A DNA stretch of 62,972 nt, the filler included. It is 4 parts of 4 records of this genome, joined end to end, with 100 filler letters (N's around TTAATTAATTAA, not from the genome) between each part and the next. Parts side by side here need not be neighbours in the genome. Positions count along the whole stretch, not along the records: positions 14,308 to 44,308 come from SRR20825019_2098; 3 more parts are not named here. The stretch is one strand, 5' to 3'. Under the pieces are notes generated by a model. That model had not been told where the DNA came from. It searched no databases and saw only the letters and a program-made list of their open reading frames with translations. Position 1 is the stretch's first letter; every line of letters starts with the position of its first letter. Shown piece by piece: positions 1-62,972 of the stretch. The translations under genes and the position numbers were made by a program.

Positions 1-2036
1 GCTGAACAGCTCACTGGCATCTTCGTTTGAGTCGTGGCACCAATACGTCTCAGCGAGACGACTTGCTTTGTCAAAGGCTCGGTTTACCATCGTGGCGTGG
101 ATGAAAGTGTAAGTTTTTGGCAGACACCATATGATCATGTGATTGACCTGTGTGCCTTAGTGATATTTTACGCGCCTTCAACAGATGGAAAGACAAGGAC
201 AGCCATGCGGACACATCCCCCTTCCGAAGATGTGCAATGCAATGGCTCCTATGGATCAAAGGATCCCAAAGTATTGGAGCGGCGTTCCGATCATGGCAAC
301 GTGCTATTACTAGCGAGCAGGACCTGTATCGATACGATATGCTGGCATACCTTTATAGGACGGAACACGACAGTTGTTCTCTTGACCGGTATGTCGGAGT
401 GGCACTGAACAGTCTTGTCACTAAGCATTTCTTGCAGTGGAGTCGATGCAGGAATTGAGAAGGGCATAGAGATCCTGCGACTGCTTGGAGAGAACAATCC
501 TGCGTTGATCTTTGAAAGTTCTACAAGAACTCAAACCCTCTTGGGTATGCTTGACCAAGCCGAGCAGAGGATTACCATTCTGATGAACGGTGAGAAGTCG
601 ATATACGCAAAGTTCTCTTCTTACGGGATTGCAGATGCGGCCGAGGTGGCTGGTGAGAGAGAAATATTGAAGAATCGCTTATCTCGTTGTGAGTTTGAGG
701 TCAAGGGCCTTCGAAAACTGCGTGAGAAAATTGTCGAAATGGAAAAGGTTCTTGGAAAGAGTCTTGGAAACCAGGAAGTGTTGATGTCACAGATTAAGAG
801 CGTAACGGTGAGATGACAAAAAGGAGTGTAGCATTTACTGATCCTAGCACACGTGATGTAGTTGAAGTTAAATCAGATTATGGACCAAGCAGCCACGCTT
901 TTCTGTGCGCGAAGGCAAATGGTGAAGCTTAAACTTAGCTTCCAGGTGAGCATATTCGCCTGATGATTTCACCTAGCTAACTCGCCTACAGGTTTGGTGG
1001 GACTGGCGGCTTCGAGAACACAGCTTCCGTCTTTCCCAACAACACATGTTCAATCGCTGGGAAATGAGAGACAAAAGGATGGTGTTTGCCATAATGAAAA
1101 GGTGTGTTGACTTTTATGAGCTCGCCATGGAATGAACTGACTTTCAGTAGGGCATGGGCGGCTAAGAGAAACTGGCGGCATCAAACCGAGACAGCATCTC
1201 ATCTGGCTGAAAGAAGACGACTTCAACAGACCGGTGTTGCTTTTGGTTGGTGGATGGGCCTGCACCAGGAGAAGAAGGCGTTTGAGGCCTTTGCTGAGCG
1301 AATGCTAATCTCGCGTTATATAAGGTCGTTGAAGCTGTCATTCAGGATGTGGGCACGCGTGTCATCCCAAGACAGGATGCTGTCAGTCAAACTCCGAACA
1401 GCAAAGCGCAGACGGCTTCGACTGGCAGCCAGTATTAACATGACTTGGTGGCGACACTGGGTACGTGCCAGCATTCGGATTCGAAGACTTTCGAAATGGG
1501 CTAAGTGGAAGGGCGATTACGTTCGGCGCCACCAATACTTCAAGACGTGGAAGGAGAAAGCCCGGTTGCTGCCGGCACCATCCAAGATGCAAGTGCAGCT
1601 TGCAGTAGCACGTTGCTACTACACATGGATGACTCGCACTAAGGTACGAATCCCGTCTTCTTCGATAGGTATGTTGATGACATGGTTTGCAGGATAATCA
1701 GGACGCGGCGGTGGGAATGGCAAGTCTGAGAAATCAGTTGAGGAAGGAGGCATCCGACAAGAATGCACTTGAGGTATTCGGCCTCCATTGAACTAAGGGG
1801 TGTTTCACTACTAACACTTGCTCGTCGACTTGCAGGAACAATTCACACGACTGGAGTCAATCTATGCAGATACTACCCGGAAGCTATCTACATGCCTGGA
1901 TACAATGCAGAGGGCTGGCATCCTTGTAAGACTCCATGTTTTGTGTGACGACGCATGATCCCTTCCCTGAGCCATCTAACACCATCTCCAGGGCCCCAAC
2001 ATGACTCTAGGTAACATCAAGTTCCAAAGCAGATAA
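1..2036 (+). CDS. Multi-exon Trp/Arg-rich helical repeat protein, Sfi1-like (centrin-binding-type repeats); 5' truncated, exon boundaries approximate
   Basis: Successive + ORF pieces (150-458, 415-816, 1104-1697) are separated by short GT..AG segments. They contain recurring F/W-x-x-W motifs (AFNRWK, AFRSWQ, FGWWMG, SFRMWA, YFKTWK) and a coiled-coil stretch. Confidence 0.4.
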
Positions 2037-2069
2037 ACTCTTCTCCCAGAAAAATCCTTTTATCACCGC

Positions 2070-3390
2070 TCAGCCCATGAAGGGATAGTTGCCAGGAAGA
2101 CCATACCTGCACACCATATTAGCACAAGAAGAACAACATTCAATACGAAACATACCCTTCGGATGGAACACCTGAACCATCCTCAGAAGGCACCGGGCCA
2201 TAGAAAGCAGCACCCGACATTCCCATAGGATGAGACCAAGCCATGATCTGAGATGGATGCGGCAGCATAGCATGCAAGGGCATCTGCTGCTGCGGTGCCA
2301 TCGGAGCACCAAACATGGGCAATGAAGCCGCGTCAGGGGACCCGGTCAGAACAGAGCGGAGCCCGGGATTGTACGACCCGTGGGACGGATAACCCGCAGT
2401 TGGTGATGCGCCCATCCCGCTGCCCGGAGACCACATATTCATGGGATGATACGGATAGTAAGGAGAAGCCGGATTGCGATAATAATATGCCGAGTAAGGG
2501 TCCTTTGGCGCGTACGGATTCATGGGGTTATCCGGATGCAACGGGCTCATTGGTGACCGGGCGTCATGGTGGGGGTTTAGCGGATTCATCGGGTGGTTCG
2601 GGTGCCAAGGGGATTCCGGATTATAAAATGGAGACGCGCCGCCGTTCGAATAGTAAGCGGCAGGACCCTCGTGCATCATGATGTTCTGCGGCGAACGAAC
2701 AAACGGATACATCCCTGGAGTCTCCTCAACAGACGAGCCGCTCTCCCTAACCCATAAGTTGCGTGCAGATGAAGGCGACGCCCCCGGATTGTATTCCCTA
2801 TGCATCCACTTCGTGAGTGGCCTTCCGCCCTCGCGAGGCTCGGGCCCAAATCCACGATAGTGTAGATCCCAGCCAAACTGGCCAGGATCCGAGAACATCT
2901 GTCCCCCTTCTCCTGCGCCCACAGCCTGGCCACTGGGATAGATTCCAGGCGTATACATTCCAGGCAGCACACCACCAGATGGAGGAGGCGTTCCATCACC
3001 ATATCCCACAATACCCTTCGCATGCATCGCATAAGGATACCCTCCAGTATCCAGCTCCTCATTCATCTCGGGAGCTTCAGCCATTTGCTTCTGCTTTTCA
3101 TCCATGGCCACTGCTTCGGCATTCTCAGGAACAGCAGATGGCTTTTCATCAAGACCCAGGCTTTCTTCATCGACAATCTTCCTTTCGTCATGCTTGACTT
3201 TTTCGTTCCTCGCCTTCAAGGTAGCTGCTGCTGCCTGTTGGGTAAAGAGACGCTGTGTCCCGTACACACGTTCGTCGGCATTGTCTGCCTCTTCCATGGC
3301 TTCCTCCTGAGTGATCCCGCGCAAGGGTGTCATCCCCAGCGAGACCCCCAAAAGGGACAAGAGCAGGAGCCACGTGACTGTCCGTCGCAT
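2070..3390 (-). CDS. Secreted low-complexity protein (signal peptide, acidic region, Pro/Gly/His/Asn/Tyr/Met-rich C-terminal half); 2 exons
   Basis: ATG at 3390 gives the signal peptide MRRTVTWLLLLSLLGVSLG. A 49-nt GTATGT..TGCAG intron at 2155-2107 restores the ending EGYGLPGNYPFMG* with stop at 2070-2072. Confidence 0.7.
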
Positions 3391-3539
3391 GACGATACAA
3401 CCGACTCCTGTGGGTGACACACCACCAGTCACTGTGAAGTACAGCATATAAGTACGTGATACTGTGGCCTTATCTTGTCGCCTCTTCTGGTCAGACCTCT
3501 CCGCGCCGCTCGTTCGAGCTGCAGTCACTGGGGGCTCAT

Positions 3540-3870
3540 CAGTCACTGGGTAGCGGAGCTGGGTGGGTGCTCACCGTGCCGTTTGGGGCGTGTCCGGCGA
3601 CTCGATAAGAGCAGTCCCAGAAGGAGGATCAATACGGCGCCTAGGCCGCTTCTCAGCGCTGCCGAGGCGGCCCCACCCTCCCGCCTTGCCGGCCGGCCGG
3701 CCACTTCTCTCTGCCCCGGGCCGGGTCGGAGCGCGATGTCCGCGGCGGGGCCGATAGCCGCTGGCAAGCGCTACTGCGATTTTGTGAAGGCTACTGACTA
3801 GCCGCCACCACCCCGGCCGGGCGGAGGCGGCGTCAGCGTGATGCGCGCCGCAGCTCGCAGCCGGCCCACC
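3540..3870. promoter_or_regulatory. GC-rich island in the divergent intergenic region (probable bidirectional promoter)
   Basis: Sharp local GC/CpG enrichment between two head-to-head genes. The same pattern recurs at 8260-8580 and 12580-13060. Confidence 0.45.
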
Positions 3871-4507
3871 GCCAAATTCCTAAATTCGCAAAAGCCTTTT
3901 GAGCAAATAGAGGATAGGCTATGCGTAACTTCGTTATGTGCCGACAACGCTATATCAAGACATTGTATTTCTCAAATTTGCGATCTTGCGTAAATAGAAG
4001 ATTTTCCGCTTGATTTGGCGGCTGCCTTCAACCTTGGCGCGAGCACTTCACGTGTGACACCTCGTTTTGATTTCATGAACAAGACACGCATGGGAGGTTG
4101 CCAGTATCTTTCTGTTTCTTAGAGGAAATGTGTGCGCTATAGGCACAGATTTTGTTGGGGGTCCTGTCCGCTGTGCGTGGCATCGTATCAGGGCAGCCTA
4201 CACCTGCCACTAGAACCCAGCCCTTCAGCCCTGTCAGGCTCCCCCCGGCCCGCGGCTCCATGGCCTACACCAATGCTCTTGATTCACACAGCGGGTTCAG
4301 GTGAGCCGAGACGACAGCTCGTAGCACTGGAGTGGCCAGCTAGACACGAACCCACTGGGTGTTTCCGCCGCACCCTGGCTAGGTGGTAGACCTTGCGGCA
4401 ACATATTTATCCACCCACATCACGGATATCTCATCAGCAAGAGCAGGTGTGTTCACAGTATAAGTGAGACCCGGCTGCAGCCCTTGAGAGTTTAGGGCTT
4501 GTACAGA

Positions 4508-5849
4508 ATGGGAATTCGAACGCTCGTGTTCCTGGCCCTGGTGGGCATGGCGGTTGCCTTGACACCCCAGGAGCTTGAGGATCACTATAACAGCGGTGAC
4601 TACGAGGACTCTCTCCTCTATGACTTGCAGGTTCCAGATGACGAGGTACTGTGTGGGAACTTTTGTTGTTGAGTGGTAGAAGACTGGCTTAGGGGACGGT
4701 GATCCAATTTACTTTCGCTGTTGTGTCGTTGGGTATTTGGGGTTCTTGTGTTGTTGTTTGGTGTTGTGAGTTTTTGTTATTTTACAAGAGACTGACTGGA
4801 GCCGTTTACAGTGGGATGGTGCGTTCGATGACGCTACCTTGGGTGACTGGTCGGACTATTTTTCTGATAATGTAGAGACCAGCAACGGGGAAGGTCTCCA
4901 GCCGCACTTTGATGAGTTTTTGGAGACTATGGGCAGTGTGGACGATTTGGACTGGGATGCTCTTGAGAAGGATCTGAGCTCCGATGACTTGGACAGCCCT
5001 AAAGGTAGCGCTAAGTTGAAGAAGGTTCTGGACCAGATTAAGCCGATGAGCCTTGATGAAGAGGATGATGTCACAGCAACCGTGAAGAAGGCTGAGGCTG
5101 AAGCGAATGCGTCCAAGAAGTCGGTGCACTCCGTGAAGAATCGGGTCGCTGAGCTCAAAGAGCTCACTCAGGCGTCGCAGACAGAGATGATTGAGGAGAA
5201 GAAGGACGAGCTCGAGAAGGAGGAAGCTCAGGCTCGCCAGGCCGAGGCTAAGGCTCGTTCCGCCGAGGCTCAAGCTAAGGCCGCTGAAGCCAAGGCAAAG
5301 CTTGAGGCTGAGAAGGCCACCATGGACGAGAAGACCGCCGAGTCCGAGGAGGGCAGTGCTGAAAAGAAGACTGATAGTGGACCCCGTGTGATTCACCACT
5401 TCAGCCCTCCCCCTGATGTGCCCCCTCCTCCTTCTTCCAACTACGACAAGTGGACACCCCCTGGTGAGTTCACTATGGCGTCACCCGCCCAGCACAAGAG
5501 TGACCTTTCTGGTCCCGTCAACCCCCCTCCCATTCCCTCTTACCAGGCCACCAACCTTGCTGGCTCGCTTTTGCCTCCACAGCTTGGGGCTGGTGGTTTG
5601 GGAAATGCCGAGGAAGCTGGCTACACCCCTACCAAGGCCACTGCCGGATACTCCCTTGAGCCCCCCGCCCCGGGACCCCGCGACTTCCCTGAGTTCAGCC
5701 CCACTGTCGGCAATGGCATGGGTGCTGGTGATGGTATCCCCGCACTCAACGAGCTTCCCACTCCCCAAAGTGTCGAGGCTGCCGCCGGTGTCATGATGCC
5801 CCAGTTGAACGAGGAGCCCCAACAGCTCCCAGCTCTGCGTGGAATGTAG
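4508..5849 (+). CDS. Secreted protein: signal peptide, Asp/Glu-rich region, Ala/Glu/Lys coiled coil, Pro-rich tail; 2 exons
   Basis: Exon 1 4508-4645 (MGIRTLVFLALVGMAVA...PDDE), intron 4646-4811 (GT..TTTACAG), exon 2 4812-5849 in frame with the 336-aa ORF. Confidence 0.75.
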
Positions 5850-6152
5850 AGGGTTAGTGGTGGTTTCAAGTAAATTACTAGGAAAGGAATATGGTTTTGG
5901 TTTTGTTGGCGAAGTGCCAGGGGTATGTGTGTTTACAGTACATGGGTTGTTTTATCATGCGGTCCACGTGAGGCCATTGGTGGTATTGCTGAAAGATCTG
6001 TTGCGCTTGTTTTGAAGATAGTCCGCATATGTCTTGTATGGAGCATCTCTCCACACTGGTGACTTCCAACTCACACCAGTATCCATGCGGTGAACACTTA
6101 ATCAAGCACATCTGGTGTGAGTACGACTAGAAGAATCAACTCCTTACTTCTC

Positions 6153-8027
6153 TCACCTTGCATTAGTAGTCATGGCTGTATACTCCTTCTGTGCATTAAC
6201 CCTGTAGTAGTTCTCTTCAACATGACGCATAAGCGAGGTGAACATATCCCGCTGAGCACTCCCGGAGTTTCTGTATCGGCTCCACGTGTCACTAACGACG
6301 GCTTCGTATGTAAGCCGGTCGGAATAGTGCTCTCGCGCAGTCAACCGCGCAAGCTTGTTCTGCAGTACAAGGCTGTTGTATCGTTCCTTGGGCAGAACCG
6401 GAAGATCAATTCTTTGCGCATGTTAGTGCGCCTTCATGACTGGAGGATATACAAAACTTTGTACCTGTGCAAAGACTTGATGGGCAATGGCACATTGTCC
6501 AAACGCTGCGGTTTCACCCCATCATGCGCGTCGCGCGATTCGTCTCTCTGCACAGCAATGCGATCAACATATATGAAAAATGCGAGATTGAAGGACTCAC
6601 TTCGAAATCACCCCAGACTCCTCCTTTCTTTGGCTTTGCTGTATCGACATTATTTGATCGTGGGATCCCAACTGCACAGGGCATGTTGTAAGGAGGAGTC
6701 ACACGCTTGATTGACACTGCTCACCATAGTCGTCCATCAAACCAATCAGTTCATGTGCCTCTTCCCTTTGAGCCATAGTCATTGATGAAGGCGGGTTGTA
6801 TGGTAATCTGCCTCTGCTCCGCGGAGGACGGGTGCAACTGTGATGATATTTGGACTGGGTGGGTGGCACACTGTTGGGTGAGATGTGCTCACTCGGGGAC
6901 AAGGGAGGTGGACTAGCCTCCTTGGGTGTTGGGGCTTGTTTGGGAGACAAAGATGCTCGGATTCTGTCCACATGCCCTTCCACTGCAGTGCTGTTCCTGT
7001 CTGTAGGTTTGCGAATGGTGGCACCGGAAGACCTCGGTCGAAGAGGGCTGCCATGAACACCGCTACCTGCACCCCTCGGTTAGAGCAGCACGCACAACAT
7101 TTAACAAAAGATTTCTACCCCGACGATCGGACATGGGAGAGTCCCTGAAGTGAGGAGAATCTTCGTCAACCAAACTATCAGTGAAAGCGTACGAGTCCAC
7201 AGTGCGAGCCGAGTCGCCGCGCTTGAGCTCATATCTTCCCGCATTGTACACTTGAGGCCGCGGCGACCTCGAGGGACTCACGGGGGCTGCGTCAAGGCGG
7301 GGGGATGGAAGGGCCTCTGTCGGCGATTCCTATCGGTAAGCTGGTTAGAGCCCAAGTCTAATAAGCATCCCGTACTTAATGCAACCTGCTCAACCGGAAC
7401 CTCATTAACCTTCGCGGGCCGGCTCTTGTTTCGGGGCCCTTCGCTCTCGAACATCGTTGCCGACAATACCAGCCTCGCCATGGGAGAACTGACCTTCATT
7501 GATGGCAGCGTGAGTTCCTGCAACCACAGTCAGAATAGTAGCCGAAGCTGGTGTCTCGTCAGATTAGGTTACCAGCGGTATGGTGAGGTTTCTGGATCCT
7601 CCAGAGGCTGACAAAAGCACCTCACGAGACGAGAAGCTTCCCACTGCCAGCGGGACAAGCTCTGATCCGCCCACTTTACTAGTTGGAATACGCTGGTTGA
7701 TGACCACAGAGACTACATCCTCTGAGTGCAATGCTTAGTATCTTAGTCACATTGCGACATGGACTCCTCACCACTGAAAAACGATGTGATGTCACCCAAG
7801 GTACTCACATCAGAAAATGAAGGGGTGACAACGTGGCTGTGGTTGAAAGGAACAAAGGGCGCTGCTGCAAATGATCTGGACTCGGACACCTGCCCGAGGC
7901 CAGATACGGTGCAGGAAAGGTACGACCTGAGCGGAGACTCGACAACGTCAAGCCCAAGAACCGACTCCACGACGATGCGGCCGTGAAACGTTGAGCCCGC
8001 GCCTTTGCCGCTCCCCTGACTTGCCAT
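6153..8027 (-). CDS. Multi-exon hypothetical protein (Ser/Pro-rich middle); structure and 3' end not resolved
   Basis: Chain of minus-strand ORF pieces (7743-8027, 7278-7523, 7063-7281, 6699-6983, 6153-6344) with plausible composition, lying downstream of a GC island. Confidence 0.35.
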
Positions 8028-8259
8028 TGCGCCACAACATATATTTGTAGACCCCACGATATATATGTCAGACTGAGTGGCCACTGACCAGTGTCAGTTG
8101 GCGTGGCTCGTTCACTATCAGTGAAGAGTCGGTCCTGCGCACACCGCACGCAATCTCGCTACAATTCCCGTGCCGTCACTGTGACGTTCTGCCCGAGGGG
8201 GTGGTTGCCAGCGTCTTTGGGCGGAACTGTGCATGCCTCCGAGGTCCTGACAACGGCCG

Positions 8260-8580
8260 GGCAAGTGACCGGACGCCGGCGCCCACTCTGAATCCTATCG
8301 TAGGCTCGCCGGTTCCGGGTAACTCATCCGTAGTCCGCCAGCGGCCAGCCTGAGCCCGCGACCCGGCGGCACGGCACGGCCGCGGCGGCGACGGCGGCCG
8401 GAGTGACTGTGCCTGATGAGTGCCAGTGTGCGGCTGGTGTGGTGGCCGACCCCAACCGGGCCGGGCCGACCGGCGGGAGGGGACGGCGCCCCGCTCCGCG
8501 GGGCCCGATGAGTCATCCTGACCGGGCCGGCCGAAACTCCGGCACGGTGTCACCCGGCGGCGGCCGCCGGCGTGGCCTGG
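8260..8580. promoter_or_regulatory. GC-rich island between divergent genes
   Basis: Very high local GC. Lies between the 8027 (-) and 8993 (+) starts and contains ATGAGTCAT at 8508-8516. Confidence 0.45.
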
Positions 8581-8992
8581 AGTTCCTCCTCGAAACTGTG
8601 ACCGTGGTGAAAGGGTGTTTGAACCGTCCTTCTCCGGTTGTCACTTGTCCATAATGATGGTCTCTTATTCGGTTTATAGAGATACCTGCTAATAGAAGAT
8701 TGGCTGTGGGATCTCCTCGCAGCACAACATCGATTTAGGGCACTCACTGTGCTGACCTGAACTGGTTGGTCGGCTGTGGTGTAGTCATCAGTGTTGCTTT
8801 TGTTGGCCCCGCACCCACCTCCATGAATGCTTCGCAGCGGGCCACCGCCGATCCACAGCGCACAACGGGACTGCGAGAGAGACCTCTTTGTTGCTGCCAC
8901 CGAACACGATCACTGGGTATAAAAGCCCCCCGCCTCCGTTACACTGAAGGGCAGTGATATCAAGTACTTTGTATGTACAAGAAGTTACAATA

Positions 8993-10515
8993 ATGGGTTT
9001 TTGCAAGTCTTGCGGAGAAATATTTCACGGGTACTGTATAGTGCACTCCTTTGTTGCAAGCCTGTTGACTGAGTCTTGTGTAGTGGAGTGCGCTGTGCTA
9101 GCTGTGGTGCTGAGAGCGATGGGAGAACATACAACCCAGTGAGTGGTGAGGAGGTGGCCAACATAAGTCGTCATGTCCAAGACAAGTACCTTCCAAGCGG
9201 ACTGTCCACAGCTGACAATGTTGAAGAAAGCATGCGGCGTATGGTGATGAATGACAGCACTCCAGTGGTTACTCATAAGTCGTGTTGCCTATGCGCGAAG
9301 AAGGTTGCAGTGGCAGACATTCACGCGCGTGCCGGTCGGCCGTATTGTTTCGACTGTTACAACAATGAGGAGACGTGCGGCTTGTGCTCTGCCCCTGTCA
9401 CTGGCGTGTACATTACTATTGAAGGCAAAAAGTTTCACAAGCACTGCTATGACGCTCAAAACAGTCAGTGCCTAAGCTGCCGGCAGAATGTGGACCAAGA
9501 CTCTGGTGTCACCGCGTTTGGACGTCGTTGGCACTACAAGTGCTTCCTGTGTGCACGGTGTGGGATCAGACTCGATGAGAACAACGTGACACAGACAAAA
9601 GATACGCTATTCTGCTCTGACTGCAGTGCGAACACTAAGCATATTCTGTCTAACGTAAGACGTGCTGAGGCGCAGGCGAAAGCAGCGGAGGAATACGAGG
9701 AGAAGGCAAAGAACGTAATCAAGTCTAGAGAAACCATTCAGAAGGGCAAAGAGGTCTGTGCGGGATGCAACCGCATCTTGGATGGGGACAGCATCATGGC
9801 GCTCGAGAACCTTTGGCACCCAGAGTGCTTCAAGTGCGCATGGTGCGCGAAGCCATTCATTGGAAAGGATGTGTGCGTCCGGCGCGGTGGAAAGCCGTAC
9901 CACGGTAACTGCGTACGTGAGGCATTCCCGGAGCTCAACTGTGGCGCTTGCGGGAAGAGCATGAGCGGCACTAGGATGGTGACTCTGGATGGTCAGAAGA
10001 TGCACTTCACGTGCTTCCGTTGCAGCGAATGCAATGGAACCATGGAGGGTGGGTATACCATTCGTGGAACTAAACCCGTGTGCGCTGGATGTGTGTCAAG
10101 AAACCCAGTAACCACTACCACTACCACAAGCCAGGCCGTCAGTGATGCCCCCCATAAGGCAGTGGATGTGCGCAACTACAATTGGGCCAAGTCTCATCCC
10201 CTGAACAACCCAAAATCTGCACAGGGAGGCTTTACCGTCGATCAGCAGACTGGGCAGCGGAAGTTCTTCAATGATGCTGCTGAGGCTAAGTTCAATGCTC
10301 AGCAAATGGAGGTCGGCGCCTCTTCTGGCCCGTCCATAAGCATCCCCTCAGCCACGGCCCCGGCCACTCCGTCGGGCCCGCCAACCAACCGGAGCGAGGC
10401 CCCATACGAAACTAATGACTTGGATTATTTGGAGAAGCTCGCCAAGTTGAAGCAACAGGGAATCATCACAGAGGAGGAATTCACTGCAAAGAAGCGCGAG
10501 ATCTTGGGCCTGTAG
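8993..10515 (+). CDS. LIM-domain protein (N-terminal CxxC..CxxC knuckle, several LIM zinc fingers) with C-terminal SHOCT-like domain; 2 exons
   Basis: Exon 1 8993-9030, intron 9031-9083 (53 nt), then in frame with the 479-aa ORF. LIM motifs include CxxC..WHYKCFLCARC, WHPECFKCAWC and HFTCFRCSEC. C-terminus LEKLAKLKQQGIITEEEFTAKKREIL matches the SHOCT pattern. Confidence 0.85.
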
Positions 10516-10684
10516 AGCATTCCTTGTGCTGTACCATTAAATGTATTCGTGCAAGCGCCTTGACTGATTTGATGAAGTTCAGACATCTATTTAGTTGCTA
10601 ACACACACAGCAGTGATGCACCCTAGTGACATCACCACCGCGCCCCATCTAGGTTACAGCACCGCGCCAACACATTCACGCTCC

Positions 10685-12425
10685 TTAAAGAAGTACCAAG
10701 CCCATCTTCTCAGGGGGCATGTTAGGGGCTAGCCAGTTGTAGACGTAGTACTGCAAGTTACCATCGCCACGGCCGAACTGCACAATGAAGAGTTCATTAG
10801 AAACACAAGTATAAGCACACTCGACAAACATACCTTCAGATCTTCCAGGAACAACTTGTTTTCCATGACATCCAGACAGTTGAAAACATCGAAGTCATTC
10901 TTGCACGCCATGATGAGCATATCCTTCATCAACTGCTTAAGTGGCGTTTTCGTGTGTGCATAGTAGTACATATATGCAGCCTATTCAAACATCAGAACAG
11001 GAACATCAAAGTCAATTTCAGCATTCTCACATTGAGCTTAGTGTGCTTAGGGTGCTTAAGAATACTGGATGCAAGGCAGAAGAATGACGCAAAGTCAGTA
11101 ATGGTCTTGGTTTCCGGATCCTCCACGACATAAGCATATACAACACTCTCACGGGGCAACATCCAGTGCTTAACCTCATCCTCCGTGAATACCTACACTT
11201 TGTCAGGCCATATAACTACAACCAAGGCGCCCAACGCACCTGGCACAAGTTCGTGCTCTTAAGGTAATCATTCAGCATCTCAGTTACACGCTTGCAGTCC
11301 TTAGCTTCAAGAGGCCGCAAACCTGGTGTTGCTCCTTTCTAAACCAGTCGATTGCTCATGAGCAACGTGCAAACATTCAATACAACAGCCATACCTCGGG
11401 CAGGGAATAAAGCTTAATTGTGGACTTCATGGTCATCCGTGGCCTCAGCGCGGAGAATCCAATATCAATGAGCTTCTTGGGATTCAAAGAGCGGTGATAG
11501 TACCGGCAGTACGCATACGGGCGAGTAAGAACAGCCCCGGCGGTATAAACAGCTTGAAAGATGCCCTTCAAGTTTGTACGGCGGGTGACCTCCTTAATCA
11601 AAACAGGTGCAAGGCGCTTGCTCCTAAGCTTTTTGTGCACACACAAGAAGTTGATCTCCACAATCTTCAGATTCCTGAGAACATCCATCAATATCGTGCC
11701 ACGGATCCTACAAAAGTGCTTCCTTACTTGTCATAGACACGGATCTCTCCGGGGATACCAGTGATGAAACCCACAAGCTTCTTGTTGGAAGCAACGCGCA
11801 CGCCAATGTGATTGGTCTTCCAATATCCCGGGGGTGTGAGGGCCCTACAATTCCATAAGACGCTGGGTAATCTAAACGTGCAGGGCCATCTGCCGCCACC
11901 TACCACATGAGAAAGTCGCGAGAGTAGTCAAACCGGAACATATTGTCATCATCCTCGACATAGTTGTCATACAAGAGGTTGTATACCTCAGTGAGCTCGT
12001 CCTCCTTCTGGACATCCACATCGCACCACTCGAATCCAGCAGGGAGCGAATAAGGATCCTGCCTGATCTCTTTGTCCTCCGGCTCAATTGCACGGTGCAC
12101 AGTGTCATCAATTTCATCCTCAACTGTGAAAGCGCTTTAGTTCATTATCACAAGGAAGTGATTTGTACGACATACCAATTTTCACCATAGGTTGAGAATC
12201 CCAGAAGGTATGGTCCTTCTCCAGGACTTCCGAAATATTCTTTCCGGTGCCCACCAAGGCCTCCTTCAACATGGCCTTTTGCTTCTTTCCTTCGTCAGTC
12301 TTCGGGTTCCACTGGGACTGGGAAGGGGGTGGACAACAGCCTTGTTGGCAATGGCTTCCAGAAGCGGCATGTTCACCTCCGGAAACAGAGAGTTGCTTGA
12401 GCTTGTTTAGCTTTTCCTCGTCCAT
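10685..12425 (-). CDS. NMT: Glycylpeptide N-tetradecanoyltransferase (N-myristoyltransferase), 8 exons
   Basis: Hallmark motifs [50 protein letters not shown] and [16 protein letters not shown], ending GLVLL*. Seven GT-AG introns (12124-12175, 11845-11903, 11675-11727, 11339-11394, 11193-11239, 10981-11030, 10778-10833) all restore the frame. Confidence 0.97.
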
Positions 12426-12579
12426 GACTACTGTCGAATGCCACAAGAAAATTAAAATACATATATGAAGGACTGATCAGTTAAGTCTTCCCTGGCTCAC
12501 CGGAATGGTGCCTTGAAGGTCTTGCGACACCGTATGTCCAAGAAGATTGTCCAAAGCTCCATCGACGCCGCCACTCCAC

Positions 12580-13060
12580 ACTCGTGGGCCGGTGCCGCCG
12601 CCGCCCCTGCCGCGACGGGCCGCGCTCCTCATCGATGCCATGCCCGGCTGGCAGGCGCAGAGCCGTCCGCTGGCGCCGGCGACCATTTAATCAACCGGAG
12701 TTGGCGGCCGGCGCCGGCCCCCGGGCCCACGGCACGCCGGCCCCCGGCGGCGGCCCGGCCCCCCGCGGGCCCCGGCCGCCCGGCTCGCCATCGACTGCCA
12801 ATTTAGATTCCTGTATAGCGATTAATCTCGATAAAAGCGTCCTTGCTGTGGGATGCGCCTCGGCGGCCGCTGGGCCCTCAAACGTGGAATCCGCCCGTCG
12901 GCCCGGCCACACTCCAGGGCGCCTTTGCGGGAACTCAGTGAGGGCAGCGACAGTATATCACTGATTGGCCCCCGTGGTGGATCCGATGCGATCCACGCGG
13001 GCGGCGGGTGGTCGCCGCGGCCCGGAAGCGGCTGGCAGCGCTGATTATGCCGGACGGCGA
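12580..13060. promoter_or_regulatory. GC-rich island between divergent NMT and WD40 genes
   Basis: High-GC tract between head-to-head starts at 12425 (-) and 13255 (+). Confidence 0.45.
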
Positions 13061-13254
13061 GCGTACGATCCTCTATTACGAGAGTTTCTCCATCCTCCTT
13101 CCCGAAGTTGTCTCAGACCATGAACCTTCTCACACTACACACTTTCGCCTGCCTATGGATTATGAGCCTATAATCCTTGGTACTTGAGTGAGCGAAACTT
13201 GATTTATTATCGGTTCAATTGGATTTTCATTTGTACTGTGTAACTTACCTCAGC

Positions 13255-14163
13255 ATGGGGAAGGACAAGAAGAAGCAAGGCTCCAGAGCCTTGAGAGAAG
13301 GCTTGCTTCAGAGGGCCTCTCAGGAGTCTATGGAGCTGGTGTCCCGCCAAAGCTCTGGCCTGACCAAGAATGTTAGCATGGCACCTAGTGACTGTGCTTT
13401 TGGTGAGGAAGACAACATCACCTGTTGTGAATGCATCCCGGGAAGCAGCCTGATTGCTGCTGGCTCCATAGATGGTAAGGTGTTCCTTTACAATGCTTTG
13501 ACGGGTTTGGCGGTTGCGAAGGTGGATGCTCATGGCACCGATCTTGTCAACCATGTCGCTGTCTCGCGTTCCTATGTCGTTTCTTGCGGGGACGACTGCA
13601 ACGCTGTGATTTGGAGAATTGAGGGGGACAGCACGAAGGTTTCGTTGAAAAAAATGAAAGTTCTCAAGGGCTCTGGCTCGATTCTTTATGGAGAGGTTTC
13701 TCCCAACCAGGAGTTTGTTGTAACTTGCTCGTCGGCTGGGTGCGTTGATCGGATAGCGCGCTTTGAGAAGGTCTGACTTCAATATGTAGTATCGCGAGAG
13801 TGTGGGCTTTAGATAGTGGCGGTGAGATAGGAACGCTCTTGCAAAAGCTTGACGCCGACAGTGGCACCGTGGGAATCTGCAGGATCACTCCAGGTAATGG
13901 TATACCTACAATGGAGGTTTCTCGTCGTTGACGGGTTCGCAGATGGACTTTCTGTCATCACTGGCCACTCGGATGGAGACGCCGTGGTGTGGAGTATATC
14001 CACTGGAAAGGAGGTTTTCAGGCTTGAAGGTCATACGCAGACTGTAACTGATCTTGCCGTAACTCCTGACTGCTCCCGCGTCGTCACCACCTCCTACGAC
14101 GGATACGTTCGTGTGTGGTCCCTCCTCAACGGAGAGGAGCTGGAACTGCTTGATTGGCATAAC
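13255..14163 (+). CDS. WD40-repeat protein, 3' truncated by contig end
   Basis: WD motifs AAGSIDGKVFLYN, SCGDDCNAVIWR and LEGHTQTVTDLAVTPDCSRVVTTSYDGYVRVW. Introns at 13740-13789 and 13894-13942; a further GTGAGT donor at 14164. Confidence 0.88.
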
Positions 14164-14207
14164 GTGAGTAGGCCCAACGGCCGGGGGGGGGGGGGGGGGG
14201 GGGGCCC

Positions 14208-14307
14208 NNNNNNNNNNNNNNNNNNNNNNNNNNNNNNNNNNNNNNNNNNNNTTAATTAATTAANNNNNNNNNNNNNNNNNNNNNNNNNNNNNNNNNNNNN
14301 NNNNNNN
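14208..14307. other. Artificial contig linker
   Basis: 44 N + TTAATTAATTAA (stops in all frames) + 44 N; base composition and gene style change across it. Confidence 0.99.
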
Positions 14308-14362
14308 ATAGCGCACCTGATTACGGCTCAGGAGGTTCCAGGTTTGAATCCTGGCAAGGTCA
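14308..14362 (+). tRNA. tRNA-Arg(ACG), 5' part missing at contig edge
   Basis: Anticodon arm CCTGA-TTACGGC-TCAGG (ACG at 14323-14325), T arm CCAGG-TTTGAAT-CCTGG, acceptor 3' strand CAAGGTC-A. Confidence 0.9.
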
Positions 14363-14366
14363 CTAC

Positions 14367-14400
14367 AAAATTCCGGACTTTTTAAGTTCGGAATTTTTTT
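14367..14400 (+). terminator. Intrinsic terminator after tRNA
   Basis: AAAATTCCGGACTT/AAGTTCGGAATTTT hairpin followed by a T run. Confidence 0.7.
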
Positions 14401-14418
14401 TTGACTATTTTTAACCAG

Positions 14419-14931
14419 ATGGATATAGAAAAATACATTCGGAATATAGCTGATTTTCCTAAGCAGGGTATTCAGTTTAAGGATATTACTCCTTTGTTAG
14501 CTAATAAAGAGGCTTCTACGCAATGTTTGGAAGATTTGTTGCAAATGATAGGAGATCAAAAAATTGATAAGGTTGTTGGAATCGAGTCTCGGGGGTTTTT
14601 CTTTGGAACGTTGCTTGCACAAAAGCTTAATGCAGGGTTTATACCTATCAGAAAGCCTGGAAAACTTCCTTATACAACTTTAAAAGAGTCGTACAAATTA
14701 GAGTATGGGATTGATGCGCTTGAAATTCATGAAGATGCTATTAAAAAAGGGGATCGTGTTTTGCTACATGATGATGTTTTGGCAACTGGTGGTACTGCAA
14801 GCGCGGCTTGTAGTTTGATTGAAAAATTGGGTGGAGAAATTGTACAGTGTAATTTTTTGATTGAACTGAAAGATTTGAATGGAATTAAGAAGTTAAATAA
14901 TCGTTCAGTGAGATCATTGCTTAAGTATTAA
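14419..14931 (+). CDS. apt: Adenine phosphoribosyltransferase
   Basis: DFPKQGIQFKDITPLL, GIESRGF, IRKPGKLP and the PRPP-binding loop HDDVLATGGT. Confidence 0.97.
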   Translation: MDIEKYIRNIADFPKQGIQFKDITPLLANKEASTQCLEDLLQMIGDQKIDKVVGIESRGFFFGTLLAQKLNAGFIPIRKPGKLPYTTLKESYKLEYGIDALEIHEDAIKKGDRVLLHDDVLATGGTASAACSLIEKLGGEIVQCNFLIELKDLNGIKKLNNRSVRSLLKY

Positions 14932-15080
14932 TCTAATGTATTTTTTGTTACCCATAATTTATAAGCGAAAATAGCCATTTGGAGCTTTGAAGCGCTTTCT
15001 AGGTTTACACCTTTCTTCGTGAAGCTTGGCAAGACTTTTCTGTTTAATTTTGATAGTATTTTAAAAACTTTCTTCTTCAC
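14928..15080 (-). CDS. Small basic hypothetical protein (50 aa, GTG start), not in ORF track
   Basis: Reads MKKKVFKILSKLNRKVLPSFTKKGVNLESASKLQMAIFAYKLWVTKNTLD*. Its stop overlaps the apt stop (TTAA). It resembles a small conserved Flavobacteriaceae protein. Confidence 0.7.
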   Translation of the reverse strand: MKKKVFKILSKLNRKVLPSFTKKGVNLESASKLQMAIFAYKLWVTKNTLD

Positions 15081-15247
15081 AGTGTTTTAAATTTCTTATG
15101 AAATTACACATTTTAAAACAATCTTTATTTAAAACGAAGTTAAAAAAAGGTAGTTGCACTTCCTATATATTAAAACTTTAAGAAGTGTGTTGAATAGCTA
15201 TTTATTTCATTTCGGTATTTAGTATCTTCGCAGCCAAATCAAAGTGT

Positions 15248-16201
15248 ATGGAGTATTTATATGTTTTTTTAGGATTGGTATTATTGGTCGTTGGAGGTGA
15301 GTTTTTAGTTCGTTCATCTGTAGCGCTTTCGTTTAGGCTTCATATATCTAAGATGATAATAGGATTAACAGTTGTTTCATTTGCAACTTCTGCTCCTGAA
15401 CTATTAGTAAGTCTACAAGCTGCATTAAACGGGTTTTCAGATATCTCTTTAGGGAACGTAATAGGTTCAAACATAGCGAATATAGGGTTAGTGTTGGGGA
15501 TTACAGCAATAATTTCGCCTTTAGCAATTGATAAAGGGTTTTATAAACTGAATTGGCCAGTAATGATGGTGCTTTCTATAGCATTGTATTTTATATTAAA
15601 GAGCGGCAATGTAATAACGCGCTCAGAAGGTGTTGCATTGTTGTTGATGCTTTTGGTGTATCTCTGGGTTTTAATAAAACAAGCAAAGAATGAAAGGAGC
15701 ACCATGCCTGTTGATGACAGTATTGATGAAGGTTTATCTAAAACTTCAAACTTTAAAATAATTGTTTGGTTATTAATAGGAGGAGTTTCGCTGTATGCAG
15801 GAAGTGAATTCTTGGTGAATGGCGCTGTAGCTTTGGCTGAAGGGTTTGGTGTAAGTGAACGTGTAATTGCAGTTACCATGATTGCGGTAGGCACAAGCAT
15901 TCCAGAGTTAGCGGCCTCGGTTATAGCAGCACTTAAAAAGGAAAAAGCTATTTCTCTTGGAAACCTTATTGGGTCAAACATATTTAATATTTCTTCTGTG
16001 TTGGGAATAACTGCTATAATTCAACCTATTTTCGTTAAAAGTGAAGAAGTACTTACAAATGATATCTTTTGGATGATTGGTTTTTCTGCAATAATACTTC
16101 CATTGATATTTTTACCTAAAAGATTTCAGCTTGGGCGTAAAAGAGGGGTTTTATTAGTAGCTGCCTATGCAATCTTTATAGGAATGACTATCTTAAAATA
16201 A
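15248..16201 (+). CDS. Ca2+/Na+ antiporter (YrbG/CaCA family)
   Basis: Two alpha repeats (ATSAPEL..GNVIGSNIAN and GTSIPEL..GNLIGSNIFN); about 10 TM segments. Confidence 0.93.
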   Translation: MEYLYVFLGLVLLVVGGEFLVRSSVALSFRLHISKMIIGLTVVSFATSAPELLVSLQAALNGFSDISLGNVIGSNIANIGLVLGITAIISPLAIDKGFYKLNWPVMMVLSIALYFILKSGNVITRSEGVALLLMLLVYLWVLIKQAKNERSTMPVDDSIDEGLSKTSNFKIIVWLLIGGVSLYAGSEFLVNGAVALAEGFGVSERVIAVTMIAVGTSIPELAASVIAALKKEKAISLGNLIGSNIFNISSVLGITAIIQPIFVKSEEVLTNDIFWMIGFSAIILPLIFLPKRFQLGRKRGVLLVAAYAIFIGMTILK

Positions 16202-16339
16202 ACTATTTTGTTTCTACCCCTATAATTTTAGGGGGTGATTGCTTTATTTTTGCAATTGATATAAATTAAATTGTAAAAAATAGGGGGTTGTTTTGTTTTT
16301 TGTATATTTTTGCATTGTCAAATAATAAAAACAAAAGCG

Positions 16340-18526
16340 ATGCCAACTTTAAGATTTCATGCCATTAAGGAAACGTACAAAAGAATTCCAGTACCAGTAA
16401 CAGAACCAGAAAGACGTTCCGAGATTTTTGGAAAAAACGTGTTTAATGAAGGTGCAATGCGCCAGTATCTTACAAAAGATTCATTTAAAAGTGTTATGGA
16501 TGCCATTGAAAATGGGTCTAAAATAGAGCGTCATATAGCAGATCACATTTCGACTGGGATGAAGGAGTGGGCAATTGGAAAAGGAGCTACGCATTATACA
16601 CACTGGTTTCAACCTTTAACTGGTGCAACAGCGGAAAAACACGATGCTTTTTTTGAAACAATAGATAACGGTCAGGCTATTGAGAAATTTGGTGGCGGAC
16701 AATTAGTACAACAAGAGCCAGATGCTTCAAGTTTTCCGAATGGTGGAATACGAAATACGTTTGAAGCTAGAGGATATACCGCTTGGGATCCTACATCGCC
16801 TGCTTTTGTGTATGGAACTACCTTGTGTATACCAACGGTTTTTGTTTCATATACAGGAGAAGCGCTAGATTATAAAACGCCTTTGCTTCGTGCGTTACAA
16901 TCTATAGATAATGCAGCAACTGCTGTGGCAAAGTATTTTGATAAGAACGTAACTAAAGTAAATGCAACCTTAGGGTGGGAGCAAGAATACTTTTTGGTAG
17001 ATAGTGCTTTGGCTGCATCACGTCCAGATATTTCATTGGCAGGTAGAACGCTGTTAGGGCATTCTTCAGCAAAAGGACAACAGTTGGATGATCATTATTT
17101 TGGATCGATACCTTCAAGAGTGCTTAATTTTATGCGTCAATTGGAAACGGAATGTATGTTACTTGGTATTCCTGTGAAAACAAGACATAATGAAGTTGCG
17201 CCAAACCAATTTGAACTAGCTCCTATTTTTGAAGAAACGAACTTAGCGGTAGATCACAACTCCTTATTGATGGATTTAATGCATAAAGTTGCTGAAAAAC
17301 ATAACTTTAAGGTTCTTTTTCATGAAAAACCTTTTGCAAATGTAAACGGAAGTGGGAAGCATAATAACTGGTCGTTAGCAACAAACACGGGTGTTAACCT
17401 TCTAGGGCCAGGAAGTACACCAATGAAGAACCTTCAGTTTCTTACCTTCTTTATTAATACACTTAAAGCGGTTAATGAGCATGAAGAACTATTGAGAGCA
17501 TCGATTGCAAGCGCGAGTAACGATCACCGTTTGGGTGCAAATGAAGCTCCACCAGCAATAATTTCAGCATTTATTGGTTCACAGTTAACGGATGTGCTTG
17601 ATGAGCTTGAAAAAGTAACCAGTGGTAAACTTTCACCGCAGGAAAAAACAGATCTTAAGCTGAATGTGGTTGGCAAAATTCCAGAAATTCTTTTAGATAA
17701 TACAGATAGAAATAGAACGTCTCCGTTTGCTTTCACAGGAAATAAGTTTGAGTTCCGTGCGGTAGGTTCTACTGCAAACTGTGCGAACCCAATGACAATT
17801 TTGAATGCAATTGTTGCAAGACAACTAATAGATTTCAAAGAAGAAGTTGATGCATTGATAAAAAATAAGAAGATGAAGAAGGATGATGCCATCTTCAATG
17901 TTCTTAAAGAGTATATAAAAGATTCGAAAAGGATTCGATTTGAAGGTGATGGTTATGGTGAGGCATGGGAAAAGGAAGCTGCGAAGCGTGGTTTGAGCAA
18001 TCATAAAACAACACCTGAAGCATTGAAAGCGAAAGTTTCTAAAAAGACGATTTCACTTTTTGAAGGGCTTGGCATTATGAGCAAAATTGAACTTGAAGCT
18101 CGTTATGAAATTGAAATGGAGGATTATGCAATGCGTATTCAAATAGAAGGACGTATTCTAGGTGACATTGCACGAAACCATGTAATACCAACAGCAATTC
18201 GTTATCAGAATATTTTGATTGAAAACGTTCGTGGGTTAAAGGATATATACGGAACGGACTTTAAAAAGCTATCTAAGGAACAGATGGTTCTAATTGAGGA
18301 GATTAGCGAGCATATTGCTAAGATTAACAAGGGAATTACTGATATGATTGAGGCTAGAAAGAAGTCTAATAAGCTAGAAAATATAGAAAAGAAGGCATTT
18401 GCGTATTGTGAAGAAGTAAAACCATTCTTTGAAGTAATTAGATACCATTGTGATAAGCTGGAACTTTTAGTTGATGATGAAATATGGCCATTAACTAAGT
18501 ACAGAGAGCTTTTGTTCACTAAATAA
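16340..18526 (+). CDS. glnA: Glutamine synthetase type III
   Basis: THYTHWFQPLTG..AEKHD, EPDASSFPNGG, HNEVAPNQFE, HEKPFANVNGSGKHNNWS, DRNRTSPFAFTGNKFEFR; about 728 aa. Confidence 0.96.
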   Translation: MPTLRFHAIKETYKRIPVPVTEPERRSEIFGKNVFNEGAMRQYLTKDSFKSVMDAIENGSKIERHIADHISTGMKEWAIGKGATHYTHWFQPLTGATAEKHDAFFETIDNGQAIEKFGGGQLVQQEPDASSFPNGGIRNTFEARGYTAWDPTSPAFVYGTTLCIPTVFVSYTGEALDYKTPLLRALQSIDNAATAVAKYFDKNVTKVNATLGWEQEYFLVDSALAASRPDISLAGRTLLGHSSAKGQQLDDHYFGSIPSRVLNFMRQLETECMLLGIPVKTRHNEVAPNQFELAPIFEETNLAVDHNSLLMDLMHKVAEKHNFKVLFHEKPFANVNGSGKHNNWSLATNTGVNLLGPGSTPMKNLQFLTFFINTLKAVNEHEELLRASIASASNDHRLGANEAPPAIISAFIGSQLTDVLDELEKVTSGKLSPQEKTDLKLNVVGKIPEILLDNTDRNRTSPFAFTGNKFEFRAVGSTANCANPMTILNAIVARQLIDFKEEVDALIKNKKMKKDDAIFNVLKEYIKDSKRIRFEGDGYGEAWEKEAAKRGLSNHKTTPEALKAKVSKKTISLFEGLGIMSKIELEARYEIEMEDYAMRIQIEGRILGDIARNHVIPTAIRYQNILIENVRGLKDIYGTDFKKLSKEQMVLIEEISEHIAKINKGITDMIEARKKSNKLENIEKKAFAYCEEVKPFFEVIRYHCDKLELLVDDEIWPLTKYRELLFTK

Positions 18527-18545
18527 GTATGCTATAAATAGTATT

Positions 18546-18580
18546 AAAAGCCGATTAAAACCCTTTAATCGGCTTTTTTT
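18546..18580 (+). terminator. Intrinsic terminator
   Basis: AAAAGCCGATTAAA-ACCC-TTTAATCGGCTTTT plus T run. Confidence 0.85.
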
Positions 18581-18681
18581 ATAGCTTTAATTTTTCCGAT
18601 TGCTTGCTTCGGTTAATATAGTAAGCCCACATCTTTGTGGACTTTTTTTTAATCCGTACTTTTGCGGAATAAAACAGTTCA

Positions 18682-19860
18682 ATGAGTAAGGAAATTTCTA
18701 AACGCTACGCACAACGAGGCGTTTCTGCCGGTAAAGAAGATGTGCATAATGCCATAAAGAATGTTGACAAAGGCATTTTTCCGAAGGCATTCTGTAAAAT
18801 TGTTCCAGATTATCTAACAAACGATGCTGATTATTGTTTGATTATGCATGCTGATGGCGCAGGTACAAAATCTTCTTTGGCATATACCTATTGGAAAGAA
18901 ACTGGAGATTTATCTGTTTGGAAAGGCATAGCACAAGATGCTTTAGTGATGAATATTGACGACCTATTGTGTGTTGGTGCGGTAGATAATATCATGCTTT
19001 CTTCAACAATTGGACGTAATAAGAGCCTTATTACAGGAGATGTTATTTCTGCAATTATTAATGGCACGGAAGCGTTAATTGCTGAAATGAAAACCTTTGG
19101 TGTAACCATTCATGCTACAGGTGGTGAGACCGCTGATGTTGGGGATTTGGTGCGTACTATAATTGTAGACTCTACTGTTACTGCGCGCATGAACCGTAAG
19201 GATGTTATAGACAATGCAAATATAAAACCAGGCGATGTTATTGTTGGTTTGGCTTCTTTTGGGCAAGCTACTTATGAAAAGGAATATAACGGAGGTATGG
19301 GTAGTAATGGGCTTACTTCTGCAAGGCATGATGTTTTTGAAAAACAGTTAGCAACTAAATACCCAGAAAGCTTTGATGCTTCCGTACCAGAAGAATTAGT
19401 TTATTCTGGTTCAAAAAAACTACAAGATTCGGTTGTGGATAGCCCTTTGGATGCGGGAAAACTGGTACTTTCACCAACCCGAACCTATGCGCCTATTATT
19501 AAGGAAATTCTGTCGCAATTTACCAATAAAGAAATACACGGAATGGTGCATTGTAGTGGTGGAGCGCAGACAAAGATTCTTCACTTTGTGGAAAATCTTC
19601 ATATAATTAAAGATAATTTATTTGAAGCGCCTCCACTATTTAAGCTTATCCAAGCGGAAAGCAAAACAGAGTGGAAGGAGATGTATCAAGTGTTTAATAT
19701 GGGGCATAGAATGGAGCTTTATGTGCCTGAAGAAATTGCGGAAGCCATCATTAAAATTTCAAATTCATTTAATGTGGAGGCTCAAATTGTTGGTAGCGTT
19801 GAAGCTTCGGAAACAAAAAAGCTTACAATTAAATCTACATATGGGGAGTTTGTTTATTAA
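18682..19860 (+). CDS. purM: Phosphoribosylformylglycinamidine cyclo-ligase (AIR synthase), Bacteroidota type
   Basis: RYAQRGVSAGKEDVH, HADGAGTKS, MNIDDLLCVGA, GGETADVGD, EMYQVFNMGHRME. Confidence 0.93.
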   Translation: MSKEISKRYAQRGVSAGKEDVHNAIKNVDKGIFPKAFCKIVPDYLTNDADYCLIMHADGAGTKSSLAYTYWKETGDLSVWKGIAQDALVMNIDDLLCVGAVDNIMLSSTIGRNKSLITGDVISAIINGTEALIAEMKTFGVTIHATGGETADVGDLVRTIIVDSTVTARMNRKDVIDNANIKPGDVIVGLASFGQATYEKEYNGGMGSNGLTSARHDVFEKQLATKYPESFDASVPEELVYSGSKKLQDSVVDSPLDAGKLVLSPTRTYAPIIKEILSQFTNKEIHGMVHCSGGAQTKILHFVENLHIIKDNLFEAPPLFKLIQAESKTEWKEMYQVFNMGHRMELYVPEEIAEAIIKISNSFNVEAQIVGSVEASETKKLTIKSTYGEFVY

Positions 19861-19924
19861 AGCTAAGATTGTAATTAGCTTCAATAATAATGCAATGAAC
19901 CAAAGTCTGTTTGGCTTAAAGGGT

Positions 19925-20629
19925 TTAAATTTTGTAACCTTTAATTAGCTTATATTCTGTTGATTCTATTCCGTATTGCGATTTTACGGTATCTTTTATA
20001 GTTTGCGTACGTTTTGCAAGATCGTCGTATTGCGAGTTCCGTATATCTTTAGCGGGTTTTAATTGGCTATAGGCTGTTGTAACGGATGTGTTTGCGGCTG
20101 TTAAGGAATCTAACAACGTACTTAATTGTTCTAACGTTATTTTTGGGTTTGTGGGCTGGTATGCTGCTAAATAACTTGAGAGTGTAGCAATAATATCGAT
20201 AAAATAATGTGTTTGACTTCCGTAGGAGCGATGTGATTGAGATACAAATTCGCCTTCTTCATCTCTTTTTAGGTTTTTAGTGTTTTCACCTCTAATTTTG
20301 TTAACGAGATTGATAATATCTGTTGCTTGTTTGGATGTTTTACCAAATTTTGCTTTAATATAAGCAGCTATTGGAGAGAGGATTCTTGCTAAAGAAGTTG
20401 GGTCTTTTTGAAAAAGGTTTTGGCGAATATCTACTGCCAATGAGAACTGAGATTGTTTGTTAGCAATGATGTTGTTATTGCTTTCAATTTCTGAGATTAG
20501 TGCGTTGTACGCTACTACTGTGGCTGTTGGTGTTAGGGCAAGGTAGTCTGTAAAGTTGGTAAGATTTGTTGCTAGTTGCTCTGCATTGAATATGCGAGAT
20601 CCGAAGGTTTTTTCTGAGCGTGAGGCCAT
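19925..20629 (-). CDS. Hypothetical all-helical protein made of two ~110-aa internal repeats
   Basis: 234-aa ORF opposite to the flanking genes. The halves align: SEKTFGS/SHRSYGS, DIRQNLF/DIRNSQY, IKAKFGKTS/VKSQYGIES. Confidence 0.85.
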   Translation of the reverse strand: MASRSEKTFGSRIFNAEQLATNLTNFTDYLALTPTATVVAYNALISEIESNNNIIANKQSQFSLAVDIRQNLFQKDPTSLARILSPIAAYIKAKFGKTSKQATDIINLVNKIRGENTKNLKRDEEGEFVSQSHRSYGSQTHYFIDIIATLSSYLAAYQPTNPKITLEQLSTLLDSLTAANTSVTTAYSQLKPAKDIRNSQYDDLAKRTQTIKDTVKSQYGIESTEYKLIKGYKI

Positions 20630-20823
20630 GATTTCTAGTGTTTAAAAGTTAAACTTGTTTGTTTACATAGATACAGAGGGGAGTTAATTAATTTATAATC
20701 AATTGCTTATTGAAATTTAAGTCGCTTTAATTGATCTACCTAATGATTTTATGTTAAAGTTGATAATTTTTTGAACTTATGTAATTGATATTGTGAAAAT
20801 TACAATGTTGATTGTGGGTGTTA

Positions 20824-21012
20824 AAAATGGCTTTGTGTGAAATGAAATAAGCATTGTGTGAAGTAAAAGGAGCAATGCAGGAAGTGAAAATGGCTTTGCA
20901 GGAAATAAAAATAGCGTTGCAGAAGATTAAAAAGCCTTTGCAGGAAGTAAAAATGACTTTATGGGAACTAAAAATGCCATTGCGGGAAATGACAGGAGTA
21001 CTGCAAGAAATG
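20824..21012. repeat. Array of nine degenerate 21-bp tandem repeats, consensus ~AAAATGGCTTTGCAGGAAGTA
   Basis: Units start at 20824, 20845, 20866, 20887, 20908, 20929, 20950, 20971 and 20992 with no indels. Unit positions 1, 3, 11, 17 and 20 are invariant. Two further decayed units at 20782-20823. Confidence 0.92.
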
Positions 21013-21204
21013 TAAAGTAGTGAGTGTATTATACTATAGCCACTGTAAGGTATTTGGGGAATGATGCGGTGGATAATGTGTGGGTATTGTATAGGCGATT
21101 ATTAAAAAAGGGGGGTGAATAAAAGAAAGGAATACTTACTGATATTCCTGATTTTCTACAAATAGATTTTGCTCAAAAAATTGTAGCTTTGCACCCATTA
21201 TAAA

Positions 21205-22287
21205 ATGTATATGTTAGTCAGGCTTCAAATAATAAAACAACGTTTTGACGAGGTGAGCGACCTTATTATTCAACCAGATATAATAAGCGACCAAAAACGT
21301 TATATTCAGTTGAATAAAGAGTATAAAGACTTAAGAATATTGATGGACAAGCGATCGGAGTTTTTAGAGCTTACCGATAATGTTACTGAAGCCGAGGAAA
21401 TAATTTCAGATGGAAGCGATGCGGAGATGACTGAAATGGCTAAACTTCAACTTGAAGAAGCTAAAAACCGTTTGCCAAAACTAGAAGAGGAGATAAAGTT
21501 TCTATTAGTGCCAAAAGATCCTGAAGATGCTAAAAACGCAGTGATGGAAATTAGAGCAGGAACTGGTGGTGATGAGGCAAGTATTTTTGCGGGCGATCTT
21601 TTTAGAATGTACACAAAATACTGTGAAGGAAAAGGATGGAAAACCAACGTGATTGACTTTAATGAAGGTACAAGTGGAGGTTTTAAAGAAGTTCAGTTTG
21701 AAATTGAAGGTGAAGATGTGTATGGAACTTTAAAATTTGAAGCTGGTGTGCACCGTGTGCAACGTGTACCGCAGACTGAAACACAAGGGCGTGTGCATAC
21801 AAGTGCTGCTACGGTAATGGTTTTTCCAGAAGCAGAAGAATTTGATATTGAAATTAACCCAAAGGATGTTCGTGTAGACTTTTTCTGTTCATCAGGACCA
21901 GGAGGGCAGTCTGTAAACACAACCTATTCTGCAGTACGATTAACACACGTTCCTACAGGAATTGTTGCGCAATGTCAAGATCAGAAATCGCAACACAAAA
22001 ATAAAGATAAGGCTTTTAGAGTGCTTCGTTCTAGATTGTACGATCTTGAATTGGCAAAAAAACAAGCTGAAGATGCACTAAAACGTGGCTCTATGGTAAC
22101 AAGTGGAGACCGAAGTGCAAAAATTAGAACGTATAATTATCCGCAAGGGCGCGTTACCGATCACCGCATCAACTTAACGTTGTATAATCTTGGTAATATT
22201 ATAAATGGAGACGTTCAAGAAATAGTTGATGAGCTTCAATTGGTGAGTAATACTGAAAAATTAAAAGAAACAGGCGAAACTTTTTAA
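21205..22287 (+). CDS. prfA: Peptide chain release factor 1
   Basis: [21 protein letters not shown] (PxT motif), [19 protein letters not shown]. Confidence 0.98.
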
Positions 22288-22314
22288 TAGTATAAACTTC
22301 TGAAATATAATAGT

Positions 22315-23136
22315 ATGACCACAGATAAATTGATTTCAGAGATTAAGCGGAAAAATTCTTTTCTATGTGTAGGTTTGGATGTAGATATTGAAAAGATACC
22401 TACATTTCTTTTAAAAGAAGAAGACCCTATTTTTTCTTTTAACAAAGCTATTATAGATGCTACGCACGAGTTTGCGGTAGCATACAAGCCAAACACAGCT
22501 TTTTATGAGGCTTATGGCATAGCTGGTTGGAAATCGTTAGAGAAAACCATAAAATACTTAAACGAAACGTATCCAGAGGTATTTACAATTGCAGATGCAA
22601 AACGTGGTGATATAGGAAATACATCGTCTCGGTACGCTAAAGCTTTTTTTGAAGATTTAGGGTTTGATTCGGTTACTGTTGCGCCTTATATGGGTAAAGA
22701 TTCTGTAGAGCCATTTCTAGCTTTTGAAGATAAACATACTATTTTACTAGCGTTAACATCTAATGAAGGAGCTTTTGATTTTCAAACGCAGCAGGTTGAT
22801 GGGCAAGAATTGTACAAACAGGTTCTTGGTGTTTCAAAAGGATGGAAACATAGTGAAAATTTGATGTATGTGGTTGGTGCTACAAAGGCTGAGTATTTTG
22901 CAGAGATTAGAAAGATTATTCCTGATAGTTTTTTGTTAGTTCCTGGCATTGGTGCGCAAGGCGGAAACTTAAAAGATGTTTGTAAATATGGATTAACGAA
23001 ACAAGTTGGTCTGCTTGTGAATTCTTCACGAGGAATAATTTATGCTTCAAATAAAGAAGATTTTGCGGAAGCTTCAGCACAAGAAGCTAAAAGTATTCAA
23101 ATTGAAATGAAAACCATACTTGATGGAATTCGTTGA
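22315..23136 (+). CDS. pyrF: Orotidine-5'-phosphate decarboxylase
   Basis: [44 protein letters not shown]. Confidence 0.97.
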
Positions 23137-23905
23137 TCAATTAAATAATGTAGTTACCCTTTCTAAGACACCTTCGCGTATAGTTTCATTAGTTCCATCT
23201 CAAACAGAGTTATTGGTTGACTTTGGTTTGCGTGACAACATTGTAGGAATAACGAAATTCTGTATTCATCCAACTAATTTAAGGGAAAATACAACTGTTG
23301 TTGGGGGAACGAAGAAGGTTAATTTCAAAAAAATTAAAACGCTTAAGCCAGATTTAATTATTTGCAATAAAGAAGAGAACACGGAGGCGATGGTGCGGGA
23401 GTTGGAAGCGATAGCGCCCGTCTGGATTAGTGATATTAATACTATTGCTGAATGTGTTAGTATGATTGAGAAGCTTGGAGCGGTGCTAAATGTTACAGAA
23501 AAGGCATCGGCTATAGTTTTGAGGATAGAAAAGGAGTTAAAAGACTTTGAGGTTTTTATAGAAGGTAAACTTCCGAAGAGAGTACTTTATTTGATTTGGA
23601 AAGATCCTTATATGGCAGCTGGAAAACCTACATTCATCGATGCGTTATTGCGCTTAAATAAGTTTGAAAATTGTATTACTAATGAAGTTTCTAGGTATCC
23701 TGAGGTAAATTTAGAACTGCTTAATGAAGTAGATTTAATTTTACTTTCTACGGAGCCTTATCCATTTAAAGAAAGCCATGTTTTAAGCATAGAAGCTGAG
23801 GTTAACGCTAAAGTTAGGTTGGTGGATGGGGAATATTTTAGCTGGTATGGCACACGATTACTTAATGCGTTTAAATATTTTAAAACACTGCATACAGTAT
23901 TTTAA
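23123..23905 (+). CDS. Helical-backbone metal/cobalamin-binding protein (BtuF-like)
   Basis: [43 protein letters not shown]. Confidence 0.88.
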
Positions 23906-24082
23906 TTACTCCCTTTGTAATCTTGAAAGGTATTTGATTTCTTGAAAAATTATATCGGCTTGTTGATGCATTTTTTCACTCTTTGCTTCATCTTTTAAAG
24001 CTGTTTCAAAGGATCTCTTCATTAAAAGGCGGTATTTCGCTTTTAATTTTTCAATACGTGACTTTTTTCTAAACCAACTCAT
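23906..24082 (-). CDS. Small protein, Lacal_2735-like family (58 aa), not in ORF track
   Basis: Reads MSWFRKKSRIEKLKAKYRLLMKRSFETALKDEAKSEKMHQQADIIFQEIKYLSRLQRE*; abuts the stop of the neighbouring gene. Confidence 0.75.
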   Translation of the reverse strand: MSWFRKKSRIEKLKAKYRLLMKRSFETALKDEAKSEKMHQQADIIFQEIKYLSRLQRE

Positions 24083-24205
24083 TACTATTGCTTTAAGTTA
24101 CTTGTGCAAAAGTAATTTTCAAATAAAAAAAGGAGTATTAAAGTCAGGTTAATTGTATCATAAAAATACTTAAGTGACTTTTTTAAATACTATTATAGTG
24201 TTTGA

Positions 24206-24916
24206 TTAGTCTTGTAAGGCAAAAACTTGGCGTAGTAAGGTAGTGGTACGCGCGGAAATATTAGTTCTAATATTCTTTTCTTCTACACTAATCATTTTAT
24301 AAACACCTTCGAGTGCTTGGTTGGTAACGTAGTCTGTTAGGTCTGTGTTTACTTTAGTTACAAAAGGAACGGAGTTGTATCTAGTGATTATGTTGCTCCA
24401 TATTTTATCTGCTCCAACTTTAGAAAACGAATTTTTAATCACTGGGTTAAATTTTGAATAAAGAGCAGTGTTTGTACGTTGTTCTAAATAGTTTGTTGCG
24501 GCATTATCTGGGCCGATAAGTATATTTTTTGCATCTGCAAAAGTTATATTCTTCACAGCATCTACAAATATTGGTGTTGCTTCTTTTACAGCGTCTTCAG
24601 CTGCGCGATTTAATACTTTAAGGCCTTCGTCGGCTAGGCTTCCTAAGCCAATATCTCTAAGAGTTTGATCTACTTTTTGTAATTCTTGTGGTAATAAAAT
24701 CTTTACCAATTGATTTTTATAAAAACCATCTTGTTGTGTAAGCTTAGTAACCTGTTTATCGATTCCGTTGTCTAGTGCTTGCTTTAATCCGTTTGCAATA
24801 GTTGTGTTGTCTATGCCTATTTCTGTTTGTGGAAGTGTGTTAACTACTTGTTGTAGTTCGGCACAGGAAATAAAAATAAATAATGAACAGAATAGAAATG
24901 CTTTTTTAATCCACAT
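24206..24916 (-). CDS. DUF4197 family lipoprotein
   Basis: Lipobox FISC, GLKQAL, LNRAAEDA, AEEKNIR-like C-terminal segment (SVEEKNIR). Confidence 0.88.
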   Translation of the reverse strand: MWIKKAFLFCSLFIFISCAELQQVVNTLPQTEIGIDNTTIANGLKQALDNGIDKQVTKLTQQDGFYKNQLVKILLPQELQKVDQTLRDIGLGSLADEGLKVLNRAAEDAVKEATPIFVDAVKNITFADAKNILIGPDNAATNYLEQRTNTALYSKFNPVIKNSFSKVGADKIWSNIITRYNSVPFVTKVNTDLTDYVTNQALEGVYKMISVEEKNIRTNISARTTTLLRQVFALQD

Positions 24917-24944
24917 AGGTTTAGTTTTTAGTTTTTCAAATATA

Positions 24945-24976
24945 AAAAAGGCCCTTCAATGTTGAAGGGCCTTTTT
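24945..24976 (-). terminator. Intrinsic terminator
   Basis: AAAAAGGCCCTTCAA-TG-TTGAAGGGCCTTTTT. Confidence 0.85.
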
Positions 24977-24997
24977 AAAAAAAGTATTTAAAAATTC

Positions 24998-25936
24998 TTA
25001 TTTAAGAACTTTTACAGTTTTTGAAGCATCACCGATAGTTACTTTAACTAAGTAAGAACCAGAAGCAAGACCGCTCATGTTGATAGCTGGAGAAATTTTT
25101 CCAGGATTTTCCTGAAGAACAACTTTTCCTAAGATATCGTATACAGTTACATTGTCTACAGAAGTTGCAGATTTGATATTTAAGATATCAGTAACTGGGT
25201 TAGGGTATACAGAGAATTTGTTTTCAGTAAAGTTATCAACTGCAAGGATATCACCTTTGAATAATACTACATCATCGATGTACATTTCGTTAGTGTTAGC
25301 AGCAGAATAGAAATCTAAACCAGCTAATTCAATAAATACTTGAGTTCCGAATTCAAATGGGTAGTCAATTACTACTTGAACGTCATCGATAAACATGTTC
25401 CAAGTTTGAGTGTCTAGGTTATAGATACAGTCAACTTTGAACCACTGATCTTCTGGGTAGCTAAATGGTGCATCAAAGATAGTACAGTCAATTACTCCAG
25501 TAACACCACCAGAACCACCAGAAGCTCCATCACAGTTAAAGTAAACGTTACCTCCCATTAAAGCTTGAGTCCAAGCAGCACCTTCAGGAGATAATGCAGC
25601 TTGCATGTTGAAGTAACCTGATCTACCAGCTGGAATGTATGCCATAAATTCGATTGAATAAATACCGCTAATTGGTGCATCTGGTACTAAAAGGATGATA
25701 TCGCTTAAAGTGTTATCTCCAATAAGTAAAGACTTAGAACCTGAGTTAGATTCATTGTCAGTAACGTCTGCATCATCAGATCCACCGTCAACACCAGACC
25801 AGTTTCTCCAGTCAGGAGACTGTGCTGAGATAGGGCCTAAAGTATAAGATTCCAAATCATCTGTTACGTCTACTTGAGCGTTAGATGAAAAGCTAAATGC
25901 ACCTAAAACAAGTGCTAAAATGTAAATTTTTTTCAT
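24998..25936 (-). CDS. T9SS type A C-terminal sorting domain protein (beta-sandwich/lectin-like N-terminal domain)
   Basis: Signal peptide; C-terminal VYPNPV..VYDILGK..GSYLVKV..KVLK. Confidence 0.9.
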   Translation of the reverse strand: MKKIYILALVLGAFSFSSNAQVDVTDDLESYTLGPISAQSPDWRNWSGVDGGSDDADVTDNESNSGSKSLLIGDNTLSDIILLVPDAPISGIYSIEFMAYIPAGRSGYFNMQAALSPEGAAWTQALMGGNVYFNCDGASGGSGGVTGVIDCTIFDAPFSYPEDQWFKVDCIYNLDTQTWNMFIDDVQVVIDYPFEFGTQVFIELAGLDFYSAANTNEMYIDDVVLFKGDILAVDNFTENKFSVYPNPVTDILNIKSATSVDNVTVYDILGKVVLQENPGKISPAINMSGLASGSYLVKVTIGDASKTVKVLK

Positions 25937-26100
25937 AATGTTAAGTTTTTAATTGTTTAATATTGATGCTGCAAGATACAAAAATATTATATTACTGCAA
26001 CAAATTTGAAAAATATTTATACTATCATTATTGACCTAACGTGCCATTTTCGTTGTGTTTTAACTAAATTTGCATTTTAAAGAAATAAGTAAAACATATT

Positions 26101-29100
26101 ATGCAAGATATAAATCCTTACAAACCAAAATATAAAGTTCGTATTGTTACCGCAGCTTCACTTTTTGATGGTCATGATGCAGCCATTAATATTATGCGTC
26201 GTATTATACAATCTACAGGGGTAGAAGTAATACATTTAGGTCATGACCGAAGTGTTGAAGAGGTTGTAAATACTGCAATCCAAGAAGATGCAAATGCAAT
26301 TGCACTTACTTCATACCAAGGTGGGCATACAGAATACTTTAAGTATATGTATGATTTATTGAAAGAAAAAGGTGCCAGTCATATTAAAATATTTGGCGGC
26401 GGCGGCGGCGTAATTCTTCCTTCGGAAATAAAAGAATTAATGGATTACGGCATCACTCGTATTTATGCTCCCGATGATGGACGAGAAATGGGTCTTCAAG
26501 GAATGATTAATGATTTGGTTAAACAATCTGATTATGCCATTGGTGATAAATTAAATGGGGAAATCGATAGATTACCTCAAAAAGAAATAGGAGCTATAGC
26601 AAGAATTATTTCAGCAGCTGAAAATTTCCCTGAAATTGCAAAAGAAACGCTGGATGAAATTCATATAAAAAATAAAGAAATTGCTACCCCTGTTTTAGGA
26701 ATTACAGGAACAGGAGGCGCCGGAAAATCATCATTGGTAGATGAACTCGTTAGAAGATTTCTAATAGATTTCCCAGAAAAAACCATTGGTATTGTTTCCG
26801 TAGACCCTTCAAAAAGAAAAACGGGTGGTGCATTGTTAGGCGATCGTATTCGAATGAATGCTATTAATTCACCAAGAGTTTATATGCGTAGTTTGGCGAC
26901 ACGCCAAAGCAATCTTGCTCTTTCAAAATATGTTGCGGAAGCTATTGAAGTATTAAAAGCTGCGGAATATGATTTAATTATTCTTGAAACATCAGGAATT
27001 GGACAAAGTGATACCGAAATTTTAGAGCATAGCGATGTTTCACTATATGTGATGACGCCAGAATTTGGCGCCGCAACGCAACTAGAGAAAATTGACATGT
27101 TGGATTTTGCCGATTTGGTGGCGATAAACAAATTTGACAAACGCGGTTCGCTAGATGCGCTTCGTGATGTTAAAAAACAGTACGTCCGCAACCATCACCT
27201 TTGGGATACTCCACAAGAAGATCTTCCAGTTTATGGAACAATTGCATCCCAATTTAATGACCCAGGAATGAATAAGCTATACAAAGCAGTGATGGGTGAA
27301 ATTGTTGAAAAAACGAAGGCTGATTTAAAAAGTGATTTTCACGTTTCAGAAGAAATGGAAGAAAAAATCTTTGTAATTCCACCTTCTAGAACACGCTACC
27401 TTTCAGAAATTTCTGAAAGTAATAGAGCGTATGATAAAAAAGCAAACGAGCAGTCTGAAGTTGCACAAAAACTTTATGGAATTTTTAAAGCAATGGAATC
27501 CATTTCTGGTAAAAAACCAGCGCTTGATAAAGGAGGAATAATTTCTGAATCTATTGTAAGTTCAGAAGAAAACAACGGTTTATTAAAAATGCTTCTTGCT
27601 GAGTTTGATCGTGAAAAATTGAATTTAGATCCTTATAATTGGGAAATAATTACAGCTTGGGGTGAAAAAGTTAATAAGTACAAAAATCCTATCTACACTT
27701 TTAAAGTCCGTGGAAAAGAACTGAATATTGAAACGCATACCGAATCACTTTCGCACACTCAAATTCCAAAAGTTTCGCTCCCTAAATATCAGGCTTGGGG
27801 CGATATATTGAAATGGGAACTTCAAGAAAATGTGCCGGGAGAGTTTCCGTATACTTCTGGTCTTTACCCTTTTAAGCGAACTGGTGAAGATCCTGCGCGT
27901 ATGTTTGCAGGTGAAGGTGGGCCAGAACGTACAAACCGACGCTTTCATTATGTGAGTTTGGGCTTGCCAGCTAAAAGACTTTCTACCGCTTTTGATAGTG
28001 TTACGTTATACGGAAATGATCCAGATCACCGTCCAGATATTTATGGTAAAATTGGTAATGCGGGGGTTTCTATTTGTTGCCTTGATGATGCCAAAAAACT
28101 TTATTCTGGGTTTGATTTAAGTCATCCGTTAACTTCTGTGAGTATGACGATTAATGGTCCTGCACCAATGTTGTTGGGCTTTTTTATGAATGCAGCAATC
28201 GATCAGAATTGTGAAAAATATATTACTGAAAATGGACTGGAAGAAACTGTAGAAGAAAAAATAAACCAGATATACAAAGAAAAAGGAATTGAGCGTCCAA
28301 AATATCAAGGAGAATTGCCTGAATCTAACAATGGCCTTGGGCTGATGTTGCTTGGTGTAACTGGAGATTTGGTTTTGGAAGCAGAAGTTTATAATAAAAT
28401 TAAGTTTGAAACATTACAACAAGTTCGTGGTACGGTTCAAGCAGATATTTTAAAGGAAGATCAAGCTCAGAACACGTGTATTTTTTCAACAGAATTTGCA
28501 CTTCGATTAATGGGTGATGTGCAGGAGTATTTCATTGAGAAAAAAGTTCGAAATTTTTATTCGGTATCTATTAGTGGGTACCACATTGCTGAAGCAGGTG
28601 CAAACCCAATAACTCAGCTAGCTTTCACACTTTCTAATGGCTTCACGTATGTGGAGTATTATTTAAGTCGTGGGATGGATATTAATGAATTTGGACCGAA
28701 CCTTTCTTTTTTCTTTAGCAACGGAATTGATCCAGAATACGCGGTTATTGGAAGAGTAGCTCGAAAAATTTGGGCAAAAGCTTTAAAGGAAAAATACGGT
28801 GCAAACCCAAGAGCGCAAATGTTGAAATACCATATTCAAACATCTGGGCGTTCACTTCACGCGCAGGAAATTGATTTTAATGATATTCGTACAACGCTTC
28901 AAGCTTTGTATGCAATTTACGACAATTGTAATTCGCTGCATACCAATGCGTATGATGAGGCAATTACAACACCTACAGAAGAAAGCGTGCGCCGCGCAAT
29001 GGCAATCCAGTTAATAATTAATAAGGAATTGGGGCTTGCAAAAAATGAAAACCCAATACAAGGTTCTTTTATTATTGAAGAATTAACGGATCTTGTTGAA

Positions 29101-29526
29101 GAAGCAGTTTTAAAGGAATTTGACAGTATTACAGAACGTGGTGGTGTATTGGGTGCGATGGAAACAATGTACCAGCGTAGCAAAATTCAAGAAGAAAGTC
29201 TGTATTATGAAACGTTGAAGCACAATGGAGATTTCCCAATTATAGGTGTAAATACGTTTCTGAGCAGCAAAGGTTCGCCAACAGTTCTTCCTGCAGAAGT
29301 GATTCGTGCAACCGAAGAAGAAAAGCAAGTTCAGATAGAAACACTCAATAATTTACATAAAATGTATGGCGATAAAGCAACTTCAGCTATTGAAAATGTA
29401 AAAACAGCAGCTATACACAACGATAATATGTTCGAAAAACTAATGGAAGCAACTAAAGTTTGTTCTTTAGGGCAGATTACTGAATCTCTATTTGAAGTAG
29501 GCGGACAATACCGAAGAAATATGTAG
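26101..29526 (+). CDS. icmF: Fused isobutyryl-CoA mutase / G-protein chaperone (IcmF)
   Basis: B12-binding FDGHDAA, P-loop [12 protein letters not shown] (MeaB-like), mutase domain [32 protein letters not shown]; ends GGQYRRNM. Confidence 0.95.
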
Positions 29527-29632
29527 TAATAGAGAAGTGTTAACTATAAAAAAAAATCAATTTTCCAGTTCTTTCGAATTGGGAAATTGATTTCAAACAA
29601 ATAATTAAACAATTAAAAATTTTCTTATTAAG

Positions 29633-30028
29633 CTACAGTGTCAATCTCCATGTATGTTGTAGTTTTCTAAATTTTTTAAGCTCTTTTTGAAGTAATGGTA
29701 AAAAATCTTTACCGTTGCTATTCACTCTTTCTAGGCGTTCGCAATTTTTGTAAAGCAAGTTGGAAAGACGCATAACAGAAGCTGCATGTTTCTGTTTTTC
29801 TTCAGAAAATGGTTGGCTTTCAGCTTTCAGAATTTGTGGACCTAACGATACAGATTGTTGTACTATATCGCCAGTGTAATAAATATGTGGATCTTCTATT
29901 CCATTTCTTTGAAGATGAGCAAGATCATGGCTTAAATATCTAGATATATTACTGGCCAATGAAAATATTTCCAATGACTTTTTATAGATAGCAGACTGCG
30001 TATTATTTCCGAAAGAATGGAGTGACAT
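29633..30028 (-). CDS. Hypothetical helical-bundle protein
   Basis: 131-aa amphipathic helical ORF (IYKKSLEIF...LLQKELKKFRKLQHTW). Confidence 0.75.
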   Translation of the reverse strand: MSLHSFGNNTQSAIYKKSLEIFSLASNISRYLSHDLAHLQRNGIEDPHIYYTGDIVQQSVSLGPQILKAESQPFSEEKQKHAASVMRLSNLLYKNCERLERVNSNGKDFLPLLQKELKKFRKLQHTWRLTL

Positions 30029-30146
30029 TTTTCTTTTTTTATTTTAATCAAATTTAATCACAAGCCTTGTGATTGTGCTATTGATATTAAAGTTAATCTG
30101 TATATTTGCTTTAATTATTGATTTATTTAATCCTTAAACTTTAATT

Positions 30147-30590
30147 ATGGCTATAGATTCTTTAAATTGGAAAATACTAAAATGCCTCCAAAAAAACGCT
30201 CGCCAGCCCAATACTGAAATTGGTAGGCAAGTTGGAATTAGTTCACCAGCCGTTTCCGAACGAATAAAAAAAATGGAAGATTCTGGGATTATCAACGGGT
30301 ATTTCACAGACGTTTCTCCTCTTGAAGCTGGATATCAATTTAAAGCTATAATAACACTTCGCGCATTTATGGGAAAACTAAAGCCATTTTTAGAAATCGT
30401 AAAAACCTATGATGAAGTTCTTAACTGCTATCGAATTACTGGAAATGAAAATATCGTGATGGAAGTTGTACTAAAAAACCAAAAACATTTGGAGGTTTTT
30501 ATTGATCAACTTATTGTTTACGGTGAAACAAAAACACAAATAGTACTTTCACGAGTAGTAAAAAATAACGACTTAAAACCGTTGATTTAG
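30147..30590 (+). CDS. Lrp/AsnC family transcriptional regulator
   Basis: ILKCLQKNAR..EIGRQVGISSPAVSERIKKMEDSGII HTH; CYRITG. Confidence 0.95.
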   Translation: MAIDSLNWKILKCLQKNARQPNTEIGRQVGISSPAVSERIKKMEDSGIINGYFTDVSPLEAGYQFKAIITLRAFMGKLKPFLEIVKTYDEVLNCYRITGNENIVMEVVLKNQKHLEVFIDQLIVYGETKTQIVLSRVVKNNDLKPLI

Positions 30591-30618
30591 TTCTGATTTC
30601 TATTAAAAAAAATCTATT

Positions 30619-31842
30619 CTAAATATTTTCAGGTTTAGATTTTTTTAATAATTGGTAGAGCCATATCGTTAAACCACAGATTAATAGCATGAATATAGCG
30701 AAAAAGGTCCAAGTCTTAAAATACCCAAAACTATTTACTAAATTCATTCCGCCATTATGCCCAATTAAATGAGCAAAACTAAAACTCATGCTGTAAAAAG
30801 CCATATAACTTCCTTTTCTGCCTTTTGGAGCCATTTCTAAAGCAAGTGCGTTTGAAAAAGGAAAACCAATCATTTCTCCTAATGTCATTAATAACATTGC
30901 GATAACCAAAATTCCGCTCCAGCTGGTAAAATTTAATACTAAAAAGCTTAGTCCTAAAAAGAAAATTCCCCAAAAAGTAGCCATTGTTTTTGATACTTTT
31001 TTACGATCAAGCCAACCTATAAGCGGCATTTCAAAAATAACTATCGTAGCTCCATTTAAAAACATAAGCCAACCTATTACATCTTCAGATAAAAAGTGTG
31101 CTTTTTCATAATATACTGGCATAACCGAAAAATATTGAACAAAAGCAAGGCTATTTGCCACCATAATAATGAAGAACAATATAAAAAGTTTGTTTAAATA
31201 TGGTGGTAATCCTTCTTTGATTAAGGCCGTTTTTTCATCGTCTGTATCTTTTTGCTTCTTTGGTTTTAAAAGTATAAAAACTCCTAGTGAGGCAATCATA
31301 CATGAAAGCCCGTCTATCCAAAATAATGCAGTATAATTGATATGGGCAATAATTAACCCTCCTAATAAGGGTCCAACAGAAAAACCTAAGTTAATTGCTA
31401 ATCTAATTAGAGTAATGCTTCGTGTAGTGTTACCAGGGCGACTGTATGTATCTGCTGCAACAAAAATTGCTGGTCGGCCAGCATCTGCCATTAAGGTTAA
31501 TAAGAAAATGCCAATACAAAAACCATAAAAAGTACTTATGTATTGAAGTAAAATAAACCCAACACCTCCAAAAAATAGACTTAAAAGTATAACCTTATAA
31601 AATCCAATGGTATCTGTTAACCTTCCTCCAATATAGGTGCCTGCTAAAGAGCCAAGACCAAAGCACGACATAATCCATCCTACTTGGGGTAAATTAAAAC
31701 CTTCTTCGTTTATAAGGTAGAGCGATAGAAAGGGTATTACCATTGCTCCAGCTCTATTTATAAAGGTAACGAGAGACAACAGCCATATTTCACGAGACAA
31801 GCCGTGAAAGTTTGCTATGTAATTTGAGTATATTTTTCTCAT
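30619..31842 (-). CDS. MFS transporter (probable efflux)
   Basis: About 12 TM segments, motif A-like GGRLTDTIG, GFSVGPLLGG, APKGRKGSYM. Confidence 0.92.
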   Translation of the reverse strand: MRKIYSNYIANFHGLSREIWLLSLVTFINRAGAMVIPFLSLYLINEEGFNLPQVGWIMSCFGLGSLAGTYIGGRLTDTIGFYKVILLSLFFGGVGFILLQYISTFYGFCIGIFLLTLMADAGRPAIFVAADTYSRPGNTTRSITLIRLAINLGFSVGPLLGGLIIAHINYTALFWIDGLSCMIASLGVFILLKPKKQKDTDDEKTALIKEGLPPYLNKLFILFFIIMVANSLAFVQYFSVMPVYYEKAHFLSEDVIGWLMFLNGATIVIFEMPLIGWLDRKKVSKTMATFWGIFFLGLSFLVLNFTSWSGILVIAMLLMTLGEMIGFPFSNALALEMAPKGRKGSYMAFYSMSFSFAHLIGHNGGMNLVNSFGYFKTWTFFAIFMLLICGLTIWLYQLLKKSKPENI

Positions 31843-31864
31843 TGTAGGTTAGTGGTATAAAAGT

Positions 31865-31894
31865 AAAACGTCCCGGTTTTAGCCGGGACGTTTT
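31865..31894 (-). terminator. Intrinsic terminator in the 5' leader of the MFS gene (attenuator)
   Basis: Minus strand AAAACGTCCCGG-CTAAAA-CCGGGACGTTTT-ACTTTT, ending 23 nt before the MFS ATG. No convergent gene explains it. Confidence 0.85.
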
Positions 31895-31922
31895 TATATT
31901 GAAAAAATCTATTTCATTATAG

Positions 31923-31997
31923 TCAATACATACATCGCCGGCATTTCCTTTTTGAAATGACTTGAGTGGTTAAATTGCTATATGATCTAAATTTCAT
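31923..31997 (-). CDS. Putative 24-aa leader peptide MKFRSYSNLTTQVISKRKCRRCMY
   Basis: ATG preceded by an A-rich tract; Bacteroidota -7 box TACATTTG at 32024-32017; 3' codons are complementary to the terminator arm. Confidence 0.7.
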   Translation of the reverse strand: MKFRSYSNLTTQVISKRKCRRCMY

Positions 31998-32109
31998 TTT
32001 TTAATTAAATAGAATTCAAATGTAGTGAAAAAATTAATTGTTAGAATATTTTTTTAAATCATAAGAAAACTCATTTCTTTAAATTCTTTTCTATTTTTAC
32101 TAAAAACTA

Positions 32110-32718
32110 ATGATGAAGAAGTTACCTATATTTTTGCTGTTATTATTTAGTAGCATGCTAATTGCACAGAATGATGTTTTGATTTCTGAAAGCAAAGCAG
32201 CACAAATTGAATTGAACGAAGAATTTAGCAATTCTGAAACCACGATTTTAGAACCAGCAGATTTTAAAAATTTTCATGGGTTGGAATTCTATCCAATTAA
32301 TGAAAAATTTATAATCGAAGCTAAATTTGTGCGAACGCCAAACGAGAAGCCCTTTTTAATGCCAACTACCACCGACCGATTGCCTGAATACATAAAATAT
32401 GGGGAAGCACATTTTACAATTGAAGGAGTAGACTTAGTATTAAACCTTTTTAAGAGTGTGCAACCTTATGATGAGCCTGGCTATGAAGACTATTTATTTC
32501 TTCCTTTTACCGATTTAACAAGTGGAGACGGCTCATATGGTGGTGGAAGATTTTTAGATCAACGCATACCAGAAGGCGATACTATTTTAATCGATTTTAA
32601 CAAAGCGTACAATCCGTATTGTGCTTATAGTGCACGGTATTCGTGCCCGATCCCTCCAAAAGAAAATGATTTATTAATTAGAATTGAAGCAGGGGTAAAG
32701 GACTTTGGGAAGCATTAA
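32110..32718 (+). CDS. DUF1684 family protein
   Basis: LFLPFTDLTSG..SYGGGRFLD, IDFNKAYNPYCAYS..SCPIPP. Confidence 0.92.
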   Translation: MMKKLPIFLLLLFSSMLIAQNDVLISESKAAQIELNEEFSNSETTILEPADFKNFHGLEFYPINEKFIIEAKFVRTPNEKPFLMPTTTDRLPEYIKYGEAHFTIEGVDLVLNLFKSVQPYDEPGYEDYLFLPFTDLTSGDGSYGGGRFLDQRIPEGDTILIDFNKAYNPYCAYSARYSCPIPPKENDLLIRIEAGVKDFGKH

Positions 32719-33086
32719 AAAAACTTTACCAACCACATTCCCAAAAAAACCATTGCAAAACCAACTACAAAACTTGCAATTGTATAAAGTGCGAAAGTTA
32801 TAAAATCACCAGATTTTAGGAATAAATGATTTTCATAGGCAAAGGTTGAAAAGGTAGTAAAGCCACCACAAAATCCAGTAGCTAAAAATAAAACTGTATT
32901 TGCGGAAAACGTTTCATTTTTTAGAGCCAATCCAAGGATAACACCAATTAATAAGCTTCCTAAAATATTTGCAACAAACGTTCCGTAGGGAATTCCGGTT
33001 TCAAAGCTATTTAAGTATTTTGAAAGACCATATCGCAAGGTGCTTCCAAGGCCACCACCAATAAAAACCAATGCTAATTGCTTCAT
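32715..33086 (-). CDS. crcB: Fluoride efflux channel FluC/CrcB
   Basis: GGGLGSTLRY, PYGTFVANILG, GFCGGFTTFSTF. Confidence 0.96.
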   Translation of the reverse strand: MKQLALVFIGGGLGSTLRYGLSKYLNSFETGIPYGTFVANILGSLLIGVILGLALKNETFSANTVLFLATGFCGGFTTFSTFAYENHLFLKSGDFITFALYTIASFVVGFAMVFLGMWLVKFF

Positions 33087-33163
33087 TTATCTATATTATT
33101 TTTTTAAAAAAGTAGCTGAGAATAAACTTTTACTTGTTTAAAAAATATCGCGTAATAGTTTTT

Positions 33164-34219
33164 TTATAATGCCTTCCCACCAGATTCTGGAGTTGTGATA
33201 ATAGGGATGTAAACTTCTGTTAGCCATTTTGCTGGATTTGGATTTTCTTCTGGATCTGTAATGTAAACTTCAAATAATTTTCCTTTCGGATCTACTTGTA
33301 GCCCATTTTTTTCAATGTATAATCTTCCTTTTGCATATGCTTCAGAAAGATGTTTGTAATTTCCTTTTAGAGAAGTTTTAACTGCAGCTACGGGGTTCAT
33401 AAACCCACAAACCACTGGGCTCCCTTGAGGTGTAATTACTTGTTCTTTTACAGGAATTCCTGTTGAAAAAATAACAGTCCCATTTTGAGTATCTATTTCA
33501 TTATATACTGTAAAAGGCTTTCCAGCCATATTTAGATTATTTTTTTGAATAAATTGCATTACTTCATTCATCATTGGGCCCGTTTTTTCATCAAGTTCCT
33601 CTTCTTTTGCAACTGATGTTGTGTACATATAATAACCGCCGCCGTATTGAGTAACGCCATCTACATTGATGGAATATTGTCTCATATCTTCAGCAACTTC
33701 TTCCGAAATTCCTTCAAGGCCATTTTTATACATTTGGTGCATTGCTGCGTCAAAATCAAACCCACTAAATGAATAGTATGCTTTGTCAACCATTGTATGC
33801 TCGCCTTTCATACTCCAGGTCACATTTGTACCGCCGTCTACTTCTTCAAAAGTCCATAATACTTTTGGATTACGTTCTCCGGCAGGGGTATTCAAGGTTA
33901 AATTTTGTTCTATCTCTTTATTCGGTATTACTTTCGTTGTCATCATGGATCCGCTCATTTCACCATCCCACGAATATGAGGCACCTTCACCAGAAGTTTT
34001 TTCAGCATAATTAAATACCATTGTAGAATCTTCTTTTTTCCATGGGCCCCATGTTTCCCATGTTTTATAGTCATTCACTTTACTGAAAATAACTTGGGGT
34101 GGCGCTTGGATTACCATGCTTTCTTGGATGTCGTAATTTCCGTCTTTAGTGCCAAAATAAATAGCACTTCCAATAATGATTATTAAGATAAGAAAAAGTA
34201 AGTATTTTATAATTTTCAT
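33164..34219 (-). CDS. SRPBCC (START-like) + GyrI-like small-molecule-binding domain protein
   Basis: N-terminal anchor, WETWGPW..GEGASYSW, C-terminal KGNYKHLSEAY..FEVYITDP..WLTEVYIP. Confidence 0.85.
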   Translation of the reverse strand: MKIIKYLLFLILIIIIGSAIYFGTKDGNYDIQESMVIQAPPQVIFSKVNDYKTWETWGPWKKEDSTMVFNYAEKTSGEGASYSWDGEMSGSMMTTKVIPNKEIEQNLTLNTPAGERNPKVLWTFEEVDGGTNVTWSMKGEHTMVDKAYYSFSGFDFDAAMHQMYKNGLEGISEEVAEDMRQYSINVDGVTQYGGGYYMYTTSVAKEEELDEKTGPMMNEVMQFIQKNNLNMAGKPFTVYNEIDTQNGTVIFSTGIPVKEQVITPQGSPVVCGFMNPVAAVKTSLKGNYKHLSEAYAKGRLYIEKNGLQVDPKGKLFEVYITDPEENPNPAKWLTEVYIPIITTPESGGKAL

Positions 34220-34365
34220 TTGGTTGAGGTATTAATGGAGTTGCTAAGGTAATGAAAAAACATGGATGCTTTTGAAAATCAGTGTTTCCTATATTGTAAG
34301 GATTTCCTGCCTTAAAATTGCGAATAATATTTTAGTACATTTGCTTAAATCTTAAATTTTCTAAA

Positions 34366-36405
34366 ATGAAGAACACCTTTTTTATTGCAATGGCAATGTG
34401 TGGTCTACTCTTTTTTTCCTGTAAAGAAAACACGGAAGATAAAGAAGTAGCACAAGTGGAAACAGCTGAATCCACAGATTTTGATTATAATGTGGAGCAG
34501 TTTGGCGACATAAAAGTTTTGCGTTATCAAATACCAGGTTGGGATAAATTAACGCTGAAAGAACAAAAACTTGTTTATTATCTTACTCAAGCTGGGCTGG
34601 AAGGTAGAGATATAATGTGGGATCAAAATTACCGCCATAATCTTACTATTAGAAAGGCCTTGGAAAATATTCATACCAATTATAAAGGTGATAAAACTGC
34701 CGAAGATTGGAATGATTTTGAAACATATCTAAAAAGAATTTGGTTTAGTAATGGTATTCATCACCACTATTCAAACGATAAAATAAAGCCTGATTTTTCA
34801 TCTGAATATTTAAAACAACTTTTAACAGATACAAACACAACTCTTGAGGGTGAAGCTTTTGATGTTATTTTTAATGATAAAGATTCTAAAAAAGTAAACC
34901 AAGCAAAGGGTGTTGATAATGTTTTGGAAAGTGCTGTAAACTTTTATGGTCCTAATGTTACTAATAAAGATGTAGAAAATTTCTATTCAAAAAAGAAATC
35001 ACCAGATCCAAAAAAACCACTTTCATATGGTTTGAATTCTAAATTGGTTAAGGAAAATGGTGAATTAAAAGAATTGGTATACAAATCTGGCGGACTTTAT
35101 GGTGCAGCCATAGACAAAATTGTAACCTGGCTTGAAAAAGCACAAGGCGTTGCTGAAAACCAAGCACAAGGAGATGCGCTAGGACTTTTAATTGAATATT
35201 ACAAAACAGGCGATTTGCAAACTTGGGATGACTACAATGTAGCATGGACGGCTGCAACAGAAGGGAATATTGATTATATAAATAGTTTTATTGAAGTGTA
35301 TAACGATCCACTTGGTTACAGAGGTTCTTATGAAACGATTGTTCAGATTAAAGATTTTGATATGTCTGAAAAAATGTCGGTTGTTTCTGAAAATGCACAA
35401 TGGTTTGAAGATAATTCACCTTTAATGGATGCGCATAAGAAGAAAAACGTAGTAGGTGTAACCTATAAAGTGGTAAACGTTGCTGGCGAGGCTGGTGATG
35501 CTTCCCCAAGTACACCAATTGGAGTAAACCTTCCAAACGCTAACTGGATTCGTGCAGCTGTAGGTAGTAAATCTGTTTCTCTTGGAAACATTATCGATTC
35601 CTATAACAATGCAGGTTCAACAGGGAGATTGAAAGAATTTGTACATGATGAAACCGAACTTGAACTTGAAGAAAAATACGGCCAAATTGCCGATAAACTT
35701 CATACAGCACTTCACGAAGTAATAGGTCATGCTTCAGGACAATTAAACCCAGGTGTTGGCGAAACCAAAGAAACACTTAAAAACTATGCTTCTACATTAG
35801 AAGAAGGTCGTGCAGATTTGGTTGGACTTTATTATTTATACAATCCAAAACTACAAGAACTTGGTTTGGTTGACGATTGGAAAAAATTAGGAACAGCTGC
35901 GTATGACGGATATATTCGTAATGGTTTAATGACGCAATTAATTCGTTTAAATTTAGGTGACGACGTTGAAGAAGCACATATGCGTAACCGCCAGTGGGTT
36001 TCTGCTTGGGTTTTTGAAAAAGGAAAAGCAGACAACGTAATCGAAAAAATAACGCGTGAAGGAAAAACCTATTACAACATTAATGATTACGAAAAACTAC
36101 ACGATTTATTCGGTCAGCTGCTTCGCGAAACACAACGTATTAAAAGTGAGGGTGATTATGCAGCGGTAGAGCATTTAGTTGAAACCTATGGTGTAAAAGT
36201 TGATCAAACACTTCATGCTGAAATTTTAGAGCGTAATAAACAATTTACTTCTGCTCCATATAGCGGATTTGTAAACCCAGTAATAACTCCAAAAATGGAT
36301 GCCAATGGTGAGATTGAAAATTTCAAAATTGAGCAGCCAAAAACATTTACAGAACAAATGATGTATTATTCAGAAAACTACAGCAATTTGCCTGTTGAAA
36401 ATTAA
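34366..36405 (+). CDS. Dipeptidyl peptidase III (peptidase M49), lipoprotein
   Basis: Lipobox FFSC; zinc motif HEVIGH and EEGRAD; PIGVNLPN; EAHMRNR. Confidence 0.92.
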   Translation: MKNTFFIAMAMCGLLFFSCKENTEDKEVAQVETAESTDFDYNVEQFGDIKVLRYQIPGWDKLTLKEQKLVYYLTQAGLEGRDIMWDQNYRHNLTIRKALENIHTNYKGDKTAEDWNDFETYLKRIWFSNGIHHHYSNDKIKPDFSSEYLKQLLTDTNTTLEGEAFDVIFNDKDSKKVNQAKGVDNVLESAVNFYGPNVTNKDVENFYSKKKSPDPKKPLSYGLNSKLVKENGELKELVYKSGGLYGAAIDKIVTWLEKAQGVAENQAQGDALGLLIEYYKTGDLQTWDDYNVAWTAATEGNIDYINSFIEVYNDPLGYRGSYETIVQIKDFDMSEKMSVVSENAQWFEDNSPLMDAHKKKNVVGVTYKVVNVAGEAGDASPSTPIGVNLPNANWIRAAVGSKSVSLGNIIDSYNNAGSTGRLKEFVHDETELELEEKYGQIADKLHTALHEVIGHASGQLNPGVGETKETLKNYASTLEEGRADLVGLYYLYNPKLQELGLVDDWKKLGTAAYDGYIRNGLMTQLIRLNLGDDVEEAHMRNRQWVSAWVFEKGKADNVIEKITREGKTYYNINDYEKLHDLFGQLLRETQRIKSEGDYAAVEHLVETYGVKVDQTLHAEILERNKQFTSAPYSGFVNPVITPKMDANGEIENFKIEQPKTFTEQMMYYSENYSNLPVEN

Positions 36406-36424
36406 AAACACTATTGTTTAAATT

Positions 36425-36458
36425 AAAAAAGCTCTTCGGATTTCGAAGAGCTTTTTTT
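36425..36458. terminator. Bidirectional intrinsic terminator
   Basis: AAAAAAGCTCTTCG-GATTT-CGAAGAGCTTTTTT between convergent genes. Confidence 0.88.
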
Positions 36459-36477
36459 ATACAAAAAAATGAAATGA

Positions 36478-37302
<825 letters not shown>

Positions 37303-37623
37303 AAGAAATGCTGGTTTAGGTTAAATTTATTTGAATTTGAATTCTTTCAATTTTTTTTAAAAATCACTAGCACATTGCTTATTAAAAATTTTTTACTCTC
37401 TCCTCAAAGAGAAAAAATCCCCATAATTGTAACCCCATAAGCAATGCACTAAATGATTTTTTATAAGGCATTCAAAGTTTTGTTATAGCAAAATTACTTT
37501 GGAGTATGTAAAAAAAAAATACCCTCATGAGGGTATTTTTTTGAAAGTGTTTAAAAAGATATAAAACGAGTTTAAATGTCTTTAGTGGCTAATTCTTTGA
37601 GTTTGTGTTTAACGAATTAAATT

Positions 37624-37812
37624 TTAGCCTTTTAAATATGTTTTGATTGCTAATAAAAATGCAATAAAAAGTATAAAGCCAACCAAGATCCATAGGCTGC
37701 CTTTGTACTGTTTTTTATGTAGTTTTTTATCGCCACGATAGCTGTATATCATGATAAAAACAAAGGCAACAAAAAATAAAAGTGCAAATAATAACTGACC
37801 AGTAGTGAACAT
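37624..37812 (-). CDS. Small 2-TM membrane protein
   Basis: MFTTGQLLFA..YSYRGDKKLHKKQYKGS; two hydrophobic segments. Confidence 0.75.
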   Translation of the reverse strand: MFTTGQLLFALLFFVAFVFIMIYSYRGDKKLHKKQYKGSLWILVGFILFIAFLLAIKTYLKG

Positions 37813-37858
37813 AAATTTGTAGTTTTACAAGGCAAATTTACAACCTTAAAACTATATT

Positions 37859-38245
37859 ATGAAGAATAAAATCTCCGCAGTTTCCGAATTTCATAAAGCT
37901 TTTGGTCTTGGAATGAAAGAAAGTCCTACTGCTAATCTTGATGTAAAGAAAAACTTGTTGCGTTATGAATTAATGCGGGAGGAAAATGAAGAATATCTTG
38001 AAGCTGCAAATAATAACGATTTGGTTGAGGTTGCTGATGCATTGGGTGATATGTTATACATTTTATGTGGTACAATTATAGAACACGGAATGCAACACAA
38101 AATTGAAGATGTGTTTAATGAAATTCAACGAAGCAATATGAGTAAATTAGGCGCAGACGGAAAACCAATATATCGTGAAGATGGAAAAGTTTTAAAAGGA
38201 CCAAATTACTTTAAACCCAATATTCAATCTATTTTGGATAAATAA
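37859..38245 (+). CDS. MazG-like nucleoside triphosphate pyrophosphohydrolase
   Basis: EENEEY..EVADALGDMLY, SNMSKLG..REDGKVLKGPNY. Confidence 0.92.
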   Translation: MKNKISAVSEFHKAFGLGMKESPTANLDVKKNLLRYELMREENEEYLEAANNNDLVEVADALGDMLYILCGTIIEHGMQHKIEDVFNEIQRSNMSKLGADGKPIYREDGKVLKGPNYFKPNIQSILDK

Positions 38246-38258
38246 AAGCAACAAAAAA

Positions 38259-38300
38259 AATCCAAATGCGATACTTAATGATAAGTATCGCATTTGGATT
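38259..38300. terminator. Long hairpin/terminator between convergent genes
   Basis: 19-bp perfect inverted repeat AATCCAAATGCGATACTTA-ATGA-TAAGTATCGCATTTGGATT. Confidence 0.8.
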
Positions 38301-38325
38301 CATATGTTTTAAAAAGGCTGGTTTA

Positions 38326-39396
38326 TTAAACCACTTCAAGTCTCCAGCCAAAAGGATCTTCACTTAGATTATGCTGAATTTCCATTAATTCTTTTTTGAA
38401 ACGAGTGGCAAAACCATCTTCTTGTTTGCTAAGTTCGTATGTGTCTTCTTTATAACTAAAAGCACTTACAGGACTTATTACTGCAGCTGTTCCCGCACCA
38501 AAAATTTCTTTTAAAGTGCCATTTTTCGCTGCTTCAACTATTTCAGAAACTAAAACAGGTCTTTCTTCAACCGTTATAGTAGCTTTTTTTGCAAGTGCAA
38601 TTACACTTTTTCTAGTAACACCGTCCAAAATTCTGTCGCTAATTGGTGCAGTAAGCAAAGTGTTGTTTACTCTAAAAAAAACATTCATTGTTCCTGCTTC
38701 TTCTAGGTATTCATGATTGCTAGCATCTGTCCAAATTACTTGCTGAAATCCTTTTTCACGTGCTAAATTGGTTGGAAAAAATTGTGCGCCATAATTTCCA
38801 GCAGCTTTTGCGGCACCAACTCCACCATTTGCGGAACGGCTATAATGATCTGCAATAACAACTTTTACATCGCCCGTGTAATACGCTTGCGCTGGCGACA
38901 TTAAAATCATAAATTTATATTCGGTAGAAGGAGATGCGCCAACGCCCACTTGGGTTGCCATAACAAATGGTCGAATGTATAGCGAATTTCCTAGTCCTGG
39001 TTTAACCCATTCTTTGTCTAGTTTTACAAGCGTAGTTAATGCTTCTAGGAATATTTCTTTCGGAAACTCTGGAATAGCCATTCTAACCGATGACTTGTTT
39101 ATACGCTTAAAATTTTCTTCTGGTCTAAACAACCACACCTTCCCATTAGCATCTTTATAAGCTTTCATACCTTCAAAAACGGCTTGACCATAATGAAATA
39201 CTTTTGCAGCTGGTGAAATGGTAAGCGGCCCATAAGGTTTAATGGTTGGCTTTTGCCAAACACCATCTTTATAGTCACATTCAAACATATGATCACTAAA
39301 GGTACTGCCAAATGTTAAATCATTAAAATCAACCTCTGTAACTCTGGAAGTTTTAACTTTTTGTATATCTAGTTTTTCTGCTGTTGAAGAATTCAT
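38326..39396 (-). CDS. ilvE: Branched-chain amino acid aminotransferase
   Basis: HYGQAVFEGMKAY, LYIRPF, AKAAGNY, EEAGTMN, ILDGVTR, FGAGTAAVISP. Confidence 0.96.
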   Translation of the reverse strand: MNSSTAEKLDIQKVKTSRVTEVDFNDLTFGSTFSDHMFECDYKDGVWQKPTIKPYGPLTISPAAKVFHYGQAVFEGMKAYKDANGKVWLFRPEENFKRINKSSVRMAIPEFPKEIFLEALTTLVKLDKEWVKPGLGNSLYIRPFVMATQVGVGASPSTEYKFMILMSPAQAYYTGDVKVVIADHYSRSANGGVGAAKAAGNYGAQFFPTNLAREKGFQQVIWTDASNHEYLEEAGTMNVFFRVNNTLLTAPISDRILDGVTRKSVIALAKKATITVEERPVLVSEIVEAAKNGTLKEIFGAGTAAVISPVSAFSYKEDTYELSKQEDGFATRFKKELMEIQHNLSEDPFGWRLEVV

Positions 39397-39509
39397 TAAA
39401 AGAAATGTTTATTTGGTAAAAATAGGTAAAATTTAGACCATATAAAATTCAAAAAATCATTAAAATTGCAATAGCATACTAATCAATATTTTAATTAAAC
39501 TTTATAGAA

Positions 39510-40025
39510 ATGAAAAAAAACCTACTTATTTTCACTTTAGCACTACTAGCTTTAAGTTGTAAAAACGAAAAAACAACGGAGGAACCAATCATAGAAACGG
39601 AAGAAATAACGATAAACTATCAATCTTTTGGTGATGAAATTTCTGATGAAGATGTTATTTCATATACTGAAATGATGGAAAAATATAAAGAAATGAAGCC
39701 TGGAGATACTTTAAATGTAAAGTTTGCTGCCATTGTAAAAGAAGTTTGTCAGAAAAAAGGCTGTTGGATGAACCTAGATATGGGCGAAGAAGAAGCAATG
39801 GTTCGTTTTAAAGATTATGCTTTCTTTATGCCAAAGGACATTGCAGGAAAAGAAATTATAGTAAATGGCAAAGCATACACTGAAGAAATGAATGTTGAAG
39901 ACCAACGTCATTATGCAGAAGATGGTGGCGCTACTCCTGAAGAAATTGCAGCAATAACAGAACCAAAACGCACCCTTGCTTTTGAAGCTGATGGCGTACT
40001 TATCCCTGAAGTAGAAAAACAATAA
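39510..40025 (+). CDS. DUF4920 family lipoprotein
   Basis: Lipobox ALSC; EVCQKKGCWM, VRFKDYAFFMP, HYAED. Confidence 0.88.
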   Translation: MKKNLLIFTLALLALSCKNEKTTEEPIIETEEITINYQSFGDEISDEDVISYTEMMEKYKEMKPGDTLNVKFAAIVKEVCQKKGCWMNLDMGEEEAMVRFKDYAFFMPKDIAGKEIIVNGKAYTEEMNVEDQRHYAEDGGATPEEIAAITEPKRTLAFEADGVLIPEVEKQ

Positions 40026-40032
40026 ATTTTTT

Positions 40033-40701
40033 TTGAAACGCACTTTATTTAAAACTGGCGACGGTTCGTATACACTACATATTGCTGAATGGGACGAACA
40101 GTACCATTCTAAGCATGGCGCAATAGCAGAAGCCCTTCATGTTTTTATTAAAGAAGGGCTTTATTATTGGACTGCTAAAAACAATGCCCAAAAACTTTCC
40201 ATACTAGAAATTGGCTTCGGAACAGGATTAAACGCATTTCTAAGTTTGCTAGAAACTGAAAATAATCCTTTTCAAATCGATTACACAGGTATAGAAGCCT
40301 ATCCTTTGGATATTGATGAAATAAAAAAACTTAACTATACATCGCTTTTAAAAGCTTCTGAAGAAAATTTTATAGCACTTCACGAGTGTTCTTGGGAAGA
40401 AAAAATTACTATTTCTAAAAATTTTAAACTTACTAAACACAAGCGTTTTTTTTCTGAAATCACTTCAGCTAATGATTTTAATATCATTTATTTTGATGCT
40501 TTTGGTATCCGTGTGCAACCTGAACTATGGACAGAAGCAATTTTTGCAAGCATGTACAAAGCTTTAAAGCCAAACGGGGTATTGGTAACCTACGCCGCAA
40601 ATGGGAATGCAAGACGCGCCATGCAAGCAGTTGGTTTTACAGTAGAACGACTTCCTGGGCCTCCAGGAAAAAAAGAAATGTTACGAGCCACAAAAGCTTA
40701 A
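40033..40701 (+). CDS. mnmD: tRNA mnm5s2U34 methyltransferase MnmD (MnmC methyltransferase-domain family)
   Basis: TGDGSYTL..YHSKHGA, ILEIGFGTGLN, YFDAFG..QPELW, PGPPGKKEML. Confidence 0.92.
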   Translation: MKRTLFKTGDGSYTLHIAEWDEQYHSKHGAIAEALHVFIKEGLYYWTAKNNAQKLSILEIGFGTGLNAFLSLLETENNPFQIDYTGIEAYPLDIDEIKKLNYTSLLKASEENFIALHECSWEEKITISKNFKLTKHKRFFSEITSANDFNIIYFDAFGIRVQPELWTEAIFASMYKALKPNGVLVTYAANGNARRAMQAVGFTVERLPGPPGKKEMLRATKA

Positions 40702-40769
40702 AGGTTTTATTTGCCAATCTTCCGTTAAGACCCTTTGTTTTTAACCTTTGAATTTTTAAATTTAGAAGT

Positions 40770-41678
40770 ATGATTAAGAAAGTGTTGATAACAGGAGCTA
40801 CAGGACTTGTAGGAAAAGAACTGGTGAAACAATGCCATGAAAATAATATTGGTGTAAATTATTTTACAACGCAGAAAGGTAAAATTGAAAATTCTAAAAA
40901 CTACAAAGGCTTTTATTGGAACCCTCAAAAAGGAGAGCTTGATGAAAAAGCTTTTGATGACGTTACAGCAATAATTAATTTGGCAGGTGCTGCAGTTTCT
41001 AAACGATGGACAAAAAAGTATAAAAAAACCATTCTTGAAAGCAGATTGGATGGCATGCATCTTTTGTACAATACTCTAAAGAAAATTGAACATAATATTG
41101 TGCATTTTATTACTGCCAGTGGCATAAGTATTTATCCAAACTCAAAAACAAAACTTTATACAGAAGAAAACATAGAAGTTGACGACTCCTTCCTTGCAGA
41201 GGTTGTGGTAGCTTGGGAAGCTGCAGCCGTAAAGTTTAAAAGCTTAGGCATGGAAGTAAGTAAAGTACGTACCGGAGTTGTACTTGCTAAAGATGATGGA
41301 GCACTACCTCAAATGGTAAAACCTATAAAAATGGGAGTTGGAGCTCCGCTAGGCAGTGGAGAACAGTGGCAATCATGGATTCATATTGAAGATATCGCGG
41401 GTATTTATCTTTTTCTTCTTAAAAACCAACTGGAAGGAAAATACAATGCGGTTGCACCAAACCCAGTTCAAAACAAAAAAATGACCAAAATGATTGCTTT
41501 AAAATTAGACAATCCACTTTGGTTGCCAAATATTCCAGCATTTGCAATAAAACTTGCCCTTGGCGAAATGGCTATTCTAGCACTTGAAGGGCAATTAGTA
41601 AGTTCTCATAAAATTGAGGAACTTGGTTATCATTTTAAATTTTATAACCTAGAAAACGCATTGCAGGATTTACTTTAA
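40770..41678 (+). CDS. TIGR01777 family NAD-dependent epimerase/oxidoreductase
   Basis: ITGATGLVG, INLAGA, RTGVVL, GSGEQWQSWIHIED, NAVAPNPV. Confidence 0.92.
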   Translation: MIKKVLITGATGLVGKELVKQCHENNIGVNYFTTQKGKIENSKNYKGFYWNPQKGELDEKAFDDVTAIINLAGAAVSKRWTKKYKKTILESRLDGMHLLYNTLKKIEHNIVHFITASGISIYPNSKTKLYTEENIEVDDSFLAEVVVAWEAAAVKFKSLGMEVSKVRTGVVLAKDDGALPQMVKPIKMGVGAPLGSGEQWQSWIHIEDIAGIYLFLLKNQLEGKYNAVAPNPVQNKKMTKMIALKLDNPLWLPNIPAFAIKLALGEMAILALEGQLVSSHKIEELGYHFKFYNLENALQDLL

Positions 41679-41682
41679 ACAA

Positions 41683-41712
41683 AAAAAGAGAGGTAAATTT
41701 ACCTCTCTTTTT
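41683..41712. terminator. Bidirectional terminator
   Basis: Palindrome AAAAAGAGAGGTAAATTTACCTCTCTTTTT between convergent genes. Confidence 0.85.
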
Positions 41713-41731
41713 AATAAAATTTTGTTCTTAT

Positions 41732-42385
41732 TTATGCTTTAGTAGCAACCAAAGAAACTGTAATTTTAATTGCATCATTGATGAATTTATCCCCTAAATT
41801 ATCAAAGACAGATTTTGAACCATAATTAACATCCCATTTTGTTCTGTCAATTTCAAAAGTTTCACTCTTCAACATCATTTTGTCACCGTCCATAGTTACA
41901 GTAGCAGGAAATTCAATTGCGTTTGTTTTGTCTTTTATAGTTAAGTTTCCTTTAACTACATTATTTTCAATACCAGTCATTTCAAAAGTTGCAGTTGGAT
42001 ATTCTTTCACATTGAAAAAATGACCTTCTTTTCCTTCAACAGTACCTTTAAGGTGTGCTTCAAGGTTTGCTTTTTGTTCACCTTCTAAATCTTGATCGTT
42101 GATAGAGTTCATATCAATCACAAAATTTCCAGCTTCAACAGCTCCATTGTTTAAGTGGATTGTTCCAGAAGTAAGGTTTATTGTTCCGTTATGTGTTCCA
42201 ACTGGTTTTGCGCCTTCCCAAGTAATTTGTGAAGCTGCTGCGTCTACTGTATAAGCTACAGCTGTTTCAGTTGCTTCGGCAGCTTCTTCAGTTGCCATTT
42301 CTGCTTCTTTTTCAGTGTTTTTGCATGAAAATGCAGCTACTGCAAGAAAAGCCATCATTGTAATTTTTAAAAAATTTGATTTCAT
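41732..42385 (-). CDS. YceI family lipoprotein
   Basis: Lipobox AFSC; HLKG..FFNVKEYPTATF, GNLTIK, IDRTKWDVNYGS. Confidence 0.92.
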   Translation of the reverse strand: MKSNFLKITMMAFLAVAAFSCKNTEKEAEMATEEAAEATETAVAYTVDAAASQITWEGAKPVGTHNGTINLTSGTIHLNNGAVEAGNFVIDMNSINDQDLEGEQKANLEAHLKGTVEGKEGHFFNVKEYPTATFEMTGIENNVVKGNLTIKDKTNAIEFPATVTMDGDKMMLKSETFEIDRTKWDVNYGSKSVFDNLGDKFINDAIKITVSLVATKA

Positions 42386-42542
42386 CTGTTAATGGTTTAT
42401 TATTTTGAACTGCAAAAATAATAGTATCACTATTCAATTTATCATAAAGTAATACTAAATTAAATGCTGTGACATTTTGGCAATTTTCAACAAATGGCAG
42501 TACTTTTGCTCCCTTCTGAAAAAAATGAAAAGAAACGCTACT

Positions 42543-43091
42543 ATGAGCAAAAATGATAAATTCAAAGAAACCGAGCTTGAAGAAAACGGTTTTACGGATG
42601 GTGAAGTTACAGCGCAAGAACCGGCTGAAGAAAACGAAACGGATGCATTGGCAAACTTACAAGACGAATTTGAACGCGAAAAAGATCGCTATTTACGTCT
42701 TTTTGCAGAATTTGAAAATTATAAAAAGCGCACCGCTAGAGAACGAATTGAAATGTTTAAAACAGCAGGTGGTGAAGTAATTACTGCAATGTTGCCAATT
42801 TTAGATGATTTTGACCGCGCTTTAAAAGAAATTGAAAAAAGCGATGACGACGATTTGTTTAAAGGTGTAAAACTGATAAATAATAAATTGACTGAAACCC
42901 TTAAAACAAAAGGGCTTCAATTAATGGAAGTAAAAACAGGAGATACCTTTGATGCAGATTCGCATGAAGCAATTACCCAAATTCCAGCTCCAGAGGAAAA
43001 ATTAAAGGGAAAAATCATAGATGTGGTAGAAAAAGGATACACCTTGGGCGATAAAATAATCCGCTATCCAAAAGTGGTTATAGGACAATAA
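42543..43091 (+). CDS. grpE: Nucleotide exchange factor GrpE
   Basis: [44 protein letters not shown]. Confidence 0.97.
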
Positions 43092-43093
43092 TT

Positions 43094-44215
43094 ATGAAGG
43101 AAGATTTTTACGAAATATTAGGAATATCAAAAAGTGCAACTGCTGCCGAAATAAAAAAGGCATATCGCAAAAAAGCACTTCAATACCACCCAGATAAAAA
43201 TCCAGGTGATAACGAAGCTGAAGCGATGTTTAAAAAATCTGCAGAAGCTTACGAAATACTTAGCGACCCTAATAAACGCTCTCGTTACGACCAGTATGGT
43301 CACCGTGCCTTTGAAGGTGGCGGCGGCTTTGGTGGCGGCGGTGGCGGAATGAATATGGAAGATATATTCAGTCAATTTGGCGATATTTTTGGTGGTTTCG
43401 GAGGCGGAGGCGGCTTCGGAGGCGGTGGTTTTGGCGGTGGCCGTAGAACCGTAAAAGGAAGTAATCTACGTATTCGTGTGCAGCTTACTTTGGAAGAAAT
43501 TGCCAATGGAGTTGAGAAAAAAATAAAAGTAAAACGCAAAAAACTTGCTCAGGGAACAACGTATAAAACGTGTTCAACGTGTAACGGACAAGGGCAAGTA
43601 ACCAGAATCCAAAATACTATTTTGGGGCGTATGCAAACCTCAGCAACATGTAGTACTTGTGGTGGTTTGGGACAAATGGTAGATTCTAAACCTGCAAATG
43701 CTGATGCTGAAGGAATGTTGGTAACTGAAGAAACGGTTTCAATTAAAATACCAGCAGGTGTTGTGGACGGAATGCAACTTAAAGTTTCTGGAAAAGGTAA
43801 CGACGCTCCTGGCAATGGAATTGCTGGCGATCTTTTAGTTGCAATTGAAGAGAAACCTCATGATACCTTACAGCGTGAAGGAGATAACTTACATTATGAT
43901 TTATACATTAGTTTTTCAGAAGCAGCTTTAGGAACTTCAAAAGAAATAGAGACTGTTACAGGAAAAGTTCGTATTAAAATAGACTCAGGTGCGCAAGGTG
44001 GGAAGATTTTAAGGCTCCGCAATAAAGGAATTCCAAGTATTAATGGTTATGGAACAGGAGATTTATTGGTGCATGTAAATGTTTGGACTCCAAAATCACT
44101 TTCGAAGGAACAAAAAGATTTTTTTGAAAAAATGAGTTCCGATGAACACTTTCAGCCAAAGCCTGAAAAAGAAGACAAATCTTTTTTTGAAAAAGTAAAA
44201 GATATGTTCTCTTAA
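43094..44215 (+). CDS. dnaJ: Chaperone DnaJ
   Basis: J domain with HPD, G/F-rich region, CxxCxGxG repeats, C-terminal domain. Confidence 0.98.
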
Positions 44216-44249
44216 ATAAACGTTAAATAAATATTTTTATATATATTTG

Positions 44250-44290
44250 AATTGTCGCTTCGTCTTAGAAGCGGCAATTTTTCTTTTTCA
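44250..44290 (+). terminator. Intrinsic terminator after dnaJ
   Basis: AATTGTCGCTTC-GTCTTA-GAAGCGGCAATT plus T-rich tail. Confidence 0.7.
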
Positions 44291-44308
44291 TAGCAATTTT
44301 TTTTCCCA

Positions 44309-44408
44309 NNNNNNNNNNNNNNNNNNNNNNNNNNNNNNNNNNNNNNNNNNNNTTAATTAATTAANNNNNNNNNNNNNNNNNNNNNNNNNNNNNNNNNNNN
44401 NNNNNNNN
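44309..44408. other. Artificial contig linker
   Basis: 44 N + TTAATTAATTAA + 44 N. Confidence 0.99.
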
Positions 44409-44447
44409 GGAAGAGGTTGCGCAACGGTTACACGTGTTCTACACATT

Positions 44448-44858
44448 TTAGTTTGGATTTTCTTTTATGTATTTATTTAAGTCAATACCTGAAATTAAGA
44501 GGGTGGCGCCCATAGAACAAATGGATAGCTTTGAATAATCTAAAAGCTTTAGTGTACCCCACAGATTAATGATGATGACTATTAATCCCAAAATTGGTAA
44601 TATCCAAGATAACACGAGTAAGAAATTTTTGTAAAGGGAGAAACTTTGGCTTTGACGCGCAATAAGTCTTAATTGGAACCGTGTACCAAGAGTGAAGAAC
44701 CAATAAAATAGGTGAGGACCAAAGTTAACTAGCAAAAACTTCTTTACAATTTTTTGGGGATCTATGGGTTCAATCAATATTATTTCTAGGGTAGCCATTA
44801 CTAGAACGAATATCGTAAACACTACGTATACAATATTTTGCCTTAAATATCTTTCCAT
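44448..44858 (-). CDS. Hypothetical 4-TM membrane protein
   Basis: 136-aa ORF with four hydrophobic segments; no family recognised. Confidence 0.65.
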   Translation of the reverse strand: MERYLRQNIVYVVFTIFVLVMATLEIILIEPIDPQKIVKKFLLVNFGPHLFYWFFTLGTRFQLRLIARQSQSFSLYKNFLLVLSWILPILGLIVIIINLWGTLKLLDYSKLSICSMGATLLISGIDLNKYIKENPN

Positions 44859-45093
44859 TGTAATTTTTACACTTTGGATGTAGTTGTGATAACGGACAGG
44901 GCTCGTATGTTTGAAACTCCTTCAGCGCGTTGTAAGTAAATATACAGAAAAGAGTATAAATGAAGAACCAAAATAGAAGGGTAGGGTGACTCAATTACTT
45001 TCGAGGGACAAGCATTCAGATCAAGATTAAGGACTTGGACGGATGGTGTCGATGGCTGCGGAACCGTTTAGGTTACTGTATCTATTCTTCTAT

Positions 45094-46203
45094 TTATTCA
45101 TTCATTGTCCCGTTATCTGTTTTTTTACCTTCTTCAAGACTTAATATTGATTTTCCTGAGGTGTTAATAAACTCTAGGGATTTGGAACTTTGTTGTATTG
45201 AATTAATAAGTTGTTCTTTTTCCTCAGTTTCTCTGGTTTTCTCTTCTTCTTTAACTTCTGGAAGGGTTTCTACTCGAATATCAAGGTTGAAACCATTGTC
45301 TATCCTATTTGCAATTTTATTGAATGAAATTGTTAACCCAGAAATGAGTTCATTTTTTCTACCAACATCTTTTTCTTTGTAATGGCTTTTAACAATTTCC
45401 TTAGCCAATTTTACAATTTCTACTTCCATTGTTTTGTTGGCGTGTTCCTCAATTCCTTTGGTTTCCTTTTCGGGTACACCTTTGTCCTTTAACTGATTTC
45501 TTAGATTCTTTATCTCTAATATGGTTTTGTAATTATTTAGAATTTTTTCTGTTGCAATAATTAAGATATTACCAATCAATAATGATAGTTCGATATATAG
45601 TGTGTAGTCGCTAGATGAAATTGTATTTACTTTAAATTCCTGTTTCCCACCTGTTGCAACTTCAGAAATATTATTGAGGATAAAATTTAATTCAGAAATC
45701 TCTCTTTTTAAAGAACTTAGATTTTCTTCTGTGTAAGTTCTTGGAATCAAGTAACTTAATTCGCAATGACCGGGTTCAATTTCTTCTTTTCCAATTTTTA
45801 GACCTGAAAAACCTTCTACTAATTGATTCAAAGAGTTATAAAAAGTTTCTGCTTCACCAAGTATCTTATTTATTTCCTCTAAAGCAGAAGATGGGGTTAT
45901 CTGATTGCCAACAAAGGCATTTTCGATTCTTGATTTTAGATTTTCACCGACTAATCCAGTTCCTCCAATTTCATCTACTACTTGACTCCACATTGGACTA
46001 AATTGATTTGAAGGTGCTTCTTCTAAATAATCAAACAACTGTTTCTGGGAGTTTGATAAGTTTTGTTGATGAGCGGGTTGTTGTGGTTGGTTAACAAGAT
46101 TTTGTAAATGGTTTCTCAATTCCGTTAATACATTCACAACGTTTATCTTGTCAAATTCCGTTTTCAATTCGCTTGAAATTCTGTATAATTTTTCTGCGTT
46201 CAT
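45094..46203 (-). CDS. Hypothetical cytoplasmic, largely helical protein (369 aa)
   Basis: Long AT-rich ORF with A-rich leader; no recognised catalytic motif. Confidence 0.85.
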   Translation of the reverse strand: MNAEKLYRISSELKTEFDKINVVNVLTELRNHLQNLVNQPQQPAHQQNLSNSQKQLFDYLEEAPSNQFSPMWSQVVDEIGGTGLVGENLKSRIENAFVGNQITPSSALEEINKILGEAETFYNSLNQLVEGFSGLKIGKEEIEPGHCELSYLIPRTYTEENLSSLKREISELNFILNNISEVATGGKQEFKVNTISSSDYTLYIELSLLIGNILIIATEKILNNYKTILEIKNLRNQLKDKGVPEKETKGIEEHANKTMEVEIVKLAKEIVKSHYKEKDVGRKNELISGLTISFNKIANRIDNGFNLDIRVETLPEVKEEEKTRETEEKEQLINSIQQSSKSLEFINTSGKSILSLEEGKKTDNGTMNE

Positions 46204-46438
46204 ATTTATTTTTTATAATTACCCACAACAACCCACTAAACGCCATCACGTTTAGCCCGCTTATATCTTACTTTCATTAAAGCTAAGTTAATATACTCTT
46301 TTATAGTATTCTATCCGACAAACAAACACTTATTATCAACTGATCTCGGTTAGATTATCCTTCCCTAAATTAATTCATTTCATCAAACTAGAATGAACCC
46401 ACGGAGCGTTTTCCTTTCTCTTCAACTTCCCCAAAAAC

Positions 46439-46465
46439 AAAAGGCTGCCTTTTCAGACAGCCTTT
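46439..46465 (-). terminator. Intrinsic terminator
   Basis: AAAGGCTG..CAGCCTTT inverted repeat downstream of the T9SS cargo gene. Confidence 0.7.
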
Positions 46466-46486
46466 CAAAATTATTTTCGCTCGTTA

Positions 46487-48151
46487 CTATTGAACAACGA
46501 TTCTAGAACCGTATCCTGGGAAGTTTGTTACTCTCAAGATATACGTTCCTGCTTCAAATGAATCCACGTTTAACACGTTTGCTCCAGTTTTAAGCTTTCC
46601 AGATTGAACAACTTTTCCATCCACTGAAGTAAGCTCGTAAGTAACTACTTCTTCGATAGGAGAAACTACGTTTAACTCACTGCTCGTTGGGTTTGGGTAA
46701 ATATCGAATGATAATAAATCAAGTGTATTCAAGCCAATAGAAGAAACGATAACGTCGTTGCAAACAACATCTGTACATCCGTCTGCACTTGTCGTTGTCA
46801 AACAAACTGTATATGTTCCATTTGCAGCATACGTGTGCGATGGGCTTTGTTGTGTTGAAGTATTTCCATCACCAAAATCCCAAGAATAAGTGGTTGCAGA
46901 TGTAGAAGTATTCGTGAATAATACGTCTCCAACTGTAACAGCTGATGTAAATGAAGAAGATGGAGAAATAAGTTGAACGATTTCAACACTGTCTTGACTT
47001 AAACAACCAGCAGGATCAGTTGCAGTTACAATGTAAGTTGCGGCAGTAGATGCATAAATGCCTTGCGAAGTTGCGCCTGTCGACCAATCGTATGCTACGA
47101 AACCAGTTCCAGCGTCTAATAACAAGCTATCTCCTGCACAAAATCCTGTAGATGGTGCAGTGATAGAAACTGCGAGAGCACCTGGTGGAACTTCTTCAGC
47201 TCCGAAAGCGAAAGTTGGAGTAACAGCAGCATACTTACGTGCACGAATCCAATCGATAGACATAGATCCAGTTCCTCCAGAGATTCCTCCGAATCCAACA
47301 ACTAAAGCGTCGTTTAAAGGGAACGTAACGTCTGTTGAAGTCACAGCACCAATAGAAGGGAAGTCAGCGATAATATCTCCAGTTCCTCTCCAAGTCAATG
47401 ACCAAATTCCAACAGGGTTTGTATAGTTTATTTGTGTTGAAGCCCAGTTGTGACCATCGCAAGGTGTAGTTACAGATGTAGAACCTACAGAAATTCTCAT
47501 TTGATTTGATCCCATCAAGTTTCCATAAGAACGCCAATCCGTTGCTCTCATTGCATAAATTCCTGGCCAGTTTCCTGATGCTGCAGTAATGTTAGATTCA
47601 ATCGTGTACACGTTACCAAGTGGAAGTGTATTGTTAGAAACGTACATTACGTCGCTTGACCACGATAAGTTTATTTGACCTCCCGTGAACGTAGTTGTAG
47701 AAGTTCCACAAGGATTTGTAAATTCACTAGCAGCGCTATTGTTGAAGTCATCGTATACATCGAATACACACGTTGCATCTGAATTGTCAGTTGCGCCTGT
47801 GTTTCCATAATACATAAAGAGCGTAGAAGAACCACTTGCTGGTACAGCACTTACATTGACCCAAACAGAAGTCGTTGTTGTGTTAATTCCACTTTCTATC
47901 CAGTAACATGCTGGTGTACAGCAGTCAATTGCAAATCGCATATCTGAACCATCTATGTTCATTTTTCCAGCGCTAATAAGTGCTTGCGTATTTACGACTA
48001 CGTTTACTTGATGACCTGATAATGCAACTGCGTTGGGATTAGTAACTGTTAGGGGCATCCTGTATTGCCATGAAGGTAAACAGTTTGATACTTGTGCGAA
48101 AGTTTGAGATACTAGCGTTAGTAAACCAAATAATAGTAGGTGTTTTTTCAT
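46487..48151 (-). CDS. T9SS-secreted protein with DUF2341, PKD and type A sorting domains
   Basis: Signal peptide MKKHLLL.., WQYRMPLTV..DGSDMRF..YWIE..MYYGN (DUF2341), YSWDFGDG..PSHTY (PKD), IYPNPT CTD. Confidence 0.88.
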   Translation of the reverse strand: MKKHLLLFGLLTLVSQTFAQVSNCLPSWQYRMPLTVTNPNAVALSGHQVNVVVNTQALISAGKMNIDGSDMRFAIDCCTPACYWIESGINTTTTSVWVNVSAVPASGSSTLFMYYGNTGATDNSDATCVFDVYDDFNNSAASEFTNPCGTSTTTFTGGQINLSWSSDVMYVSNNTLPLGNVYTIESNITAASGNWPGIYAMRATDWRSYGNLMGSNQMRISVGSTSVTTPCDGHNWASTQINYTNPVGIWSLTWRGTGDIIADFPSIGAVTSTDVTFPLNDALVVGFGGISGGTGSMSIDWIRARKYAAVTPTFAFGAEEVPPGALAVSITAPSTGFCAGDSLLLDAGTGFVAYDWSTGATSQGIYASTAATYIVTATDPAGCLSQDSVEIVQLISPSSSFTSAVTVGDVLFTNTSTSATTYSWDFGDGNTSTQQSPSHTYAANGTYTVCLTTTSADGCTDVVCNDVIVSSIGLNTLDLLSFDIYPNPTSSELNVVSPIEEVVTYELTSVDGKVVQSGKLKTGANVLNVDSFEAGTYILRVTNFPGYGSRIVVQ

Positions 48152-48277
48152 GTGAATAATTTTTCGGCTAAGATAGTGACTAAACTCGAAAAAAAAAGAA
48201 ATTAAGAAATAAAAAAGTACATAACACAAAGAGCCTCACACATTTCTGAGGAGGCTCTTAATATTGAGAAAGTTGAC

Positions 48278-51200
48278 TTAATCTTCCTTCCAGTTCTCGT
48301 CTTTTCCTTTTATATACGGAATTTTTGCCTCAGCTAATTTTGATTCAAGTGCTTTTATGCGCACAATAATATCGTCTAAACTTGTTCTGAATTCTTGGTA
48401 TTCTTCTTCTGCGATGGCTTTATTTGTTTTCTGAGTTTTAGTCATTCCCGAACGATTCGCAGAAAGCTGGTATTCTACAATTCCAATGCGATTAGAAATA
48501 CTAGGGACAGTTTCAAATTCATTCCCCGCTCTGATTCCATCTCCCCAAAGTTTTACTGTACAATCGTGATAAAGCGTTTTGAGTGCTTCAACTTCCGTTA
48601 ACAGTTTTAAGTCTGTTCCAGGGTATGTGCGGATGGCGTGCTCGATAAGGTCTAATTTCTCATTCATTTCCCCCATAATTCTGCTTGATCCTGCAATACT
48701 TCGTTGTAACTCTGCTACTTCTTTCTTAAACTGGCCGAGCTCTGCCGAGTTAGTCGTTGGCAACGCAAGGTTGTTTAATTCAGTTACTTTGAACGGAGTC
48801 TTAGCGATTAATTCTTCGATTACTCCATCTTTTTCATGAATGACTTCAACTGTATAATTTCCAGCGGCAACTAAAAAGCCATCATCTGGGTCGGAGTAAC
48901 GACCTGGTTCTGATTTTTTAATGGTGATGGGTGAGGTTGATTCTCCGCGAAGGTTCCACGAAGTACGAGAGATTCCTGCCTTAGGTGAAGTCAATAATCG
49001 TTTGATTTCATTTCCGCTTGCATCACGAATAACCCAAATCAACTGAGCTTTTCCTTCCAGTTCTTCTTCTTTCAATGTTTCGAAACTAGGGTAGTCGGCT
49101 GGCTTTTTCTCTTTTTCAAGTTCCTTTTCTTTCTTTTGACGTTCTTCTTTTAATGAAGATTTTGTTTCTTTTATGTAAAGCGAGAAAGTGACACCAAATG
49201 CTGGATTTTCAGCGTTCCACAAATCGGCTCCCTGAGAACCCGTTCCTCTCAATCCAAGTGGTGCGGAAGGAATGTACAGCAAACCTTCTTTCACATCAAA
49301 AAGGTGTGCCTTTTTATCCAAGGTTTCTTTTGAAAGAGTTCTAAGTGGAGAATAATTGTCAAGTACGTAAAATCCGCGACCGAAACTCGCCGCAACAAGA
49401 TCATTTTCGCGTGTTTGAATTTCTAAATCGTAAATCGCAATAGTTGGTAATCCCGCGAGTTTTGTCCATGTTGTTCCTCCATCATTACTGAAGTAAGCAC
49501 CGAATTCGGTTCCTGCAAAAAGTAGCTTCGGATCGATATTGTCTTGCCTGATGACATACGCAGATCCTCTTTCTGGTAAGTTTCCTGAAATGGAAGTCCA
49601 TGTTTTTCCTTTGTCATTACTACGATAAATGTACGGCTTGAAATCTCCTGATCTATGGTTGTTGAATACGGCGAATACTACGTTTTCATCATGACTACTT
49701 GCGCAGATCATGTTTACTCTTGTTTGCTCAGGAACTCCAGAAAAACTGCTGATTTTAGTCCATGAACCTCCTTCGTCCGACGATATTTGAATCAATCCGT
49801 CATCCGTACCAGCATACAACAAACCTTTTTTAAGCGGAGATTCGTCCAAAGCGACAATATTCCCATAAATAGTTGTTGATTTATTTTTCATTACCGCATC
49901 AATCGACCAAACTTGGTCCATCACAGGCAGTTTATTTCTGTCTATTTGACGCGAAAGGTCTGGAGAAACAACCGACCAATCATCTCCGCGATTTGTACTT
50001 TTAAATACCTTATTCGCCGCAAAGTAAATTGTTTTATTGTCGTGTGGTGAAATTAGTAGAGGAGCATCCCAATTCCAACGATAAGCATCTTCGCCTTTTC
50101 CTGGCATCGGCTGAATTGGTGTTTTCTCTCCAGATGTTTTGTCGTAGCGAACGAGCCAACCGTATTGCGCTTGAGCATAAGCAATATTGGGATCTATTGG
50201 GTCAATTGCCGATTCGAAACCGTCTCCACCGTTTGTAATAAACCAATCCGAGTTGAGAATTCCTGCATTATTGATCGTCGCAGATGGACCTCCCATAGAG
50301 TTATTATCTTGAGTTCCTCCGTAAATATTGTAGAAAGGTTCAGCATTGTCAACCGCAACTTTGTAAAATTGAATGAGTGGTAAATTGCTGTAATATTTCC
50401 AATCTGCTGCGTGATTGTACGTTTCATAAATTCCACCATCACAACCAACAATCCAGTGTTCTGGATTATATGGATCGATCCAAATACAGTGATTGTCTAC
50501 GTGCTTTTTTTCTTCACCCGTAGCAACAAACGTTTTTCCACCATCTTCTGTGTGATGCAACCAAGTATCCATGGCAAATACCTTGTTTACGTTCGTTAAA
50601 TCACAGATGATTTCTTGATAATAATTTCCGCTAGTATTGTAGCTAGACATTTTATTCCAAGACATTCCACCATTCGTTGATCGGAAAAAACCTCCTTTTT
50701 CCTGACGCGCTTCAACAATTGCGTACACATAATTTGAATTCACAGGAGATACAGCTATGCCGATTCTTCCCATGTCATTTTTTGGCAAACCTTCATTTAT
50801 CTCTTTCCAAGTTTCACCGCCATCAGTGGATTTGTACAATCCCGATTCAGGTCCACCGCCGATGTATGTCCATTCGTGTCTTCTTCGTTGGTGCGCAGAG
50901 GCATACAGTATATCAGGATTCGTAGGGTCAATTTTTATTTCAGCAATTCCCGTGTTTTCGGATATTTCCAATGTTGCTTCCCATGTAACACCGCCATCAG
51001 TCGATTTGTAAACACCGCGTTCACCACCTTTGCTCCAAACTGGGCCATAAGCCGCAACCCACAAAATGTCTTCGTTCTCTGGGTGAATAACAATACTTCC
51101 AATATGTTCTGAGGTTTTTAACCCCATGTTTTTGAATGTTTTCCCGTCATCTGTGGACTTGTAAACACCATCGCCGTACGCCACCGAACGTTGATTGTTG

Positions 51201-51556
51201 TTTTCACCTGTTCCTACCCAAACCGTTGATGGGTTAGACGGAGCGAGCGCCACACAACCGATCGAAAATGAACCGTAATTATCGAAAATTGGAGAGAATG
51301 TAGTTCCGTGATTGGTTGTTTTCCAAACTCCGCCAGAAGCAGCGGCAACATACCAAACGTGCTCATTTTCTGGGTGAACTGTTATATCAGCAATTCTACC
51401 AGAAGTTAAAGCTGGACCAACAAGTCTAAATGATAATCCAGATACAACTGAGGCTGCAACGGCAGATTCTTTTGTTGTTTCCTTTTGGGATTTTTTTTGA
51501 GCAGAGACAGCACAGGCCGTATTGGTGATGAGAAAAAGGAGTAGAAGACGCTTCAT
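48278..51556 (-). CDS. Secreted BNR/Asp-box beta-propeller protein (VPS10/sortilin-like, often annotated glycosyl hydrolase)
   Basis: GPALTSGRI, repeated S-x-D-G-G-x-T-W Asp boxes, YGGTQDNNS, RWNWDAP, helical C-terminal tail. Confidence 0.9.
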   Translation of the reverse strand: MKRLLLLFLITNTACAVSAQKKSQKETTKESAVAASVVSGLSFRLVGPALTSGRIADITVHPENEHVWYVAAASGGVWKTTNHGTTFSPIFDNYGSFSIGCVALAPSNPSTVWVGTGENNNQRSVAYGDGVYKSTDDGKTFKNMGLKTSEHIGSIVIHPENEDILWVAAYGPVWSKGGERGVYKSTDGGVTWEATLEISENTGIAEIKIDPTNPDILYASAHQRRRHEWTYIGGGPESGLYKSTDGGETWKEINEGLPKNDMGRIGIAVSPVNSNYVYAIVEARQEKGGFFRSTNGGMSWNKMSSYNTSGNYYQEIICDLTNVNKVFAMDTWLHHTEDGGKTFVATGEEKKHVDNHCIWIDPYNPEHWIVGCDGGIYETYNHAADWKYYSNLPLIQFYKVAVDNAEPFYNIYGGTQDNNSMGGPSATINNAGILNSDWFITNGGDGFESAIDPIDPNIAYAQAQYGWLVRYDKTSGEKTPIQPMPGKGEDAYRWNWDAPLLISPHDNKTIYFAANKVFKSTNRGDDWSVVSPDLSRQIDRNKLPVMDQVWSIDAVMKNKSTTIYGNIVALDESPLKKGLLYAGTDDGLIQISSDEGGSWTKISSFSGVPEQTRVNMICASSHDENVVFAVFNNHRSGDFKPYIYRSNDKGKTWTSISGNLPERGSAYVIRQDNIDPKLLFAGTEFGAYFSNDGGTTWTKLAGLPTIAIYDLEIQTRENDLVAASFGRGFYVLDNYSPLRTLSKETLDKKAHLFDVKEGLLYIPSAPLGLRGTGSQGADLWNAENPAFGVTFSLYIKETKSSLKEERQKKEKELEKEKKPADYPSFETLKEEELEGKAQLIWVIRDASGNEIKRLLTSPKAGISRTSWNLRGESTSPITIKKSEPGRYSDPDDGFLVAAGNYTVEVIHEKDGVIEELIAKTPFKVTELNNLALPTTNSAELGQFKKEVAELQRSIAGSSRIMGEMNEKLDLIEHAIRTYPGTDLKLLTEVEALKTLYHDCTVKLWGDGIRAGNEFETVPSISNRIGIVEYQLSANRSGMTKTQKTNKAIAEEEYQEFRTSLDDIIVRIKALESKLAEAKIPYIKGKDENWKED

Positions 51557-51646
51557 TTTTTAGAGATTTTAGGCTTGCAAAATAGCTATTTTCAGTCATT
51601 TCGTGACATTTAAAGGCTAAAAACACATTGAAAAAAATAATTATAG

Positions 51647-51669
51647 AAGTTTCAGTATTTATTGAAAAT
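51647..51669. promoter_or_regulatory. Putative operator (TTTCA-N8-TGAAA), copy 1
   Basis: AAGTTTCAGTATTTATTGAAAAT just upstream of the regulator ATG; 21/23 identical to copy 2. Confidence 0.7.
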
Positions 51670-51685
51670 TATGTATATTCGTTGT

Positions 51686-52189
51686 ATGAAATTAAAAGAA
51701 GCACAACAGGAATTTGTTCAACTCTGGGGTAATTTTGGTACTCAATGGGGGATCAATAAGACAATGGCGCAAGTACATGCACTTTTGTTGACTTCTTCGG
51801 AAGTACTCAGTACGGATGATGTAATGGAACAGTTGTCCATTTCTCGTGGCGGCGCAAATACAAATTTACGTGAGTTAATGACGTGGAATTTAATTTACAA
51901 AGTTTCCAAGCCAGGAGATAGAAGAGAGTTCTTTCAAGCTGAAAAGGACATGTGGGAAGTGGCGAAACGAATTACTAGAGAACGAAAAAGAAGAGAAATT
52001 GAACCACTTCTTTTACACCTAGAAAGACTTAAAACGATTGAAGACGGCGAAACGAAAGATTCAAAGGAATTCAAAAGCATGGTAAGTGATATTGAACGCC
52101 TTGTAGGAAGGTTGGATGGAGTTTCTGAAACATTGATGAAAGCAGAGGAAAGTGCGTTCTTCGGAGGATTGATTCGCTTGTTTAAGTAA
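51686..52189 (+). CDS. GbsR/MarR family transcriptional regulator
   Basis: WGINKTMAQVHALLL..LSISRGGANTNLREL..GDRREFFQAEKDMW..RKRREIEP. Confidence 0.9.
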   Translation: MKLKEAQQEFVQLWGNFGTQWGINKTMAQVHALLLTSSEVLSTDDVMEQLSISRGGANTNLRELMTWNLIYKVSKPGDRREFFQAEKDMWEVAKRITRERKRREIEPLLLHLERLKTIEDGETKDSKEFKSMVSDIERLVGRLDGVSETLMKAEESAFFGGLIRLFK

Positions 52190-52207
52190 TCGTCTTTTTT
52201 TAATTAA

Positions 52208-52230
52208 AAGTTTCAGAAATTATTGAAAAT
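52208..52230. promoter_or_regulatory. Putative operator (TTTCA-N8-TGAAA), copy 2
   Basis: AAGTTTCAGAAATTATTGAAAAT, same spacing (16 nt) before the next ATG as copy 1. Confidence 0.7.
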
Positions 52231-52246
52231 ATTAAAACTTAAAAAG

Positions 52247-53077
52247 ATGAAAACACTAACCAATGAGTACTTGTTATACGACGAAGATTGTCCACTCTGT
52301 ACTTGGTATACAAAGCAATTTATTCGCCACAATTTTTTAAGAAGTGATGAACGAATCTCATTTAACCAAGCGATTGTAGAGAAAAGGTTTGATTTCGATG
52401 AAGATAGAGCGAAGAATGAAATCGCACTTGTTTCTGATAATGGAGAAGTGTACTACGGAATAGACAGTCTTCTTCACATTTTTGGAAAGAAACTCAAATG
52501 GATTGAGCGAATAGGTCACTTTTTGCCTATTTATTTGTTCTTAAAACTGCTCTATAAACTCGTAAGTTTTAATCGCAAAGTAATCGCGCCTGCAGACTGT
52601 AGTGCCGTTAATTCATGCGAACCGACTTTTAATATTGGCTGGAGGTTTGTTTTTATTCTGATAGCAGGATTGATCACAAATGCTATCGTTGGAAATTTCT
52701 TTCACGCTCATTTCTCTGATAACCTAAGAATTGATTTCCCGTTCATGGATTTTACCTTGTTTATTGGTCAACTGCTCTTTCAAGGTGCATTTTTCCTTTT
52801 GTTTAGAGAGCGAAACTTCTTGAATTATGCAGGACAGATTGCCGTAATTAGTTTAATAGGAGCTCTCGCACTCGGCGGAATGAATCTTGGGATCACTGCC
52901 CTCGGAAACTGGGGTTACAACACAACGATGTTAGCACCTGCAGCACTTGGGATCGTCATCGGGATTATGTTTTTGGAGCATGTGAGAAGGGTAGGAGTAC
53001 TCCATCATACAAAATGGCTCTCTATTACATGGTTCACGTATCGTATTTTAATTTACCCGCTTGTATTTGTATTATGA
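52247..53077 (+). CDS. DCC1-like thiol-disulfide oxidoreductase (DUF393) fused to a membrane domain
   Basis: LLYDEDCPLC, YYGIDSL, LYKLVSFNRKVI, then about 4 TM segments. Confidence 0.82.
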   Translation: MKTLTNEYLLYDEDCPLCTWYTKQFIRHNFLRSDERISFNQAIVEKRFDFDEDRAKNEIALVSDNGEVYYGIDSLLHIFGKKLKWIERIGHFLPIYLFLKLLYKLVSFNRKVIAPADCSAVNSCEPTFNIGWRFVFILIAGLITNAIVGNFFHAHFSDNLRIDFPFMDFTLFIGQLLFQGAFFLLFRERNFLNYAGQIAVISLIGALALGGMNLGITALGNWGYNTTMLAPAALGIVIGIMFLEHVRRVGVLHHTKWLSITWFTYRILIYPLVFVL

Positions 53078-53991
53078 AAAAGGAAAGAATTGTTATCACC
53101 GCTGCAAACGGTTTCATGGGGAGGCATTTAGCTGAGTTTTTGCGCGAGAAATTTGAAGTCATAGGCCTCGTAAGGTCTGAAAAAATTGTTCGAGTGGAAG
53201 GTGTTGAATATCACCTTTGGGACGGAAAAAGTCTTGGTGCTTGGCAAAGTTTACTTGAAGGATCAAAATGTGTTATCAACCTTGCTGGAAAATCAGTTGA
53301 TTGTAGATACAACGAGGAAAACAAAGGGGCAATTTATGCGTCACGACTGGAAAGTACAAACGTTATTGGTCAGGCAATTGACTTGTGTGATACGCCTCCT
53401 GAACTCTGGATCAACGCGGCAAGTGCGACCATTTATCGACATTCTGAAGATGTTGCTATGACCGAAGAAAAAGGGGAGATTGGAACTGGCTTTTCTGTCG
53501 ATGTTTGTCAACGCTGGGAACGCTCTTTCTTCGATTTCACCTACAAAGACGTACGTCAAATTGCAATAAGAACCGCAATTGTTCTAGGAGAGAAGGGCGG
53601 CGCTTTGCCTCCATTGTTGAACTTGGTTCGTGCTGGACTTGGTGGAGCTCAGGGGAAGGGAAATCAGATGTTTAGTTGGATTTCAATTCATGATTTCTGC
53701 AGAAGTATCGAATTTATCATTGAGAATGCGGAATTGGGCGGTCCGGTGAATATAAGTGCGCCAAATCCAGTGAAAAACACGCAGTTGATGGCAGTTCTGC
53801 GGAGACATTTGGGCAGAACGATTGGACTTCCAACGCCAACTTGGTTACTAAAACTGGGAGCAAGAATGATCAAAACAGAAACCGAACTTATTTTGAAAAG
53901 TCGATTCGTGGTACCTGAAAAATTGGTGTTAAATGGCTTTGAATTCGATTACCCACATTTAGAACAAGCATTAAATAATCTAAAAAAATAG
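53074..53991 (+). CDS. TIGR01777 family NAD-dependent epimerase/oxidoreductase
   Basis: ITAANGFMG, INLAGKSVDCRY, NAASATIY, RTAIVLG, GNQMFSWI; ATGA overlap with the upstream stop. Confidence 0.9.
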   Translation: MKKERIVITAANGFMGRHLAEFLREKFEVIGLVRSEKIVRVEGVEYHLWDGKSLGAWQSLLEGSKCVINLAGKSVDCRYNEENKGAIYASRLESTNVIGQAIDLCDTPPELWINAASATIYRHSEDVAMTEEKGEIGTGFSVDVCQRWERSFFDFTYKDVRQIAIRTAIVLGEKGGALPPLLNLVRAGLGGAQGKGNQMFSWISIHDFCRSIEFIIENAELGGPVNISAPNPVKNTQLMAVLRRHLGRTIGLPTPTWLLKLGARMIKTETELILKSRFVVPEKLVLNGFEFDYPHLEQALNNLKK

Positions 53992-53996
53992 AAATC

Positions 53997-54521
53997 ATGA
54001 AAAGTGAATTTAAAATGAATCGGGCGTGGAGATATACACTTCTTTGCGCAACCGCGGGTGGAATTGTAGGCATGATCGCTCTGGCCTTTATGGTAGGTAA
54101 GACTTCCGCAATTTTCGGTTTTAGTGTCTTTCTCGGAGTTGGCTTGACGGCCTATTTGTATTATGAAAATAAGTTTAAGCCAGATCAGATTCACCCCAGA
54201 CAAAGCTATATAAACGCAGCTGTATTTGTTGGGTTAGCATCACACTTCTCCTCTTTTTTGATTTTTGGACTTGTTACCTATTTCTTGGGGAATGACGGGG
54301 TATTTGGTTTTTCTACTAACAATTTCGGTGAGACGCTAGGCTCAAGCTTGTTTCTGGGACTGTTTTCTATGATTTTTTTGTTTTGGCTTTCTATTCCAAT
54401 GTATATAATTACGGGTGTCGTTGCGAAAAAATTCGATGACGAAGAGTTTAGGGCGAATGGAATTTCTTCTGAAGTAACTAACGAACCTCAGAAAGTTTAT
54501 AATGAGGAACTTGACTTCTAG
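53997..54521 (+). CDS. Hypothetical 4-TM membrane protein, paralog A
   Basis: Hydrophobic ORF; aligns end to end with 54553-55065. Confidence 0.8.
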   Translation: MKSEFKMNRAWRYTLLCATAGGIVGMIALAFMVGKTSAIFGFSVFLGVGLTAYLYYENKFKPDQIHPRQSYINAAVFVGLASHFSSFLIFGLVTYFLGNDGVFGFSTNNFGETLGSSLFLGLFSMIFLFWLSIPMYIITGVVAKKFDDEEFRANGISSEVTNEPQKVYNEELDF

Positions 54522-54552
54522 CAAATCTCTCTCAATCTAGAAAATAGAAATT

Positions 54553-55065
54553 ATGAATGGTGAATATAAAATGAATCATGCGTGGAGATATACATTGATT
54601 TGCGGCATTGGTGGTGCATTAGTTGGATTTATAATGGCGCTTTTTGTTTTCCCTGGTTCGGCAACGGTTTTCGGATTGAGCGTTTTTCTTGGTGTTGGAT
54701 CAATGGCAAGATTGTATCATTATCGAAACATGAGAAAGACGGAAGTCGTGACGGGAAAAAAGTATAACGCTGCGGCAGTATTTGTTGGACTTTCATCACA
54801 TTTTACCTCTTTTCTTATTTTTTGTCTCTTGGAATCATTTGTTCCGAGCAATGGCAGTGATTTTAAGGGGATCGTTGATAATAGAATCGGTGAAACGCTT
54901 GGAATTGCATTCTTTCTCGGTGGATTTTCCATGGTGATCTTATTCTGGGTCTCAATTCCATTATACCTGTTGATGGGCTTTTTAATGAGAAAAATGGATC
55001 GTGTAGAATCAGCATTCGTTAATGAAATTATAGAAAGCCATTTGGATAACTCAGATTCATTATAG
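54553..55065 (+). CDS. Hypothetical 4-TM membrane protein, paralog B
   Basis: Shares MN-x-AWRYTL, FG-x-SVFLGVG, AAVFVGL-x-SHF-x-SFLIF, GETLG and FW-x-SIP-x-Y with paralog A. Confidence 0.8.
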   Translation: MNGEYKMNHAWRYTLICGIGGALVGFIMALFVFPGSATVFGLSVFLGVGSMARLYHYRNMRKTEVVTGKKYNAAAVFVGLSSHFTSFLIFCLLESFVPSNGSDFKGIVDNRIGETLGIAFFLGGFSMVILFWVSIPLYLLMGFLMRKMDRVESAFVNEIIESHLDNSDSL

Positions 55066-55201
55066 AAACATTGACCTTTGTGAAGGAATAATTTGCCCAA
55101 ATTGAAGCACAATTAATGTAACTTTTCCGCGTTTTCTGCGATATAATACGTTTGGGTATGGAATTTGATTCTGTCCTGCTATACATCAAAAGATACGCTG
55201 A

Positions 55202-57244
55202 ATGAAAATACTTTACATTGCTACATTCCTAACGTTGATCCACTCCTATTCTCACGCGCAAGGTGAGGATGAATCATGCATAGAACCTTCTAAGAAAACG
55301 TTGAAATTAATTTCGGCTGCCGTAAATGCTAAAGATGCGCAGACCGCCGTAACCAATTTTAATGCGGCAATGGAAGCCGAAGAAGACAACGCAATGGCCT
55401 ATTATGAATATGCAATGTATGCTTATAATAAGGCATTGGAATATTACGACGCAGATCCTAATCCAGCGAAAGGAGACCGAAGTTTCCAGAAAGCAGAAGA
55501 AATGTTTGAAGAAACATTGGATCGATGCAGTGATTATCACGCCAATTGTTCCTACTACTTGGGGGTTATCAATTACACGCAGAAGGACATCGATAAAGCG
55601 ATCAAATGGTTTAAGGAATTCAAAGCTTATAAAAACAGTGACACAAATAAGTATCCAGACGATTTCACTAAAAAACTCGCGGATGTAAACGAGGTACTTG
55701 CGGATCTCGAAAAGGATCAGAAGATTAAGAATGAATCGGTTCCATTCTCTCCACAAGTAGTGAAAAACGTAAGTTCTCCAAAGGATGAGTATTTCCCAAT
55801 GATTTCTCCGGACAATGAGCTAATGTTCTTTACGAGAAAACTAGATCGAAGAAACCTGGGGGATTTAAAAGGGAATATTGTCGAAGAATTCACGTTTTCG
55901 CAACGCCTCGACACAAAAATGTCCTTCGATGGTGGTATTCCGTTTACACATCCTTTCAACGATGGCTCGTTTCAGAGTTATGGAGCAGCAACACTTTCGG
56001 TGGATAATAAGGAAATGATTATTTGCGCGTGTAATCCAATCGAAGTTTCAGGTCAAAATTACATGAATTGCGACTTGTACAGAACAACCTACAAAAGAAA
56101 GGGAACAGGAGGAAATGATTACGAATGGACACCGCTCGAAAATATGGGGGAGGACATCAACGGAAAAGGAAGATGGGACGCTCAGCCTTCTCTTTCAGCC
56201 GATGGAAATACATTGTACTATACCGTAAATGGTCACGATACTCGCGACAACGATATTTTTGTTGTTCAACGAAATTCGGACGGATCTTGGGGGAAAGCCC
56301 GACCGTTTGATGAAATTAATACCGTTGGAAAAGACAAAAGTCCGTTTCTACATCAGGACAGCGAAACGCTTTATTTTGTTTCGGAAGTGAGCAAAGATCG
56401 CCCAGGAGTTGGTGGATTAGATATTTATTATATTCGAAATCAAAACGGGAAATGGTCCGAGCCAAAAAACATTGGTTATCCAATCAATACAGCCGATGAT
56501 GAATTAGGTCTTTTTGTTTCTATTGACGGAACTTTGGCCTATTATTCTTCCCGCGTTGGTGGAGATTGGAATATTTATTCATTTGAATTATACGAAGAAG
56601 CACGACCAAAGTCAGTCGCTATTTTGAAAGGCGAACTGAAGGATGAAAATGGAATGCCTGTTGAAGGTGCAACTATTGAGGTTTTGTATGAAGGATCGGA
56701 TGAGGTAACTCAAGTGAAGGTGAATGGCGATGACGGTAAGTACGCAACAATCATTAAAAAAGATACGCCAGGAGATGTAATGGTCACAGTGAAAAAGGAA
56801 GGGAATGCGTTCGATTCTAAGGTCATTGCAAAAGAAGATATCAAAAAAGAAACGGTTTCCATCAAGAACAACGATCTAAACGTGCGCGAATTGAAAGTCG
56901 GGGAGGCGTATACAATTAATGATATTCTTTATGCGTCAAGCTCTTCTGTGATGAATTCAAAAGCGAAGTTTATCCTAAAAGGATTTGCTCGTTTCTTGAA
57001 AGAAAATCCAACCATCAGTGTAGCTATCCAAGGACATACGGATGATGTTGGTGACGACGATGGAAATCTTCGACTTTCAGAAGAACGTGCTCAAGGTGTG
57101 AAGCAATACCTCGTTTCTCTTGGAATCGATGCGAAACGTCTAAAAGCAAAAGGCTACGGTGAAACAATGCCGAAAGTCGCGAATGATTCAGAAGTAAATC
57201 GCGCAAAAAACCGCCGTACAGATTTTGTAATCGAAGGGATGTAA
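55202..57244 (+). CDS. OmpA-family peptidoglycan-binding protein with TPR and PD40 repeats (PorE-like architecture)
   Basis: TPR-like N-terminus, PD40 motifs (PMISPDN, QPSLSADG, SPFLHQD, GGLDIY), OmpA C-terminus IQGHTD..NLRLSEERA..GYGE..NRRTDF. Confidence 0.92.
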   Translation: MKILYIATFLTLIHSYSHAQGEDESCIEPSKKTLKLISAAVNAKDAQTAVTNFNAAMEAEEDNAMAYYEYAMYAYNKALEYYDADPNPAKGDRSFQKAEEMFEETLDRCSDYHANCSYYLGVINYTQKDIDKAIKWFKEFKAYKNSDTNKYPDDFTKKLADVNEVLADLEKDQKIKNESVPFSPQVVKNVSSPKDEYFPMISPDNELMFFTRKLDRRNLGDLKGNIVEEFTFSQRLDTKMSFDGGIPFTHPFNDGSFQSYGAATLSVDNKEMIICACNPIEVSGQNYMNCDLYRTTYKRKGTGGNDYEWTPLENMGEDINGKGRWDAQPSLSADGNTLYYTVNGHDTRDNDIFVVQRNSDGSWGKARPFDEINTVGKDKSPFLHQDSETLYFVSEVSKDRPGVGGLDIYYIRNQNGKWSEPKNIGYPINTADDELGLFVSIDGTLAYYSSRVGGDWNIYSFELYEEARPKSVAILKGELKDENGMPVEGATIEVLYEGSDEVTQVKVNGDDGKYATIIKKDTPGDVMVTVKKEGNAFDSKVIAKEDIKKETVSIKNNDLNVRELKVGEAYTINDILYASSSSVMNSKAKFILKGFARFLKENPTISVAIQGHTDDVGDDDGNLRLSEERAQGVKQYLVSLGIDAKRLKAKGYGETMPKVANDSEVNRAKNRRTDFVIEGM

Positions 57245-57270
57245 TTGAAAGTGTTTTGAGTGTTAACGTT

Positions 57271-57380
57271 GTCACGGATTGCAAATCCGCACCAACTTCC
57301 CCTCCGAAAACTGAGCGGAGCCGAAGTAAAGGAGCCTCCAGTAGTCACGAATTTGTACGAAATGTAACGGGTAGTCGCGG
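57271..57380. repeat. Cluster of REP-like palindromic elements at contig end
   Basis: GTCACGGATTGCAAATCCGC (hairpin CGGATT-GCA-AATCCG, 57275-57289), ACTGAGCGGAGCCGAAGT (57310-57327), and GTAGTCACG / terminal GTAGTCGCGG, which look like starts of further copies. Confidence 0.55.
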
Positions 57381-57480
57381 NNNNNNNNNNNNNNNNNNNN
57401 NNNNNNNNNNNNNNNNNNNNNNNNTTAATTAATTAANNNNNNNNNNNNNNNNNNNNNNNNNNNNNNNNNNNNNNNNNNNN
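57381..57480. other. Artificial contig linker
   Basis: 44 N + TTAATTAATTAA + 44 N. Confidence 0.99.
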
Positions 57481-58682
57481 GCTGTCAAGTCCATGATTGT
57501 TCAGTAAGATCCCGCTCCCGGGCGCGGCCCTGGCGGTCGGCCCCGACGGCCCGGCGCAGCGGTTCGGTTCACTTGCCGCACCGCGTCCGCTGGGGCGCGG
57601 TGGCCCCGGCCCCGTAAGTAATCCGGGCCGCGCTCCCACTCCCGGCCGGTCAGTGCCCGCTGCGTGACGTGGCCCGTCACACGGTGAGAGTCAGGCAGCC
57701 ACGGACGACTCAGGTGCGGTCAGGGTGCTGCCGGAGGTCACGTGACCGGGTGTGACCGGGCCCCAGTGGCCGGACTGGTGACAGTGAAAGGGCAACCCTG
57801 ACCTGACCGCCAGCCGGTCACTCAATACGAGCTTCAACTGAACAGACACTCCGCCGGCCACGGCTGTCCGGAACCGTGAAGTGGCATCCGCCACCGAACG
57901 GTCCACGCGTTGCCATTCTGAGTAGTACGGTGACAGACTGCTGAGCCGATGCCGCCGTTCCGGCCGATCGACGGTCCTCACCGGTGAGCGGTCGCCCGGG
58001 GCGGGTCGCTGGCCGGCCGGGTGCCCGCGGGGTGGCCTCGGACCGCCGTGACCAGCCGTCCCGGGCCCCCTGGCAGGCCGAACCGGAACCCGACGCAATC
58101 AAGCCCCAGGCCAGGGTGGCGCGAAATTTTTGATTTGTATTCAAACTCGCCTCGATTGTCTCGCGATCGATCGTTGCTTGCGGTCAGGAGATGCCGAGGC
58201 CACTGTCCGGGTTGTTTCCGGAGGAGTCGGGTGGGGCCAACGCCCGGTCCCGTCGAAGAGCAACACTGATGTCGTCAACCACCACCCGCCGGGGCGCTGG
58301 AGTGAGAGACCCCCCCCCCGGCCGGGAGTCTCACTCCAGTCACTCGGCTGATCCCCCGGGCCACCACCGTCTCCTGCTCTGACCTGGCGTGTGCACCTCC
58401 TTCCCCGCCCCGCGCTGCCTGTCCACCAGCGCCAGCCTGACCAGCCGCCCCCATCTCAAGCCTCCCGATCCCTCACCGCCCTGCCGCGTCTCGATGCCCG
58501 CGTGCTCAACTTGCGCTAACACCGTGCCTCGTGAGGAGGTGTGCCTAGGCTTGGAGGCTGGCCAGTCTGTGCACGGCTCTCTCTGCCCCCGCCATCCTTC
58601 ACCCAATTGAAATATAGGTCCCTTCGTTGAGCAGTGCATCGCTTGTATGAGGAGTGGCGCTTGTGGCTGGTGCGGTACGAGC

Positions 58683-61600
58683 ATGAAGCCAGGTCGGAAC
58701 GCCGCCCTGGCAGTGGCCTTGTTATTATCCGTTGCGTGCGTGGCCGGCGTGCGCCTTCGAGGCAAAGACGCCCCCCCCGCAGAGACAGCTGTGCGCGCGC
58801 CCCCCTGGGCGGGCCCGCAGGTGGTATCGTTCACAGAGGTACGCCGTTCGGGTGGCGGGTTGGTGTTGTGCGTAGGTCGGAGGGGTTGACCCAGCGCCGC
58901 AGGCGATGGAGGACCCGGCGACGACGGACTGGAAGAAGGCCGTCCATGGGATGGTGCTGGCGATTAAAGACACGAGCCAGGGGGCCGAGGAGGTGCTCAA
59001 GATCATGAAGGGAGTGGTGGACAAGACCGCCGCGCACCCCACGCTGAAGGGCGCGAGGGTGGACATGCTGCTGGGGGACTGCCCCCTGAAGGACCGCGAT
59101 GACTTCCTCGGATGTGCCCTGGGCAACGTGCAGAACGCGCTGAGGGAGGTCGGCATCTTCGCCAAGTGCAAGGGCCTGAGCACCCCTGGCGGAGGGCCGG
59201 GTTATGGCGCAGAGGCGCCCGTGGCATGTGGACTGAGCGCGCTGGACTGCGGGCACGGGTCCCAGCTCGACGACAAGAAATGCAAGTGCCTATGCAAGGG
59301 CAATTGGGGAGGCGTCAAGTGAGTGGCCATCTGTTCTATCTTGAGGTGCCGCGGCGGGCTCTAACGGGGTGTGTGTGCCAACGTTGCAGGTGCATGAAGT
59401 GCCAGATTGACAAGTGCCAGAACGGCTCCAAGCTCAACGAGAAGACCTGCGAGTGTGATGGCTGCAAGGCCCCCTGGCAGGGGACGGTGTGCTCCGAGTG
59501 TGCCCTGCAGGACGAAGAGTGCAACAACGGCAAGGTCAACCCGGACGGCTCATGCCTGTGCCAGTGCGAGGACGGATGGGCCGGCGACCGGTGCGACAAG
59601 TGCGTGAGGACGGCCAAGATGTGCACGGAGCGCGGCCACGGGACCGCGATCGACACCGACAAGTGCGTTTGCAAGTGTGCCGAGGGGTGGAAGGGGGAGC
59701 CGTGGTGCGCCGCCTGCGCCCGCGACGACAGCTACTGCCAGCATGGCGGCAAGATCGACCTGGAGTCGTGCAAGTGCGACTGCAGCGACGTCGCGCCCTG
59801 GAGCGGCAGCCAGTGCGAAAAGTGCACGCGGGCCCAGAAGGACTGCGTGCACGGCAAGCTCAACCCCGAGACCTGCAAGTGCGACATTGACTGCCCCGCG
59901 CAGTACAAGGGGGATCTGTGCGGAACGTGTGACCTGGACGGCCTGACCGAGTGCAGCCACGGCTCCTGGCTGGATGAGGAAAAGTGCGCGTGCGTGGGCG
60001 GAGAGGATGCGGGCCGCAAGTGGACCGGCGTCTACAAGCGCCAGTGCAACCGCACGGCGAAGATGTGCCACCCCGTGGGTAAGGGTACCTTCAGTGAGAA
60101 GACATGCCGGTGCGAGGGATGCACCAAGGGCTGGTCCGGAGAGCTCTGCGACACGTGCGATCGCACCGACGCTGACTGCATGTCTATCGGCAACAAGGGC
60201 GGCCGCATCGACAAGGACACGTGCCTGTGCAAGGACTGCCCGTCCGGCTGGGGAGGCGACCTGTGCAAGAAGTGCACGCGGACGGCCGAGTCGTGTAAGA
60301 ACGGCGGCCAGTTCCGGAAGGACAAGTGCGATTGCGAGTGCGACGCCAAGCTGCGATGGACCGGTGACCTCTGCGAAAGTTGCGCTATGGAGGACGAGGA
60401 GTGCCGCAACGGCTCCAAGCTCTCCAAGGCGATGTGCAAGTGCGTCAACTGCAACGAGCCGTGGTCCGGCGACTTTGGCTGCACCAAGTGCACCATCACC
60501 GCCAAGGACTGCCAGCACGGCGGCCAGTTCGACGCGGCGATGTGCCGCTGTAAGCATTGCGAGGGCAACTGGGTGGGCTACAAGTGCCACCAGTGCTCCA
60601 TCAAGAAGGCCGAGGAGTGCGCCCACGGCACGCAGTTCGACAAGGCCAACTGCCGCTGCGTGTGCAACCAGTGGGTGCCGCCGCTGTGCGAGGAGTGCGG
60701 CCTCAAGGACGCCGACTGCGCCAAAGGCAAGGGCAAGCTCCGGAGTGACCCGAAGGCCGGCCAATGCGACTGCCTCAAGGACTGCCCCGCGGAGTGGAAG
60801 AAGGATGGAGACATCATGTGCGCGACCTGCGATGCCGCCGCGCTCAAGACCAAGTGCAAGCGGGGCGTCCCGGACAACGAGAAGTGCATTTGCACCAAGT
60901 GCAACAAGGCCGCGGACGGATCCTCGACCGGCGGCAAGTGGGAGGGGGAGTTCTGCGATGCATGCCCGGTGAAGGCGGACCAGTGCAAGAACGGCTCCAA
61001 GTTCAACAAGGACAAGTGCCTGTGCGAGTGTGTCGGCAACTGGGACAACAATTTCACCGCGTGGAAGGCGGAGGACGACAGCTCCAAGATGTGGTGCACC
61101 GCCTGCGCCCTCTCCAACGACGACTGCAACAAGGCCAACGGCGGCTCCGTCGACAAGAAGACGTGCACATGCAAGTGCGGCCAGAACTGGAAGGGCGCCA
61201 ACTGCGAGACTTGCGACCCCAACATGAAGTGCAAATGGTCCACCAAGAAGAAGGACAAGTGCGAGTGCGAGCCGATGCACCAGTGGGTCCAGGGCGGCGG
61301 GCCCGACAAGAACGACTTCTCCAATCCCGTGTGCACCCTGAAGGCCTCCGACTGCGCCCACTCCGACGACACCCTCGACCTGAAGAACTGCCGGTGTGTG
61401 TGCAAGGTCCGCGTCTCCGACCCCTCCAAGAATCCCACCTGCGCGACCTGCGCGGGCGTGCGTTGCAAGAACGGCGTGTGCCGGGGCGGCCGGTGCACGT
61501 GCAGAGGGGGATGGGGCGGATACAACTGCGACAAGCGGCGCTACGGGTGGAAGAGCTGCTGGGCGGGCGGTGACCCTCACATCAACACCTTCGATGGACA

Positions 61601-62972
61601 GATGATCAACTATTATTCCGTGGGCGAGTTCAAGTATTATTGGAACCCGGCTGACGGCATCAAGGTCAACACACTCTTCTGGAAGTCCAACTGGAAGACG
61701 GCCAACCTCCAGCACAGTGTCTCTGGCATCCGCGGCTACCCCTCCTACGTTAAGGGGTTCGCCTTTGAGTATGACGGTGCCGCGGTCGGCAACCGAAGGT
61801 GCGCCGGCAAGCCAAAGGGTTCGTGCGTGGTGCGATACGCTGTCAACATGGTGAACCGAAGGTACCAGTACTGCTTCTGCCAGGGCGCCGGGTGCAAGCC
61901 AGTGCATGTACCGTGGTACCGGGCCAGGACAGCGATGTGGCGGCTGTTGGGCCCTGCCAACATCCGGATGAACAACGCACACCAGATGTACTTCACCGAT
62001 ATCGACAACCTCCGGCTCCGCGGCTACCCCAACCGTATGGATGTGATCGGCCGCTTCACCAAGGACCGCCTGGATGGCATGTGCGGCACGTACTCGGACG
62101 GCAATCGTAACAACGACTGCGACGGCAAGAGGTGCCTCCCCATGACCCGCCATTGGAACTCGGGCATCCAGTACAAGTGGTTCAAGGAGAAGCTGCTGGT
62201 GAGCAAGGACGAGAGCCTGTTTGGCGCTTGCAACGCGGGCAATGTCTGGGGGCACGAGGTCCTGGGCTGGGACGTCAACAATCCGAAGAAGCTGCCCACT
62301 GCCCAGCAGATCCACTTGATGCAGACCAAGCGCCGCGCCCGCCTGCTTGACATGCAGCTGGAAGAAGAGGAAAGGGGAGACCAGGAGGAGTTGGACGAGC
62401 TCGCGGCGGCCGGCGGAGATGATGACAAGCCCCCGGCGGACATTTACTCATCGCTGGTGTGGCCAGGCGGAGAGAAGAACTGCATCTTGGCCCCCAAACG
62501 GGATGATGCCGGGAAGGCGATCGGGCTCAACCAGGACGCCCTGGATAAGTTTGGCTCGGACAAGGAGGGCGAGAAGAAGGTCACGGAGATCCGCCGCCTC
62601 GCGACGGCCGCGTGCGTGTTCAGCACCAAGACCGCGCGGACGGCCGGGATCAAGTCTGTCAAGGGCAGCAAGGTCTGCAAGAACAAGCTGGGCGGCAACC
62701 AGGCCGACCGCATCTCGGACGAGTGTGACAGCACCGAGGTGCCCAAATTCACTGACGACGAGCTCAAGGCCATGTGGAACTGCAAGGAGGACGCCTGCGC
62801 CACCGCCCGTAAGGGGGATGTTACGGAGATTGAAACTGTGATTCAGAAGTTCGCCGCGCAGCTGAGCACCGCCGTTCAGAAGAACGAGGCGATGGCTGAA
62901 CACGCCAAGAAGGAACAGGCGGCTGCCGGCGACGACGCTGACGGAGGTGACGCCAAGGCTGATGGAGGTGAC
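58683..62972 (+). CDS. Large secreted Cys-rich protein: about 20 EGF-like repeats followed by a von Willebrand factor type D domain; 3 exons, 3' truncated
   Basis: Exon 1 58683-58838 (signal peptide), intron 58839-58902, exon 2 58903-59318, intron 59319-59389 (GTGAGT..CTAAC..TGCAG), exon 3 from 59390 open to the window end (missed by the ORF track). Repeats C..C-x-NG..C-x-C..W-x-G-xx-C; VWD motifs SCWAGGDPHINTFDG and GMCGTYSDGNRNNDC. Confidence 0.88.

Follow-up and report, generated by a model that had tools for sequence, protein, structure and literature searches.

The locus considered here poses two linked questions: what a minus-strand gene for an unnamed 234-aa protein is doing in a run of plus-strand housekeeping genes, and whether the row of 21-bp repeats that stands upstream of it belongs to that gene. 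The window, by which we mean the whole stretch of DNA analysed (62,972 nucleotides, filler included), consists of four pieces joined by paired 44-N runs at 14208-14307, 44309-44408 and 57381-57480, with GC of about 0.53, 0.35, 0.39 and 0.66 in order. Gene and array sit in the second piece (14308-44308), whose release factor is 96% identical to that of an Aequorivita isolate, G001, the holder of one of the loci compared below (L003). A preliminary description had taken gene and array for one unit and had offered three options for it: a DNA-binding or polymerising protein with a phased binding array, a protein with a repeat-derived RNA, or a protein with a small coiled-coil partner encoded by the array.

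Layout of the locus

The features of the locus, with the flanking genes named by Pfam, are as follows.

16310-18526, plus strand: glutamine synthetase type III (Pfam)
18682-19860, plus strand: AIR synthase-related protein (Pfam)
19861-19924, no strand: left edge of the lineage-specific segment, 64 bp from the AIR-synthase stop to the family-gene stop, convergent ends
19925-20629, minus strand: gene of the 234-aa helical protein, stop codon included (ORF call, ATG start)
20630-20821, minus strand: spacer from array to ATG, presumed promoter region of the 234-aa gene
20822-21010, no strand: array of nine 21-bp units, no indels (repeat searches and register count)
21011-21171, no strand: remainder of the lineage-specific segment, from the array to the release-factor promoter stretch
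21172-21204, plus strand: right edge, about 33 bp ahead of the release-factor start, outside the module and common to relatives without it
21205-22287, plus strand: class-I release factor, PCRF and RF-1 (Pfam)
22315-23136, plus strand: OMP decarboxylase (Pfam)

The AIR synthase, release-factor and OMP decarboxylase ORFs are those that we take to be purM, prfA and pyrF, respectively. The gene is a minus-strand ORF set among plus-strand neighbours, just as it had been described. Its left edge, 19861-19924, has no similarity to the corresponding gap in close relatives, and when the whole gap between purM and the release-factor gene is compared with relatives' gaps, the last ~33 bp give the sole blastn match (21172-21204; 91% over 33 bp to locus L074 and 93% over 29 bp to L075), a stretch in which a −7-box-like octamer can be read at 21183-21190. 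The GC of the module (0.32-0.36) is barely under that of the flanking genes (0.37-0.40) and thus gives no clear signal of foreign DNA. The earlier statement that no integrase, transposase, RT or cas gene lies nearby holds for the five flanking ORFs, which is the scope within which it was checked.

Comparison with relatives places the module as an addition to an older gene order. The order of AIR synthase, release factor and OMP decarboxylase genes is conserved in relatives, and the family gene is found at 0/30 of their release-factor loci, with the AIR synthase gene within reach in 11/30; the 21-bp array is absent from 8/8 of the purM-to-release-factor gaps examined. In the two closest genomes (release factor 95-96% identical), the gap measures 873-911 bp and holds a 237-aa hydrophobic, membrane-protein ORF of no Pfam family, and no module; in other relatives it measures 60-447 bp. 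This comparison of purM-prfA synteny, which had been proposed at the outset, shows that the array does not belong to the release-factor gene. Within the genus Aequorivita, 7/57 genomes carry the family gene. In one of them (L104), the protein is 75% identical, the gene adjoins the AIR synthase gene, the array has 12.3 units with 86% matches, and 1095 bp of DNA align to the window at 73% identity; judged from these sequences, L104 is the orthologous locus, with its array renewed in place. Other Aequorivita genomes have a 65%-identical copy ahead of uvrB, and further paralogs adjoin unrelated genes. As far as gene order can tell, the module is an accessory insert between conserved housekeeping genes.

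The array in the window

In Tandem Repeats Finder, the interval 20833-20990 is covered by three 21-bp rows that overlap, of which the main row has 0% indels; an independent repeat search gives eight in-register copies spaced by exactly 21 bp. Counting in register extends this to nine units (20822-21010), each matching the consensus at 12-20 of 21 positions, where a match of at least 11/21 is reached by just 1.4% of all 21-mers in the window. Likewise, a 16-nt unit pattern allowing up to three mismatches finds 14 matches in the window, against 3.3 expected, with the best four inside the array. The first unit lies 192 bp from the ATG of the 234-aa gene, so that the nine indel-free units reported about 195 bp upstream are indeed there; the decay towards the gene that had also been reported is not clear, since the unit nearest the gene matches at 18/21 positions, and the lowest values, 12/21, belong to the second unit and the last. 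On the gene strand the array is G-poor, with a GC skew of −0.44. The units are asymmetric, in that they show no general dyad symmetry (mean dyad arm 3.4, against 3.2 in shuffles), and there is no half-unit repeat within them (4.8, against 5.7 in shuffles). With neither dyads nor a half-unit repeat, a reading in which one protein module takes each helical turn is without support in the DNA. These symmetry tests led us to reject, for this family, both dyad-symmetric cores and a pair of half-units per 21 bp.

A duplicated helical protein of a large unnamed family

The AlphaFold2 model of the 234-aa protein (mean pLDDT 93.9) is an elongated bundle of seven helices with no strand. Its longest helix has 54 residues, which by our own arithmetic corresponds to ~80 Å, compared with ~71 Å for 21 bp of DNA. 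The N-terminal and C-terminal halves of the family align to each other by hhalign with a probability of 99.5% (E 3.7e-23, 102 columns). The protein is an internal duplication of a helical module of ~110 aa, and its description as a two-repeat protein was thus correct. It is basic (pI 9.3; family median 9.5, with 61/65 members of the family alignment at 8 or above), and the alignment of these 65 members contains conserved Arg/Lys columns. Inspection of the translation by eye shows neither a signal peptide nor a long hydrophobic stretch.

Relatives are numerous and nameless. Of 615 candidates from a search, 146 are relatives; none has a name, and almost every one is 234 or 241 aa long. The family extends to 505 representative clusters at E<=0.001. 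The C-terminal module of the profile matches twice in proteins of a sister subfamily, which are ~240-270 aa long. When one of these served as query, 2794 of 3777 candidates reached E<=1e-5; all the named ones are 'hypothetical', and a Pedobacter genome often holds several. Family and sister subfamily together run to thousands of proteins without a name, from Flavobacteriia, Chitinophagia and Sphingobacteriia, and a genome often has several. Pfam, PHROGs and PADLOC gave chance-level matches only, with the window protein, the 65-member alignment and 14 sister-subfamily proteins among the queries, and the window protein has no match beyond chance in NCBIfam; in these four collections the protein therefore falls outside any characterised family.

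Structure comparison gave no convincing fold. Foldseek found nothing at E<=0.001 in PDB or BFVD, and the ESM Atlas returned unnamed Bacteroidota clusters only. VIA-align ranks helical bimodular sensor domains highest (McpZ, McpS, TorS and PilJ; Z 8.1-9.7 over ~180 residues), among them 8f7n (Z 9.7 over 184 residues), 2yfa (Z 8.5 over 182) and 3i9w (Z 8.1 over 185), values below the tool's meaningful level, where a Z under ~13 for helical bundles may reflect a mere common arrangement. Any likeness to such HBM sensor domains of chemoreceptors and TorS would be one of fold only, namely two stacked helical modules in ~230 residues; identity is 9-11%, and HBM domains are periplasmic and flanked by membrane helices, whereas the 234-aa protein stands alone. 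No DNA-binding fold was recognised for it by Foldseek (PDB and BFVD) or VIA-align. A profile match in the PDB to LemA (2etd; E 0.0017 over 72 residues) was set aside as too weak to use.

Gene and array occur together

The next question is whether arrays accompany the gene elsewhere. We assembled 46 distinct family-gene loci (one from the window, nine from reference genomes, 20 from whole-genome searches, 14 from metagenome contigs and two from the genus) and applied one rule alike to all, counting as an array any Tandem Repeats Finder row with a period of 20-22, 41-43, 62-64, 84 or 105, at least 52 bp long and at most 500 bp from the gene. The rule is passed at 41/46 loci, 34 of the 41 having at least five units, and the periods among related loci are 21, 42, 63 or 84 bp. 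Of the five that fail, L009 is a truncated gene remnant, L029 and L060 have almost no flank, L022 has an array of only 2.3 units, and L019 has an intact gene and no array. The set is not made of independent cases, about a dozen loci having the unit of locus L005, but 24 differing consensus units are represented. In a control of 583,106 bases, made up of 400 kb of G001, the whole window and the 30 release-factor loci, the same rule finds the window's own array plus one other, a 42-bp repeat of 2.2 copies; the 400 kb of G001 hold no 21-bp array above 2.2 copies, while the four paralog loci examined in that isolate (L003, L014, L017 and L038) have an array at 4/4. Arrays with a 21-bp period are thus strongly enriched beside homologs, as the preliminary description had asked, and its mention of helical orphans next to short-period arrays in other Bacteroidota is borne out at the related loci. 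Gene and array are one self-contained accessory unit, found next to neighbours that vary by locus (uvrB, recA-like, tsf-like and purM genes): the L005 module adjoins uvrB, and those of the window and L104 adjoin purM.

The position of the array follows the subfamily. Genes matching the whole profile have it upstream, with a gap of 25-255 bp, L038 being the exception; in the sister subfamily, with its doubled C-terminal module, it lies downstream in 10/13 genes, with a gap of 60-165 bp. Downstream arrays thus number 11, ten at sister-subfamily genes plus that of L038. Across loci whose proteins share 25-35% identity, units inside arrays are nevertheless 80-90% alike and free of indels, and linkage that persists over this distance and two subfamilies implies continued renewal at the same place in many lineages.

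Unit sequence varies freely between arrays and little within them. All 24 arrays differ in consensus unit, most with 0% indels, and the four arrays of G001 fall into three unit types. In L005, 18/21 positions are at least 80% conserved, the variable ones being 6, 16 and 17; the window's array is patchier. A core of ~9 bases is common to arrays of an ortholog group, the rest of the unit, or spacer, being variable, and between near-identical loci the number of units ranges from 6.2 to 14.2 in whole-unit steps. The arrays are polar relative to the gene: 19/23 are G-poor on the gene strand whether they lie upstream or downstream, as are 21/23 of the genes, and similar unit pairs (of 276 pairs) have the same gene-relative orientation in 36 cases and the reverse in 12. 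Linkage, strict period and polarity relative to the gene are thus properties of the arrays as a set. The strand polarity is compatible with a role as RNA too.

Promoter and transcripts

In relatives, exact matches to the −7 box consensus of Bacteroidota fall in the interval between array and ATG, 75-93 nt before the ATG (36 nt in L071); on the gene strand, the 300 nt upstream of the array contain none in the window protein's own subfamily. The window's spacer has a near match, not an exact one, in a block that is homologous in the alignment. With −7 boxes between array and gene and none upstream, the array is probably outside the mRNA, and we infer that the promoter of the 234-aa gene lies between array and ATG. 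As a separate idea, a unit-like operator at the transcription start was looked for and rejected (match 10.1/14 with the locus's own array, 9.7 across loci and 9.0 after shuffling).

The option of a structured, repeat-derived RNA found no support: folding of the array's RNA is no better than that of shuffles (z −0.04 for the plus strand and −0.88 for the minus strand), and Rfam gives one chance match (E 0.8) that lies inside the gene. In L038, a terminator-like hairpin stands between the gene and its downstream array.

A tentative mechanism

Our leading reading, which we favour tentatively and regard as a real possibility rather than a probability, is head-to-tail binding of the protein to its own array, one molecule per two helical turns. 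Linkage, charge and geometry together suggest the protein as the binder. The array would act as non-coding double-stranded DNA made of asymmetric units, each of exactly two helical turns, placed upstream of the gene's own promoter or, in the sister subfamily, just downstream of the gene. With one protein per unit on one face of the helix, a nucleoprotein filament would assemble cooperatively; it would exert feedback on the promoter beside it, and the dose would be adjusted through changes in unit number. Of the three options originally offered, the best remains a DNA-binding or polymerising protein with a phased array, with linkage and period as its observed part and binding as its conjectural part; likewise, that the target is DNA rather than RNA, and what purpose the complex might serve, are suggestions drawn from the same features. 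The distant paralogs L014 and L017 share, as we read the unit consensi, a core with the ortholog group despite having very different proteins, an observation that would also fit a common binder encoded elsewhere.

A wider view, possible but doubtful in our estimation, would make family and sister subfamily as a whole the readers of the enigmatic constant-size 21-nt repeats discussed below, each paralog polymerising on its private array with one two-module protein to every two helical turns. They would then form a new class of chromosomal protein-DNA filaments with a fold unrelated to ParR, ParB, Rep and LytTR, and array length would be a heritable setting, tunable by slippage.

Alternative readings

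Four other readings have to be set against binding by the protein itself. It is unlikely, in our judgement, that a regulator encoded elsewhere, for instance of LytTR type, uses the array as its multi-site operator or upstream element, with the helical protein as no more than the regulated product and its expression set, as by a phase-neutral rheostat, through units gained or lost. LytTR operators (of the AgrA, ComE and AlgR type) are direct repeats of ~9 bp at ~21-bp spacing, with a conserved core and a variable spacer of ~12 bp, and comprise two or three sites. The recurrence of ~21 bp, the ~9-bp core and the variable spacer of ortholog-group arrays would be compatible with them, copy number is polymorphic, the array stands upstream of the −7 box in relatives, the unit consensi can be read as the same core beside very different paralogs, and the protein lacks a recognised DNA-binding fold. 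The arrays here, on the other hand, have 9-27 sites and follow one non-regulator gene family; a foreign regulator leaves the 11 downstream arrays unexplained, one of them behind a terminator-like hairpin, offers no reason why one gene family alone should be served when the 400-kb background of G001 has no such array, and has no regulator gene conserved beside the module. Distinctly unlikely is an action of the array as RNA, in which a sense transcript, G-poor and unstructured, would be bound by the basic protein or serve as a Rho-loading or insulator stretch. The excess of C over G on the sense strand of 19/23 arrays and 21/23 genes, on either array side, the conserved orientation of unit similarity and the discussion of transcription by the authors of the repeat class treated below (in parts of PMC8161180 and PMC8625621) speak for it; moreover, the window's array, as sense RNA, shows no better folding than its shuffles do (z −0.88) and would thus be open for binding. 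It is opposed by the exact −7 boxes between array and gene, with none in the 300 nt upstream of the array in the protein's own subfamily, by the hairpin between gene and array in L038 and by the lack of an Rfam match.

Two readings remain. We hold it very unlikely that the array is a functionless minisatellite that arose once beside the ancestral gene and was kept by slippage and hitch-hiking, two-turn units being tolerated because they leave neighbouring promoters undisturbed. Unit sequences do drift freely, L001, L002 and L061 have decayed arrays of 2.5-3.5 units with 70-75% matches, and L019 keeps an intact gene with no array; such a history is hard to reconcile with an association that spans proteins of 25-35% identity and two subfamilies while units stay 80-90% alike and indel-free. 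That the array encodes a heptad-repeat coiled-coil peptide partnering the helical protein is, finally, highly improbable, and the option of an array-encoded partner is accordingly disfavoured. Its appeal is that 21 bp are seven codons, and that a frame is open in L003-L006 and, apart from one stop at unit 2, in the window, where a 53-aa plus-strand ORF (20854-21015) runs through the array; furthermore, the arrays of L024 and L038 vary mostly at one codon phase, with few variable sites, and L024 has a same-strand ORF of 231 aa with an ATG. Against this, the tail of the corresponding ORF in L003-L006 crosses a 7-bp repeat whose copy number differs (3.7 versus 4.7), which shifts the reading frame, and the homologous frame in L007 has two stops. 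Synonymous changes between units in that frame fall short of expectation, with 0.00-0.19 observed against 0.16-0.22 expected in seven Aequorivita arrays, three-base periodicity of variation is absent from most arrays, in L021 and L038 the most protein-like frames lack a start codon ahead of the repeats, Pfam gives chance-level matches only for the 53-aa ORF, and the would-be coding side and strand differ between the subfamilies. From its sequence, the array is probably non-coding.

Relation to known systems

The arrays resemble a published class of repeats. Subirana and Messeguer have described bacterial tandem repeats of constant size, 20-21 nt or multiples such as 40-41, and variable sequence, which they call enigmatic (Int J Mol Sci 2021, PMC8161180). 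The class was described genome by genome, mainly in Bacillus and also in other groups; its sequences are unrelated between arrays, several families occur per genome, and the repeats generally specify no amino-acid repeats (PMC8161180). Its authors note that the unit equals two helical turns and propose either small RNAs or a protein polymerising on DNA, the latter requiring a constant repeat size (PMC8161180). The arrays considered here share the fixed unit, with a 21-bp period, 0% indels and periods of 21n bp at 41/46 loci, as well as the absence of sequence conservation between arrays and the presence of several arrays per genome; they differ in being tied to one protein family. No link of the repeat class to a neighbouring gene family was found in the passages of PMC8161180 that were covered. 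We did not find a published description of the gene-array pair, whereas the repeat class itself is already published.

The family is thus a candidate protein partner for a published and unexplained bacterial repeat class, and since each array is tied to one gene family, the question of what such repeats do becomes directly testable. The Aequorivita isolate with several paralogs, four of them examined and each with its own array, provides a natural specificity matrix. Should binding hold, a large unnamed family would acquire a function and a new architecture for reading DNA would be established; if not, the arrays are a clean case of helical-phase-constrained elements of variable copy number beside a defined gene.

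In logic, the module comes closest to a plasmid centromere paired with its binding protein and to iterons paired with Rep, but its fold, partners and context agree with neither. In pSK41, ParR and its centromere form a superhelical complex, with cooperative binding to tandem repeats (PMC3074162). As in parC-ParR and sopC-SopB, tandem direct repeats adjoin the gene here; the cooperative coating is theirs and would be a prediction for the present protein. ParR is a ribbon-helix-helix dimer, whereas the AlphaFold2 model of the 234-aa protein is all-helical. There is also no gene for a ParM-like actin or a Walker ParA NTPase beside the module, which is chromosomal, sits between housekeeping genes and has several paralogous counterparts per genome. 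In parC-ParR of pSK41 and R1, and in sopC-SopB of F, the array doubles as operator of its own promoter, and a partition centromere may lie upstream or downstream of the gene for the binding protein. Plasmid iterons (of the R6K, P1 and pSC101 type) are direct repeats of ~19-22 bp beside an autoregulated Rep gene whose product binds them, and here too a direct-repeat array stands beside one gene; the present module, on the other hand, sits in conserved chromosomal synteny with no replicon context, its protein has neither a recognisable winged-helix Rep fold nor a match to a Pfam Rep family, and its units vary between paralogs of one chromosome.

Contigs over the array

Three sequencing runs that we only guess to be RNA yield contigs here. 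One contig spans 20851-21078. Another starts at 20995 and continues into the release-factor gene, with 21 loose letters ahead of it, which we take to be the end of a template-switching oligo; at most as a hint, its start would place a plus-strand 5' end in the last unit of the array.

Gene content and base composition around the module

In the window, the module takes the place that, in close relatives without it, is held by a gene for a hydrophobic protein of 237 aa, represented here by the release-factor locus L074 of one such relative:

L074 2673-3386, minus strand: hydrophobic ORF, 237 aa, between the AIR-synthase and release-factor genes

This ORF is also listed for the same gap in L075, L077 and L086, likewise release-factor loci of close relatives without the module, and a Pfam search with it returned no family. 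In the family genes, across the 23 loci compared, the coding strand is C-rich and G-poor, as well as A-rich (as at 19928-20629, minus strand, in the window), with a mean GC skew of -0.18 and negative values in 21 loci. The surrounding plus-strand genes of the window show the opposite composition to the coding strand of the family gene.

A possible transcript start in the array

One contig, from a source run tentatively guessed as RNA, begins at 20995 on the plus strand, within the last array unit, and extends into the release-factor gene. Position 20995 may be an upstream 5' end for a transcript of the release-factor gene. The contig is preceded by 21 loose letters, which we take to resemble the end of a template-switching oligo.

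Arrays and gene arrangements elsewhere

Intergenic tandem arrays with 7-bp units are abundant in Aequorivita genomes, and 400 kb of genome G001 hold 14 period-7 rows (L040-L059). The loci concerned are:

L003-L008, L038, L015 and genome G001 (L040-L059): intergenic 7-bp-unit tandem arrays

In the Aequorivita loci L003-L006, such arrays border the module on either side, and their copy number differs among these loci (3.7 vs 4.7). They are similar to the heptamer direct repeats that one report describes from Beggiatoaceae, Cyanobacteria and five Bacteroidetes (PMC4679880).

At the related locus L037, three differing arrays follow one another upstream of the family gene, at 2391-3143:

42-bp units, 5.2 copies
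21-bp units, 10.4 copies
21-bp units, 7.7 copies

Contig 1 of G002, another searched genome, carries four family genes (five profile matches) inside about 220 kb (3.61-3.83 Mb), all on one strand.

Make-up of the window and its other ORFs

The four pieces of the window are probably drawn from more than one organism or replicon; their GC contents are, in order, about 0.53, 0.35, 0.39 and 0.66, and the first ends in a run of 22 G (14183-14204).

14208-14307, 44309-44408, 57381-57480: junctions between pieces, paired 44-N runs
36478-37302, minus strand: 274-aa ORF with a signal-peptide-like start and a (CCG)n tract at 36739-36818
13849-14259, plus strand: ORF in the GC-richer first piece

The (CCG)n tract, which lies within low-GC DNA, gives the 274-aa ORF about 20 consecutive glycines, a run that looks like an ordinary flexible linker. 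The ORF at 13849-14259 reads, by eye from its translation, like a series of putative WD40-type repeats.
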